Assembly: GCA_026770705.1 (NCBI GenBank)
Contig: JANJGN010000021.1
Location: 80,724,001 to 80,788,000, forward strand
DNA: 64,000 nt
Origin: Isurus oxyrinchus
Taxonomy: Eukaryota
Reading direction: 5' to 3'
The notes below the pieces were generated by a model. It saw nothing but the letters and a program-made list of their open reading frames with translations, was not told the DNA's origin and did no database searches. Below are positions 1-64,000 of the stretch, one piece after another (within the stretch, counting starts at the first letter, position 1; every line of letters starts with the position of its first letter). Made by a program: the position numbers and the translations under genes.

Positions 1-3000
1 CACGGTGGTGCTGCGGGTGTGTTTAGCTGGTCTCCTAACGGTGGAGGCATGAGTGTGCCTCTGCGATCCTCAAAGTGGGTACCACGGGTTTGTATCACGG
101 CTCCTCACGGTGGGAGCTGTGGGTGTGTATCTGGGCTCCTCAAGGTGGGTGCCGCGCGTGTGTATCTGGGCTCTTCATGGTGGTTTCTGCGGGGGTTTAT
201 CCGAGCTCCACACGGTGGGTGCTGTGGGTGTGTATCTGGGCTCCTCAAGGTGGGTGCTGCGGGTGTGCATCTGGGCTCCACGTGGAGGTTGCTGCGGGTA
301 TGTATCTGTGCACCTCAGGGTGGGTGATGCGGGTGTGTATCGGTGCACCTCATGGTGGGTGCTGCGGGTGTGTAGCTCGGCTCCACATGGTGGATGCTGC
401 GGGTGTGTATCTGGGCTCCTCACTGTGGGAGCTGTGGGTGAGTATCTCTGCACCTCACGGTGGGTACTGCGCATGTGTATATGGACTCCTCACAGTGGTT
501 GCTGCAGGTGTGTATCTGAGCTCCTCACTGTGGGAGCTGTGGGTATGTATCTCTGCACCTCAGGGTGGGTGCTGCGGGTGTGTATCTGTGCTCCTCACGG
601 TGGGTGCTGCGGGTGTGTATCTGTGCTCCTCACGGTGGGTGCTGCGGGTGAGTAACTAGCCTCCTCATGTTTGGTGCTGTGGGTGTGTATCTGGGCTCCA
701 CATGGTGGGTGCTGTGGGTGTGTATCTGGGCTCCTCACGGTGGGTGCTTTGGATGTGTATCTGCTCCTCAGGGTGGGGGCTGTGGGTGTGTATCTGGGTT
801 CCTCACAGTGGGTGCTGCGGGTGTGTAACCTGGCTCCACATGGTGGGTGCTGCGTGTGTGTATCTGGGCACCTCACGGTGGGTGCTGCGGGTGTGGTTAG
901 CTGGGCTCTTAATAGTGGGTGCTGCGGGTGTGTATCCGAGCTCCACATGGTGGGTGCTGCGGGTTTGTATCTGGGCTCCACATGGTAGGTGCCGCGGGTT
1001 TGTATCTGATCTTCTCACGGTGGGTTCTGCGGCTGTGTATCTGGGCTCCTCAAGGTGGGTGCTGAGTGTGTGTTTCTGGGCTCCTCACGGTGGGTGCTGT
1101 GGGTGTGTATCTGAACACCTCAGTGTGGGTGTTGCGCGTGGGTATCTGGGCTCCTCACGGTGGGTGCTGCGGGTGTGTATCTGGGCTCCTCATGGTGGGT
1201 GCTGCGGGTGTGTATCTGGGCTCCTCACGGTGGGTGCTGCAGGTGTGTATCTTGGATCCTCACAGTGGGTGCTGCGGGTGTGTATCTGGTCTCCTCATGG
1301 TGGGTGCTGCGGGTATGAATATGGGCTCCTCACGGTGGGTGCTGCACGTGTGTATCTAGACTCCTCAGGCTGGGTGCTGCGGTTGTGTATCTGTGCACCT
1401 AACGGTCGGTGCTGCGGATCTGTATCTGGGCTACTCAAGGTGGGTGCTGTGGGTGTGTATCTGAACATCTCAGTGTGGGTGTTGCGCGTGTGTATCTGGG
1501 CTCCTCACGGTGGGTGCTGCGGGTGTGTATATGGGTTCCTCATGGTGGGTGCTGTGAGTGTGTATCTGGGCTCCTCACGGTGGGTGCTGTGGATTTGTAT
1601 TTGTGCACCTCACGGTGGGAGCTGTGGGTGTGTACCTGGGCTCCACACGGTGGGTACTGCGGCTGTGTATCTGTGCACCTCACGGTGGGTGCTGCGGGTG
1701 TGTAGCTCGGCTCCACATGGTGGATGCTGCGGGTGTGTATCTGCGCTCCTCACGGTGTGTGCAGTGGGTGTGTATCGGGGCTCCTCACGCTGGGTGCTGC
1801 GGGTGTGTATCGGGGCTCCTCACGCTGGGTGCTGTAGGTCAGTAATTTCCCTCCTCATGGTGGGTGCTGTGGGTGTATTTCTGGGCTCCTCACGGTGGAA
1901 CCGCGGTTGTGTATCTGGGCTCCTCACGGTGGGTGCTGCGGGTGTGTATCTGGGCTCCTCACGGTGGGTGCTGTGGGTGTGTATCTGGGCTCCTCACGGT
2001 GGGTGCTGCGGGTGTGTATCTGGGCTCCTCACGGTGGGTGCTGCAGGTGTGTATCTGGGCTCCTCACAGTGGGAGCTGTGGGTGTGTATCTCTGCACCTC
2101 AGGGTGGGTGCAGCGGGTGTGTATCTGGGCTCCTCACGGTGTGTGCAGCGGGTGTGTATCGGGGCTCCTCACGGTGGGTGCTGTGGGTGAGTAATTTCCC
2201 TCCTCATGGTGGGTGCTGCGGGTGTCTATCTGGGCTCCTCAGGGTGGATGTTGCGCCTATGTATCTCGGCTCCTCAGGGTGGGTGCTGCGGGTGTATTTC
2301 TGGGCTCCTCACGGTGGAACCGCGGTTGTGTATCTGGGCTCCTCACGGTGGGTGCTGCGGGTGTGTATCTGAGTTCCTCACGGTGGATGCTGCGGGTATG
2401 AATATGGGCTCCTCACGGTGGGTGCTGCACATGTGTATCTAGACTCCTCAGGCTGGGTGCTGCGGTTGTGTATCTGTGCACCTAACGGTCGGTGCTGCGG
2501 ATCTGTATCTGGGCTCCTCACGGTGGGTGCTGCGGGTGTGTATATGGGTTCCTCATGGTGGGTGCTGCGGGTGTGTATCTGGGCTCCTCACGGTGGGTGC
2601 TGTGAGTGTGTATCTGGGCTCCTCACGGTGGGAGCTGTGGGTGTGTATCTGAACACCTCAGTGTGGGTGTTGCGCGTGTGTATCTGGGCTCCTCATGGAG
2701 GGTGCTGCAGGTGTGTATCTGGGCTCCTCATGGTGGGTACTGCGGCTGTGTATCTGTGCACCTCACGGTGGGTGCTGCGGGTGTGTATCGGTGCACCTCA
2801 CGGTGGGTGCTGAGGGTGTGTAGCTCGGCTCCACATGGTGGATGCTGCGGGTGTGTATCTGGGCTCCGCACGGTGGGTGCTGTGGGTGTGTATCTGGGCT
2901 CCTATCGGTGTGTGCTGCGGGTGTGTATCTGGGCTCCTCACAGTGGGTGCTGCGGGTGTGTATCGGGGCACCTCACGCTGGGTGCTGTAGGTCAGTAATT

Positions 3001-6000
3001 TCCCTCCTCATGGTGGGTGCTGCGGGTGTATTTCTGGGCTCCTCACGGTGGAACCGCGGTTGTGTATCTGGGCTCCTCACGGTGGGTGCTGTGGGTGTGT
3101 ATCTGGGCTCCTCACGATGGGTGCTGTGGGTGTGTATCTGGGCTCCTCACGGTGGGTGCTGCAGGTGTGTATCTGGGCTCCTCATGGTGGGTGCTGCTGG
3201 TGTGTATCTGGGCTCCACATGCTGGGTGCTGTGGGTGTGTATCTGGGCTCCACACGGTGGGTACTGCGGCTGTGTACCTGTGCACCTCACGGTGGGTGAT
3301 GCGGGTGTGTAGCTCGGCTCCACATGGTGGGTGCTGCGGGTGTGTATCTGGGCTACTCACAGTTGGTGCTCCGGGTGTGTATCTGGGCTCCTCACGGTGG
3401 GTGATGCGGGTGTGTATCTGGGCTCCACACTGTGGGTGCCATGGGTGTGTATCTGCGCTCCTCACAGTGGAACTGTGGTTGTGTATCTGGGCACCTTACG
3501 GTGGATAGTGTGGGTGTGAATATGGGATCCACACGGTAGGGGCTGTGGGTGTGTATCTGGTGTCTGCGCGTTGTGTGCTGCAGGTGTGTATCTGGGCTCC
3601 TCAGGGTAGGTGCTGCGGGTGTGTATCTGGGCTCCTCACGGTGGGTGCTGCGGGTGTGTATCTTGTCTCCTCATGGTGTGTGCTGCGGGTGTGTATCTGG
3701 GCTCCTCAGGGTGGGTGCTGCGGGTGTGTATCTGGGCTCCTCATGGTGGGTGCTGCGGGTGTGTATCTAGGCTCCACACGGTGGGTGATGCGGGTGTGTA
3801 TCTAGGCTCCACACGGTGGGTGATGCGGCTGTGTATCTGGGCTCCACACGGTGGGTGCTGCGGGTGTGTATCTGGGCTGCTCACGGTGGGTGATGCGGGT
3901 GTGTATCTGGGCTCCACATGGTGGGTGATGCGGGTGTGTATCTGGGCTCCTCACGGTGGGTGATGCGGGTGTGTATCTGGGCTCCACACGGTGGGTGCTG
4001 CGGGTGTGTATCTGGGCTCCACACTGTGGGTGCCACGGGTGTGTATCTGGGCTCCTCACAGTGGAACTGTGGTTGTGTATCTGGGCTCCACACTGTGGGT
4101 GTTGCGGGTGTGTATCTGGGCTCCTCACGGTGGGTGATGCGGGTGTGTATCTGGGTTCCACACAGTGGATAGTGTGTGTGTGAATATGGGATCCTCACGG
4201 TGGGTGCTGCGGTGTGTATCTGGTGTCTGCGCCTTGTGTGCTGCAGGTGTGCATCTGGGATCCTCACGATGGGTGCTTCGGTGGTGTATCTGTGCACCTC
4301 ACAGTGGGTGCTGCGGGTGTGTATTTGGACTCCTCACGGCGGTGCTGCGGGTGTGTATCTGGGCTCCTCACGGTGGGTGCTGCGTGTGTGTATCTGGGTT
4401 CCTCATGGTTGATGCTGCGGGTCTGTATCTTGGCACCTCACCGTGAGTGCTTCGTGTGTTAATCTGGGCTACTCACTGTGGGTGCTGTGGTATAGATCTG
4501 GGCTCCTCAGGTTGGAGGCTATGGGTGTGTATCTGGGATCCCCATGGTGGGTGTGTATCTGGGCTCCGCATGGTGGATGCTGCGAGTGTGTATTTGGACT
4601 CCTCACAGTGGGTGCTGTGGTTGTGTTACTGGCTCCTCATGGTGGGTGCTGTGGGTGTGTACCTGGGCTTCTCACCGTGAGTGTTGCGGGTGTGTATCTG
4701 GTCTGCTCATCATGGGTGCTGCGGGTGCGTATCTGGCCAACTCACAGTGTGTGCCGCCTGTATGTATCTGGGCTGCTCACAGTGAGTGCTGCCTGTGAGT
4801 GTCTGGGCTCCTCACGGTGGTTGCTGCAGCCGCGTATCTGGGCACCTCATGGTGGAGCAGCAGGTGTGTAGCTGGGCTCCTCACGGTGGGTGATGCGTGT
4901 GTGTACCTGTGCACCTCACGGTGGGTGCCACGTGTGTGTATCTGTGATCATTACGCTGGGTACTGTGGGTGCTTATCTGGGAACCTCACATTATAGTGGG
5001 TGTGTATCTGAGCACTTCACAGTGGGTACTGCGGGTGTGTATCTGGGCTGCTCACCGTGGGTGCTGTGGGTGTGTATCTGGTCTCGGCACAGTGGGTGCT
5101 GCGGGTGTGTATCTGGGCTGCTCACCGTGGGTGCTGCGGGTGTGTATCTGGTCTCATCACAGTGGGTGCTGCGGGGGTATATCTGGGCTCCACACAGAGG
5201 GTGCTGCGGGTGTGTATCTGGCCTCCTCACAGTGGGTGCTGCGGGTGTGTATCTGGCCTCCTCACAGTGGGTGCTGCGGGTTTGTATCTGGGCTCCTCAC
5301 GGTGGGTGCTGCGGGTGTGTATCTGGTCTCATCACAGTGGGTGCTGCGGGGGTATATCTGGGCTCCACACAGAGGGTGCTGCGGGTGTGTATCTGGCCTC
5401 CTCACAGTGGGTGCTGCGGGTGTGTATCTGGCCTCCTCACAGTGGGTGCTGCGGGTTTGTATCTGGGCTCCTCACGGTGGGTGCTGCGGGTGTATCTGAG
5501 CTCCTCACGGAGGGTGCTATGGGTGTGTATCTGGACTCCTCACAGTGAGTGCTGACTGTGTGTATCTGGGCTCCACACGGAGGGTGCTGTGGGTGTGTAT
5601 CTGGGTTCCTCACGGAGGGTGCTATGGGTGTGTATCTGTGCACCTAACGGTGAGCACCACGGGTGTGAATCTGGGATCCTCAATGTGTGTACTGTGGGTG
5701 AGCATCAGGGATCCTCAAGATGAGTGCTGCGGTTATGTAGCTTGTCTCCTCACGGTGTGTGCCGTGGGTTTGTATCTGGGCCCTCATGGTGAGTGCTGTG
5801 GGTTATATATCGGCTGCTCACAGTCGGTGCAGCGCGTGTGAAGTTGAGCTCCTAATGGTGGATGCTGCTGGTGTGTAGCTGGGCTCCTCACCATGGGTGC
5901 TGCGGGTGTGTATGTGGGTTCCTGACGATAGGCGCTGCCGGAGTGTATCTGGGCTCCTCACAGTGAGTGACGCGATTGTGTATCTGGGCTGCTCAGATTG

Positions 6001-6320
6001 GGTGCTATGTGTGTGTATTTGGGCTCCTCAGGGTGGGTGCTGTGGGTGTGTATATTGGCTCTTCACGGTGGGTGCTGCGGGTTTGTATCTGGGCTCCTCA
6101 CGGTGGGTGCTGCGGGTGTGTAGCTGGGCTCCTCACGGTCGTGCTGTGGGTGTGTATCTGAGCTCCTCACGGTGGGTGCTGCGGGTGTGAATCTGGGCTC
6201 CTCACAATGGGTGCTGCGGGTGTGTAGCTGGGCTTGTCACAATGGGTGTTAAGGGTGTGGAGTTGTGCTCCTTACACTGAGTGCCATGTGTATCTAGCTG
6301 GGATATTCACGTTTTGTGCT
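1..6320. repeat. 35-bp G/T-rich tandem minisatellite/satellite, consensus GGGTGCTGCGGGTGTGTATCTGGGCTCCTCACGGT, about 180 copies, runs off the window start
   Basis: The period is directly visible: tcctcacggt at 1921, 1956 and 1991. Units diverge toward the right edge. Confidence 0.97.
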
Positions 6321-6329
6321 GCACTTCTT

Positions 6330-6605
6330 CGGGACAGCAGCACGACCAATCCTTGACCACTACCCCCTTCAAATACCTCATGGGAACCCCACCACCTGAA
6401 ATTTCCCATCCATCATTTCTGCACTGTCCCTGGATCAAAATCCTGGAACTCCCTTCCTAACAGCACTGTGGTTGAACCTACACCACATGGACTGCAGCGG
6501 TTCAAGAATGCAGCTCACCACCACCTTCTCAAGGGCAATTAGAGATGGGCAATAAATGCTGGCCCAGCCAGAAACACTCAGATGTCATAAATGAATTTTA
6601 AAAAG
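6330..6605 (+). mobile_element. 3' fragment of a CR1-group LINE (same family as 33770-36062)
   Basis: ggactgcagcggttcaagaa..cagctcaccaccaccttctcaagggcaatt..gatgggcaataaatgctggcccagcca matches 35945-36025 and ends in an A-rich tail. Confidence 0.8.
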
Positions 6606-9259
6606 TGGGTGGGAATTCATGCAGTCTCAAGAATGGGGAGGAGAGTGTTTGTGTAGCATACGAGGTAAGGGTTACATGCACACTCATGACTAAGGGTGGG
6701 GGTAAGTCTTGCGCAAGAGGAAAGTGTTACACAGAGACTCATGGAGGGGAGGGGGGTAGAAATGGTGTTGTGGTTAATCCTGAAGGTCCGGGGCTGCTGA
6801 GTGACAAACAGTCATAGTCTTGGGACTGAGGCCAAAAGGTCGAGGTGGGAGATCAAAGGCAGTCCGCAAGCTCTGTGGGCCATGCTACAGGGCTATGCAT
6901 GGCACACACATCATGTCCTGGTCCAGGGAGAGGCCAGGTGTATCTGCTCAATGAGGGTCAGGCACAGCTTGGGGAGCAGGGCGTGGTCATAATCTCACAC
7001 TCAGTGGTCCTGGGGGTGGCTGGCTCAGTACTGAGCTACAGATGGGATGGTCATGGTCATGGGAGGCATCTGCAGTGACAGAAGGGACTCGCATCTGTAC
7101 TTCACCATGCATGCAGCCTCAAAATGGGAGGGGTGAGGCCCATATGGAGGCATTGACAGTGATGGGTTCAGGGAGGAGGACAGGAGTATCCACAACAATT
7201 ACATTGGACTCCAGGGTTACTGGGGGAGGCTGGAGAATTACCGGAGTGAGGTCTACCTGCACATCATGGGGTCTAGATGATCAGAGGGACATGGGGAGAG
7301 TCGAAACTGGTCTAGAAGGAGTAATGCAGCACTACCACCTTGAGACCCTGAAGCAATGATGCAGTTTCAAATCAAAACTGGAAAAAAGTCTCCACGGGAT
7401 GGGTCTGTGGCAGTGTGGGAGGAGTCCACAGCTGGACTTAGGGGCCCTCTCATGGGGCAACTTCATACACATTAGAATCTCCACATGGAGATGAAGGTTC
7501 AGCTGATAGAACACATGAACACTTATTATTGAGGAGTTAGAGTTGGAACCACTAAGTAATAGTGCGCTTTAACACGAGACTGTAATAGTCAATGGGTTCA
7601 CATTGGAGGTGGTCTCATTGAGCATTTAAACTGAGAGGAACGTGGGAAGAGATGGCCAGCCATTAAGGGAACACAGCTGCTGGACATTTGCAAGTATGCC
7701 AGGAGTGTAGCAAGGTGCTTCAAGGAGGACAATCCTCAGTCATTGGTTATCACTTGACCTCCTGAGAACTGATCTAAATCCAACAGTAGCATCTCTCCAA
7801 ATGCCATCCTTCATGCATGAATAACACTCAGGCCTCTTCCTGATGCTGAGCCCCCAGGATGATATCGCTCTTCAGGGTGCTGTGATCTGTCATTCTACAG
7901 CATGGAAGCCAGTCTGTGAGTCACCTTACCTTTGTAAGGACATGGAGTGCTTCAGTGGACCATCGTATGATCATTGACAAACACTCATGACCCTGCCCAC
8001 ACCAGGAGCTTCCCAAGTTCACGTCCAGCATTAGCTTGGCAACTGGGAGAGCTGTGGCACAGTCTCAACACAGCGTTTATGTATATAGTGCCCTTGTAAA
8101 TACTAAAGACCATGCAGGACATGTATATGAGCTTCATTCTCATCCCATTAAAGTCTCCACATTACAGTTACCGTCCTCCATATTTTCATTCTGCCAGACA
8201 GCAATATGTACGAGGAAGTCTAAAACACTGATGACACTGTCACGTTCAGAGAACCATGGCGATTGCCCTTCTGAGACCTGGCACAGGGATTATGTCAAGC
8301 CGCGCTAGCCAGGCCATCAGGTACAAATTAGCGTCCCCACATGTAATAGGCCGGCATCGTGAAACTAGGCACACACCTATAACATTGCAGACTCATTGCT
8401 GTCTCGCAGTCGATTCAAGAGTCACCAAGTGCAAACTAGGCCCACTGTTCCTAATCTTGCAGATGGAGAGTGGGAACTATTGTCAGGGTAATGTTGGGCT
8501 GTAAACACGGTTATGAGTTAATGCTGCAGGCCAGCGGGAAAGGCTAAGGCCTCCGACGATTATTTTAACTGTAACTCTCACCTCAGTCATTACATGGAAG
8601 CCACTGAAAAGTACACTTGGTTGGAATGACTCCAACGCAGGTCACAATAAATAACTATAACATACACTGAGAACAGACTTCAGTGCAGCTACATCAGGAT
8701 AATGCATAACCTTCCAAGAACTACATACTGTCCAACCTCTTTATTCATAGAGGAACTGGCTCTGTTCATGTCACTCCTGGGGCACCTGTTACAGTTGGAT
8801 GCCCGCAATACATTGCATCATATGGAAGAGTGATACACTACCTGAGAACTTGAGGCAGAAACGTAAAATATATTTACACACATATATTGCAAAGTATATA
8901 GTGATTGAACACCCGGGCCACCATTGCACTCTCAGTACTTATTAACTTTTCTAACCCTACCACTATGTCTAGGTGCATCCCTGACATCCACAGCAGGGCG
9001 GAGACAGCCTGCTGACAGCTTGGCCCTGTTGTCTGAGATGACTTTGGCGTGTGTCCTCTGGGGGGGCCGAGGTCTGGAGGGCCGCAGCCTGCTAAGGGTC
9101 TTCTGCTGAGGGGCAGGTGCACCCCCTCAGCCTAACCTGCTGGAGTTGATGGGATCACAGGCAGAGGGGATTTGGAGCAGCCGGACACCCTTGGAGTGTC
9201 CAGTGTGGATGCCCCTCACGCTTGCTCAATTTTTTTGTTTGAATGCAAGGATTGAAATC

Positions 9260-9360
9260 AGTTCTGATGAAAGCTCATCGCCCTGAAATGTTTACTCTGT
9301 TTCTCTCCACAGAAGCTGCCAGACATGCTGAGTATTTCCAGCATTTTCTGTTTTTGTTTC
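9260..9360 (+). mobile_element. Short Penelope-derived (pLTR-like) copy with a degenerate hammerhead motif
   Basis: CTGATGA (9264-9270)...GAAA (9285-9288), followed by ctgtttctctccacagaagctgccagacatgctgagtatttccagc, homologous to the Penelope 3' end at 56040-56140. Confidence 0.65.
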
Positions 9361-9599
9361 ACATGTGTAGCATCTGCAGTGTTTGACCTTTGATTCACCT
9401 GGGGAGGAGATCTGCCCACACAAGCATCATGAGGTGTCTTCTTAGTGAATGACCCCACTACATCTCAACCCATCGTGGATTCAATTAAATAGCCTGGGAA
9501 TTTGGGTGCAGGGATGGCCAATGCACAATTACCCAGCACTCGGAAGGAAGTGATGAAAGCAGCGCACGGACTTTTTGTTGCCTGCTTATGTCCATGATT

Positions 9600-10582
9600 G
9601 TAGTGTATGTATATAATAGTGTATGTATGTCAGCACTGTATGTAATGGTGAGTGGCTGCACACCTCACCAGGGTGCCCAAGTTCATGTGAGGCAAGTGTA
9701 AAAGAACCAATTTTTATTTTTATTGGGCTTTGACTTTAAAATTGGATTATGGCTTTAAAAACTACCATGGCTACAGTTTGGAAGACATGTTCACTGGAAC
9801 AGGATGAGGAATATCTACAATGTTGCTATCCTACAACAGAGTGTGCCATAAAAGAACAGGATGATGCCGGAAAGAAGTCCTGGACTAAGACCTAACAACA
9901 GTATTTTAATTGGCTCCTGACCATGTGGCCAGGGTTTTATGTGGTAACAGAGTGCAGGCAGAACTGCTCCTAGCCTGCAAAGAGGGAAGGCCTAAAATCT
10001 CTCTATCCTGTGTTTGTAAGATTCTAGTAATTATTCTGTAGTAGCTAGCTGTAACCTGCTTTTTCTGAAAACCCCTGTCAAGAGGAAAAGGGGAAAATCA
10101 CCAGTAGAGACATTGAAAAGCAGGTTTTTCAACAAGTGAACCACAAACTGAAAGTGCTGGGAGACCACCTTGTGTCATCAACAACAAACTGCAAGGAGCC
10201 TAGAAGACATCAATCAAAATCAACCCACAAAATCTTGTATTCCAGATTGGTACTGTAGACTATTTTATCTCACCCTAAAATCCCTTTTTTATGTGTGTGT
10301 GTAGGTTTGAGTATTGGGGTTTAAGAAGGGGTAGAGTTTAAGTTATAGAGTTAGAAATTTGCAGTTCATATTTCTTTCTTTTGCCACTGGTTAAAGACTA
10401 TTTGTTTAATAAACAGTTATTTAGTCGTTAGTTCACAAACCTGGTGCTCGTAATCTGTTAACCTAAATTAAACAGTTAGGTAGAATTGGGGAAATTTGGT
10501 GGTCTGATCAAACATTTGTCCTGGCTCGGGGAGCAGTGGAGCTTGATATTGCAGTGCACTAGCCCCAGTGAGTTGTGATACA
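9600..10582 (+). mobile_element. Probable solo LTR
   Basis: About 1 kb non-coding block with AATAAA near 10408, ending in tgtgataca. No TSD verified, so the boundaries are approximate. Confidence 0.35.
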
Positions 10583-10639
10583 AGCAACATTTAAAGATAG
10601 CCTGCAGTACTTAAAGCCAAATTGCACTTTCTAAAGATG

Positions 10640-13600
10640 CAGTAGTAAGGGCTAAAACTGTTTGGACAACATTTGAAGAGCTTCAGGAAGGACCCAAAAT
10701 CGTACATCATGTAGAGAGCATGCGGCCAGGTTTTTGGATGCCACACTGGAGTTGCTGGTGCAGGATAAGGACCCAGAGAATAGTGCTTATCTTCCTCAGG
10801 AGGCCCTCCAGACAAGTGCTTAGAAGGCAGTGGTAGCAGCTGAAGACCTAGATGCAGTGCAGCAAGAAGTTTAATGACATTACATGAGTGGTCAAGGTCA
10901 GTGAATGTATTCTTACATGCCATATCCTTCAATTGCACCACCAGCCTCACACTCACTGCTCCATTCACCACATCCCCTTCAGTCAATAATCTATATCAAC
11001 CTAAACCCAAACCTCACATTCATAATCTGCACTTCACCCTGACACACTTAACATTACTGCAGGCCTCTAACTCACATCTCACAACTTGCCCACAATTAAC
11101 TATTCAACTATGGCAGGCACATTGTAACAACTCTGACACAATCACTTTCTTTTATATGAAAAGTCAACCCACAATGGAAGGTAGTAACAGCAAACGAGTC
11201 TGGGGCGGTGAGGGGGGGGAGATTGGGTGGGGGATGGGGAGGGGGTGGTGGTGATGGTGGGAACAGGCGCCACCACTGACCTCCATGGAGGAGAAAGTGC
11301 TGGGTATAATTGACACAGTGGCCAGCACCATCATTGAAACCATTGAGATGATGGTATGTTCCTGCATGATGCACAATTCAAAATCCACTTGACCCTCATC
11401 CTACAATCTGTAATGATGTGCCAGCTGTAGGTGGTGTAACAATGCACTTCTTTCGTTCTTCCCCAAATCCCCTTCCCTCGCCCACAAACCATACCTTGTC
11501 CATTTCTGTTTTGACACCCAAGAACTGCCACCTGACCAAGGAGCTGTAGGCCCAGGGGAGGAGAATGCCATGAGGTCAAAACACCATCACTTTGAGGTGT
11601 CAGTTATGGCCACCTCATGTGTCAGATACTGGCACTGCACATACATTAAAGGGGAGTATAGAGCTAGGATCCACTCGCAGTGAGTCATTGGCACAAGTGG
11701 ATTGCATCCGAGGGGAAAGGGAAAGCATGCGTGCCAGCTCACTGGAGAGCCAGGTCACAGACAAGTTCTGCTGCACAGAACTTGGATGAGGACTCTGATG
11801 GGCCAGTGTACAGGAAAAGGCTGATAGGTGAGCATGCTGAGATGCTTGGTGCATTAGCAGGGCTTTTTATTGTGGACATCGCTGGCAAGGCCAGCATTTA
11901 CTGCCCTTGAGGACTAAGAGGCTTGCTAGACCATTTCAAAGGGCATTTAAAGGTCAACCACATTGCTGTGGGTTCGGAGTCACATGTAAGCCAGACTGAG
12001 TAAGGATACCAGATTTCCTTCCCTAAAATACATGAGTAACCAGATAGGTTTTGAATCAATGATACTTCATGGTCACTATTATTATTGGAACTTCAATTCC
12101 ACATTTATTAATTGAATTTAAATCCCACCAACTACCATTGTGGGATTTGAACTCATCTCTGGATTATAAGTTCAAAGACATTACCACTACACCACCATCT
12201 CCCCATATCCTCTGAAGCCTGCCACAGAGCTTCCAGTCACTGCCAACAAACATGGAGCAATTGGCTCCAACTTGGTATAAAACTTTGTGCAGAACTTGAA
12301 GCTCATCCTTTCCAGCAAGGAAGTGGTGGCCAATCCCATGAGAACATTTGAAGATCCAATCGCGATGTAGCATCAGATGGCTGGTACCTGACCTTCCATT
12401 GTAGCACATAAAGCAACCATCCAATGTTTGAATGTTGCCATGGAAGCTCAGACTGAAGTCATGACATCTCTGTTTGTTGCCATGCAACCTCAACTTGGTG
12501 CCGTGCAGGCTCAGACTGCTGCCATCATGGCCATGGATACCAGTGCTCAAGCAGTCATGCAGGGTCTGATAGCAGTCCAGTAAACTCCCCTACAACGGAT
12601 GACTGGGGTTGCCTGAGGCACCAACCCAGAGCAGTGGTAATGACTCCATGGAGCATAAACCTGCTGCCCCCTCTCAGGGTGACAGCATTCATGCTCCCAC
12701 CATTGCCAATGCCCATGCTGTTGCCTCTCAGACAGCCAGCCCAAACTGCTGTCACCCATACTGAGGTGGCACAATCCAAACTCAGGCCCTCAAGGCTCAC
12801 AGCTGCTTAAAGTCATCCTGCAAGCCACCTGCAATCTCTTCCACTGAAATTCAGCATCTTTCCACTGGCATCCACTGGGGTAGGATTGTTTAAGAGCACT
12901 CGGACAGGAAAAGATACACTCAAGACAGGTACGAATGATAATGAGTTGAGTATTGCAAGGAATATTGGATGTGCTATTGGATAAAGTTGATATGGAATGG
13001 TTCTTTGTTGGTACAATACCTTTAATTTCAGGATTGTGGTCGAGAGGAAACCATAATCGTCCATAGCAGAGGAATGGTAAAAGTGTGAATTAACAATAAT
13101 CTGCAGAATCTTTCAAGGGAAGCGAGTCTGAGTATGTGCTCACAGACAGCCTGTCTGGACCTCCGAGTGTGAGCTGCTTCCTCCTCCTAAGGTGGTCGCT
13201 GAAGACCTGGTGGTGAGGACCAATTCCTCATGAAGGCCATGGAGGATGCAGGGGACCATCACTTATTGGTCTGATACTGGAGGGCTCTAACTGAACAGTA
13301 CAGGCAACAATATCATTGTTTCAGAATGTCAATGGTCTGCTCTATGACATTCCTTGTTACATTATGGCTGTCATTGTTGGAGGACTGTCCACATGTGGTT
13401 GGGCTGTGGAAGGGAATCATCAGTCATGTGTCCAGTGGCTGTGCCTTGTTGCCAAGCAGCCGCCCAGTGCTTTTACAAAGGTGGCTCAAATACGACAGCA
13501 GCTGCTGACTGGTGCAGATGAGGGAAAAATGACTGTTTCCAGGATAGAAGGTATTCACCACATGATGTTCTGGGTATGGTCACACACCATCTCCATGTTC

Positions 13601-14200
13601 AGTAAGTGGTACTCCTTGTAATTTCAGTACAATTCCCCATTGAGAAGTACCACCCGCAAAGCCACTGTACTCAATCGATGGCCCATGAGGAAGCCCACTA
13701 TCCTGGCAAAGCTACGCACCCACTTCTCCTGCTTCCCTCTGCTGAGAGAGAAGGCAATGAAGTCTCCTCTACTGGTGTACAGGTCCTCTGTGACCTCCTG
13801 GATGTAGCATGAATGGCAAAACACAAGGTGTTGGTGCTATCACCTGTAGTATTCTGGAAAGATCTGCTTGCCCAAAAATTCAGTCATAGTCACCTTAGCG
13901 ACCACTTGTCAGCCCCATCCTCAACCTGCTCTGAGTCCACAAGTCTAGCAGAGAGCAGAACAGTTCAGTAAGTTCCCTGTGAAGTGCCGCTACCAAACAC
14001 ATTGCTCCTGGCTGAGGTGTAAGCAGGAGAATAGCTTCCTGAAGCCCTTCGGTGGGTAGAGCCTCCTGCAGGGTTAGAGGCCTTCTCCTCCTCTCTCTGA
14101 GAGCAGATGTCTCCTCTGCTGCCTGTGCCTCATCTCCCTCTGATCCTGCAGCCTAACCAGAGTTGAAACCATGGCCCCGATGACTGGGAGCAAGTGGTGA
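10640..14200. mobile_element. Decayed PIF/Harbinger transposon (Myb/SANT gene on +, transposase remnant on -)
   Basis: At 10720-10900 a Myb-like remnant reads RFLDATLELLV...KKFNDIT followed by a donor-like aag|gtcagt. The minus-strand region 13130-14190 resembles the HARBI1-like region at 38200-39150. Confidence 0.5.
11865..12200 (-). mobile_element. Deu-domain/SacSINE1-like SINE
   Basis: Homologous to 31890-32235 (cacattgctgtggg..ggagtcac..agccagac..gtaagga..agatttccttccctaa). Its tail is shared with the CR1-group LINE 3' end. The family name is from recall. Confidence 0.55.
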
Positions 14201-14277
14201 CCTCAGAGGCCTTGTAGATGCACAGAACTCACTCCAAACATCCAATACCACTCCCTTCTGTTTTTAAACAACATTAT

Positions 14278-14404
14278 GGGTGGAATTTTATGGCCCCCTC
14301 CACCGGTGGCATTTTCCGGTCCCACCAAAATCAATGGATTTTTGAACAGTTTGCCACATTTTCCAGCCCCTCCCCCGCCAGGACAAGGCTGTAAAATTCC
14401 ACCT
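14278..14404. mobile_element. Harbinger-type MITE (~127 bp)
   Basis: Perfect 12-bp TIRs GGTGGAATTTTA (14279-14290) and TAAAATTCCACC (14392-14403), with flanks tat/tac. Confidence 0.7.
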
Positions 14405-15804
14405 TACGTGTTTGTCAGAGGGCGATAACAGGAGAGGCCAGGTCCAGAATGGCAGGTTGGGCAATAAATCAGTGTTACATACTGACATCACGACCTGCCA
14501 CTGTGCACACCTCTGGCATACTCACAGGACACTCATCCTCCATGGTATGGATACTGGTGCAGGCTATGTCATAAGTAACTGGGAGCAACTCCCCTGCCCC
14601 CTGTGACCTTCACAACAACTAGATCCTGTAGCAATAGAGCCACCAAAAAACAGAGCTGAATTTTGCAGCCATTTTCATCTCCAATTAAATTAACAGAAGG
14701 TAAATGTAATGCGGTGTAAAGCTGGCTGCTCCCTCACTACTAAGCCTGGGGTGAACCAATTTTACCTCAGCGTTTGTAACTGGATTAACTTGAGAATGTA
14801 AATCTCCTCCTGCAGGGGGAGACATTGTAAAGTTTATCACAGGCTGAAATTCAACTTTAAACATTCCACACGGGTTAGGATTAAACACTTGTCCCAGTGA
14901 CAGCTGATCCTCAGCCAGCCTGTGTTCAGAATGGCTATTGGAGTAATCTGAACTAAATATTTATACGGTAGTTCAAGGCTTGTTTAAGTGGCACCAGTTA
15001 CTCAGAGATTCTCATTCTGTAACATATATGGAGAAACTCAACTCCCCCAGTCACAAGCTACAGAAACACACAGCATATTGAGATGGTAATTGTGTCTGAG
15101 CCTCTAACACTCTCAGCAATCACTGGGATACAAATTGGTCTTCAGATGTTGTGCAAAATGGACAATGGTTTGTTTATTTCATCACTCATTCAATTGCTGA
15201 CATATTCAGCTCAATGGGAAAGGAGATAGGATAGTGTGTAAAACAGGCTAATGATTCACTATGGTTCATTTGCATTCTCACCTGAGATGATTTTCTACAT
15301 ATTCACGACCCCAAATCTATCCCAGTTGGTTAGATGAAGCTGATTTAATGGCATCCCACTGCCAGTAATGAGAAGCAAAGTGGTATCCATTAATTCATTC
15401 TGATTCTCCTAACCCATCACTTGTACAGGCAGAGTCAGAATACAATCAGTTCTTATAATTTCTCAGTCAGTTGTTGGATGTAAACAGGTTGCAGTGTGTT
15501 AGACAGACACCTCATAAACATTCATATCTTGGTTGGGGATTCAGATCCATCCCTGTTGAACAGGCAGGTTTGTTCAGTTTATTGGCTATAATAGTTTATT
15601 CCAAATGAGTGTGCGAACATTCTTAACCCAGTTCTCACAACATAAAAATGTTCCAGTTCAGTGTTAGTGACAATATCAACTCAATTCAAACAGATTAAAG
15701 ACAGTCATGAAAGGACATCTTGGGCTGAAATGTTAACTCTGTTTCTCTCCACAGATGCTGCCTGGCCTACTGAGTATTTCCAACATTTTTTTGTTTTTAT
15801 TTCA

Positions 15805-18035
15805 GATTGAAGGGGACAGTGATTATTGTATTATACATTTTAGGATGATAGTAAAGGGCAATAGGAAACCCAGAGTAAAAATAATTAATTGGACAAGAGC
15901 TGACTTTGATGGGGCAAGAATGGAGATGGGCCAAATAGACTGGAATGAAAGATTGGCAGGAAAAACTTTAGCTGAACAATGAGCCACCTTCAAAAAGGAA
16001 TTGGTTCGAGCACGGTCAAGGTATATTTCATCGAAAGGGAAAGGTAGGGCAAACAAATCCAGAGCTCCCTGGATGAAAAAGGAGATAGAAGTTCGGGTAA
16101 AGAAGGAAAAGTGTGCTTATGACAGGTATCAGGTAGAAAATACAATTGAGAACAATAGGTTCAGAGGCGAGGTGAAAAAGCATATTAGAAAAGTGAAGAG
16201 GGTTTATGAGAAAAGACTGGCAGCCAACATAAAGGGGAATCCCAAAGTCTTCTATAGACATTTAAATTATAAAAGGGTGGTAAGAGGAAGAGTAGGACGA
16301 TTAGAGACCTAGAAAGGAATTCACACATGAATGAAGGGGCCACGGCTGAGGTATTAAATGAATACTTTGCATCTGTCTTTACCAAGGAGATAGATGCTAC
16401 CCAGGCCATGATGACAGAAGGAAGCTATGTCACTAGAAGGGTTCAGAATTGATAAGGAGGAAGGGTTGAACAGACTGTCAGTACTTAAAATTGATAAGGC
16501 ACTAGGGCCTGATGAGATGCATTCAAGAATGCGGAAGGAAGTGAGAGTAGAAATTGCAGGAGCACTGGTCATAATCTTTCAATCTTCCCTAGACTTAGGG
16601 GTGGTGCCAGAGGGCTGGAGAATTGCAAACATTATGCCCTTGTTCAAAAAAGGGTGTAAGGATAAGCCCAGCAATTATAGACCAGTCAGTTTAAATTCAG
16701 TGGTAAGCAGGGTTCTAGAAACAATTTTCAGGGATAAAATTAGTAGTAACATGGAAAAACGTGGGTTGATTAGGAAGAGCCAGCATGGATTTCTAAAGGG
16801 GAAATCATGTTTAACTAACTTGCTGCAGTTTTTCGAAGAGGTAACAAAAAAGGTAGATGAGGGTAATGCTATTGATGTGGTGTACATGGTTTTTCAAAAG
16901 ACATTTGATACAGTGCCACACAACAGACTTGTGGGGAAAGTTATTGCTCATGGAATAAAAGGGACAGTAGCATTGTGGATACAAAATTGACTGAAAATAA
17001 GAAGCAGACACTAATGATCAATGGATATTTTTCCGGCTGGAGGGAGGTTTATAGTGGAGTTCCCCAGGGGTTGATATATATTAATGATCTAGATCTTGGT
17101 GTGATGGGGACAGTTTCAAAGTTTGCAGATGATATGAAGCTTAGAAGTGTTGTGAACTGTTAGGAGGATGGTGTGGAACTTCAAGAAGACATAGACAAGT
17201 TAGTGGAGTGGGCAGGTAGGTGGCAGATGAAGTTTAATATGGAGAAGTGTGAGGTGATGCATTTTGATAGGAAGAAGATGGACAGACAATATAAAATAAG
17301 GGGTGAAATTTTGAAGGGGGTGCAGGAGCAGAAAGACCTGGGTGTATATGTGCATAGTTCATTGAAGGTGGCAGGTGAGGTGGAGAGCACGGTTAATGAA
17401 GCATATAATATCCTGGGCTTTATTAATAGGGGCATAGAGTGCAAGAGCAGAGAGGTTATGCTGAATTTATATAAGACATTAGCTAGACTTCAGCTGGAAT
17501 ATTGTGTACAGTTCTGAGCACCATATTATTGGAAGGATGTGAACATATTGGAGAAAGTGCAGAAGAGGTTTACAATAAAGGTTCCAGGGATAAGAAACTT
17601 CAGCTATGAGGATAGTTTGAAAGGTTGGGATTGTTCTCCTTAGAGAGGAGAAGGCTGAGAGGAGATTTGATAGAGATGTTCAAAATCATGAGAGGGCTGG
17701 ACAGAGTAGAGAAGGAGAAGCTGTTTCTGCTCATAATAGGATCAAGAACGAGAGGGCACAGATTTAAAATGATTTGCAAAAGAAGCAAGTGTGACATGAG
17801 AAAAAACTTTTTCACACAAGTGGCTCGTGTCAGGAATGCACTGCCCAGAAGTGTGGTGGAGGTAGGTTCAATCAAGACATTCAAGAGGGCATTAGGTGAT
17901 TATTTGAATAGAAACAATGTGCAGGAATTAGGGGAAAAGGCAGGGCAATGGCACTAGGTTAAAATGCTCATTTGGAAAGCCGGTGCAGACATGATAGGCT
18001 GAATGGCCTCCTTCTGTGCCATTCAGATTCTGTGA
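15805..18035 (+). mobile_element. 5'-truncated, decayed CR1 LINE (HER1-like), ORF2/RT remnant
   Basis: ORF fragments include KALGPDEMH, NYRPVSL, QHGFLKGKSCLTNL, SGVPQG, KFADD and [11 protein letters not shown]. The 3' end reads ggtgcagac...gaatggcctccttctgtg...gattctgtga. There are multiple stops and frameshifts. Confidence 0.92.
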
Positions 18036-18274
18036 TGCTGGGACCAGGTTATTAACTGAAATGCATATCAATACCACATTTTCCTTTTCGGACTGCTTAT
18101 CAGAATTTTGGGCACAAGTTGCCCATGATTTCTCATCAAAATTTAACAGATAATAGAATGTATGTAAAATGCAGAGGATAAAAATCTAGACTATGTTTTC
18201 TGCTTTGAGAAGAATGCATCACATTTGTGCAGTCAGCATAATCTTCTGATTTTAGGCAACAGAGCACAGATTTA

Positions 18275-18682
18275 ATTTGTATCTAACCTTGTGCCATACC
18301 TGTCCCATGAGTGTTGGATGGGGATAGCGTAGACGGAGCTTTACTCGGTATCCAACTCTGTGCTGTACCTGTCCTGGGAGTGTTTGATAGGGACAATGTA
18401 GAGGCAGCTTTACTCTGTATCTAACCCCGTGCTGTACCTGTCCTGGGAGTGTTTGATGGGACAATGTAAAGGGAGCTTTATTCTGTATTTAACCCTGTTC
18501 TGTACCTGCCCTGGGAGTGTTTGATGAGACAGGTATAGAGGGAGATGTACTCTCTTTCTAACTCTACGCTGTGCCTATCCTGAGGATGTTTGATGGGAAC
18601 ACTGTACAGGGAGTTTTACTCTGTATCTAACCCTATGTTGTTCCTTCCCTGTGATTGTTTGATGGGGACAGTGTAGAGGGAA
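18275..18682. repeat. ~69-bp tandem repeat, about 6 copies (GTAGAGGGAGCTTTACTCTGTATCTAACCCCGTGCTGTACCTGTCCTGGGAGTGTTTGATGGGACA...)
   Basis: The tactc/tattc motif recurs at 18342, 18411, 18479, 18548 and 18617. Confidence 0.9.
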
Positions 18683-18807
18683 TCTGATTGTTGGTAGACC
18701 CAGCGTGTGACATTAATGGCAGGTTTTAAAGATAAGATAGGACTGGCAGTAAACAATTACACACCTACTAAGATTTTATTGTCAGGATCATCGGGTAAAG
18801 AAAATCT

Positions 18808-20050
18808 GGCTGGGATTTCCTGTGCCTGCCGGTGTTGGATGTGTTCGGTGGCATGAGCGGACAATATGGCGTGATCGGTTTCATGATGCTGTGAAACCAG
18901 TTCACGATCATCTGCTCAGTCCGCCAATGACAGACTGCATTCCCCGCCATCGGACATTGGGAACTCATTGTAATACATCAGCATATCATAATTAGCCCAG
19001 AAGCCGAAATCGTTGCCCATCCCACCAGCTCAATCATCCATCCACGACATGTGCCGACGTATTTCAAAACAGCAATAGTGACGTGCGCCTGGCAGGCTGC
19101 ACTTCACTCGGGACTTCAAGGTTTGTTTGCCTACCTTGCTTCGGGCAGCACTCGCAGTCATCAGTGCCAGGCTTCACAGACAGCACCACATCACTTTTAG
19201 GGGGAGCTCACAGCAGGTCTCTACCTACCTGATCAGCCATATGTGGGTGGCTTTTCAATGACTGCAGGGCAAGGTCTAGCTTGGGGAAGGGGGAGAAGTG
19301 GCCTGAGGCAAGGGAAGAGGCTGCAGGGTGAGGGCTGTACTGGGGGAGGGTTTCCCAGGGTGTGTGTGCAGGCACATGTTGATCTGTGCAAGTGGCCTAA
19401 AGACAGTGATACCTGAGGAAGCAGTCTCCAGAGGAGATGAAGCCAGATGGACATGTGAGGGTGTGTGTGTGAGAATGGGTGGTGATGACCCTTGAGCTGG
19501 CAGTGAGTGAGATGCCAGTGAATGGGTGTTGGGCTTGAGTGTGTGAGTTTAGAGTGATGAGATGGTTGCCTTACCCTGACAGCACGGATGAGATCAATTC
19601 TTTCTGCATTGGATGGCCAACCTCTTCTGTGCAGCATTGGCACTGCCATTGCCTACCAAGCCTGGTTGGTCACACCACTGCCCATCCTACAGCCAGATTG
19701 AGGGAACAGGACATTGCGGCAGGCCTCCACAACATCCAAAAGGCATTCCAGTGACACGTCACTAAACCTGGGGGCTGCTGTCTTTTTGCCTTTCGTGGAC
19801 ATCTTCCCTGCAGCAGTCCAGGGCTGGAAGCGCTGAGATCTGTGCGTCTGACTCGATGAAATGGCGAGGTGATGGCGTGGTGGGCAAATGAGAGCCCCCC
19901 CATCATTGAAACGGCCTGTTTCCCGGGAATGCACAAATAATGTGGCAGGTTTGGGGATACAGTGTGAAAACCCACCATCGCGGCCAGTGGATAAAATGTC
20001 GATTTACCCACTTGCTACCAACTTCACTGCAATTCAAGATGATTCCACCC
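18808..20050 (-). mobile_element. Non-autonomous Harbinger derivative carrying a Myb/SANT-like exon
   Basis: Minus-strand translation gives MSTKGKKTAAPRFSDVSLECLLDVVEACRNVLFP...NQAW...DLIRAVR, then a donor gtaagg near 19575. The ends are degenerate GGGNGGAAT-like termini. Confidence 0.6.
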
Positions 20051-20740
20051 TCTGTCTCTTTATCGTTCTCTCAAGGTTTGACCTGATTTGAGAAGGAGGA
20101 CAGATTGGGACAAGCTGAGGACAGAGACAATGTGAAAGTGACCATCGAGCAAAAGGAGCAAAATCCCAAACTCAAAACTGTAACATTTTCAATCCTTGTT
20201 GGATTGTGATTTGTACTGACTGATTTCAGCAATTGAGGCTCCTGTCCAGCTCATCTTAACCTTATTCTCTCTATCCGCAGCATCTTCAGAAGAGGGGAAA
20301 AGATAAAAAAGGCAAAAAAAGGGGAAATTCCTGGATTATTTGCTATGATTCTACCAGGATCTTTATCCCAATAGATTGAACATCCTGAGGGAGGATTCTG
20401 ATCAATACTGATCAGGAGTCATCATGAATCATTCACCCAGTTTCTCTCTCCAAAGATGCTGCCTGATCTGCTGAGTATTTGCACCATTTTCTGTTTTATT
20501 TCTGATAAATACTGTTAAATGAAACAGAATGAATGCAGGCTAGGAATATGAAATAGATGTGGAGGAGAGCAGGAGACATTGGAAACAGCGTTAAACCATT
20601 AGCAGGAACTTTTTAGTTCAATAAAAGTAAACAGATATCTCTTCACTTATGAAAAAAGATCTTCATCTCACTGCTATTTTTTCTCAAATAAAACAAACTC
20701 AAGGTTCATTTAGAGAAATTTAGAACAGGCTTGAATTTCA

Positions 20741-20783
20741 CCTGGAAACAGCTGATGGAGGAGATCTCAATTTGTGATTGGCT
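20741..20783 (+). promoter_or_regulatory. MHC class II proximal promoter X box and Y box
   Basis: The X-like CCTGGAAACAGCTG (20741-20754; mammalian X1 is CCTAGCAACAGATG) and Y box GTGATTGGCT (20774-20783, inverted CCAAT) are 19 bp apart, the canonical spacing. They lie about 150-195 bp upstream of the ATG. No S/W box was confidently seen. Confidence 0.8.
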
Positions 20784-20935
20784 TATTAATGCTAAAACTC
20801 ATGTCAATTACAGAGTGATACTTCAGTAAAGTGAGTGAGATAGAAACTTAGCTTCAGAGTCACACTGACAACAGACTGAGGGAAGCTGGCACTGGGTGAA
20901 GTCTGATCACAATTGGCAAAAACGAGAGGATTAGA

Positions 20936-21002
20936 ATGGATGTTGGGAGATACTTTACCGTGTTGGTGCTGGTTTTAATTCATGGAGCCTGGGCTGTGAA
21001 AT
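20936..21002 (+). CDS. DAA: MHC class II alpha exon 1 (signal peptide [22 protein letters not shown])
   Basis: ATG at 20936, hydrophobic core, donor T|GTGAGT at 21003. This exon is missing from the ORF track because it is too short. Confidence 0.9.
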
Positions 21003-24000
21003 GTGAGTTATGAAACAGTAAAGTTTAATAGTTTATAAATTTTAATATCTGATCCCACTGGATTCAGTGTGACGTTATTTATAGGGACTGTTAATTGTAT
21101 ATTAACTGGGTGTTTAATTGAATTCAGCTGTTGGATACTTACTGGGGATTTACCGATATTCATTATATATATTGTATGGGAGCAGTTAGGAGGTACATGT
21201 CTGCAATCTGTAGCTCTGTAAATAAATTGTTTTATATAGGAGCAGACTAAAAATGTGGTTGATGGTATTGTAGTTAGGTGCACGATATGTAATGTGTGTC
21301 TCTGTAAATAAAGGCTTGTAAGTCTAGGCTTCAGTTCTATGCTTCACCACCTGGCTATCTGGATTATAACATTATTATATTTATATTGTAATGCAACAAC
21401 CACAGCTTGCATATATATATAGTTCCTTTTACATAGGAACATGTTCCAAGGGGTTTCACTGGGGGTTAATCAGACAAGACTTGAAAGAGTCCAGGGAGGA
21501 ATCACTTTAAGGGGTGACTTACTTGATCAAATTAAGTGATTTTAAAGGAGCTTCTTAAAAGAGTAGAGTGAGGTGGAGAGCTTCAGGGAGGGAATGTAAA
21601 AGTTTACGATCTAGACAGCTGAAGCCATTTCCACCGATGGCGGGGTGTGAGAGCCAGATCTGGACAAAGTCTGAGTGCTCGGAAGGTTGTAAAGCTGGAG
21701 GAAGTTACAGAGACATGGAAAGGGGAAGTCACAGATTAATTTCAACAAGAGGATGAGAATTTTAAACTTGAGGTGTTGCCAGATGGGGAGACAATGCAGA
21801 TCAGTGGGTGCAGGTCTTGGTGTGAGTTTGGACATGGGCAGCAGAGTTTTGGATGAGTTCAAGTTTATGGAGGGTGGAAGATAGGAGATCAGTTAAGAAA
21901 GTAACAGAACAGTTGAGGCAAAAGGTAATGGGAGCATAAAGGAGGGATCCAGTAACACATAATCTGAGGCAGGAAGTGAGACAGGAGAGGTTACAGAGAT
22001 GTAAGTAGGCAGTCTCAGTGATGGAGAGGGGACGACATTGGACACTCAGCTCTGGGCCACAGAGGTCATTAAGATTGCAAACTGTCTGATTCAGCCTCAG
22101 TGAGTGGCCAGGGAGGGCAATGAAATAATCAGCTAGAGAACAGAGACAATGATCAAGCAGAGGCTTTGATCTTCCAAATAATTCGTTAGAAGTTTCTGCT
22201 CATCCAGTGATGGATGTTGGACACTCAACATGACAAATCAGAAACAGTGGAGGGGTCGAGAGAAATGATGGTGAAGTAGAGCTGGGTGTTGTTGACATAC
22301 ATGTGAAAACTTAATGTAGTATTTTTGGATGAGGTTACTGAGGAGAAGCATGTAGATGAGAAACAGGAGGGGGGCAAGAATAAATCACATTAACTTACAC
22401 ATAATAACACGGCATAGAATCCGGCCATTCAGCCAAACCGGTCCATGCCAGTGTTTATATTCCACTTCAGCTCGAACATCCTTCCTCCTCTATCCCTAAT
22501 ACCTCCATTTCATTCTTCATCATGTGTTTATCTAGCTTCCCCTTAAATCCACCAATACCTTTCACCTCAGCAACACCAGAGATAACAGTGGGAGCAGATA
22601 GAGAAGCCATTGAGGGAACTCTCTGGCCACAGTTAGATAAGAATAGAACCAGATGAGATCAGTCTTACCCAGCTGGATGATAATAGAGAGCTATTAGTGG
22701 ATGGAGAGGTCAATCATGTCAAAGACTGCAGATGGATCAAGAAGGCAAGCTGAAGAGGACAGAAAGCTCCCAGGGAGCAAAAAGGCCGAGAAGGATGAGG
22801 AGGAAATGCTTATCTTTGACACATAGGGTATCATTTGTGGATTTTGAAAAGAGTCATTTCATTACTGTGACCGAACCCTGACTGGAAAAGTGTCTTTTAA
22901 AGGTGATAGAGAGGGACAACATCTGAAGAGACAGAACCATGAACAATATCGGCTAACATGGGGGCCAGGAGGGGGAAGTTGGATGATCAGCAGTTTGGTG
23001 AGAATAGGGTCGAGGAGGTGGGTCTCATGGACAAGATGAGCTCAGAGAGGGCAATATGGGGAGATGGAAATGAAACTAGAGAAAGATGTGAGTTCAGGGA
23101 GAGGGCAGGGAGAGCATTAATGGAAGTTTGTCCAGGTGGGCTAGGGGAAGGGAGGGAAGTGGCAGAGGCAGCGGATGGGATGGTTTTAATCTTAGTGACA
23201 AAGAAGCTTCATGAACTCCTTGTTCTTGTTGGAGGTGAAGGTGGAGGAGACAGGTTTAAGAAGACAGCTTGCAGCAGAGAAAATAAACCTGCAGATACCT
23301 TTGCAATGGGACTCAGGCAGAAGTTAAACATTTTGAAGGATTCAGGAGATGGCAGTGGGGTAGGGTTGGCAGTCTGGGCACATTCAGGAGATTGGGGCAG
23401 AGGACTTCTACTGTAGTGGCAATGTATATTACACGCTCTGTCATGGTATGACCTATGCCTATCTGCCCCTAAGACTCTCATCTTCCCTAAGACTACAACT
23501 ATTCTGGGATGGACTTAATCCCAGGTCACCTTGCAAGTTAGCCCACACTGCATGATCACCCTCTCTACTTGCTCTCCAATGGGGAAGATTTCTGGCATGA
23601 GATCTTTCATCAGAGCCTACAGGATGCTTTCAAGAGTCCTCTCTCAGTGTGCCTCTTACTCAGCGTCTTTGGATGATGTTACTGTGGTTGTCAGTCTAAT
23701 GTAAGGATCGAGTGGACAGATGATCTCTACACATACAGTTGGCACAACCCGCTCTTTTATCCATTGTAATCTTTACCCCTCCCCATCCAGATGATCAACT
23801 ATGGGCTGTCACAGATGGCACTGTTAAGAAGCATGGCATTACATCCGCTCTGAATGTGACCTGTGGCAACAGACTCAAACTTGCTAGTTTTCTCAGTGCC
23901 AAACTACATGGTCATGATATCAGCTGAGAATATCATTTGTGCAATTGAAGCTCTGTCCATCACAACTTCCAACAACCACTTCAGCCCATATATTGAGCAG

Positions 24001-27000
24001 TCCAAGGATCATACTTGTGTCCTCACAGACAACAAACCTCGTGTATAGGCCTCTGAGAAACTGTGTAGGGGAGAATTTCTACCCGTTGAAGGACACACTA
24101 GTTTCCTTTCCACAGTCAGTCGATACCATACCTCTTACAGATACCTAGCTGGATCTGGGAACATTTCTTCGCATTCTGCAAGCCGCAATGCACCTGACTG
24201 TGGGGACCCCACATGTCAAGCTTGTTACTTCATACACCAGATCTCAGCTTCCACCGTTCTCTGGAGATCCATTGAAGACATTGGCCGGAATTATTGGTGG
24301 GGGTGAGGAGCCAACCAAAAGCCCATTCAGCGGGACAGGAAGATCCCGCCCATTGTGTCAGGCTCCATAAAACTCCCTTTCACCAGCAGGCCAGCATGGC
24401 AAGCTAGCCAGTCTGAATGTCACTTCCTTTGTCGAATGCTTGCCTACCTGTTGCAAGGTACCTGTCCTTCAAAGCTGCTTACCAACATTCACAATGTCAA
24501 ACCTCTGGATGGTAGCTATCTCTAGATTGCTACCATTGCTTGGATGGTTTACTCATTGTGTGGCACAATGAGCCCCTTTCCCCTTCCAGGGAATGCATTA
24601 TCTTCCCATGTAATGTTCTGAAAAACCTTACCACTGCTCGCCACCTACATCTTGGTCACCCATCATGTCATCAGCTCAAATTGGACACTCATCAGTATTT
24701 CTATGTGCTTGATATGGATGCCTCCATTGAACAGGTTACAGCTAGCTGCCATATCCGCGCTGTTCTCCAGACCATCTCACACACTGTTGTAACCCAGTCT
24801 CAGACATTCCAGAGGTGGTTAGCATCTCATTTTCTGCTGATGTTATCAAGAATGAGCAACAACTCATTTTTCATGTGCGATAGTGTGTCTCTTCTTACAC
24901 TGCCACTTGCATCATTGCCAATGAACAACATAACACATCGAGGGATACTCTCTCCAGTTGAGCTTTGGGCTTTGTCTACTTGATGATTCCCAAGCTGTCA
25001 TACAGTTAGATCCAGCCCCTGGTCTTTCTGCCTGTTGGGAGACAAGCTGCTTCAGGAACATTACATTGTCATTGAGTTTGGGAGATTGAAGAATTCCAAC
25101 AAGAACCCAGTAGCAGAGAAGGCAGTATGGGAACTGGAGGGCAAGCTTCTATGTCAAGAACCACAAGGAAGGCTTATTACACCTTTGACCTGGTCTATTG
25201 CCACTGCTCGACTCACCTCCTTCCTTCATTCCCAAGGCCTTTCTGCAAGAGAGCTATGGATTCAAAGAAATCAGTTCATCAATGTGCAGATTCCTCTGTC
25301 CAACAACAGGGTTATTGAGACTCAACATCGGATCAGCCAGGTCAGAAATCCAAGGACTCCAGGACTCCAACTAACACTCACCTCAGTTGATGTTGGTGAT
25401 TTGGTCTACCTTCATGCTGATTAAAACAAGTCACAGACCTGCCAGTGCTACTTGGTTACCTCTGTCGATGATGGCTGGGGCAATATTTGCAAGTTCATCT
25501 GTTCCCAACTACATAGCACAACTTATTCATCCAGGAGGTCTGGATGCTCCCTTCCTTCTCCGCTGGCTCTGTGATCTGCTCCATTTCCAGCTATGCTTCT
25601 ACCAGCCATCGTGAATGCTCCTGACCCATCTGGCCTGTTTCTGCACACACTAGCATAGCAACTGAGGTGTCTACACCTTTCACAGCTCCAGTCAACTACA
25701 GGGTCAACTATGCAAGCCCCAGAGCCTACAGTAGATCCCCCAGTCACTGACATTGGGTCAGGTCCCTGAGCTGCCCCTCGAAACAGATGCTGATAACTGA
25801 TCTGGAGCCATGGCTTTATCGCTGATCCAGTCTCGTGGTCCCCAACCTAGAGCCTTGATCTGACGCAACCATCTGATCCAATCTTGCATCCCCAAGCCCA
25901 GGCTCCTGATCCTATACCAACAGATTGTAGCACACCTAGCCAGCCAACTGCATGCACCACTAGCCCTGTTTCCTCAGAACCTGTGTTATGATGCTCCACT
26001 TGACATAGACACCTCCAAAAGTGGATTTTGTACTTCAGGATAAATGCTAATATTTGGGGGCAGAATAAACTCCAAAGGCTGGAAGGAAGTCCATCCCTGT
26101 GAAATGTTTGCCTTCCCACATACAATTCCTCTGCATGTGTTTGAATTACCTTTTACAGCTTTTGTTTCTTATATATGTGATGCTGTAATCTTTCCCCCTT
26201 TGTTCACTTGAGCCTTCATTTCAATGCAAAGAAGCTGTATGCCAAAAAAATTTTGAAGTTTAATATATGCATTGTTAGAAAGCAAGTTCATGGACATGGA
26301 AGAGAAAGAGGTCATACCATTACATGTTATCGCCCTCTGGTGGCTGGGAGCCCATTCTCATTTGCATGCGAACATTTTGTATTGGAGGTTGTACAGCTCA
26401 ATTTGCGTTATATTAAACCTCAACATTTTCACCTAAACACTATTAATATTGTGATCCAGTTTATGTGCCAATCTGAAGGTGAACACAGCTCACTGGCACA
26501 GTCATAGAACCAAGATTAGAGCCACTTCAGGAATTTGTACAGCGAAACTAGGGCCTATATTGAAGGTTCAGTTTAAGAAATAGTTTGATTCTCACTGAGA
26601 ACTGTATTCTGTTCAGTCAATCAGTACCTGTAAATTAAGCCAATTTGTTGACTTATAATTAGCCTTGTTTCAATAGAATGATCATCAGTCTACTTCCAGA
26701 AGATAGGAGTAATGTTCCCACCTGGACATGCATGGTCAGGATCACTGTACCCAATACAGGTACAGATAACAGCGGGTTTTATCGTTAAAGCCTTGGATCC
26801 CACTATCATATGACTAGACATTGGGTAGTAAAGCAAAACTACTGACTATACTGATCTCACCGACAATGTTCCCTAATCAAACAGCAACTTAACTGATTAT
26901 CCTCAGAATGTATTCACTTACCACAGCGGCAGGTAGCTTACTAAGCCAATTAAGGGACCTGTTAAGGCCGTTCCCTCCCCACCTTGCAGTGACTGAAAGA

Positions 27001-30000
27001 TGGCCAGAGAGGCAACTTTTGGCAGTAGATTGTGGACAGGATGCCAGCAGTCCAGGTGATGAAAACAGCCACAGCTAGGGTTGTCAACTTTCCAGGATTG
27101 GCCTGGAGTCTCCAGAAACTGAAGATCAATCTCCAGGACAGTGCTATGTGCAGCCCTGGAGAAAAATCATAGGGATATTAAAAAAGATAGGTTTTATTTT
27201 TTAAAAATCTTGGAACATTTCTCTTTACCAGATATAAAAAAATATTTAAAATGGGGGTAGGGTGGGGAAGACTGCTTGGCTGACAGTCAAGCATCGTGCA
27301 ATTGGATATTGAGTTCATTTTGCTTCCCAATTGGGGTAGGAAGGCAATACATCACAAGGATGGAAGAATGGGTATGTTGGCTGACTAATGGCTGGAGCGT
27401 AGGGGGCAAAATGAAACCTCCAGGTACACGTTTAGTCACAGTTGGCAACTCTAGCCACAGCCCACCCTGTGAAGGGTTCCTTCAGCACCAGGAGCCCACC
27501 TGCCATCCCTAATTTAGAGGGTCAACACACTCTGTGGCCAATCCTATAAAAATTGTGTCAGCTGATTATTGCCACATTTGATCCTGGTGTAGATCCCAGA
27601 CTCCAAAGGGAAAATCCAGGCAGGATTTTTTTAAAAGCGGTTTACTGACTCCTGACTATGGGTAACCTTGGCCCTGGAACCTGTGGGAGTTCAGGAATAC
27701 TTAGCCTGACTGAGGGTCGATTTATTAGGGAACAGAGTCATTGCTTGATTCAATCCAACTATGGGATTGATATTTCAGTCGGTTTATTCCTGTTTTAATC
27801 GGGTTTTTTGGTTTAATAATGTTTATTCTCAGTGAGGTGCTGTGAGCTGTAATGCTGACTCTCTCTCTCTCACACACAGACCAGCACGAAGATTACCTGG
27901 TCTTCGTGGTTCAGGAGCAGAGTCCGGATAAACAGTTTGATCTGGAGGTGGACGGTGATGAGATTCTCTACATGGATTTCAAGCTGAAGAAGGAGGTGGC
28001 GCGGATCCCCGAGTTTAACAACCACGCAATACAGGGAGGAGAGGCGAGGATCTCAGCCAACATCGCCATCCTGAAACAGAATCTAAATGTGTGGAAGAAC
28101 CTGTCGCACGGGACCCCGGATCCGACATGTAAGTGACCGGGTTCACCCCCCAGGTCAGAGCTGGAACCGGGCTCAGTGAAACCACCGGGGCCCCGCCCCG
28201 GCCCCCCGGAGCCCCGCCCCGGCCCGCCCCCGGAGCCCCGGCCCCGCCCCGCCCCCGGAGCCCCGCCCCGCCCAGAGACCCCGCCCCGCCCCCGCGGAGC
28301 CCCGGCCCGGCCCCGGCCCCGCCACCCCGGAGCCCCGCCGCCGCGGCCCCGCCCCCGCCCCCCGGAGCCCCGCCCCGCCCCGAGCCCCCGCCCCGCCCAG
28401 AGCCCCGGCCCCGGAGCCCCGCCCCCCCCGGAGCCCCGCCCCGGCCCCGGAGCCCCGCCTCCAGTGATGGGTTAACCCGCAGCTCGAAGGGTCATGAGGA
28501 CTCGAAACGTCAACTCTTTTCTTCTCCGCCGATGCTGCCAGACCTGCTGAGTTTTTCCAGGTAATTCTGTTTTTGCTCTTTGCCCACTGCCCCTCCTGCT
28601 GGATTAATGTCCTTACTCCCCAGTCCCTGGGTTTTGGGCATTTAATCCCAAACAATTTGGGTTTTGGGAGAAAAGATATTTAAATCTTGATCCCATGGCG
28701 GAGATTGTAACTGGGAGCAGGTTCCAGGTGAATGGGGAATGCAGAGAATTACCTCCTGTTTAGTGAGAGTCTTTATGACCAGTGATTTTATTGGTCATAC
28801 CCTATTATCACAATATGGTAAACCACAGACTACAATAATATTTACCCAAACCAAACATCTCCCATTTCATATTTAAAAATTGTATGCAAAAATTACAAGA
28901 ATTTCAAACACAGCCCTGAAAGCACCTGGTCATTTTATGGTATGTGTGAGATTTGTTGTTGTTTGGTGCTGCAGCACGTGTTGGTGTACAGGACTGATGA
29001 ACAGTCAATTCCTTCTTTCATTGGCAATATCAGATCTGTCTCACAAGTTGTTTACTGTGGTGGAGAAGCTCTGCAGTTGAGTGTAGATGTTTGTGGCTGC
29101 AGCCATAGATCTAGTCATTCACCTTCACTGTACATCCAATTTGACAATATCTCCATTATATCGAGACAATAATCTAGAGACACTAACACCAAATCCAGGG
29201 ACATTTTACACCGAAACACCAAACTCAGGGGCCAACTCTTAGGAAATAAAATAAGGGACTCATCAAGTGCTGGTGATTGGGAGGTTGGGGTAAGCGCAAA
29301 GGGGTGGTGGTGGCAGATAAGTGCGACAGCAGGGTGGGTGGCTCAGTATGAGAGGAAGTGAGAAGAAGGGGTCTTGAAATTATAATGGGGGTAGAAAATC
29401 AACGAAAACTTGCAGCATATCTTTCTGAGTCATGACATTATTGTCTCTCTGCTGGCCATCTGAACTCACTTGCAAACCTATTTGAATCATCAGACTCACC
29501 TGGGATCAACCTCCCACAGAAATACAAGACAAATAGCTTCCTTTAAGGGATATGGGACAATTCCTTAAATTACAGGACAATTGAGCACCCTGCCAGGAAA
29601 CTGCACCTGGACTGTGTCGCCAAATCTAGGGACCACTTACACCCTTGAGATCCAGGGACCACTAGAAAGACAAGCAGACACATGAGAACATCATCACCTG
29701 TAAGTTCCCCTCCAAGCCACTTGGAAATATATGACTGTTCCTTCACTGTCGTTGGGTCAAAATACCCTTCCTAACAGCACAGTGGGTGTACCTACACCAC
29801 ATGGACTGCTGCGGTTGAAGAAGGCAGCTCATCACCTTCTCAAGGGCAGTTAGGGATGAGCAATAAATCTGGCTTAGTCAGTGAAGCCCACATCCCGTGA
29901 ATGAATTAAAAAGAAACTAATACTGAGACACTGCATCCAGGGACTGCTTAAACCAAGACATCGCATCCAGGGACCGCTTACACCGAATCCAGGGACCGCT

Positions 30001-33000
30001 TACACCGAGACACCAAATCCAGGGACTGCTTACCACCGAATCCAGGGACCGCTTACACCGAATCCGGGGACCGCTTACACCGAATCCGGGGACCGCTTAC
30101 ACCGAGACACCAAATCCAGGGACCGCTTACACGAGGCACCGAATCCAGGGACCGCTTACACCGAGACACCAAATCCAGGGACCGCTTACACTGAGACACC
30201 GAATCCAGGGACCACTTACACCGAATCCATGGACCGCTTACACCGAGACACCAAATCCAGGGTCCGCTTACACCGAGACACCAAATCCAGGGACCGCTTA
30301 CACCGAGACACCAAATCCAAGGACCACTTACACTGAATCCAGGGACCGCTTACACTGAGACACCAAATCCAGGAACCGCTTACACCGAGATACTGAATCC
30401 AGGGACCGCTGACGCCGAATCCAGGGACCGCTGACGCCGAATCCAGGGACCGCTGACACCGAGACACCGAATCCAGGGACCGCTGACACCGAGACACCGA
30501 ACCCAGGGACCGCTTACACCGAGACACCGAATCCAGGGACCACTTACACCGAATCCAGGGACCACTTACACCGAGACACCGAATCCAGGGACCACTTACA
30601 CCAAATCCTGGGTCCGCTTACACCGAGACACCAAATCCAGGGACCGCTTACACCAAGACACCGAATCCAGGGACCACTTACACCAAATCCTGGGTCCGCT
30701 TACACCGAGACACCAAATCCAGGGACCGCTTACACCGAATCAAGGGACCACTTACACTGAATCCAGGGACCGCTTACACTGAGACACCAAATCCAGGGAC
30801 CGCTTACACCGAATCCAGGAACCGCTTACACCAAGATACTGAATCCAGGGACCGCTGACGCCAAATCCAGGGACCGCTGACACCGAGACACCGAATCCAG
30901 GGACCGCTGACACCGAGACACCGAATCCAGGGACCGCTGACACCGAGACACCGAATCCAGGGACCGCTGACGCCGAGACACCGAATCCAGGGACCACTTA
31001 CACCGAATCCATGGACTGCTTACACCGAGACACCAAATCCAGGGACCGCTTACACCGAGACACCAAATCCAGGGACCGCTTACACCGAGACACCAAATCC
31101 AGGGACCGCTTACACCGAATCCAGGGACTACTTACACTGAATCCAGGGACCGCTTACACTGAGACACCAAATCCAGGGACCGCTTACACCGAGACACCGA
31201 ATCCAGGGACCGCTTACACCGAATCCAGGAACCGCTTACACCGAGATACTGAATCCAGGGACCGCTGACACCGAATCCAGGGACCGCTGACGCCGAGACA
31301 CCGAATCCAGGGACCGCTGACGCCGAGACACCGAATCCAGGGACCGCTGACGCCGAGACACCGAATCCAGGGACCGTTTACACCGAATCCAGGAACCGCT
31401 TACACCGAATCTAGGGACCACTTACACCGAGACACCGAATCCAGGGACCGCTGATGCCAAATCCAGTGACCGCTGGTACCGAGACACCGAATCCAGGGAC
31501 CGCTTACGCCAAATCCAGGGACCGCTTACACCTGGACACCGAATCCAGGGACCGCTGATAACGTGACTTGCACAGAGACAGCAATTCCAAGAATGGTAGG
31601 AGTTGCTATCTTTTCTGAAATGCTCTACTCTATTTGTTTTGTCCCATGAATTTCAAGAGATCATTGACTCACTCAAAATGTTATTATGCTTAATGGGCTT
31701 AGTTTATTCGTATCGTGATTACAGATTTAACATTGGCAAGATTTGAAATGGTTACATAAAAATTAAAATGGCTACAGAAAATGAATATAGAAGAAACGGG
31801 TTGAGAACTGATAATAAAGAGAGCAGCACCTGCGTTGTTACTTTACTCCCAGCAAGTCAACTCTTCACTGATATCTAATGTCAGAATTTTTAAATATTCT
31901 TTTATGGGATGTGTGCATTGCTGGCATTTGTTGCTTTTGAACTGAGTGGTTTGCTTGGCCATTCTAGAGGGAAGTTAAGAGTCAATCATATTGCTGTGGG
32001 TCTGGAATCACACGTAGACCAGACCAGGTAAGGACGGCAGATTTCCTTCCCTAAAGGACAGTGAACCAGACAGGTTTTTATGATGATCGGCGATGGTTTC
32101 ATGGTCACCATTACTGAGACTAGCTTTCAACTCCAGATTTTTTATCAATTTAATTTGTTACTTAATTGAATTTAAATTCCACCAGTGGAATTTAAACCCT
32201 AACCTCAGATATCAGCTTGGACCTCTGGATGTTCTCCTCTCCAGAGACTAATTGCAGTGCCAGGTGGGAAAGTTGGCACATTTTCTGCCAGCTGGCATGG
32301 CAGGTTTCCACACCAGACCGTCCACTTTGCACCTCGTGATATATACATGAATGAGCAGCACGTCCTTCTCGCGGTGGGGCAGACTGGGATTCGGCTGGCT
32401 TGCCGTTACCTTAGTGGCATTCTGGCCAAATTCTGACGCTACCTATTGGCTCGTATTGCCAGGCGTCATATTTAAACAGCACACATTCACTCTCTGCAGC
32501 CCAGTCATGGTGTGCACCAGAATGGCCGCCAGAAGAGACAAACGTGTACGGCCAAATTCATCGACAATGCACTGGCGACACTCCTCCAGGCAGTTGAGGA
32601 TCGATGGGAGATACTTTTCCCCCGTCATAGGAGCCGGAGGTCCACCAATCTCACCACCAAGTCTTGGGAGGAATTCGCCAGAGCGGGTTAGTGCCTGCTA
32701 TCTGCTATCAGGAAGAGCATAAATGATCTCATCTGTTCCACTAGGGTAAGTGAACCTTCTCCTCACACTCAACTCACACTCTCTTAAGTCCATCAGGCAT
32801 AAACAGGGTTGTAGTCCACAGGGATCTTGCACTGTACCATCACAAACGACATCATCACTGATTCTCTCATGCACACTTCATCTCTTGTCATTCTTCACAA
32901 GTCGCGTCCTCAGCTCTTACATATGTCCACTCAGCACACACAGAAGGTAGGTATGCTTATCAACTGCTTTGGCATCCATACAGCTCATTGTCTGACCATC

Positions 33001-36000
33001 TGTCGGTTTGCAGGACAAGATCGTTTGCAACAACAAGGAGAGATCCCAGGCTGGAGCTCAGGCCACTCGCTACCTTCAATGAGCAGGCAGCAGAGCTGGC
33101 TGGTGAGGACAGAGACCATTGCTGTGCCAAAGGCAAGACCAGCATGACCACTGACTGCTCTTTAACGTAGGTGACTATCCAGCCAATCACTAATTATCCC
33201 TATTTTCTATTATAGCCACCAGCAAGAAAAGGAGGAGACACACCGCTAGCCAGCCCATCAGCCCCTGCCCCCAGACCACCTTGGACGATGATCCTGAGGA
33301 CCTGCTAAATGAAGACCCGTCAATGCATTCATCTGCACCCTCCATCAGTGCAGAGACATGCACCTTGATAGGACCTAGTTTCAGAGCAGGCTCAGGGTCA
33401 CCATCTGGTCAACACAACACAGAATCTGGTCCACAGCAGGCAAAGGCAGTGACAGCCAAGGTCTCTGACACTCGGAGGACTGCTGGAGACCAGACTCCTG
33501 CTGAGTTTGAATCCGATGACGAGCCTCTGGATCAGCCCTCAGAGAGATGTTGGAGCTGCAAAGACAGACAGGTAAGGCTGTCAGAGACCGTCAGCAGATT
33601 AGAACGGAGGATGGAAGAGTCTGCATTCCATCTGATGTCTATGTGCTGACAAAAAAAGGAATGAAACCAGACGGACCACCCAGCATCTACCTAGGCACCG
33701 AGAACTGACCTAGCTGGCCGAGTCCTAAAGGACATAGCTGCTAGACTGTGTCTGCGGCAGATGGTGAGGGAACCAACAAGAGGGAAAAACATGGTGACCT
33801 CATCCTCACCAACCTGCCTGCCCCAGATGCATCTGTCCATGACAGTATCGGTACGAGTGACCACTGCACAGTCGTTGTGAAGATGAAGTCCCGCCTCACA
33901 TTGAGGATACCCTCCATCGTATTTGTGGCACTATTTCGGTGCTAAATGGGACAGATTTCGAACAGATCTAGCAACTCAAGACTGGGCCATCAGCAGCAGT
34001 AGAATTGTACTCAAACACAACCTGTAACCTCATGGCCCAGTATATCCTCCACTCTACCATTACCATCAAGCCAGGGCAATTAACCATGGTTCAATGAAGA
34101 GTGCAGGAGGACATGCCAGGTGCAGCACCAGACATACCTAAAAATGAGTTGTCAACCTGGTGAACCTATAAAACAGGACTACTTGCGTGCCAAACAGCAT
34201 AAGCAGCAAGTGATAGACAGAGCCAAGCGATTGCACAACCAACGGATCAGATCTAAGCTCTGCAGTCCTGCCACATCCAGTCGTGAATGGTGGTGAACAA
34301 TGAAACAAATCACTGGAGGAGGAGGCTCCACAAATATCCCCATCCTCAATGATGGCGGAGCCCAGCACATCAGTGCAAAAGGTAAGGCTGAAGCACTTGC
34401 TACAATCTTCAGCCAGAAGTGCCAATGGATGATCCATCTCGGCCTCCTCTGCGGGTCCCCAGCATCACAGATGCCAGTCTTCAGTGCATTTGATTCACTC
34501 CACGGGATACCAAGAAACAGCTGAAGGCACTGGATACTGGAAATGCTATGGGCCCTGACAACATAGCGGCAATAGTACTGAAGACTTGTGCTCCAGAACT
34601 TGCTGCACCCCTAGCCAAGCTGTTCCAGCACAGCTACAACACTGGCACCCACCCGGTTATGTGGAAAATTGCCCATGTATGTCCTGTACACAGAAAGCAG
34701 GACAAATCCAACCTGACCAATTACTGCCCCATCAGTCTATTCTCGATCATCAGTAAAGTGATGGAAGGGGTTGTTAACAGTTCTAGCAAACAGCACTTGC
34801 TTCACAATAACCTGCTCACTGACACCCAGTTTGGGTTCTGCCAGGGATACTCAGCTCCTGACCTTGTCACAGCCTTGGTTCAAACATGGACAAAAGATTT
34901 GAACTCCCGAGGTGAAGTGACATCAAGGCAGCATTTGACCGAGTGTGGCATCAAGGAGCCCTTGCAAAACTCAAGTCAATGGGAATCAGGGGGAAAACTC
35001 TCCACTGGTTAGAGTCATACCTAGCACAAAGGAAGATGGTTGTGGTTGTTGGAGGTTAGTCATCTCAGCTCCAGGACATCACTGCAGGAGTTCCTCAGGG
35101 TAGTGTCCTAGGCCCAACCATCTTCAGCTGCTTCAACAATGACCTTCCCTCCATCATATGGTCAGAAATGGGGATGTTCACTGATGATTGCACAATGTTC
35201 AGCAGCATTTGCGACTCCTCAGATACTGAAGCAGTCCATGTCCAAATGCAGCAAGACCTGGATAATATCCAGGCTTGGGCTGACACGTGGCAAGTGACAT
35301 TCACGCCACACAAGTACCAGGCAATGACCATCTCCAACAAGAGAGAATCTAACCATCTCCTCTTGATGTTCAATGGCATTACCACCACTGAATCCCCCAC
35401 TATCAACATGACCAGAAACTGAACTGGACTAGCCATATAAATACTGTGGCTACAAGAACAGGTCAGAGGCTAGGAATCGTGCAATGAGTAACTCACCTCC
35501 TGACTCCTCAAAGCCTGTCCACCATCTACAAGGCACAAGTCAGGAATGTGATGGAATCCTCCCCACTTGCCTGGATGAGTGCAGCTCCCACAATACTGAA
35601 GAAGCTGGACACCGTCCAGGACAAAGCAGTCCATTTGATTGGCACCACATCCACAAACATTCACTCCCTCCACCACCAACACACAGTGGCAGCTGTGTGT
35701 ACCATCTACAAGAAGCACTGCAGGAATTCACCAAGGCTCCTTAGGCCGCACCTTCCAAGCCCATGACCACTACCATCTAGAAGGACAAGAGCAGCAGACA
35801 CATGAGAACACCACCACCTGGAAGTTCCCCTCCAAGTCACTCACCATCCTGACTTGGAAATATATCGCTGTTCCTTCAGTGTTGCTCAGTCAAAATCCAG
35901 GAACTCCCTTCCTAACAGCACTGTGGGTGTACCTACACCACATGCACTGCAGCGGTTCAAGAAGGCAGCTCACCACCATCTTCTCAAGGGCAATTTGGGA

Positions 36001-39000
36001 TGGGCAATAAATGCTGGCCCAGCCAACGAAACCTATATCCTGTGAATGAATTAAAAAAAAAATGCCAGAGCATCGAGGTCACTTTTGAGACTGTGGTGAC
36101 TGTCATGGAGACTTTGGTCCAGTAGTTTGTGCTGGATATGCCCTCGGCCTGCACACCATCGCTGTAGCCATGAGTGGATCCATTAGTGGCTATGTGAGAG
36201 GGAGACAGGGCACTTGTCAAGGAGTCAGGGAGGGGTCTCTGACGCCCACAGGGAGGAGGAGGAGAGTCAGCTGGACAGCCCTGGGCAATCCACGCAGGAT
36301 GCTCCTGGGCTGTCCAGCCTCTCCAAATCCCCTCTGCCTGTGACCCCAGCAACTCCAGCTGCTCAGGCCAAGGAGACATCTGCCCCACAGCAGGAGAACC
36401 AAAGCAGGTCGGGTCCCTCCAGGCCTCGGGCCTCCAGAGGACACCGCCAAGTTCATCACAGACAACAGGGCATAACAGTCATAAGGCTGCCTCCACCTCT
36501 GCTGTGGATGTTGGGGAAGCACCAAGGTATAGCGATAGGTTAAGAAAAATTAATAAATACTGAGAGCACAATGGTGGCATGGGTGTTCAATCACTGTATA
36601 CACTTTGCACATCTGTAAATATATTTTGCTTATCAGAAATTTTCATTTAGTGAATGGCTTTTCTATCAGATACAATGCTCTAAGATCATACAAGTGTAAC
36701 AGATGCCCTCTGCCCCCGCCCTCACTTATCTCACATCCCTCAGGCCTACAATGTTTCACACAGTCTCAGTACAGTGAGCCACAATTCTGTCCACAGCAGT
36801 GACATGAACAAAGCCTCTTGCTGTTTCAACATGGTGATTGGGTAATGCATATCTTAGCTTGTGTCTGAGGATCATATCATGTGGCATCATGAGTATAGAT
36901 TTTGCAATTTTCCTTATTCTCCTGATGCTGCTGCACTAAAGTCTGATCTCTGTGGATGTTTTAGGTTTTAATGGTGACCTACATTGGAGTCATTCTCACT
37001 TGGTGCACAGTACAGTTCAATGGTCTCCATGTAATGCCTGTCAGGCTTGGGTGTGAGTTACATTTCAAGTAATAGTTGGGAACCTTAGCTGTTCATAGCA
37101 GCCTGAAGCATGATGTCATGACTGCGTGCACAGTTAGACATCACCCCTATAGTAGTTCCCATTCTCACCTGCATGATGCAGAGATATGGGCCTAGTTATC
37201 ACTTGGTGACTCTTAAAATGTTTGCTAGATGGCAGCGACTATGCAAGATCTGCCTAGGCTCCTGATGCCAGACTATTAAATAGAAGGACGCTACTCAGGA
37301 CTTGAATGTCTGGCTAGTGTGGCTTGACAGAGTCCCTGAGCCAAATCTCTGATGGGCAGTCGACGTGGTTATCTGACCGTGATAGTGCCATCAGTATCCC
37401 AGATTTCCGTGTGTATACATGAAACTACTGGAATGAAAATGCGAAGATCTCAAAATGGGATCAGAGCAAAGTTCCACTACATCTGATGCGAGGTCTTTAT
37501 CAACAAAGTTACTAATTAATGCCAAATGCAATGTCGGCATTTTCTGGCCCACAGATACCAAGGCTAGGCTGCACGTGAGCTTGGGAAGCTCCCCATCCGA
37601 AGACTGGGTCTTGAGTGCTTATCAATGATAAGACGATGGTGCTGCTGAACTTCCCTCTTTGCACAGTGGTGACCTGAATTTCAGACTCGCATCTGTGACT
37701 GAGAGTGACTGATCACTGCTTCCTAAAGAACGACCTCATGTTGGGGTCTCATTATGATGACGAGGCCAGACATTATTCTTGTGTGAGGGATGGCCTGTGG
37801 AGAGATGCCGCAGTCTGGATTCAAATCAGACCTCAGATGTTAATGTGGGAACCAGTGATTGATAATTGTCCTCCTTGAGGTGCATTGCAATGCTCCATGA
37901 GAGCACTGAGGTTTGCAGTGCTTCTCCTGCCTCTTGAAGGCTGCCATAGGCAGTGAAAAGCGATGCTTGAAAAGACTGCCCCATGTCTAATTTCTTCACA
38001 CTGCGCACTGGCGGCGTTCTTATCCCATTAACAGAATGGCCACCTGCTCCATCGGCTGTCTAGCCTTCCAAGGATGAGGCCATTGTGACACAAGATTGTG
38101 ACTACATTTTCTGAGAGTGATGACTTTCACTGACACATCCTTTTCTATCCTCAATATCTCAGTGTCGAGCTTGCATGGGGAGGGCACAGGTGAAAGATCG
38201 TTTGAGCTATTCATTTTCATCATCCTGGAACTTTGTGGCTATAAGGATCTCACGGACACGTCTGGCTCATGCTATGGCATCGTCCCCGGAGCCTCAGCAT
38301 CCTCATCAAGCTCAGCCCTCCTTGACTTCCTCCTCATCAGAGAAGAGGTGCAGCCCCTCCATCTCTCCATCTGGCAACTCATCCCTCCTTTGGAGTGCTA
38401 GGTTGTGTAGAGTGAGAAAACCATGATGATGGGGTACACCCTCTGGGGAGAGTACTGGAGAGCACCGCCTGACCGGTCCAGACATTGGAAATGTATCTTC
38501 AGCATGCCACTGGTCTGCTCGATCACGGAGCATGCCGAGGAATGACCTATATTGTACCTCTCCTCTGAAGCACTTTGTGGCTGCCAAATGGACGTCATTA
38601 GCCATGTCTTTTGTGAGTAGCCTTTATCACCAAGGAGCCAACCCTGAATGTGCTGAGGGCCCTCGAAGATCTCTGGCACCTGTGAGTGACTCGATATAAG
38701 AGTCATGGGAGCTCCCAGGGTACCTCGCACAGGCTTGCATAATCTGCTTCTGTTGGCAGCTGCATGTTGAGAGAATAGAAGCCTTTTTCATTCATGAATC
38801 TTACTGGCTGCTGTTAGGGAGCTCTTAAGGTCACATGAGTGTAGTCGATGGCACCCTACATCTGTGGGAATCTGGAGATCGCTTCAAATCCCACTTCTCT
38901 GACAGCCTGGCTGGCTTCATTCAGGAAGAACTGGACATAATTGTCTGCCTTGCTGCATAGGGCTTCAGTGACCTCCCTTATGCGTTTGAGTGGAGGATTG

Positions 39001-42000
39001 TGATATTCCACAGAGGTGTCCAGTGGAGCCATGGAGCGAGTCACTCACAAAAAAGTTGAATGTGGCGGTCACCGTTAGAGGCATTGGTGAGGGATGGCCT
39101 TCCTGGCTGTACTGTGCCAGATCCTCCTGAAAATGTGGCACATGTGAGCCACCACCTCGCTCTCACTCTCTTGCTCTTTCTCTAAACCATGCAGTTTTTG
39201 TTTAAACCATCATTTGCCTTTGCCCAGAAAATTATCTTTTGCTTTCTCCAGCAATTTTCCATTATGTGAAGCCCCTTTATAGTCAATTTTCCAGGAAAAG
39301 AAGTTTATATTTTGCTAGAAAACCTTATCTCAATTAAAGGTCTAGTCTTCATAATTAAAACACTGGTGTCTCTGGCTGGCCTGTAATCGCTGTTGTTTTC
39401 CTTGATTACATTTTTTTTGTCTCACGACTTGGTTAAGGTTTATTTTAGAAAATAACTGTATAACAGAGTCCATGTTCATTGCAGCAAGACCTGGACAATA
39501 TCCAGGCTTGGGCTGACAAGTGCCAGGCAATTACCATCTCCCATCTAACCATCACCCCATTGACATTCAATGGCATTACCATCACTGAATCCCTTGCTGT
39601 CAACATCCTGGGAGTTACCATTGACCAGAAACTGAACTTGACTAGCCATTTAAATACTGTGACTACAAGAGCAGGTCAGAGGCTAGGAATCGTGCAGTGA
39701 GTAACTCACCTCCTGCCTCCTCAAAGCCTGTCCACAATCTTCAAGACCCAAGTCAGGAGTGTGATGGAATACTCTTGCCTGGATAAGTGCAGCTCCAATA
39801 ACACTCATGAAGCTCAACACCATCCCACCCAAATGAGCCTGCTTGATTGGCATCTCATACACCACCTTCAACATTCACTCCCTCCACCCTCGACACACAA
39901 TGGAAGCAATGTTTACCATCTACAAGATGCAGTGCAGCAACCCACCAAGGCTCCTAAAACAGCACTTTCCAAATCAAACTGCTATCACCTAGAACAAGGG
40001 CAGCAGACACATGCTTTCCAAACAGTTTTTACAGCACAGGAACAGACCATTAGGACTGATGGGTCCATCCGAAGGTTACACTCCACATGAGCCTCCTCAG
40101 CCTAATCTCCTCTTTCTTTCTCCCATTTATCAATTATGTTTAATTACCATAACACTTCATGATTATTTGAGCCATTCAAGATTTTTGGTTCCACAGCTGC
40201 ATGAAAGATGTTACAGATTCGTGCTGAACACAATTTTTTAATGAACTGATGTCAGATTGATTCACTTGGTAAGACTCTTGCCCTTGAATCAGAAAGTTTA
40301 TGGTTCAAGTCCCACATAGAGAATTAAGCATAAAATTTAAGTTGACATTGCAGCAAATCACCAAGGTTACTTTAGCAGCACCTCCCTCCTTGATAACCTC
40401 CACCATTGAGAAGTCAAGAGGAACAATGGGCAGAATCTTCTGGTCCCACCAGCAGTGGGAGGCTTGGCAGCTGAGGGAACTTAATTTGATGAGGCCAAGA
40501 TTTAGTTTTCTGACGTCAGGATGAACTTTAGGAATTCTTTTCTCGGGAATTCAAAGTGGGTCGAGCTTCCAGCAAACAATATCGGGAAGCCCTTTTGCAT
40601 TAGCATGTCATACCTGCTCATTAAAAGGCCAGCTTGCTGGAATTAAGATCCCCTTCAAGTTAAGTTCCCCACCAGTCAGAAATTAAAATGTTCACTTTTG
40701 CAACTGTATGCACGTGGCATGCACCTGACAAAATTGACTTCTTCCATGATTAATGGTGAGTTGGTGCTACATTGCCTTCTTTGGGGTGTGTCTGTAAATG
40801 CCAGCCTATGCTTGAGACCTTCTGGTGGCAGTGCAGGAAGGAGGGAGGAAGAGTTAATGAAGAAGGGTGCAGCAGTGGCTGGGCAAAGGTGGAAGGGGTA
40901 GTGCAGGCTGTTCGAGTGCCTTTTAAGCATGGTGCCCAGACCATGAACCCCATGAGGTAAGTTGGAGGGGGAGCTTGATGAGGTAACGGTGGGATGGCAA
41001 CTTCCTGCCCAACCCTGCTGCAAGATTCGCCGAGCTCTGCACAGATGCATAGATAATGAGAAGAGCAATGCAAGATCACGCATGTTCAGCCATTCCGCCA
41101 CCCCTAGCAGAAATCACTCCCACTTCTGCTCCAGCCACCAAACTTGGACTCCAAAGCAGAAGATTCTGCCCAATGTATGAGAACAACATGATCTCCAACT
41201 TATCCTCCAAGTGACACATTATCCTGATTAGACATCTATTGCCTTTCATCATCATCACTGATAAATATCCTGGAATTTCTTACCTAAGAGCACTGTGGGA
41301 GCTGTGTTACAGAATTGTTAAAGCACAGGAAGGGGCCATTTGGCCCGTCACTTCATCCCCGGCTGTGCCGTCCTTTCCCTGTAGCACTGCATCATTTTCC
41401 TTTTCAGATAATGATCCAATTCCTTCTTGAATTCCTTGATTGAGCTTGACTCCACCACACTCTCAGGCAGTACATTCCAGATCCTAACTACTCTCTGCAT
41501 GAAGAAGTTTCTCCTCATGTTGCCATTTCTTCTTTTGTCAATTACCTTAAATCTGTTCCCTCTGATTCTTGATCTTTCCACCAGTGGGAATAGTCTTTCC
41601 CTATCTACTCTGTCCAGACTCCTCATGGTTTTAAATATCTCTATCAAATCTCCTCTCAACCTTCTCTTCTACAAGGAAAACAGTCCTAAATGCTCCAGTC
41701 TTTCTATGTAATTTAAGTTTCTCACTCTTGAACCATTCTTGTGAATTTTTTCTGCACCCTCTCTAATGCCTTCACATTTTTCCTACAGTGTGGTGCCCAG
41801 AACTGTACATAATACTCCAGTAGAGGCTGAACCAGTGTTTTATACAGGTTTAACATAACTTCCTTGCTTTTGTACTCTATGCCCCTATTGATAAAGCCCA
41901 GGACACCATATACTTGATTAACCGCGCTCTCAATCTGCCCTGCCACTTTCAATGATTTTGCACATGTACAGCCAGGTCCCTCTGTGTCTGCAACCCCTTT

Positions 42001-45000
42001 AAAATTGTATCCTTTATTTTAGATTGTCTCTCTGCTTTCTTCCTACCAAAAATAAATCACTTCATACTCCTCTGTATTGAACTTCATCTGCCACTTGTCC
42101 GCCCATTCCACCAACCTGTCCATGCCCCTTTGAAATTCTACACTATCCTCACAGTTCACAACACTTCTGAGTTTCATTTCATCCACGGTCTTTGATATTG
42201 TGCCCTGTATACCAAGGTCAAGGTCATTAATATACGTCAGATAGACCGAGGGTACCAGCAATGACCCCTGAAGAGCTCCACTTCAAACCTTTCTTGAGTC
42301 TGAAAGCATCCATTAACCACTACTCTCTGTTTCCTGTCATTGAGCCAATTTCATATCCTGTTGGTTTGTCCCTTTTATTCCATGAGCTCTGACTTTGTCA
42401 CAAGTCTGTTGTGCAATACATTATCAAATGCCTTTTGGAAGTCCATGTACACCACATTAACAGCATTACCCTCATCAATCCTCTCCACCTCATCAAAAGA
42501 GTTAAGCAACTTAGTTAAATGTGATTTTCCCCTTACAAATCCTTGCAGGCTTTCCTTAATTAACCCATATTTTCCCAAGTGACTATTAATTTTGTCCCAA
42601 ATTATTTCTAGAAGCTTTCACACCACCGTGGTTAAGCTATCTGGCAAGTAGCTGCTGGGCTTGTCATTACACCCTTTTTTGAACAAGGGTGTAACATTTG
42701 CAATTCTCCAGTCCTCTGCCTCCATCCCCGAGTCTAAGGAAGACTGGAAAATTATGGCTAGTGCCTCTGCAATTTCCACTGTCTGTATCCTAGGATACAT
42801 CTCATTCAGTCCTGATGCCTTATTAAATTTTAAGTATAGACGGCCTATCCAATACCACCACCTTATCAATTTTAAATCCCTCCAGTGTCAGAATAACGAC
42901 CTCTTTCACCATGACCTGTGCAGCATCTTCGTTATTGTAAAGACAGAAGCAAAGCATTAATTTAATACCTCACACATAGCTCCTGTCTCCATGCAGAAAT
43001 CCCTTTTCTGGTCATTAATTGGCCTAATTCTTCCTTTTGCCACCCTTTTACTATTTAAATGCCTATGGATAACTGTTGGATTCCCTTTTATATTAGCTGC
43101 TAGTCTCTTTTCACATTCTCTCTTTGTTTCGCTTATTTCCTTTATCACTCCCCCCCCCTCCCCCCAAATGTTTGATATTCAGCCTGGTTCTCAGTTGTAT
43201 TCGCCACCTGACATCAGTCATCAGCACACTTTTCCCTCTTTATCTTAATCTCTATCTCTTTTGTCATCCAGGGAGCTCTGGATTTCTTTGCCCTATCTTT
43301 CACTTTTGTGGGAATATCCCTTGACTCTGCCTGATCTATCTCCTCTTTAAAGACAGCCCATTGTTCAGTTACCATTAGTCCTGCCAACCTTTGATTCCAA
43401 TTTATTTTGGTCAGATCCATTCCTCCCCCATTGAAGTTGGCTTTGCCCCAGTTAATTATTCTTACTCTGGATTGTCCCCTGTCCTTTTCCATTGTCAACC
43501 TAAACCTTATGATACATTGATTGCTGTTCCTAAATGTTCTCTTACTGACACTTGATCCATTTGTACCCACCTCATTCCCAAAACCCAGTGTCTTCTTCGT
43601 TGTCGGACTGTAAATATACTGTTGTAGAAAATTTTCCTGAACACGCTCTAAGCACTCTTGTCCCTCTCTGCCCTTAGCACCATTACTATCCCAGTGTATT
43701 TTTGGATAATTAACATCCCCATTATAAATAGCTCTGTAATGTCCTTGCAAACTTGTTCCTCTACATCTTTCCCTCTAGTTGGTGACCTATAGACCACACC
43801 GAGCAATGTAATTGCACCTTTTTTTTCCCTTACCTCTAGCCAAATAGATTCTGTCCTTGGCCCCTCTGGGACATCCTCTCTCCCCAACACTGCACTGTTC
43901 TCCTTAATTAATACTGTCACCCCTCCTCCTTTCTTTTTCTATTTTTCCCAAACATCTTCTATCCAGGAATATATAATACTCAGCTCTGCCCATAAGGACT
44001 GCAGCAATTCAAGGAGAAGGACCCTACCATTTTATCTTGGTGGTTAGGGTTGAACAATAAGCGGCACACACATTCTAAGAGCAACTAACGCATCAAATGG
44101 GGCAGACATTCTGAGTTGCTGTCTTTCAGATGTAATGTTAAACTGAGGTTGCTTCTTTCTTCAAAGGTGGTCATCAAAGGTCCCATGGTGCTACTGAAAG
44201 AAGAATAGATAGTTCTCTGAGTGTCTTAGTCAAAGTTTATTCCCCAGCCATGGATACAGATGAACTTGACTTTCATCTCGTTGGCTGTTTGCAGGATCTT
44301 GCTGTGTACACAGCAGGTTGAAATCATTGTAAAGAATTTGAAGATGAGATAAGGGGCTAAATAAATGTAAACTCTTTCTTTAGTTAACTTGTCTTCTACT
44401 ATAGGTTGAAATAGTCTAATTTCTGGTCTGAACTGATAGCCTCCTCATGGTTAGGAATTGGTTATTGTCACTCATTGTCTAATTCCACACTGCATACCTA
44501 CCTGTTATATAATATATTATAATATTACATTCTCTTTATCCTGCTATATCACTGATTAATGGTATCCATATTGTGTGTCCTATCTGTCCACAGTTGCCCC
44601 TCAAATTGCCATGTACCCTGAAGACCCTGTAGAATGGGGACAGCCCAACATGTTGATCTGTCTGGCTGATGGGTTCCACCCTCCACACATCACCATGACG
44701 TGGAGAAGAAACAATGAAGAACTGACTGATGGAGTCAACATCACAGAGTACTATATAAAAATAGATTATTCCTACCAGAGATTCACATACCTGAGTTTCA
44801 TCCCAAGTCCAGGAGATATGTATTCCTGTCATGTGGATCATGAGAGTCTGGAGGAGCCAACAACTGTATTCTGGGGTTAGTATGGATTTGATTATCCAGA
44901 AATTGATTGCTGGTTTATAACAAGCAACTGTGTAATGCCCAAACTTCACTTCTTGTTGTTAAAAGGCCTCAATTTACATTTTTCACCTATAAAGTCGACA

Positions 45001-48000
45001 GAATCCCATGTACTAAAATGTAATTAGTTTGACTGGTTGGTGAGCAAGTGTGATTAGGGCATTAATTGTAAACCCAATGTAGAGTCCAACAAAAATATCT
45101 CAACATCTTAATTAAATCAAAAGTTGACTTTCACAGATGAGTAGAAGTGGTTCATTGTGTAATCTTCAGCAATGAATCTCTGCTCAGTGTTGAACTTATC
45201 CAGTCATGGGTTCTGCAGAAAATATATGTAGAATAATACCATGAAAACCAACATCATGCTAGCTGCACTATGTGTCTGTTACATTTCTCTGTCCTGCATA
45301 TTCTTTATACTTTGAATTTTGTGGTTTAGATTATTCTCATTGGTGAGTTTTTCACTCAGTTAGGTACTCCAGACCACCTTCAGCAGTAATGAAATCTAGA
45401 GCAGCCCAGAAAAGTGAGCAACTAGATTTATGTAATGCTGCCCCCTGTTTCTGAGAAGCAGACTATCACACCAAACCCTGTTTTAGGCTTTAACTGTGAA
45501 CAAGTTAATTGAAAATTTGATGAACAAGTGATCCTTATATATAATATATTCTAACTTGCATGGCGTTTCCCACAGTAAGTCAGTGAATATAATATCTTCT
45601 TTACCTTTGATGTCTCTGTGTTCTTTCTCTGGCCTTCTTTTGCCCCCCTCTCTTTCTTATTGCCTGCTTTCTCCTTAATTCTTCTTGCTTCCTCCACTCT
45701 CATGTTTTCTTGTTTTCTCTTTCTCTCTCTCTCTCACTCTCTGTACACCACCAACAACTTTGTGGTTACGCAGCATATATGGCCATTGGTCCCTTCTCCT
45801 CCACCAAGGACTCAGCCTTTTCCCCACTCCTTTCTTTTCTCTGACCGTGTTCTGAGAAAATCAAAGTGTGATGTCACAGGGAAACAGGTAAGTGATTGGT
45901 TGGTGAGTATCTTTTTTTCATTATCTTCTGAAACTCAGGTAATTTATTCATAATTGATAGCTTTTATTGGTAGCAGTAAGGTTTACTTGCAGTAATAAAG
46001 CTTATTAGTAGTAGCCTTTATCAAATAAATTAATTGAGAGAAAAATAAATGGCACAAAGATTGGCCGGGTGGTTAACAGTGAGGTTGAGTGTCTTGGGCT
46101 ACAGGAAGATATAGACGGGATGGTCAAATGGGCAGATAAGTGGCAGATGGAATTTAACCCTGAAAAGTGTGAGGTGATTCACTTTGGAAGGAGTGTTACC
46201 TGGCAGGGGAGAGACCTTCATCGCGTTTCTGCCAGGGAAAGAGAAATGGCTATAACCAGTTGAACTCCTTACCATGGGGTACCTAACACTATCCGAGTCA
46301 TGGTGAAGGGCAGCGAGCAAGGAACAGGAATAGATAGGACCTTCTTCACCAAGAGGATCCTATTCAAGCTGTGTGGTTTCGAGGCTGCGGAGATCTACTG
46401 CCTACAGGATTTCCCCAGTGCTGGATTTTTTGATGTGACTTTCATGCAAGTGGCAGCTTGTGTCAAACTCCTGAAGGTGTTTGAGGAAAAGAAAGACCTG
46501 CCAGAAATGAAGATCCTGACGGCGGAGCCGCTCTGTGCTCTGCCGTTGCAACGAGACTGGGTTGCGACGGTGCATCTTTACAACCCCTTCATCCCTGTCG
46601 CTGATGTGCTCACCTTCCTTACCAGGTACTTCGATAAGGTTGGGAGCTGCACTGTGGTTAGAGATGATTTGGGGATCTGGACATGTAAACGCCAGGTTAA
46701 GGTAACGCTCAAGACCGATGGTAAGGAAGCCGTCTTCCACCCCCCCTTCCAGATTTGCTATCGGGGGAAGCCGTGGCTACCTTGTCTACGCTGGGCAACC
46801 CAAACTTTGTCGCTCATGCAGCAAGTCTGGTCATGTGGCGGCCAACTGCAGCGCCTGTCCTCTGCAAGAACTGCAAACAGGAAGGGCACCAGACAAAAGA
46901 TTGTAAACAGGCTAAGTGCTGCAACCTGTGTGGCGAGGCAAGTCACCTCTACAAGACCTGCCCCAAACGTTGCCGTACTAATGCACAGGCAGCCAAAGCC
47001 AACGAGGGGGAAGCAGAAGAAATGCCTCGTGTCACTCCAACCACCAAGGCCCCCAGGGAGAACAACGGGACAAAGGAGGACACAGAGAGAGACAAGGTGG
47101 AGGAAAAGATTGGGGCAACAGACAGCCAATCAACAGCACTGCCCCCTGAACCTCCCACTCCTCAGGAGAGGGAATCAATGGAGGAGGAGGAGGCAGCAGT
47201 GGGAAAGCAGCAGGGTGAGTGGCAGCTGGTGAAGAGAGCCAAAAGGATGAAGGGGCTAAGAAGAAACCAAGCCACTTCCCAGACAAGAGTCAAGAGACGT
47301 CTCCTATCCGACACGGATAACAAGAGCAGCAGCTCTTCGGACGAAGAAGGGCCAGGGCGGCGCCAACAGAAGAAGCGGCAAAACGCTAGGGAGTTGGAGG
47401 AAGAGACACCCGAGCTCCAGAACATTGGAGATAATGAAGAGACCAGCGCAGCCCAACTTTGCCCACAACCCGAAGAGGCCAGTGTACCACAGCCCCAGGA
47501 ATCTGGGAACAGTGAGGCACTCAGCGCACCCCAGCTCCGGGAAGCTGGGAGCAGCAACGCCCCAGAGGGAGAGAGGATTGGAGAAGCTTCTCAAACAGAG
47601 GACATTTCAAACCCCGCTCTCTGCACAGACCCCCAGATGCCACCCGAGCAGAACATCTCCAATGGGGAGGTTCAGGATGCTTTCCTCAGCCCATCCAAAG
47701 TGAAGCAATTTGAGCACACCACGGGCATGAAGGATCTCTCAGAGACAACAGGTTTGGTAAGCGACTAACTGCTTTAAAATGGGTGTAAGGATTGTATCCA
47801 TAAATGTGCGTAGCAATAAATCTACTACGCAATGTGTTGTGACCTTGGATTACCTTGCCAAGGTCAAAGCTGACCTGTTGTTTCTGCAGGAGTGTGCGAT
47901 ACCGCACCTCAGCTCCTACAGGCAATGGTCACGATGGTGGTCCCATGGGCCATCGATCTGGTCGGGAGGAAACGACTCTCGTTCCTCCGGCCTGGGTATT

Positions 48001-51000
48001 CTGCTGCGGGGAGGCAGCTTCACCATCTCCCAGGTTAAGGAGGTGGTGGGCGGGTGCCTCCTCATAGCAGACGTAATATACAAGAATGCTCCACTCCAGT
48101 TAATTAACGTCTACGCCCCGTCACAAGGTGCTGAGCGGCTGGAGGTTTTTCAGCGGCTCCCACTGCTGCTGGCGACCTCCAGGCCGGTCATTCTGGGCGG
48201 TGACTTCAACTGCATCATCGATGCGGCTGGACAATCCGGCAGGGCCGACAGCAGATTGGACGTTACGTCCAGGTCCCTGATGGAAACAGTTAAGGATGCC
48301 AAGCTGCATGATGTCTTCAGCAACCCTGCAGACGGAGCGCAGCGTAGATACACCTGGTCGCGGCCTGACGGGTCCATCTGTTCCAGGATAGATTTCCTGT
48401 TTGTGTCCCGTGCATTCACAGTCAGATCCACCGATGTCAAGCCGGTGTTCTTCTCTGACCACTGCCTCCTACTGGCTGACTGTCACTTAGAGGAAGACCA
48501 GAGGGTTGGCAGGGGGGTATGAAAGCTAAACATGAAACTGCTGACCCCAGAGAACATTGAGGAGCTCAAGAGGGATTACAAAGGTTGGAGAACCATGAAA
48601 CTCCACTTTGAATCACTGACACACTGGTGGGAAGTGATCAAGGGAAACATCAAGAGGTTTTTCATCCTCAAAGGCACAGAAAGCTAGAAAGGAACAGAGG
48701 GAAATGTCCCGACTCCAGAAAAACATGCAGAATCTGCTCCGGCTGCAGTCGATGGGGCTCGATATCAAGGAGGAGCTCCAAGAGGTGAAGAGCCAGCAAG
48801 CCTCACTCTTTGCCTCGGAGGCCTCCAAGATCATCTTCCGTTCCAGAGCCCGCTCCATGGAGCAGGACGAGACACGCTCATGTTTCTTCTTCCAAAAGGT
48901 ACACAGAGAGAGCTCTGTGATCAGCAGCCTGAAGGAAGAAGCTAGCTCAGTAAAGTCATTACAGTCCGACATTTTGAGGATCAGCAAATCCTTTTATGCC
49001 GGATTGTATGACGTGAAGCCCACAGACAGCACGGCCTCCCAGTCCTTCCTGTCCTCTATCACGGAGGTCTTAGATGACAGTACACGGGAGAGTCTGGACA
49101 AAGCGCTAACTCCTGATGAACTGACTAAGGCCCTTGAGTCCTTCGAGAAGAGTAAAACTCCCGGAAGTGACGGCTTGCCGGTGGAGTTGTATTTGGCTCT
49201 GTGGGACTGGATCGGCCCAGACCTGCTAGAAGTGTACGAGAGTATGCTCCTGGCCGGCATTATGTCAGAATCCATGAGGAAAGGCTTTATCACCCTCATC
49301 TACAAGCACAAGGGGGAAACGGAGGAAATTAGAAATTGGCGACCCATTTCACTGTTGAATGTGCATTATAAGATTCTGTCCAAGGTCATCGCCAATCGGG
49401 TCAAATCCGCTCTGGAATTGGTGATCCACCCTGACCAGACCTGCACTGTGCCGGGCAGGAAGATCTCTGACAGCCTCGTGCTGCTCAGTGATACGATTGC
49501 CTATGTACAGGACAGGGATGTGGATACCTGCCTCATCAGCCTGGATCAGGAGAAGGCCTTTGACAGAATATCGCACACCTATATGGTGGATGTGCTCTCC
49601 AAAATGGGGTTTGGGGAGGGAATTCGCAATTGGATCCAACTGCTCTACACTAACATCAGTAGTGCAGTCTCAGTCAATGGGTGGGAATCAGATAGCTTTC
49701 CTATTAAATCTGGAGTCAGGCAGGGCTGTCCTCTCTCGCCTGTTCTTTTCGTGTGTTGCACAGAACCCATTGCTGAGTCCATCAGGAAGGATCCGGGCAT
49801 AAGAGGAGTGACGATCCCAGGCAGTGGAGGCACTCAGATCAAAGCCTCACTGTACATGGACGATGTCACCGTCTTCTGCTCGGATCTGCTGTCGGTGCGC
49901 AGACTGACCCACATCTGCGACCAGTTCGAACTGGCTTCGGGAGCCAAGGTAAATCGTGGGAAGAGCGAGGCCATGTTCGTTGGGAACTGGGCTGACTGAT
50001 CCTTTGTCCCCTTCACTGTCAGGGCTGATGGCCTGAAGGTGCTGGGGATATGGTTCGGAGGGACCAGGGCATGCATTAGAAACTGGAAGGAGCGAGTGTC
50101 TATGGTGAAAAGGAAACTGGGCATGTGGGAGCGACGCTCCCTCTCTATTGTGGGTAAGAACCTGGTCATCAGGTGTGAGGCACTCTCGCTGTTGCTGCAG
50201 GTCTGGCCCATTCCACACTCCAGTGTGGTGGCGATCACCCGAGCCATCTTCCACTTTATCTGGAGGTCGAAAATGGATCGTGTCCGCAGAGATGCGATGT
50301 ACAAGCCTCTAGATAAAGGGGGAAAAACCGTGCCCAACGTCGCCCTCATACTGATGGCCACCTTTGTGTGCGGCTGCATCAAGCGGTGCGTAGACCCTCA
50401 GTATGCAAACACCAAGTGTCACTACATGCTGAGGTTCTACCTGTCCCCAGTGTTACGAAGGATGGGTCTGGCCACGCTGCCGCAGAACGGTCCAAGTAGT
50501 TGGACCGTGCCACACCACCTGTCCCTCGTGGGAAAATTTATGCAGAGAAACACCTTTGACCACAAGTCCATCAGGCAGTGGTCGGCACGTAACGTCTTAA
50601 AGGCCCTGAGGGAAAAGGAGAGGGTGGATCCTGTGGGATTGTTCCCTGAGCAGTCTGACAAAGTCATTTGGCAGAATGCCTCATCGCCAGAACTTTCTAA
50701 CAAGCACCAAGATGTAGCTTGGCTGGTGGTGAGAAAGGCCCTCCCTGTCAGATCCTTCCTACACGCCAGGAGTCTCACCCCCTCTGCACGTTGCCCTCGA
50801 GGTGGCTGTGATGGGGAAGAGACCGTTGTTCACCTCCTTGTAGATTGTGTCTTTGCAAAGAAGGTCTGGAGAGAGATGCAGTGGTTTCTGTCGCGTTTCG
50901 TCCCGAGCAGTTCTGTGACACAGGACTCTGTGCTCTACGGGCTGTTCCCAGGTACACACACCGAGACAAACATCAACTGCAGCTGGAGGATCATCAACTC

Positions 51001-54000
51001 GGTGAAAGACGCTCTTTGGTCTGCCCGAAACTTGTTGGTTTTCCAGCGCAAAGAGTTGTCCCCGACCGAGTGTTGCAGACTGGCACATTCCAAAGTCCAG
51101 GACTACGTGCTGAAGGACACAGTTAAGCTTGGGGCAGCCGCCACAAAGGCTCAATGGGGAAGGGTCGCTGCCTAAGACCTTTCTGCCACAGTGCACTGAG
51201 GGACTGGGAACTGTAAAGAGTTCCTCAGGCTGTACAGCTTAAAATGAATGTCTGCCAATGATTGTAATATTCATTGTTTGTACTGATACACCTTGTGATT
51301 CATGTTGTAAAAGTTGAACCTGATTGTAGTTTTGTAATGGTGATTTTGAAATGGTTCAAAATGTTTTTGAAGATTTAAGAATAAAGTATATTTTTGCAAA
51401 AAAAAAGATACACTTTGGAAGCAGTAATTTGACAAGGAAGCATTCAGTGAACGGCATGGCACCAGGAAGTTCTGGGGAACAAAGGGACCTTGGCATGTGT
51501 GTCCATAGATCTCTGAAGGCAGAGGGGCATGTTAGTGGGGTGGTGCAAAAGGCATATGGGACACTTGCCTTTATCAATCGAGGCATAGATTACAAAAGTA
51601 GGGAGGTCATGTTGGAGTTGTATAGAACCTTGTGGGTGCCACAGCTGGAGTGCTGTGTGCAGTTCTGGTCACCACATTATAGGAATAATGTGATTGAACC
51701 GGAGGTGGTGCAGAGGGGATTCGCCAGGATATTGCCTGGGATGAAACATTTAAGTAATGAAGAGAGGTTGGATAGACTTGGGTTGTTTTCATTGGAGCAG
51801 AGAAGACTGAGGGGCGACCTGATCGAGGTGTACAAGATTATGAGGGACATGGACAGGGTAAATAAGGAGCAGCTGTTCCCCTTAGTTGAAGGGTCAGTCA
51901 CAAGTGGACACAAGTTCAAGGTGAGGGGCAGGAGGTTTAGGGAGGATGTGAGGAAAAATGTTTTTACCTAGAGGATGATGATGGCCTGGAATGCGCTGCC
52001 TGGGAGGGTGTTGGAGGTGGGTTGCCTCACATCCTTTAGAAAGTACCTGGATGAGCACTTGGCATGTCATAACATTCAAGACTATAGGCCAAGTGCTGGT
52101 AAATGGGATTAGGTAGGTAGGTCAGGTTTTGTCAAGTGTCGGTGCAGACTTGATGGGCCGAAGGGCCTCTTCTGCACTGTGTGATTCTGTGAATTAGCAT
52201 GTAATAAGGATGGGCAGGTGATGTGTTGCGGCTGCAGGTTCCATCAAGGTATTCAAAAGTGAAAAAAAACAAAAACAGAATTACCTGGAAAAACTCAGCA
52301 GGTCCGGCAGCATCAGCGGAGAAGAAAAGAGTTGACGTTTCGAGTCCTCATGACCCTTCGACAGAACTTGAGTTCGAATCCAAGAAAGAGTTGAAATATA
52401 AGCTGGTTTAAGGTGTGTTTGTGGGGGGCGGAGAGATAGAGAGAGAGAGAGAGGTTGGGGGGGGTGTGTGGTTGTGTGGACAAACAAGCAGTGATAGAAG
52501 CAGATCATCAAAAGATGTCAACGACAGTGGTACAATAGAACACATAGGTGTTAAAGTTAAAGTTGGTGATATTATCTAAACGAATGTGCTAATTAAGAAT
52601 GGATGGTAGGGCACTCAAGGTATAGCTCTAGTGGGGTTTTTTTTTATATAATGGAAATAGGTGGGAAAAGGAAAATCTTTATAATTTATTGGAAAAAAAA
52701 GGAAGGGGGAAACAGAAAGGGGGTGGGGATGGGGAGGGAGCTCACGACCTAAAGTTGTTGAATTCAATATTCAGTCCGGAAGGTGCCTAGTCGGAAGATG
52801 AGGTGTTGTTCCTCCAGTTTGCGTTGGGCTTCACTGGAACAATGCAGCAAGCCAAGGACAGACATGTGGGCAAGAGAGCAGGGTGGAGTGTTAAAATGGC
52901 AAGCGACAGGGAGGTTTGGGTCATTCTTGCGGACAGACCGCAGGTGTTCTGCAAAGCGGTCGCCCAGTTTACGTTTGGTCTCTCGAATGTAGAGGAGACC
53001 ACATTGGGAGCAACGAATGCAGTAGACTAAGTTGGGGGAAATGCAAGTGAAATGCTGCTTCACTTGAAAGGAGTGTTTGGGCCCTTGGACGGTGAGGAGA
53101 GAGGAAGTGAAGGGGCAGGTGTTACATCTTTTGCGTGGGCATGGGGTGGTGCCATAGGAGGGGGTTGAGGAGTAGGGGGTGATGGAGGAGTGGACCAGGG
53201 TGTCCCGGAGGGAGCGATCCCTACGGAATGCCGATAAGGGGGCATTCCCTCCAGCAGCACCGCCGTACCCTTTTTCAAAGCTGCGCGTGCCCCCAGTTTC
53301 ATTTTATCCTTCGGCTCATCCGACGCCTCAACAAGAAACTTTTTCTCTTTCTCTCAAGTGCTAAGGAACACAAGCTCCAACAACTCATCAACACCAACAC
53401 CCAACTAGGACCCTCCACCCCTACCTGTCCCTCCGTCCCCACCCTTTCTTCCAATCCCAACCCCAGCCGTGTATTCACTATACCCCCTGACCTTCCCCTC
53501 TCCGATGCTGAACATTCAGTGCTCAGCAAAGGACTTAGTTTCATACCCTTACGCCCTCACCTCAATGAATTTCGGGCTCGGCATGATACTGAACTCTTCT
53601 TCCGCCGTCTTCGTTTCCGGGCTCACTTCTTTGGGCAGGAGTCCTCTCCCAGTTCAACAGATCCTTTTACCCATCTCCAATATTCTCCCTCCACCTGGAC
53701 CCCACCCTCTGGATTCTTACCTTCTCTTGATCTTTTCATTGAGAACTGACGGCGCGACATTAGTTGTCTCAATTTCTCTGCTCCTCTCACCCATTCTAAC
53801 CTGTCTCTCTCTGAACTTACTGCACTCCATTTTCTCAGGTCCAACCCTGACATTGTCATCAAACCCGCTGACAAGTGTGGTGCTGTTGTTGTCTGGCGCA
53901 CTGACCTCTACCTCGCGGAGGCTGAGCGTCAACTCGCAGACACTTCCTCCTACCTCTCCCTGGACCATGACCCCACCACTGAACATCAAGCCATTGTTTC

Positions 54001-57000
54001 CAGGACTGTCACTGACCTCATCTCCTCTGGGGATCTCCCTCCCACAGCTTCCAACCTGATAGTCGCCCAACCTCGGACGGCCCGCTTCTATCTCCTACCC
54101 AAAATCCACAAACAGAACTGCCCCGGTAGACCGATCGTCTCAGCTTGCTCCTGCCCCACAGAACTCATTTCTCGTTATCTTGACTCCCTTCTCTCTCCCC
54201 TTGTCCAGTCCCTTCCCACCTACATCCGTGATTCCTCTGACACCTTACGTCACATCAACAATTTCCAATTCCCCGGCCCCAACCGCTTCCTCTTCACCAT
54301 GGACGTCCAATCCCTCTACACCTCCATCCCCCACCAGGATGGTCTGAGGGCCCTTAGCTTCTTCCTCGAACAGAGGCCCGAACAATCCCCATCCACCACT
54401 ACTCTCCTCCGTCTGGCTGAAATTGTTCTCACGCTGAACAATTTCTCCTTCAACTCCTCTCACTTCCTCCAAATAAAAGGTGTGGCTATGGGTACCCGCA
54501 TGGGCCCCAGCTATGCCTGTCTCTTTATGGGGTATGTGGAACATTCCTTGTTCCAGTCCTACTCCGGCCCCCTTCCACAACTCTTTCTCCGGTACATCGA
54601 TGATTACTTCGGTGCCGCTTCATGCTCTCGTCGGGACTTGGAAAAATTTATTAATTTTGCTTCCAATCTCCACCCCTCTATCACTTTCACGTGGTCCATC
54701 TCTGACACTTCCCTTCCCTTCCTTGACCTCTCTGTCTCAATCTCTGGTGATAGACTATCCACCAATATCCATTACAAACCCACCGACTCCCACAGCTACC
54801 TCGACTACAGCTCCTCACACCCCGCTTCCTGTAAGGACTCCATCCCATTCTCCCAGTTCCTTCACCTCCGTCGCATCTGTTCCGATGATGCTACCTTCAA
54901 AATAGTTCCTCTGACATGTCCTCCTTCTTCCTTAACCGAGGTTTTCCACCCACAGTCGTTGACAGGGCCCTCAACCGTGTCCGGCCCATCTCCCGCGCAT
55001 CCACCCTCACGCCTTCTCCTCCCTCCCAGAAACATGATAGGGTCCCCCTTGTCCTCACTTATCACCCCACCAGCCTCCGCATTCAAAGGATCATCCTCCG
55101 CCATTTCCGCCAACTCCAGCATGATGCCACCACCAAACACATCTTCCCTTCACCTTATCGGCATTCCGTAGGGATCGCTCCCTCCGGGACACCCTGGTCC
55201 ACTCCTCCATCACCCCCTACTCCTCAACCCCCTCCTATGGCACCACCCCATGCCCACGCAAAAGATGTAACACCTGCCCCTTCACTTCCTCTCTCCTCCC
55301 CGTCCAAGGGCCCAAACACTCCTTTCAAGTGAAGCAGCATTTCACTTGCATTTCCCCCAACTTAGTCTACTGCATTCGTTGCTCCCAATATGGTCTCCTC
55401 TACATTCGAGAGACCAAACGTAAACTGGGCGACCGCTTTGCAGAACACCTGCGGTCTGTCCGCAAGAATGACCCAAACCTCCCTGTCGCTTGCCATTTTA
55501 ACACTCCACCCTGCTCTCTTGCCCACATGTCTGTCCTTGGCTTGCTGCATTGTTCCAGTGAAGCCCAACGCAAACTGGAGGAACAACACCTCATCTTCCG
55601 ACTAGACACCTTCCAGCCTTCCGGACTGAATATTGAATTCAACAACTTTAGGTCGTGAGCTCCCTCCCCCATCCCCACCCCCTTTCTGTTTCCCCCTTCC
55701 TTTTTTTTCCAATAAATTATAAAGATTTTCCTTTTCCCACCTATTTCCATTATATAAAAAAAAAACCCACTAGAGCTATACCTTGAGTGCCCTACCATCC
55801 ATTCTTAATTAGCACATTCGTTTAGATAATATTACCAACTTTAACTTTAACACCTATGTGTTCTATTGTACCACTGTCGTTGACATCTTTTGATGATCTG
55901 CTTCTATCACTGCTTGTTTGTCCACACAACCACATCCCCCAACCCCCAACCCCAACCTCTCTCTCTCTCTCTATCTCTCCGCCCCCCACACACACACCTT
56001 AAGCCAGTTTATATTTCAACTCTTTCTTGGATTCGAACTCAAGTTCTGTCGAAGGATCATGAGGACTCGAAACGTCAACTCTTTTCTTCTCCGCTGATGC
56101 TGCCGGACCTGCTGAGTTTTTCCAGGTAATTCTGTTTTTGTTTTGGATTTCCAGCATCTGCAGTTTTTTTGTTTTTTTTGTATTCGAAAGTGAATTGTTT
56201 TGTTACCTGAAAAGGATAAACGTGGAAGGTTATGGGGATAAGGCAGGGGAGTGGGGCTAGGTGGAATGCTCTTTCAGAGACCCAGTGCAGACTCAGTGGG
56301 CCAAGCAGCCTACTACACTGTAAAGATTTTGTGATTCCAGAGGCACCAGGACATAGCTTAAGAATAAGCGATGTACTGTTTAAGACAGAGATGAGGAGAA
56401 ATTTTTTCTCTCAAATGGTTGTTAGTAATTGGAATTCTTTTCCCTCAAAAGCAGTGGAGTCTGGGTCATTAAACGCATTGAAGACTGAGTTAGACAGATT
56501 TTTGATTGACAAGGGAGTCAAGAGTTATGGGGGCAGATGGCAAAGTGAAGTTAAGACGACAACCAGATCAGCCATGATTCTATTGAATGACGGAGTAGGC
56601 TCAAAGGGCAGAATGGCTTACTCCTGCTCCTAAGTCCTGTGTTCCTATTTCAGTGGCTTGGAAAGGGTGCAGAGATTTACCAGAGTTCAGGGATGTGGGA
56701 CTTCAATTATGTGAAGAGACTGGAGAAACGGGTTGTTTTCCTTAGAGCACAAAAGGTTAAGAGATGCTCATAGTTATGAAAGGTTTTGATAGACTAGATA
56801 TGTAGAAACTGTTTCTATTGGTAAGAGGTTGGTAACCAGAGGGCACAATTTTAAAATAATTAGCAAAAGAACCAGAGAGGAGCTGGGTAGATATTTTGAA
56901 CACAAGTTATGAAAAAGAGAATTGGATAAATAGTTGAAGGGGAAATATTGCAGGGCTAGGGAGAAAGAGGAGGGGAGTGGGACTAATTGGATAACTCTTT

Positions 57001-57554
57001 CAAAGAGTCAGCAATGGTATGATGGGCCAAATAGCTGCCTTCTCTGCTCTGAGTATCTCATATTCCTGCTCATAACTAGTTTCCCATCCCTGGTAGCATT
57101 TTGGTGAGCCTCCACTACTCTTCCTGTATGTTAATGTCCTTTCTCTGCAGATGGTGTTCTAACTGTGTCATACCAAAATTGTGTACAAATTTATCACCAG
57201 CAGTATTTCCCAACTTTTGGATCCTTGAGTGTGTGGCTGTGACTGTAGTGCATAGCGTTATGGACATGATTATTGATGCAGCTGACTGTTGAGGGAGACT
57301 CTCCACCAGTATTGTGAATTTGTTTAGTCGTCTCTCCACTCTGTTATGTTCACCTTGTGTTTCACTGTGAGACACTCATTCCTTTCTTGTCTCTGTTTCT
57401 CTATACAGAACCCGAAGTGCCTGAGGAAAAGTCTGGTGCAGGGACAGTGATCTGTGCTCTGGGACTCACTCTGGGAATCATCAGTGCTGTTGTAGGGATC
57501 ATCTTACTGATCAAAGAGAGACAGAGGCTGCAAGTTCAACAACATGGCATATAG
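20936..57554 (+). CDS. DAA: MHC class II alpha chain, join(20936..21002,27880..28128,44594..44875,57409..57554), 247 aa
   Basis: All introns are GT-AG and phase 1. Exon sizes 67/249/282/146 sum to 744 nt with an open frame. The protein has a leader, an alpha1 domain, a C1-set Ig alpha2 domain and a TM with the class II alpha Cys/Gly motif. It closely resembles recalled nurse shark class II alpha sequences. The locus name (DAA vs DBA etc.) is not resolvable here. Confidence 0.95.
21395..23300 (-). mobile_element. Decayed L2-type LINE fragments
   Basis: An L2-like 3' end lies near 21400 (cttgcat.tatatag..cctt..cat...ccaagg.g.ttcac), followed by a purine-rich + strand typical of antisense L2 ORF2. 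No intact ORF. Confidence 0.5.
23440..25500 (+). mobile_element. Decayed LTR-retrotransposon (Gypsy-like) pol remnant: RNase H and integrase
   Basis: Fragments LWAVTDG, IEALSI...HFSPYI...CVLTDNKP (RNase H-like) and [10 protein letters not shown]...GLSARELW (integrase-like). Many stops and frameshifts. Confidence 0.65.
27076..27453. mobile_element. Non-autonomous hAT (Blackjack-type) DNA transposon, 378 bp
   Basis: TIRs TAGGGTTGTCAACT and AGTTGGCAACTCTA, with a perfect 8-bp TSD GCCACAGC at 27068-27075 and 27454-27461. Confidence 0.88.
27880..28128 (+). CDS. DAA: MHC class II alpha exon 2 (alpha1 peptide-binding domain)
   Basis: Acceptor (ct)n(ca)n-ag at 27878-79. Translation [46 protein letters not shown]...[26 protein letters not shown]. 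Donor GTAAGT at 28129. Length 249 nt. Confidence 0.96.
28185..28460. repeat. Extremely GC-rich degenerate minisatellite (GGAGCCCCGCCCCGCCC-like units)
   Basis: ggagccccg recurs about 8 times among C-runs and there is almost no T. Confidence 0.9.
28484..28576 (+). mobile_element. Short Penelope 3'-end fragment
   Basis: tcgaagggtcatgaggactcgaaacgtcaactcttttcttctccgccgatgctgccagacctgctgagtttttccaggtaattctgttttt is nearly identical to 56049-56140. Confidence 0.88.
29660..29915 (+). mobile_element. CR1-group LINE 3' fragment
   Basis: Matches 35775-36060 (aagttcccctccaag...ccttcctaacagcac...aagggca...caataaat...gaatgaattaaaa). Confidence 0.8.
29925..31560. repeat. Mosaic minisatellite of 30-bp (TCCAGGGACCGCTTACACCGAGACACCRAA) and 22-bp (TCCAGGGACCGCTTACACCGAA) units
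   Basis: Directly visible. The two unit lengths differ by the 8-bp GACACCRA module. Confidence 0.95.
31890..32235 (-). mobile_element. Deu-domain/SacSINE1-like SINE
   Basis: Homologous to 11865-12200. Confidence 0.55.
33770..36062 (+). mobile_element. 5'-truncated CR1-group LINE (RT remnant)
   Basis: Fragments [43 protein letters not shown] and MFTDD, with a poly(A) tail at 36053-36062. Confidence 0.9.
38200..39150 (-). pseudogene. Harbinger transposase (HARBI1-like DDE) pseudogene
   Basis: ORF 38398-38730(-) has the GDKGY and VIEQ..G.LK motifs. Upstream fragments are frameshifted. Confidence 0.8.
39465..40015 (+). mobile_element. CR1-group LINE internal fragment
   Basis: [13 protein letters not shown]...[10 protein letters not shown], homologous to 35235-35800. 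Confidence 0.85.
40428..41171. mobile_element. Non-autonomous Harbinger-type element, 744 bp, inserted in an old LINE 3' fragment
   Basis: Perfect 14-bp TIRs GGGCAGAATCTTCT (40428-40441) and AGAAGATTCTGCCC (41158-41171), with a 3-bp TSD AAT on both sides. The flanks rejoin as a continuous LINE tail. Confidence 0.85.
41305..43985 (-). mobile_element. Decayed CR1 LINE (endonuclease-RT remnant), antisense to the MHC gene
   Basis: Minus-strand frames include ESIWLE...[39 protein letters not shown] and RGDLIE. Confidence 0.92.
44594..44875 (+). CDS. DAA: MHC class II alpha exon 3 (alpha2 C1-set Ig domain)
   Basis: Acceptor ccacag at 44592-93. Translation [39 protein letters not shown]...[29 protein letters not shown]. 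Donor GTTAGT at 44876. Length 282 nt. Confidence 0.96.
46196..46225 (+). other. U1 snRNA 5'-end-like segment (U1 nt 5-34) forming the head of the Tx1 element
   Basis: TTACCTGGCAGGGGAGAGACCTTCATCGCG vs vertebrate U1 TTACCTGGCAGGGGAGATACCATGATCACG: 26/30 identical, the first 17 nt exact. Confidence 0.8.
46246..47768 (+). pseudogene. Tx1 ORF1 (gag-like zinc-knuckle protein), disrupted
   Basis: The ATG at 46246 is in frame with 46300 but there is a TGA at 46261. Knuckles [28 protein letters not shown] and [14 protein letters not shown] lie in shifted frames, followed by an acidic low-complexity tail. Confidence 0.85.
47779..51175 (+). pseudogene. Tx1 ORF2 (APE endonuclease, reverse transcriptase, Zn finger), disrupted
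   Basis: Motifs SINVR, FLQE, GGDFN, RIDF, FSDH; [35 protein letters not shown]; [17 protein letters not shown]. Premature stops occur, e.g. at 48520 and 49997. Confidence 0.92.
52330..52368 (-). ncRNA. Minimal type I hammerhead-ribozyme-like motif (Penelope pLTR), variant core
   Basis: The minus strand reads AGTT-CTGTCGA-A-GGGTC-atgag-GACTC-GAAA-CGTC-AACT. Confidence 0.55.
53240..55658 (+). pseudogene. Penelope ORF (RT + GIY-YIG endonuclease), 5'-truncated with a stop and frameshifts
   Basis: ORF-track pieces 53228-53749, 54299-55171, 54916-55332 and 55329-55658 carry successive PLE motifs ([35 protein letters not shown]). Confidence 0.88.
56042..56080 (+). ncRNA. Minimal type I hammerhead-ribozyme-like motif (Penelope pLTR), variant core
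   Basis: AGTT-CTGTCGA-A-GGATC-atgag-GACTC-GAAA-CGTC-AACT, with stem I AGTT/AACT, a short palindromic stem III and a GTC site. Confidence 0.55.
56340..57060 (+). mobile_element. CR1 3'-end fragments
   Basis: GHSLRI...[18 protein letters not shown]...KTELDRFL, followed by a second decayed 3' fragment. Confidence 0.75.
57409..57554 (+). CDS. DAA: MHC class II alpha exon 4 (connecting peptide, TM, cytoplasmic tail)
   Basis: Pyrimidine tract plus tacag acceptor at 57407-08. Translation [49 protein letters not shown] donor GTAAGT lies at 57557, 2 nt after the stop. Confidence 0.96.
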
Positions 57555-57844
57555 GGGTAAGTACAGGGAACATAATCTGTGTAAATCGTTAACATTCCTG
57601 GAAGTAAGTTTCAACCAAAGCCCCTACTCCACATTGTTCATCACTGAACCCCTGCAACAATAAACAGATATGGACAGGATTGAGCTTGGCTGTTGTATCC
57701 CTTATTGACATTTTACACATGAAGAACCCTTACTTAGATGAGATGCACCTTGAGAGCTGGCACGTTCAGGAGAGGAGGACACTTTCACCATCTGACATAC
57801 TTTGCAGTTATACCATAACACTGCAATAACGCTCGTGTTAAATA

Positions 57845-59212
57845 AATACTATGCATCTGTCTTTACCAAGAAAGCAGATACTACCAAGGTCGTGGTGACA
57901 GGGGAGGAAACTCTGTTACTAGAAGGGTTCAAAATTGATAAGGAGGAAGTGTTGTATAAAGTGTCAGTACTTAAAAGTTGACAAGGCACCGGGACCGGAT
58001 GGGATGCATCCAAAGATATTGAAGGAAGTGACAGTAGAAATTGCAGGGGCACTGGCCATAATCTTTCAGTCTTCCCTAGCTCAGGGGAGGTGTCAGGGGA
58101 CTGGAGAATTGTAAATGTTACACCCTTGTTCAAAAAGGTTGTAAGGATAAGCCCAGCAATTACAGACCAGTCAGTTTAACTTAAGTGGTAGGGAAGCTTC
58201 TCGAGACAATTATTTGGAATAGAATTAGTAGTCACATGGAAAAATGTGGGTTGATAAGGAAGAGCCAGCATGAATTTCTAAAGGGGAAATCATGTTTAAC
58301 TTGCTGGAGTTTTTGAAGAGCTAACAGAGAGGGTTGATGATGGTAATGCTGTTGATGTGGTGTACATGGGCCTTCAAGAGGCACTTGATAACAATGCCAC
58401 ACAGCAGACTTGTGAGAAAAGTTATAGCTCATGGAATAAAAGTGATGGTAGCAACATGGATACAAAATTTACTGGGTAATAGGAAGCAGAGAGTAATAGT
58501 CAATGGATATTTTTCGGACTGGGGGAAGGTTTGTAGTGGAGTTCCCCGGGGTCGGTATTGGGACGCTTGCTTTTCCTGATATATATTAATGATCTAGATC
58601 TTGGTGTGCAGGGGACAATTTCAAAGTTTGCTGATGATACGAAACATGGAAGCATTATAAACTGTGAGGAGGACAGCATAGAACTTCAAAAGGACATAGA
58701 CAAGTTGATGGAGTGGGCAGATAGGTGGCAGATGAAGTTTAATACAGAGAAGTGTGAGATGATGCATTTTGGTAGGAAGAACATGGAGAGATAATATAAA
58801 CTAAAAGATACAATTCTAAATGGTGTGCAGAATCGGGGTGTATATGTGCGTAAATCATTGAAGGTGGCAGGACAGGTGGAGAGAGCAGTTAATAAAGCAT
58901 ATAGTATCCTTTATTAATAGGGGCATAGAGTACAAGAGCAGGGAGTCATGATGAGCTTTTATAAGACCCCAAAAACTTTTTCACACAGCAAGTAGTTCAG
59001 GTCTGTGACACACTGCTTGAAAGTGTGGTGGAGGCAGGTTCAATTGGGCATTCAAGTGGGCATTAGATGATTATTTGAACAGAAACAATGTGCAGCGTTA
59101 CAGGGAAAAGGCAGGAGAGTGGCACTCAGTCATAATGCTCCTTTAGGGAGCTGGTGCAGACAAGATGGGTCTAATGGCTGCCTTCTGTGGTGTAACAATT
59201 CTGTGATTCTGT
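57845..59212 (+). mobile_element. Decayed CR1 LINE fragment with an internal deletion (related to 15805-18035)
   Basis: Collinear with 16360-17480, then jumps to the 3' end at about 58970. Contains a KFADD motif. Confidence 0.88.
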
Positions 59213-59704
59213 GAAAACAACCATCTTTAAAACCTTTCAAACCTTTCTGGTTAGCACACTCAAACCTATTGGAACTGTCGCTGGCCATCCATTTGTCCTT
59301 AGACGTACAATAATATTTTGTATATCTTGTGAAAGTCTCAGAAAAGGAGTAAATTTAATTATGGATGTATATTCTAGGCCAACACATAGTAGGGAGGAGA
59401 TAATGGAGCAAATTTGGAGACAAATTACAGAAAGGTTCAGGATCTACAGAATGGTGATGATGGGGCATTTTAATTATTCTAATGTAAACTAGGATGATGA
59501 AAAAAGGAAAGAAATACTTGCATTTATACAGTGCTGCTCATGAACATTGGTTTTACAGGCAATAAAATATTTTTTTAAGTGTAGTCACTGTTGCAATGTA
59601 TGAAACAGTGTAAAGGGTGAAGAGGAAGAGGAATTCCTAAAATATGTACAAGAGAATGTTCTTGATCAATGAGTAACACCACTGTATACATAGCTCCAGT
59701 CTGC

Positions 59705-60930
59705 TTAGGAACAGGAGTCAACCATTCAGCCCCTCGCACCTATTTCACCATCCAATGAGATCATGGCTTATCTGCAACCTGACTCCACACACCAGCTTTT
59801 GCTCCGTACCCCTTAATATCTTTGGATAACAGAAATCTATCAATCTCAGATTTAAAATTTTAAATTGATCTAGCTTGGTGTGTGTGGAAGAGAGTTTCAA
59901 ATGTCTGCCACCCTTTGTTGTAGAGGTGTTTTTTAATTTCACTCCTGAAAGATCTGGCTTTAACTTGTAAACTATGTCACCTAGCCCTAGACTCCCCAGC
60001 CAGTGAAATAGCTTCTCTCTATCTACCTTACCTGTTCCCAATAATATCTTGACTCTCTGATCACTTCACCCCTTAACACTGTAAAGTCCAAATAATTTAA
60101 CCGTAGTTTCTTTAATCTCTTCTCACAGTTTAACCCTTGCAGTCCAGGTATCATTCTCGTCAACCTACACTGCCCTCCCTCCAAGGTCAATACATCCTTC
60201 CTGTGGTGAGGGGCCCAGAACTGCTCCCAGTATTCAGGTGTGGTCAAACAGGTCTTTGTAAAACACCTTGGATTCTTTTCCTCCAAATATAAAGACCAGC
60301 ATTCCATTCACCTTTGATTATTTTCTCTACCAGTTCATAACATTTTAGTTGTCTCTGTACCTGGGTCCTCAAGTCATTTTGGACCTCCACTGTTTATAGT
60401 TTTTCCCTTATTTAGAAAGCACTCTACTATCCTTTTTTAGCTCCAAAATGGGTGACCTCACATTTTCCTACATTGAAATCCATTTGCCACAGTTTTCTCC
60501 ATTTACAGAATCATAGAATGGTTACAGCAGAAGGAGGCCACTTGACCTGTTATGTCTGCTGGCCCTCTAAAGAAGTAATTTACCTGGTACCACTCCCCCT
60601 CCTTCTCCCCACAGCCTCATATTCTTCCTCTTCAGATAATAATCCAATTCCCTCTTGAAGCCTCGATTGAACCCACCTTCACCACAGTCTGAGGCAGTGC
60701 ATTGCAGATCCACTTGCTGCGTGAAAAAGCTTTTCCTCATCTGTCAGTATCACTTTTTAATTTTACACTTCCACCTACACTGTCTACAATGCTGCCTATT
60801 TTTGTGTCGTCAGTAAATTTGGATATGTGGTTTTCTATCTCATCATCTAAAGTCTTTAATTAATACAGTGAATAGTTGAGGGCCAAAAATAGATTTTTGT
60901 GGGACATAGCTATTCATATTCTGCCAATTT
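59705..60930 (-). mobile_element. Decayed CR1 fragments, antisense
   Basis: Minus-strand EQFWAPHHRKDV...RLTRMIPGLQGL with CR1-type 3' ends. Confidence 0.7.
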
Positions 60931-61484
60931 AGCGAACAGTCTCTTATAAGGAACTTAACGTGCACCATTCCTTTTGACTTATGCTACATGAGCTGCATGG
61001 GAAGCAGTCAATGGCACACTGCACTACAGTTTACAGGTAGGCCTGCCTCGAGCAGCGCTACACGGATGAACTTTGTGTCCTATATCTTGTAAATGCTGTA
61101 ATATTGAGCTTTTGGTCACTCCTAATCTTAGTCAATCTCTGACCATTGAAATTCTATTTCAGGAATATCCCTATCAGATAAAACAACAAATATTTGTCAA
61201 GGAGTCTGATTTCCACAAGACTACTGTAATGGTTTATATAAAGCCAATGCCTTTAGATGGAGCAATAAAAATCTCATTTTCAATTCTTCAGGACTTATTT
61301 TCTTTCTGTCTCTTGCAATTCCAACAAACACATTCCCCCTCCTCCATAGATGATTCCACCCTCAATTCTTCATCAATTGCCATTCTTGGCCTTATTTCCT
61401 CCTTTAGTAAAGCTGTATTGAAACAAAAAACATCTTTTGTGCCATAAAACTCAAGTTTATCCATGATTTGAAACTGCTCCCATG

Positions 61485-61588
61485 TGAAACAAAAACAGAA
61501 AATGCTGGAAAAGCTCAGCAGGTCTAACAGCATCTGTGGAGAGAGAAACAGAGTTAATGTTTCGAGTCCATATGATTCTTCTTCAGAT
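61485..61588 (-). mobile_element. Short Penelope-derived copy with a hammerhead-like core
   Basis: The minus strand reads CTGAAGA-agaatc-atatg-gactc-GAAA-catta-actctgtttctctctccacagatgctg. Confidence 0.7.
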
Positions 61589-62502
61589 GCTATTTATCTC
61601 TCATCAACTCCACTCCCCCACACCACCCCCGCCCCTGCCCCTGCCTAGACGCTTGTCACACCGTGAGACAACCGGCCTCACTGAATTCTGTCTTTCTCAT
61701 GGGGGTTTCCAATCTCCACTCTTGAAGAACTCGTTTTGGAATCTTTCCTCAAACGACGCTTTCTCACAGACGCCTTCCACAACAGCAGATTTTTCTACCT
61801 TGTGTTTGTTTTTAACTTCCCTTCAAGAGTCTTAAACCTTATTAAAATGCAGACATCTCTTAAAGTAAAACTAAAACTCAAGTTCTCCCTTTACCATACC
61901 AATACAGAAATACAAGTCAAACTTTATTCCTAACACCCACAAATGCAAATATAACTTACTTAAACTACCTCTAGTTCCTAACAATCTGAATGTTTAAACA
62001 TTTATTAAGGGAAGAACTTCTACGTGCCAGGAGCACACATTGCAAAACTATGAACCCTCTGACTTAGATTTTCCATCTATGCCATTTAATGGATACTGGA
62101 TCATGAGTTTGGTGTGTGCCATTTCCTGACATACACACAAAATGTACCAGAGGTGCTGAAGTAGTACATTTGCAATTTTGAATAATCTGTTAATTGGTGT
62201 GGTTGGCTGTACTCAAGCAGGTCAACCTCTCCCAAGCTAGTAAACCTCAGTCAAGTTTGTCAGAGTTGGATCACTGATTCTAATCCTGTCCATCATGGTA
62301 TTATAACAGGTGGTGGTTTTGCCCATTGCATGTGGTGAAGCTGCTCAGATAGATTTCATCAATGTTATTTATTTACATTCATATCGTATACATATTCCAG
62401 AATAAACCCAAGTTACTGATGGGAGGATTGTGCAGGTAATAAGATAAGAAGTCAATGTACCCAGCTTTTGATGTATTTGTGATGACTTTCTTTTCAACTT
62501 AG

Positions 62503-62800
62503 ATGGAAGGCTTAGCCACACCATAAACCCGTCACTGTCGCACTGTGTCCTCTCACCTCTGCACTATGTCCTCTCATCACTTCTTGTGAAGCTGCAGGAA
62601 ACTGAAACTAATTTCTGAACTCACGGAGCATTGATTTATTCTTGATACAATTATGTCTTCAGAATTCATGATTGTTTTTAAAATCATTTTTAAAGATAGA
62701 CTAATTTGTTAGAAATATCTCCACATGAACAATGTCAGTACGTTAAAATGTTTGCGGTGTCACAGATTTCATTAAAACTTGTACAAAGTTGTAAAAAATA
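62503..62800 (+). other. Probable non-coding exon 5 (3' UTR) of the MHC class II alpha gene
   Basis: A pyrimidine-rich acceptor tgactttcttttcaacttag (ag at 62501-02) precedes unique sequence, ATTAAA at 62771-62776 and a downstream GT/T-rich tract at 62801-62830. The donor at 57557 implies such an exon. Confidence 0.6.
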
Positions 62801-64000
62801 TACTTGTACTTGTATTTTTTTTGTTGTAGTCGTACTTTCACCATCTTGTCCCAATAATCAGTTCACTGCAATGTTCTGTACAATCCTGTTTAAACTACTT
62901 CGCAGGATGACAAAGTCCTGCTGGATAATAATGGAGCACCCTGTCACTCAGGTCCCGGTGTTAACTTAGAGTGGAAACACAGCTGGTGGGGATGAGGTGA
63001 GTAACAAACCTATCCCCCCCCCACCCCCACTCCTGCCTGTTAACCTCAGCAGCATGAAGCCCAGTAGCCTTTAACTCACAGGCCTCATTTGCACATCCCC
63101 CAAAACCAGTGGGAAATGGAATGAAGTCTATCACAAGGCCATTTGCTGGCAACAGAGATATCCAGCCCTCAAGTAAGTCACAAGGAGGCAATTTTGGGAG
63201 GAACTTTGTAGTATAGATGTCAGGCAGATAAAGAGTTAATGTGGAACTGAGTACAGTTCTGCCCACAAAGTGATGTGAGAGAATAAATGACCCACACCTA
63301 GGAGTCAGTGTAATGTTGGACAGAGCCATTGTAGAAGCAAGCATGGAAACTCCTAGCTTGGACCTTTACTGTACCTGTGCATATAGTTTCCAGTAGTTAA
63401 TAAATACTGTTAAAACTACCAAAAACTATGAATAACTTAGTAAGACCTACCAAACTACGCTCAACACCTTACAACAGAGTTGTGATCAGAAAGGAGGCGG
63501 AGTATATGACAGGGAAAGCCGAAGCTTTCCTTGTGGGACCAGGGGATAGAACAACAGTTTGAGGAAAGTTACAAAGGGTAGGTACATAATGCCAGAAATC
63601 TTAGCCTTTGATAATGGTACAGAGGAGACAAAGATATAATAGTGACCCAGAGTCAAAGGAGTTCAGGCTGCAATACAAGGCTGCAGATGACCACGCAGAG
63701 AAGGTGGGATGAGGCTGTGGAGTGAATGAAAATAAAGACAAGGACCAGGAAACAGGAATTGCTAGATGGAAAAAGACCAAAGGGTGGGATTTCCAGCTCT
63801 TGTTGATGACGTATGTCACGGCGAGCAGGAGCAGAATATATCGCAAGACAAAAAAGCCAGTTTACATCGGTGAAAAAATAGGGTCCTATCATCCACTCCA
63901 GACTTCAGTGGCAGAGCATATTTCCTGACAGAGGCTCTGCAAGGGGCCGCAGGGTAAGGCCTCCACCAGGGGAATGAGTGTGCAGGGCACCTTCAACTCA

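Follow-up and report, generated by a model that had tools for sequence, protein, structure and literature searches.

This locus raises the question of how a LINE comes to begin with a piece of spliceosomal RNA, and whether that piece belongs to a single insertion or to a family. The window (the whole 64-kb stretch of Isurus oxyrinchus DNA that was analysed, to which all coordinates refer) contains at 46195–51406 on the forward strand a dead, but structurally complete, 5.2 kb copy of a Tx1-type LINE, which carries at its very 5′ end a short stretch resembling U1 snRNA. ORF1 (46246–47768, +) was recognised by domain search and homology, and encodes two ZCCHC3-type RNA-binding domains (RBD_ZCCHC3_1st, 6e-15; RBD_ZCCHC3_2nd, 2e-17) together with CCHC knuckles, for which the zf-CCHC profile scored 20.1 bits, just below its cut-off of 20.8, the knuckles being clear in homologues. 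ORF2 (47779–51175, +) encodes an AP-type endonuclease, a reverse transcriptase and a zf-RVT domain (Exo_endo_phos 3.1e-16, RVT_1 1.4e-35, zf-RVT 8.7e-11, all by profile search), and is followed by a 3′ UTR (51176–51406, +) with AATAAA at 51380–51385 and a 9-nt poly(A) at 51398–51406. The Tx1/L1-type class is assigned from this plan (the ORF1 and ORF2 domains, AATAAA and poly(A), and 19-bp TSDs); for the reverse transcriptase the protein atlas returned generic RVT_1 clusters only. An earlier note on this DNA had called the element full-length, which holds for its structure but not for its reading frames, as each is broken by one stop and one frameshift: in ORF1 a TGA at 46261–46263 and a frameshift near 46740–46760, in ORF2 a frameshift lying within 48522–48704, and a stop codon at ~49997–49999.

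Choice of target by sequence is frequent, though not universal, in the Tx1 clade, and the site of this insertion is well defined. The TSDs, GATTCACTTTGGAAGGAGT on the left (46176–46194, +) and GATACACTTTGGAAGCAGT on the right (51407–51425, +), are identical at 17 of 19 positions, and both flanks of this single insertion examined belong to one very abundant CR1/L2-like LINE, of which the upstream part (46043–46194, +) covers the RT region, as seen from its translation and very high repeat depth in contigs, whilst the downstream part (51426–51971, +) runs to the end of the RT-C region and matches the loose-end consensus at 46194. The empty site is visible in other copies of this host LINE, where contigs matching up to 46194 run on with AATTTGACAAGG, the sequence found here 3′ of the right TSD. 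Directly after the left TSD the element begins (G)TTACCTGG, the single extra G (46195, +) being absent from the empty-site form; this base may be untemplated, may derive from a cap, or may be the RNA's own first nucleotide.

The head that follows (46196–46225, +) matches nt 5–34 of vertebrate U1 at 26 of 30 positions, with the first 17 nt exact and mismatches at U1 nt 22, 26, 28 and 32 (U1 letters from PMC8833184; here and below each comparison used one published short stretch of 24–42 nt per test). Every coordinate of the layout described in the earlier note was recovered: the TSD, the extra G, the 26/30 match to U1 nt 5–34 and a further 20 nt leading to the ATG at 46246. The head 17-mer is found at a single place in the window and in none of 100 shuffles, and the local alignment score of the head was 40, against a window background with a mean of 11.4 (sd 2.2) and a next best score of 22. 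A chance resemblance, with no snRNA derivation at all, is hardly credible given an exact 17-nt match at the first bases of the element, a score nearly matched nowhere else in the window, and further collinear U1-like blocks downstream of the head. What speaks for chance is the Rfam U1 model (RF00003), a check proposed in the earlier note, which gave no significant match: nothing was reported in the whole window or in stretches of 901, 161, 43 and 73 nt, and on the exact 30-nt cut 46196–46225 the model aligned at its positions 5–34 with just 5.2 bits (E = 6.4), the gathering score being 69.5. Only a 5′ fragment of U1 is present, which falls short of the model's score for a U1 gene or pseudogene.

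The likeness to U1 probably continues beyond the head, in diverged form, to about nt 74. At 46248–46268, 17 of 19 positions match U1 nt 56–74 with two 1-nt gaps (p ~0.002–0.003 against 18,272 tiles); this block was spotted by eye before it was tested, and p is ~0.02 after a rough correction for ~6 possible segments. In the remainder of the 51-nt leader (46226–46245, +), the stretch TTTCTGCCAGGG at 46226–46237 is probably a diverged copy of U1 nt 42–52 (aligned as TTTC--CCAGGG with a 2-nt insertion, p = 0.066 alone). The three U1-like blocks are collinear, with a total span of 70 nt in U1 and 73 nt in the element. If the likeness does reach ~nt 74, the U1-derived stretch would account for all 51 nt of the leader, as well as for the start codon of ORF1 and its first codons.

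That the ATG at 46246 is the ORF1 start is indicated by homology: it lies 20 nt 3′ of the U1 block, in frame with the ORF1 core, and a Chiloscyllium protein (P0153) begins MA.. at the corresponding distance from the conserved NT(I/V)RV motif. In the window copy this ATG is soon followed by the in-frame TGA at 46261, a position at which most other copies, as seen in contig variants, have a different letter.

The extended alignment also changes the reading of the leader's self-complementarity. The arms 46196–46206 and 46229–46239 are complementary at 10 of 11 positions, just as the earlier note had stated, and RNAfold predicts a 5′ hairpin at 46199–46236 (+), in which 46199–46209 pairs with 46226–46236 at −19.9 kcal/mol (z = −2.77, with 0 of 200 shuffles folding as well). 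The note had gone on to argue that the second strand was not U1 and that the hairpin had consequently evolved anew, and this is weakened, as the second strand aligns with U1 nt 42–52 and the significant nt 56–74 block comes after it. Most simply, the predicted hairpin would be U1 stem-loop I in collapsed form, and not a structure that arose anew. The basking-shark copy discussed below apparently lacks 27 nt including the second strand of the hairpin (by back-reading of a gene model).

We surveyed other copies in Logan contigs of two shark organisms (runs X1 and X2), in which summed contig depth does not equal copy number. The leader (at 46244) was covered by 14 contigs in X1 and 41 in X2, with the head at multi-copy depth. 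In X2 the summed depth of the bins 46198–46228 and 46229–46259 and of the ORF1 start was 67k, 68k and 60k respectively; in X1 the head bins were 5–13 times below the ORF1 start, so that the head may there be confined to a subset of the element family. Among the contig variants listed, none had the U1-type letters at 46213, 46217, 46219 or 46223. Within the 64 kb of the window, a blastn self-comparison showed neither the element nor its head a second time.

The same head is probably present in a second shark. The gene model XP_078387188.1 of the basking shark, Cetorhinus maximus (P0001 in our set), has an ORF1 that is 70% identical to that of the window, and it has ..V-LPRQGRD.. in the place of the window's VTWQGRD, which corresponds to the same head plus one extra base. 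Back-reading of the gene model shows that the non-U1 G at U1 nt 22 is common to both, and that the basking-shark head also begins at TTACCT, after a non-U1 codon (V, not Y). Directly upstream of it lies a genuine-looking U1 piece (RGDTM, U1 nt 13–27), and further upstream U2 nt 2–34, a piece whose end is close to the Keno/Utopia site (nt 38/39); another ORF1 protein, P0061, also has U2 nt 2–34 upstream of ORF1. Among 150 ORF1 representatives, head or U1-frame peptides (QGRD, RGDTM and others) were found at the ORF1 N-terminus of the C. maximus model only, and U2-derived peptides in the C. maximus model and P0061 only. A metagenome scan had no occurrence of the head 21-mer, no ORF1 relatives were found in the metagenome or genome contigs searched, a shorter ORF1 query matched no proteins, and the N-terminal region of the C. 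maximus model matched only itself.

These indirect data support the U1 head as a heritable, family-wide trait of a LINE with autonomous-type architecture, because the head is present at multi-copy depth, is covered by 14–41 leader contigs, and recurs in the C. maximus model. The earlier note's proposal of such a family with a stable U1 head is thereby supported, including by the non-U1 letter at nt 22 in C. maximus. Template-switch chimeras of U6, U1 or U2 with LINEs are well known (cited in PMC4494074), and the window copy could in principle have acquired its head by a switch to U1 snRNA during its own insertion; we regard such a one-off event as highly improbable, since the head is multi-copy (with a depth equal to that of the body in X2), it differs from U1 at four positions in a copy that elsewhere diverges from its family by a few percent, and the basking-shark relative has it too.

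It is also possible, though quite unlikely, that the true 5′ end of the family lies further upstream, at U1 nt 1–4 or in stacked snRNA pieces, and that the window copy is slightly 5′-truncated. Truncation of this kind is common in LINE copies, and the C. maximus model does have extra snRNA-derived sequence before its head, yet that head too begins at TTACCT following the non-U1 valine codon, the junction G in the window is consistent with the copied 5′ end of a capped RNA, and among the loose ends listed there was no high-agreement loose end at 46195/46196.

A different origin for the head would be a target gene. The family might home to U1 genes in the way that Keno homes to those of U2. The head would then represent the 5′ half of the target gene, transcribed together with the element by way of the U1 promoter, and the window copy would be an off-target insertion of such a co-transcript; we consider this unlikely. 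In its favour are the stacked U1 (nt 13–27) and U2 (nt 2–34) pieces of the C. maximus model, the latter near the Keno/Utopia site, and the shortness of the 51-nt leader, which leaves little space for an internal promoter. The window copy, however, sits in a CR1/L2-like LINE and not inside a U1 gene, no U1 halves lie on its flanks, and its target does not look like either snRNA: the rebuilt empty site bore no likeness to U1 nt 20–57 or U2 nt 22–60, with a fraction of 0.5–0.8 (54–78%) of random tiles scoring as well. Resemblances of the target that had been picked out by eye, TGATCAC..GAAGG to U1 stem-loop I and AAGTGT to the Keno site of U2, likewise scored no better than random tiles. In addition, the head begins at U1 nt 5 and not at nt 1, the U1 start site, in the window and, by back-reading, in the basking shark; its four non-U1 letters, one of which is common to both species, argue that it has not been renewed from fresh U1 genes; the U1 likeness extends beyond nt 34, which is thus no clean target boundary; and the depth of the head matches the range of the element body and not that of a small gene family. 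A bolder form of this idea, to which we likewise give little credence, is that sharks hold a U1-homing, U1-promoter-driven Tx1 lineage, of which the scattered headed copies are escaped co-transcripts, and that the U2-U1-U1′ leader of the basking shark records a series of residences in snRNA genes instead of template switches. Up to 2015 no LINE had been reported to target U1 genes, the only element known to do so being the DNA transposon Dada-U1, and a U1-homing shark Tx1 would, if real, be without precedent among LINEs.

We return to the reading we favour and hold to be likely, which is that of a dispersed shark Tx1-type LINE family whose own 5′ end is a heritable U1 snRNA fossil. The window copy would have arisen by target-primed reverse transcription of a polyadenylated RNA starting at, or one base before, UUACCUGG, with a first nick at 46175|46176 and a second nick 19 bp downstream. 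The head would have been captured once, by an ancestor, and inherited since then by master copies through their RNA. U1 promoters are located upstream of the gene, hence no promoter activity is expected of the head, and transcription would proceed from flanking promoters or from an internal promoter. The earlier note had proposed descent from a master copy seated in a U1 gene and driven by the promoter of that gene; this may be so, the window copy itself lying outside U1 genes, in a target unlike U1, with a head that starts at U1 nt 5 and not nt 1. As to the capture itself, we give about an even chance to a switch of template by the Tx1 reverse transcriptase, from a 5′-truncated element RNA to U1 snRNA, as has been proposed for crocodilian SINEU and Tx1-Mar (PMC4494074); read-out from a U1 gene that the ancestor had entered is somewhat less probable, and the remaining weight is left unassigned.

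Several known systems share features with this element. Mammalian U6/U1/U2-L1 chimeras similarly have a snRNA piece at the 5′ end of a LINE cDNA, with TSDs, but they are single, dead-on-arrival events in which the LINE is usually 5′-truncated, whereas the shark fusion appears to be inherited by a multi-copy family. In R2, which inserts into 28S rDNA, co-transcription is a possible route by which a promoter-less LINE obtains a target-derived leader (discussed in PMC4494074); unlike R2, the window copy has no target gene beside it, and its head has diverged from U1. Keno (a U2-inserting LINE of the Tx1 clade) and Utopia, for which the insertion site in U2 is nt 38/39, also tie the Tx1 clade to a spliceosomal snRNA, a tie echoed by the U2 pieces of the C. 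maximus model and P0061, yet the window copy lies outside snRNA genes, at a target that resembles neither U1 nor U2. SINEU-1, -2 and -3, crocodilian SINEs with U1 or U2 heads that Tx1-Mar mobilises, are likewise poly(A) retroposons that begin with snRNA-derived sequence and depend on a Tx1 element to move. They pose the same puzzle of how a promoter-less head is transcribed, but they are short and non-coding whilst the shark element has the full LINE coding plan. Both SINEU and the snRNA-headed Tx1 elements had been reported from crocodilians alone, and SINEU was detected in no other group (PMC4494074).

The closest likeness is to the autonomous Tx1-Mar families of crocodilians whose heads originated from U1, namely Tx1-2_Crp, Tx1-2B_Crp and Tx1-4_AMi (Kojima 2015, PMC4494074). 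Tx1-Mar, which clusters with Keno in the RT phylogeny (PMC4494074), is also an autonomous Tx1-type LINE with a family-shared, 3′-truncated, U1-derived 5′ end and inserts into other transposons, and the repeated stacking of U1 and U2 pieces reported at the 5′ ends of crocodilian elements (PMC4494074) is seen in the basking-shark relative as well. The two differ in host and target (a crocodilian and Mariner-N4_AMi for Tx1-Mar, a shark and a CR1/L2-like LINE here), and in that the U1-derived stretch of the shark element seems to supply the ORF1 start codon, which would be a small and unusual recruitment of snRNA sequence into a coding region. Our literature search found no description of a U1-headed Tx1 LINE in sharks. 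The novelty claimed in the earlier note is nevertheless weakened by the crocodilian families, which are described in the same paper as the SINEU elements that the note cites, and the element is not new in kind: it extends their known design to sharks. For annotation, a short U1-like match in a shark genome may mark the head of a LINE instead of a U1 pseudogene. The comparison also sharpens the question of how a LINE is transcribed when its 51-nt leader is promoter-less U1 sequence. That sharks too, probably two species of them with ORF1 ~70% identical, have this design suggests one of two things: 5′ capture of U1 and U2 sequence may be a habit both old and recurrent in this Tx1 branch, or a special affinity for snRNA may reside in its reverse transcriptase.

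A single Tx1-type retroelement occupies 46195–51406 on the forward strand; its ORF1 encodes two ZCCHC3-type RNA-binding domains (6e-15 and 2e-17) with CCHC knuckles, its ORF2 an AP-type endonuclease (3e-16), a reverse transcriptase (1e-35) and a zf-RVT domain (9e-11), and its 3′ end carries AATAAA at 51380–51385 and nine A's at the terminus (51398–51406). The left target-site duplication (TSD, 46176–46194, GATTCACTTTGGAAGGAGT) and the right TSD (51407–51425, GATACACTTTGGAAGCAGT) are identical at 17 of 19 positions, and one CR1/L2-like LINE lies on either side, its reading frame spanning the insertion (..EVIHFGRS to the left, NLTRK.. to the right). Other copies of this host LINE in Logan contigs from three runs follow the window as far as 46194, where they pass directly into AATTTGACAAGG.., the stretch 3′ of the right TSD; as these empty-site contigs join both flanks, the insertion borders are set independently of the TSD. 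The host LINE fragment (46043–46194 and 51407–51971) is one of the commonest sequences of these runs, with a summed contig depth 10–100 times that of the Tx1 family, and further downstream an ORF at 52764–53063 on the reverse strand has a GIY-YIG-like motif, resembling the endonuclease of Penelope-like elements. The window copy of Tx1 is dead, both reading frames being broken: ORF1 by a TGA at 46261 plus a frameshift near 46740–46760, ORF2 by a frameshift lying between 48522 and 48704 plus a stop near 49997.

The stop at 46261 is private to this copy, since most other copies in the Logan contigs have a different letter there, and in a Chiloscyllium punctatum homologue, which starts MASAATRRPGQGIRNTVRV.., the M is spaced from the conserved NT(I/V)RV motif as ATG 46246 is in the window. 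Judged from these sequences, ATG 46246 is the ORF1 start, as the earlier note had it, and the leader is 51 nt. A 93 aa protein assigned to 'Proteus mirabilis' (MBB6707171.1) shares a 90% cluster with Chiloscyllium punctatum Tx1 ORF1 proteins and probably reflects a bacterial assembly contaminated with shark DNA.

The leader opens with a single G (46195), then 46196–46225 matches U1 nt 5–34 at 26 of 30 positions, the initial 17 nt exactly, with mismatches at U1 nt 22, 26, 28 and 32 (U1 letters from vertebrate U1, PMC8833184). This match, claimed from the sequence beforehand, was confirmed: the local alignment scores 40, where the window averages 11.4 (sd 2.2) and the runner-up reaches 22, and the 17-mer is unique in the window and absent from all 100 shuffles. 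The Rfam U1 model, suggested as a check, was of no help, being pan-eukaryotic, degenerate in stem-loop I and penalising fragments; longer stretches stayed without a match whether the cut-off was the gathering score or E ≤ 10, and the exact 30-nt cut aligned to model positions 5–34 at 5.2 bits only. The U1 case rests on the vertebrate comparison.

The earlier note took the 20 nt after U1 nt 34 to be non-U1, and the leader hairpin to be an evolved structure. Against the first, 46226–46237 (TTTCTGCCAGGG) aligns with U1 nt 42–52 (TTTC--CCAGGG), not significant alone (p = 0.066), and 46248–46268 aligns with U1 nt 56–74 at 17/19 with two 1-nt gaps, a score equalled by only 0.2–0.3% of 18,272 window tiles (corrected p about 0.02, as the block was spotted by eye before testing). 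The three U1-like blocks are collinear, with the 70 nt of U1 nt 5–74 corresponding to 73 nt in the element, and from these blocks together we read the head as U1 nt 5 to about 74, diverged and shortened by about 7 nt in stem-loop I. The leader, ATG 46246 and the first ORF1 codons would then all be U1-derived. The hairpin itself is predicted to form (46199–46209 with 46226–46236, −19.9 kcal/mol, z = −2.77), its newly evolved origin gives way to a simpler one, and it would most simply be a remnant of a collapsed stem-loop I.

No second copy of the element was found within the 64-kb window, and the head was assessed as a family feature by comparing 45950–46850 with Logan's contigs at 85% likeness. 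In contig-summed depth, which is noisy and not a copy number, the head bins are level with the ORF1 start in run X2 (organism B; 67k, 68k, 60k, 40k), lower in X1 (organism A; 21k and 52k vs 264k and 328k) and at 68 and 48 vs 99–200 in X16, possibly RNA. Among the matches listed, the majority letter at 46244 is carried by at least 14 contigs in X1 and at least 41 in X2, and none has U1-type letters at four diagnostic positions, so the head depth does not come from true U1 genes. The head is multi-copy in both runs, and a one-off chimera at a single locus is excluded by this depth and by the contigs over the leader; the proposed LINE family with a stable U1-derived head is borne out here and by the same head in a basking shark model. 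In X1 the summed depth, again noisy, climbs 5–13 fold at 46260–46290, where the U1-like stretch ends; in organism A the head may be confined to a subfamily, most members perhaps having another 5′ end. Two X2 contigs join head position 46216 straight to 46372 in ORF1, skipping 155 nt, and represent an internal deletion within a headed variant or else another junction, of the head with a 5′-truncated body. In X20, a coral metatranscriptome (RNA), 22% of sampled words of 46100–47000 were present.

The only close proteins found were two Cetorhinus maximus models. One of them, XP_078387188.1, shares 70% identity across the ORF1 N-terminus; its start codon is lost, so the model reads the upstream leader (..FS-SLLGLLANIKC-C-RGDTM-V-LPRQGRD-GRP-ITNRNP..). 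Its snRNA assignments, like those of the distant protein below, are back-readings of gene models, not DNA: SLLGLLAKIKC reads as U2 nt 2–34 in frame 2, RGDTM as true U1 nt 13–27 in frame 2, and LPRQGRD as the window's head carrying an additional base behind TTACCT and sharing its G at U1 nt 22, a position at which R-Y would be expected from true U1. Residues 29–56 thus appear to stack U2 nt 2–34, U1 nt 13–27 and the diverged head before Tx1 ORF1, and the second species would therefore share the diverged head, with genuine U1 sequence and a U2 piece upstream of it. A distant Tx1-type ORF1 protein (P0061/P0152, ENA, on a 26-kb contig) likewise reads U2 nt 2–34 upstream of ORF1 (residues 53–64, LSLLGLLAKIKC) and probably represents a Keno-type insertion into a U2 gene. 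In both proteins the U2 piece ends near the Keno/Utopia site, where downstream U2 begins at nt 39.

The rebuilt empty site resembles U1 nt 20–57 or U2 nt 22–60 no better than 54–78% of random tiles, and the target of the window copy has no likeness to either snRNA site. The U1 sequence of the head starts from nt 5 rather than from the U1 start site. Since it is diverged from U1 and one diagnostic letter is common to both species, we infer that it was inherited via element RNA and not renewed from U1 genes; U1 homing may have occurred in the lineage's past or may occur in sister families. Ordinary target-primed reverse transcription would account for the window copy, the template being an RNA that started at the head and the target a LINE fragment; the head would lack promoter function, and U1 was presumably captured once, anciently. 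We consider this core reading of the element and its head likely. For the capture itself, the chances of a template switch seem about even, and read-out from a U1 gene is a somewhat less probable route.

Kojima and Jurka 2015 (PMC4640811) list no snRNA-gene-targeting transposons beyond Keno and Utopia (U2), Dada-U1 and Dada-U6, and our literature search found no paper on U1-headed Tx1 in sharks. Of the novelty first proposed, the shark host stands and the design does not, having a precedent in crocodilians, from which Kojima 2015 (PMC4494074) describes both SINEU and autonomous Tx1-Mar families with U1-originated heads (Tx1-2_Crp, Tx1-2B_Crp and Tx1-4_AMi); as far as we found, U1-derived sequence as an ORF1 start is also new. 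In that study these Tx1-Mar families cluster with Keno, template switch is favoured for the 5′ additions, and transcription is left unexplained because U1 and U2 promoters are external. In sharks, the stacked leader of the basking shark model parallels the composite U1/U2 heads of crocodilian SINEU-1.
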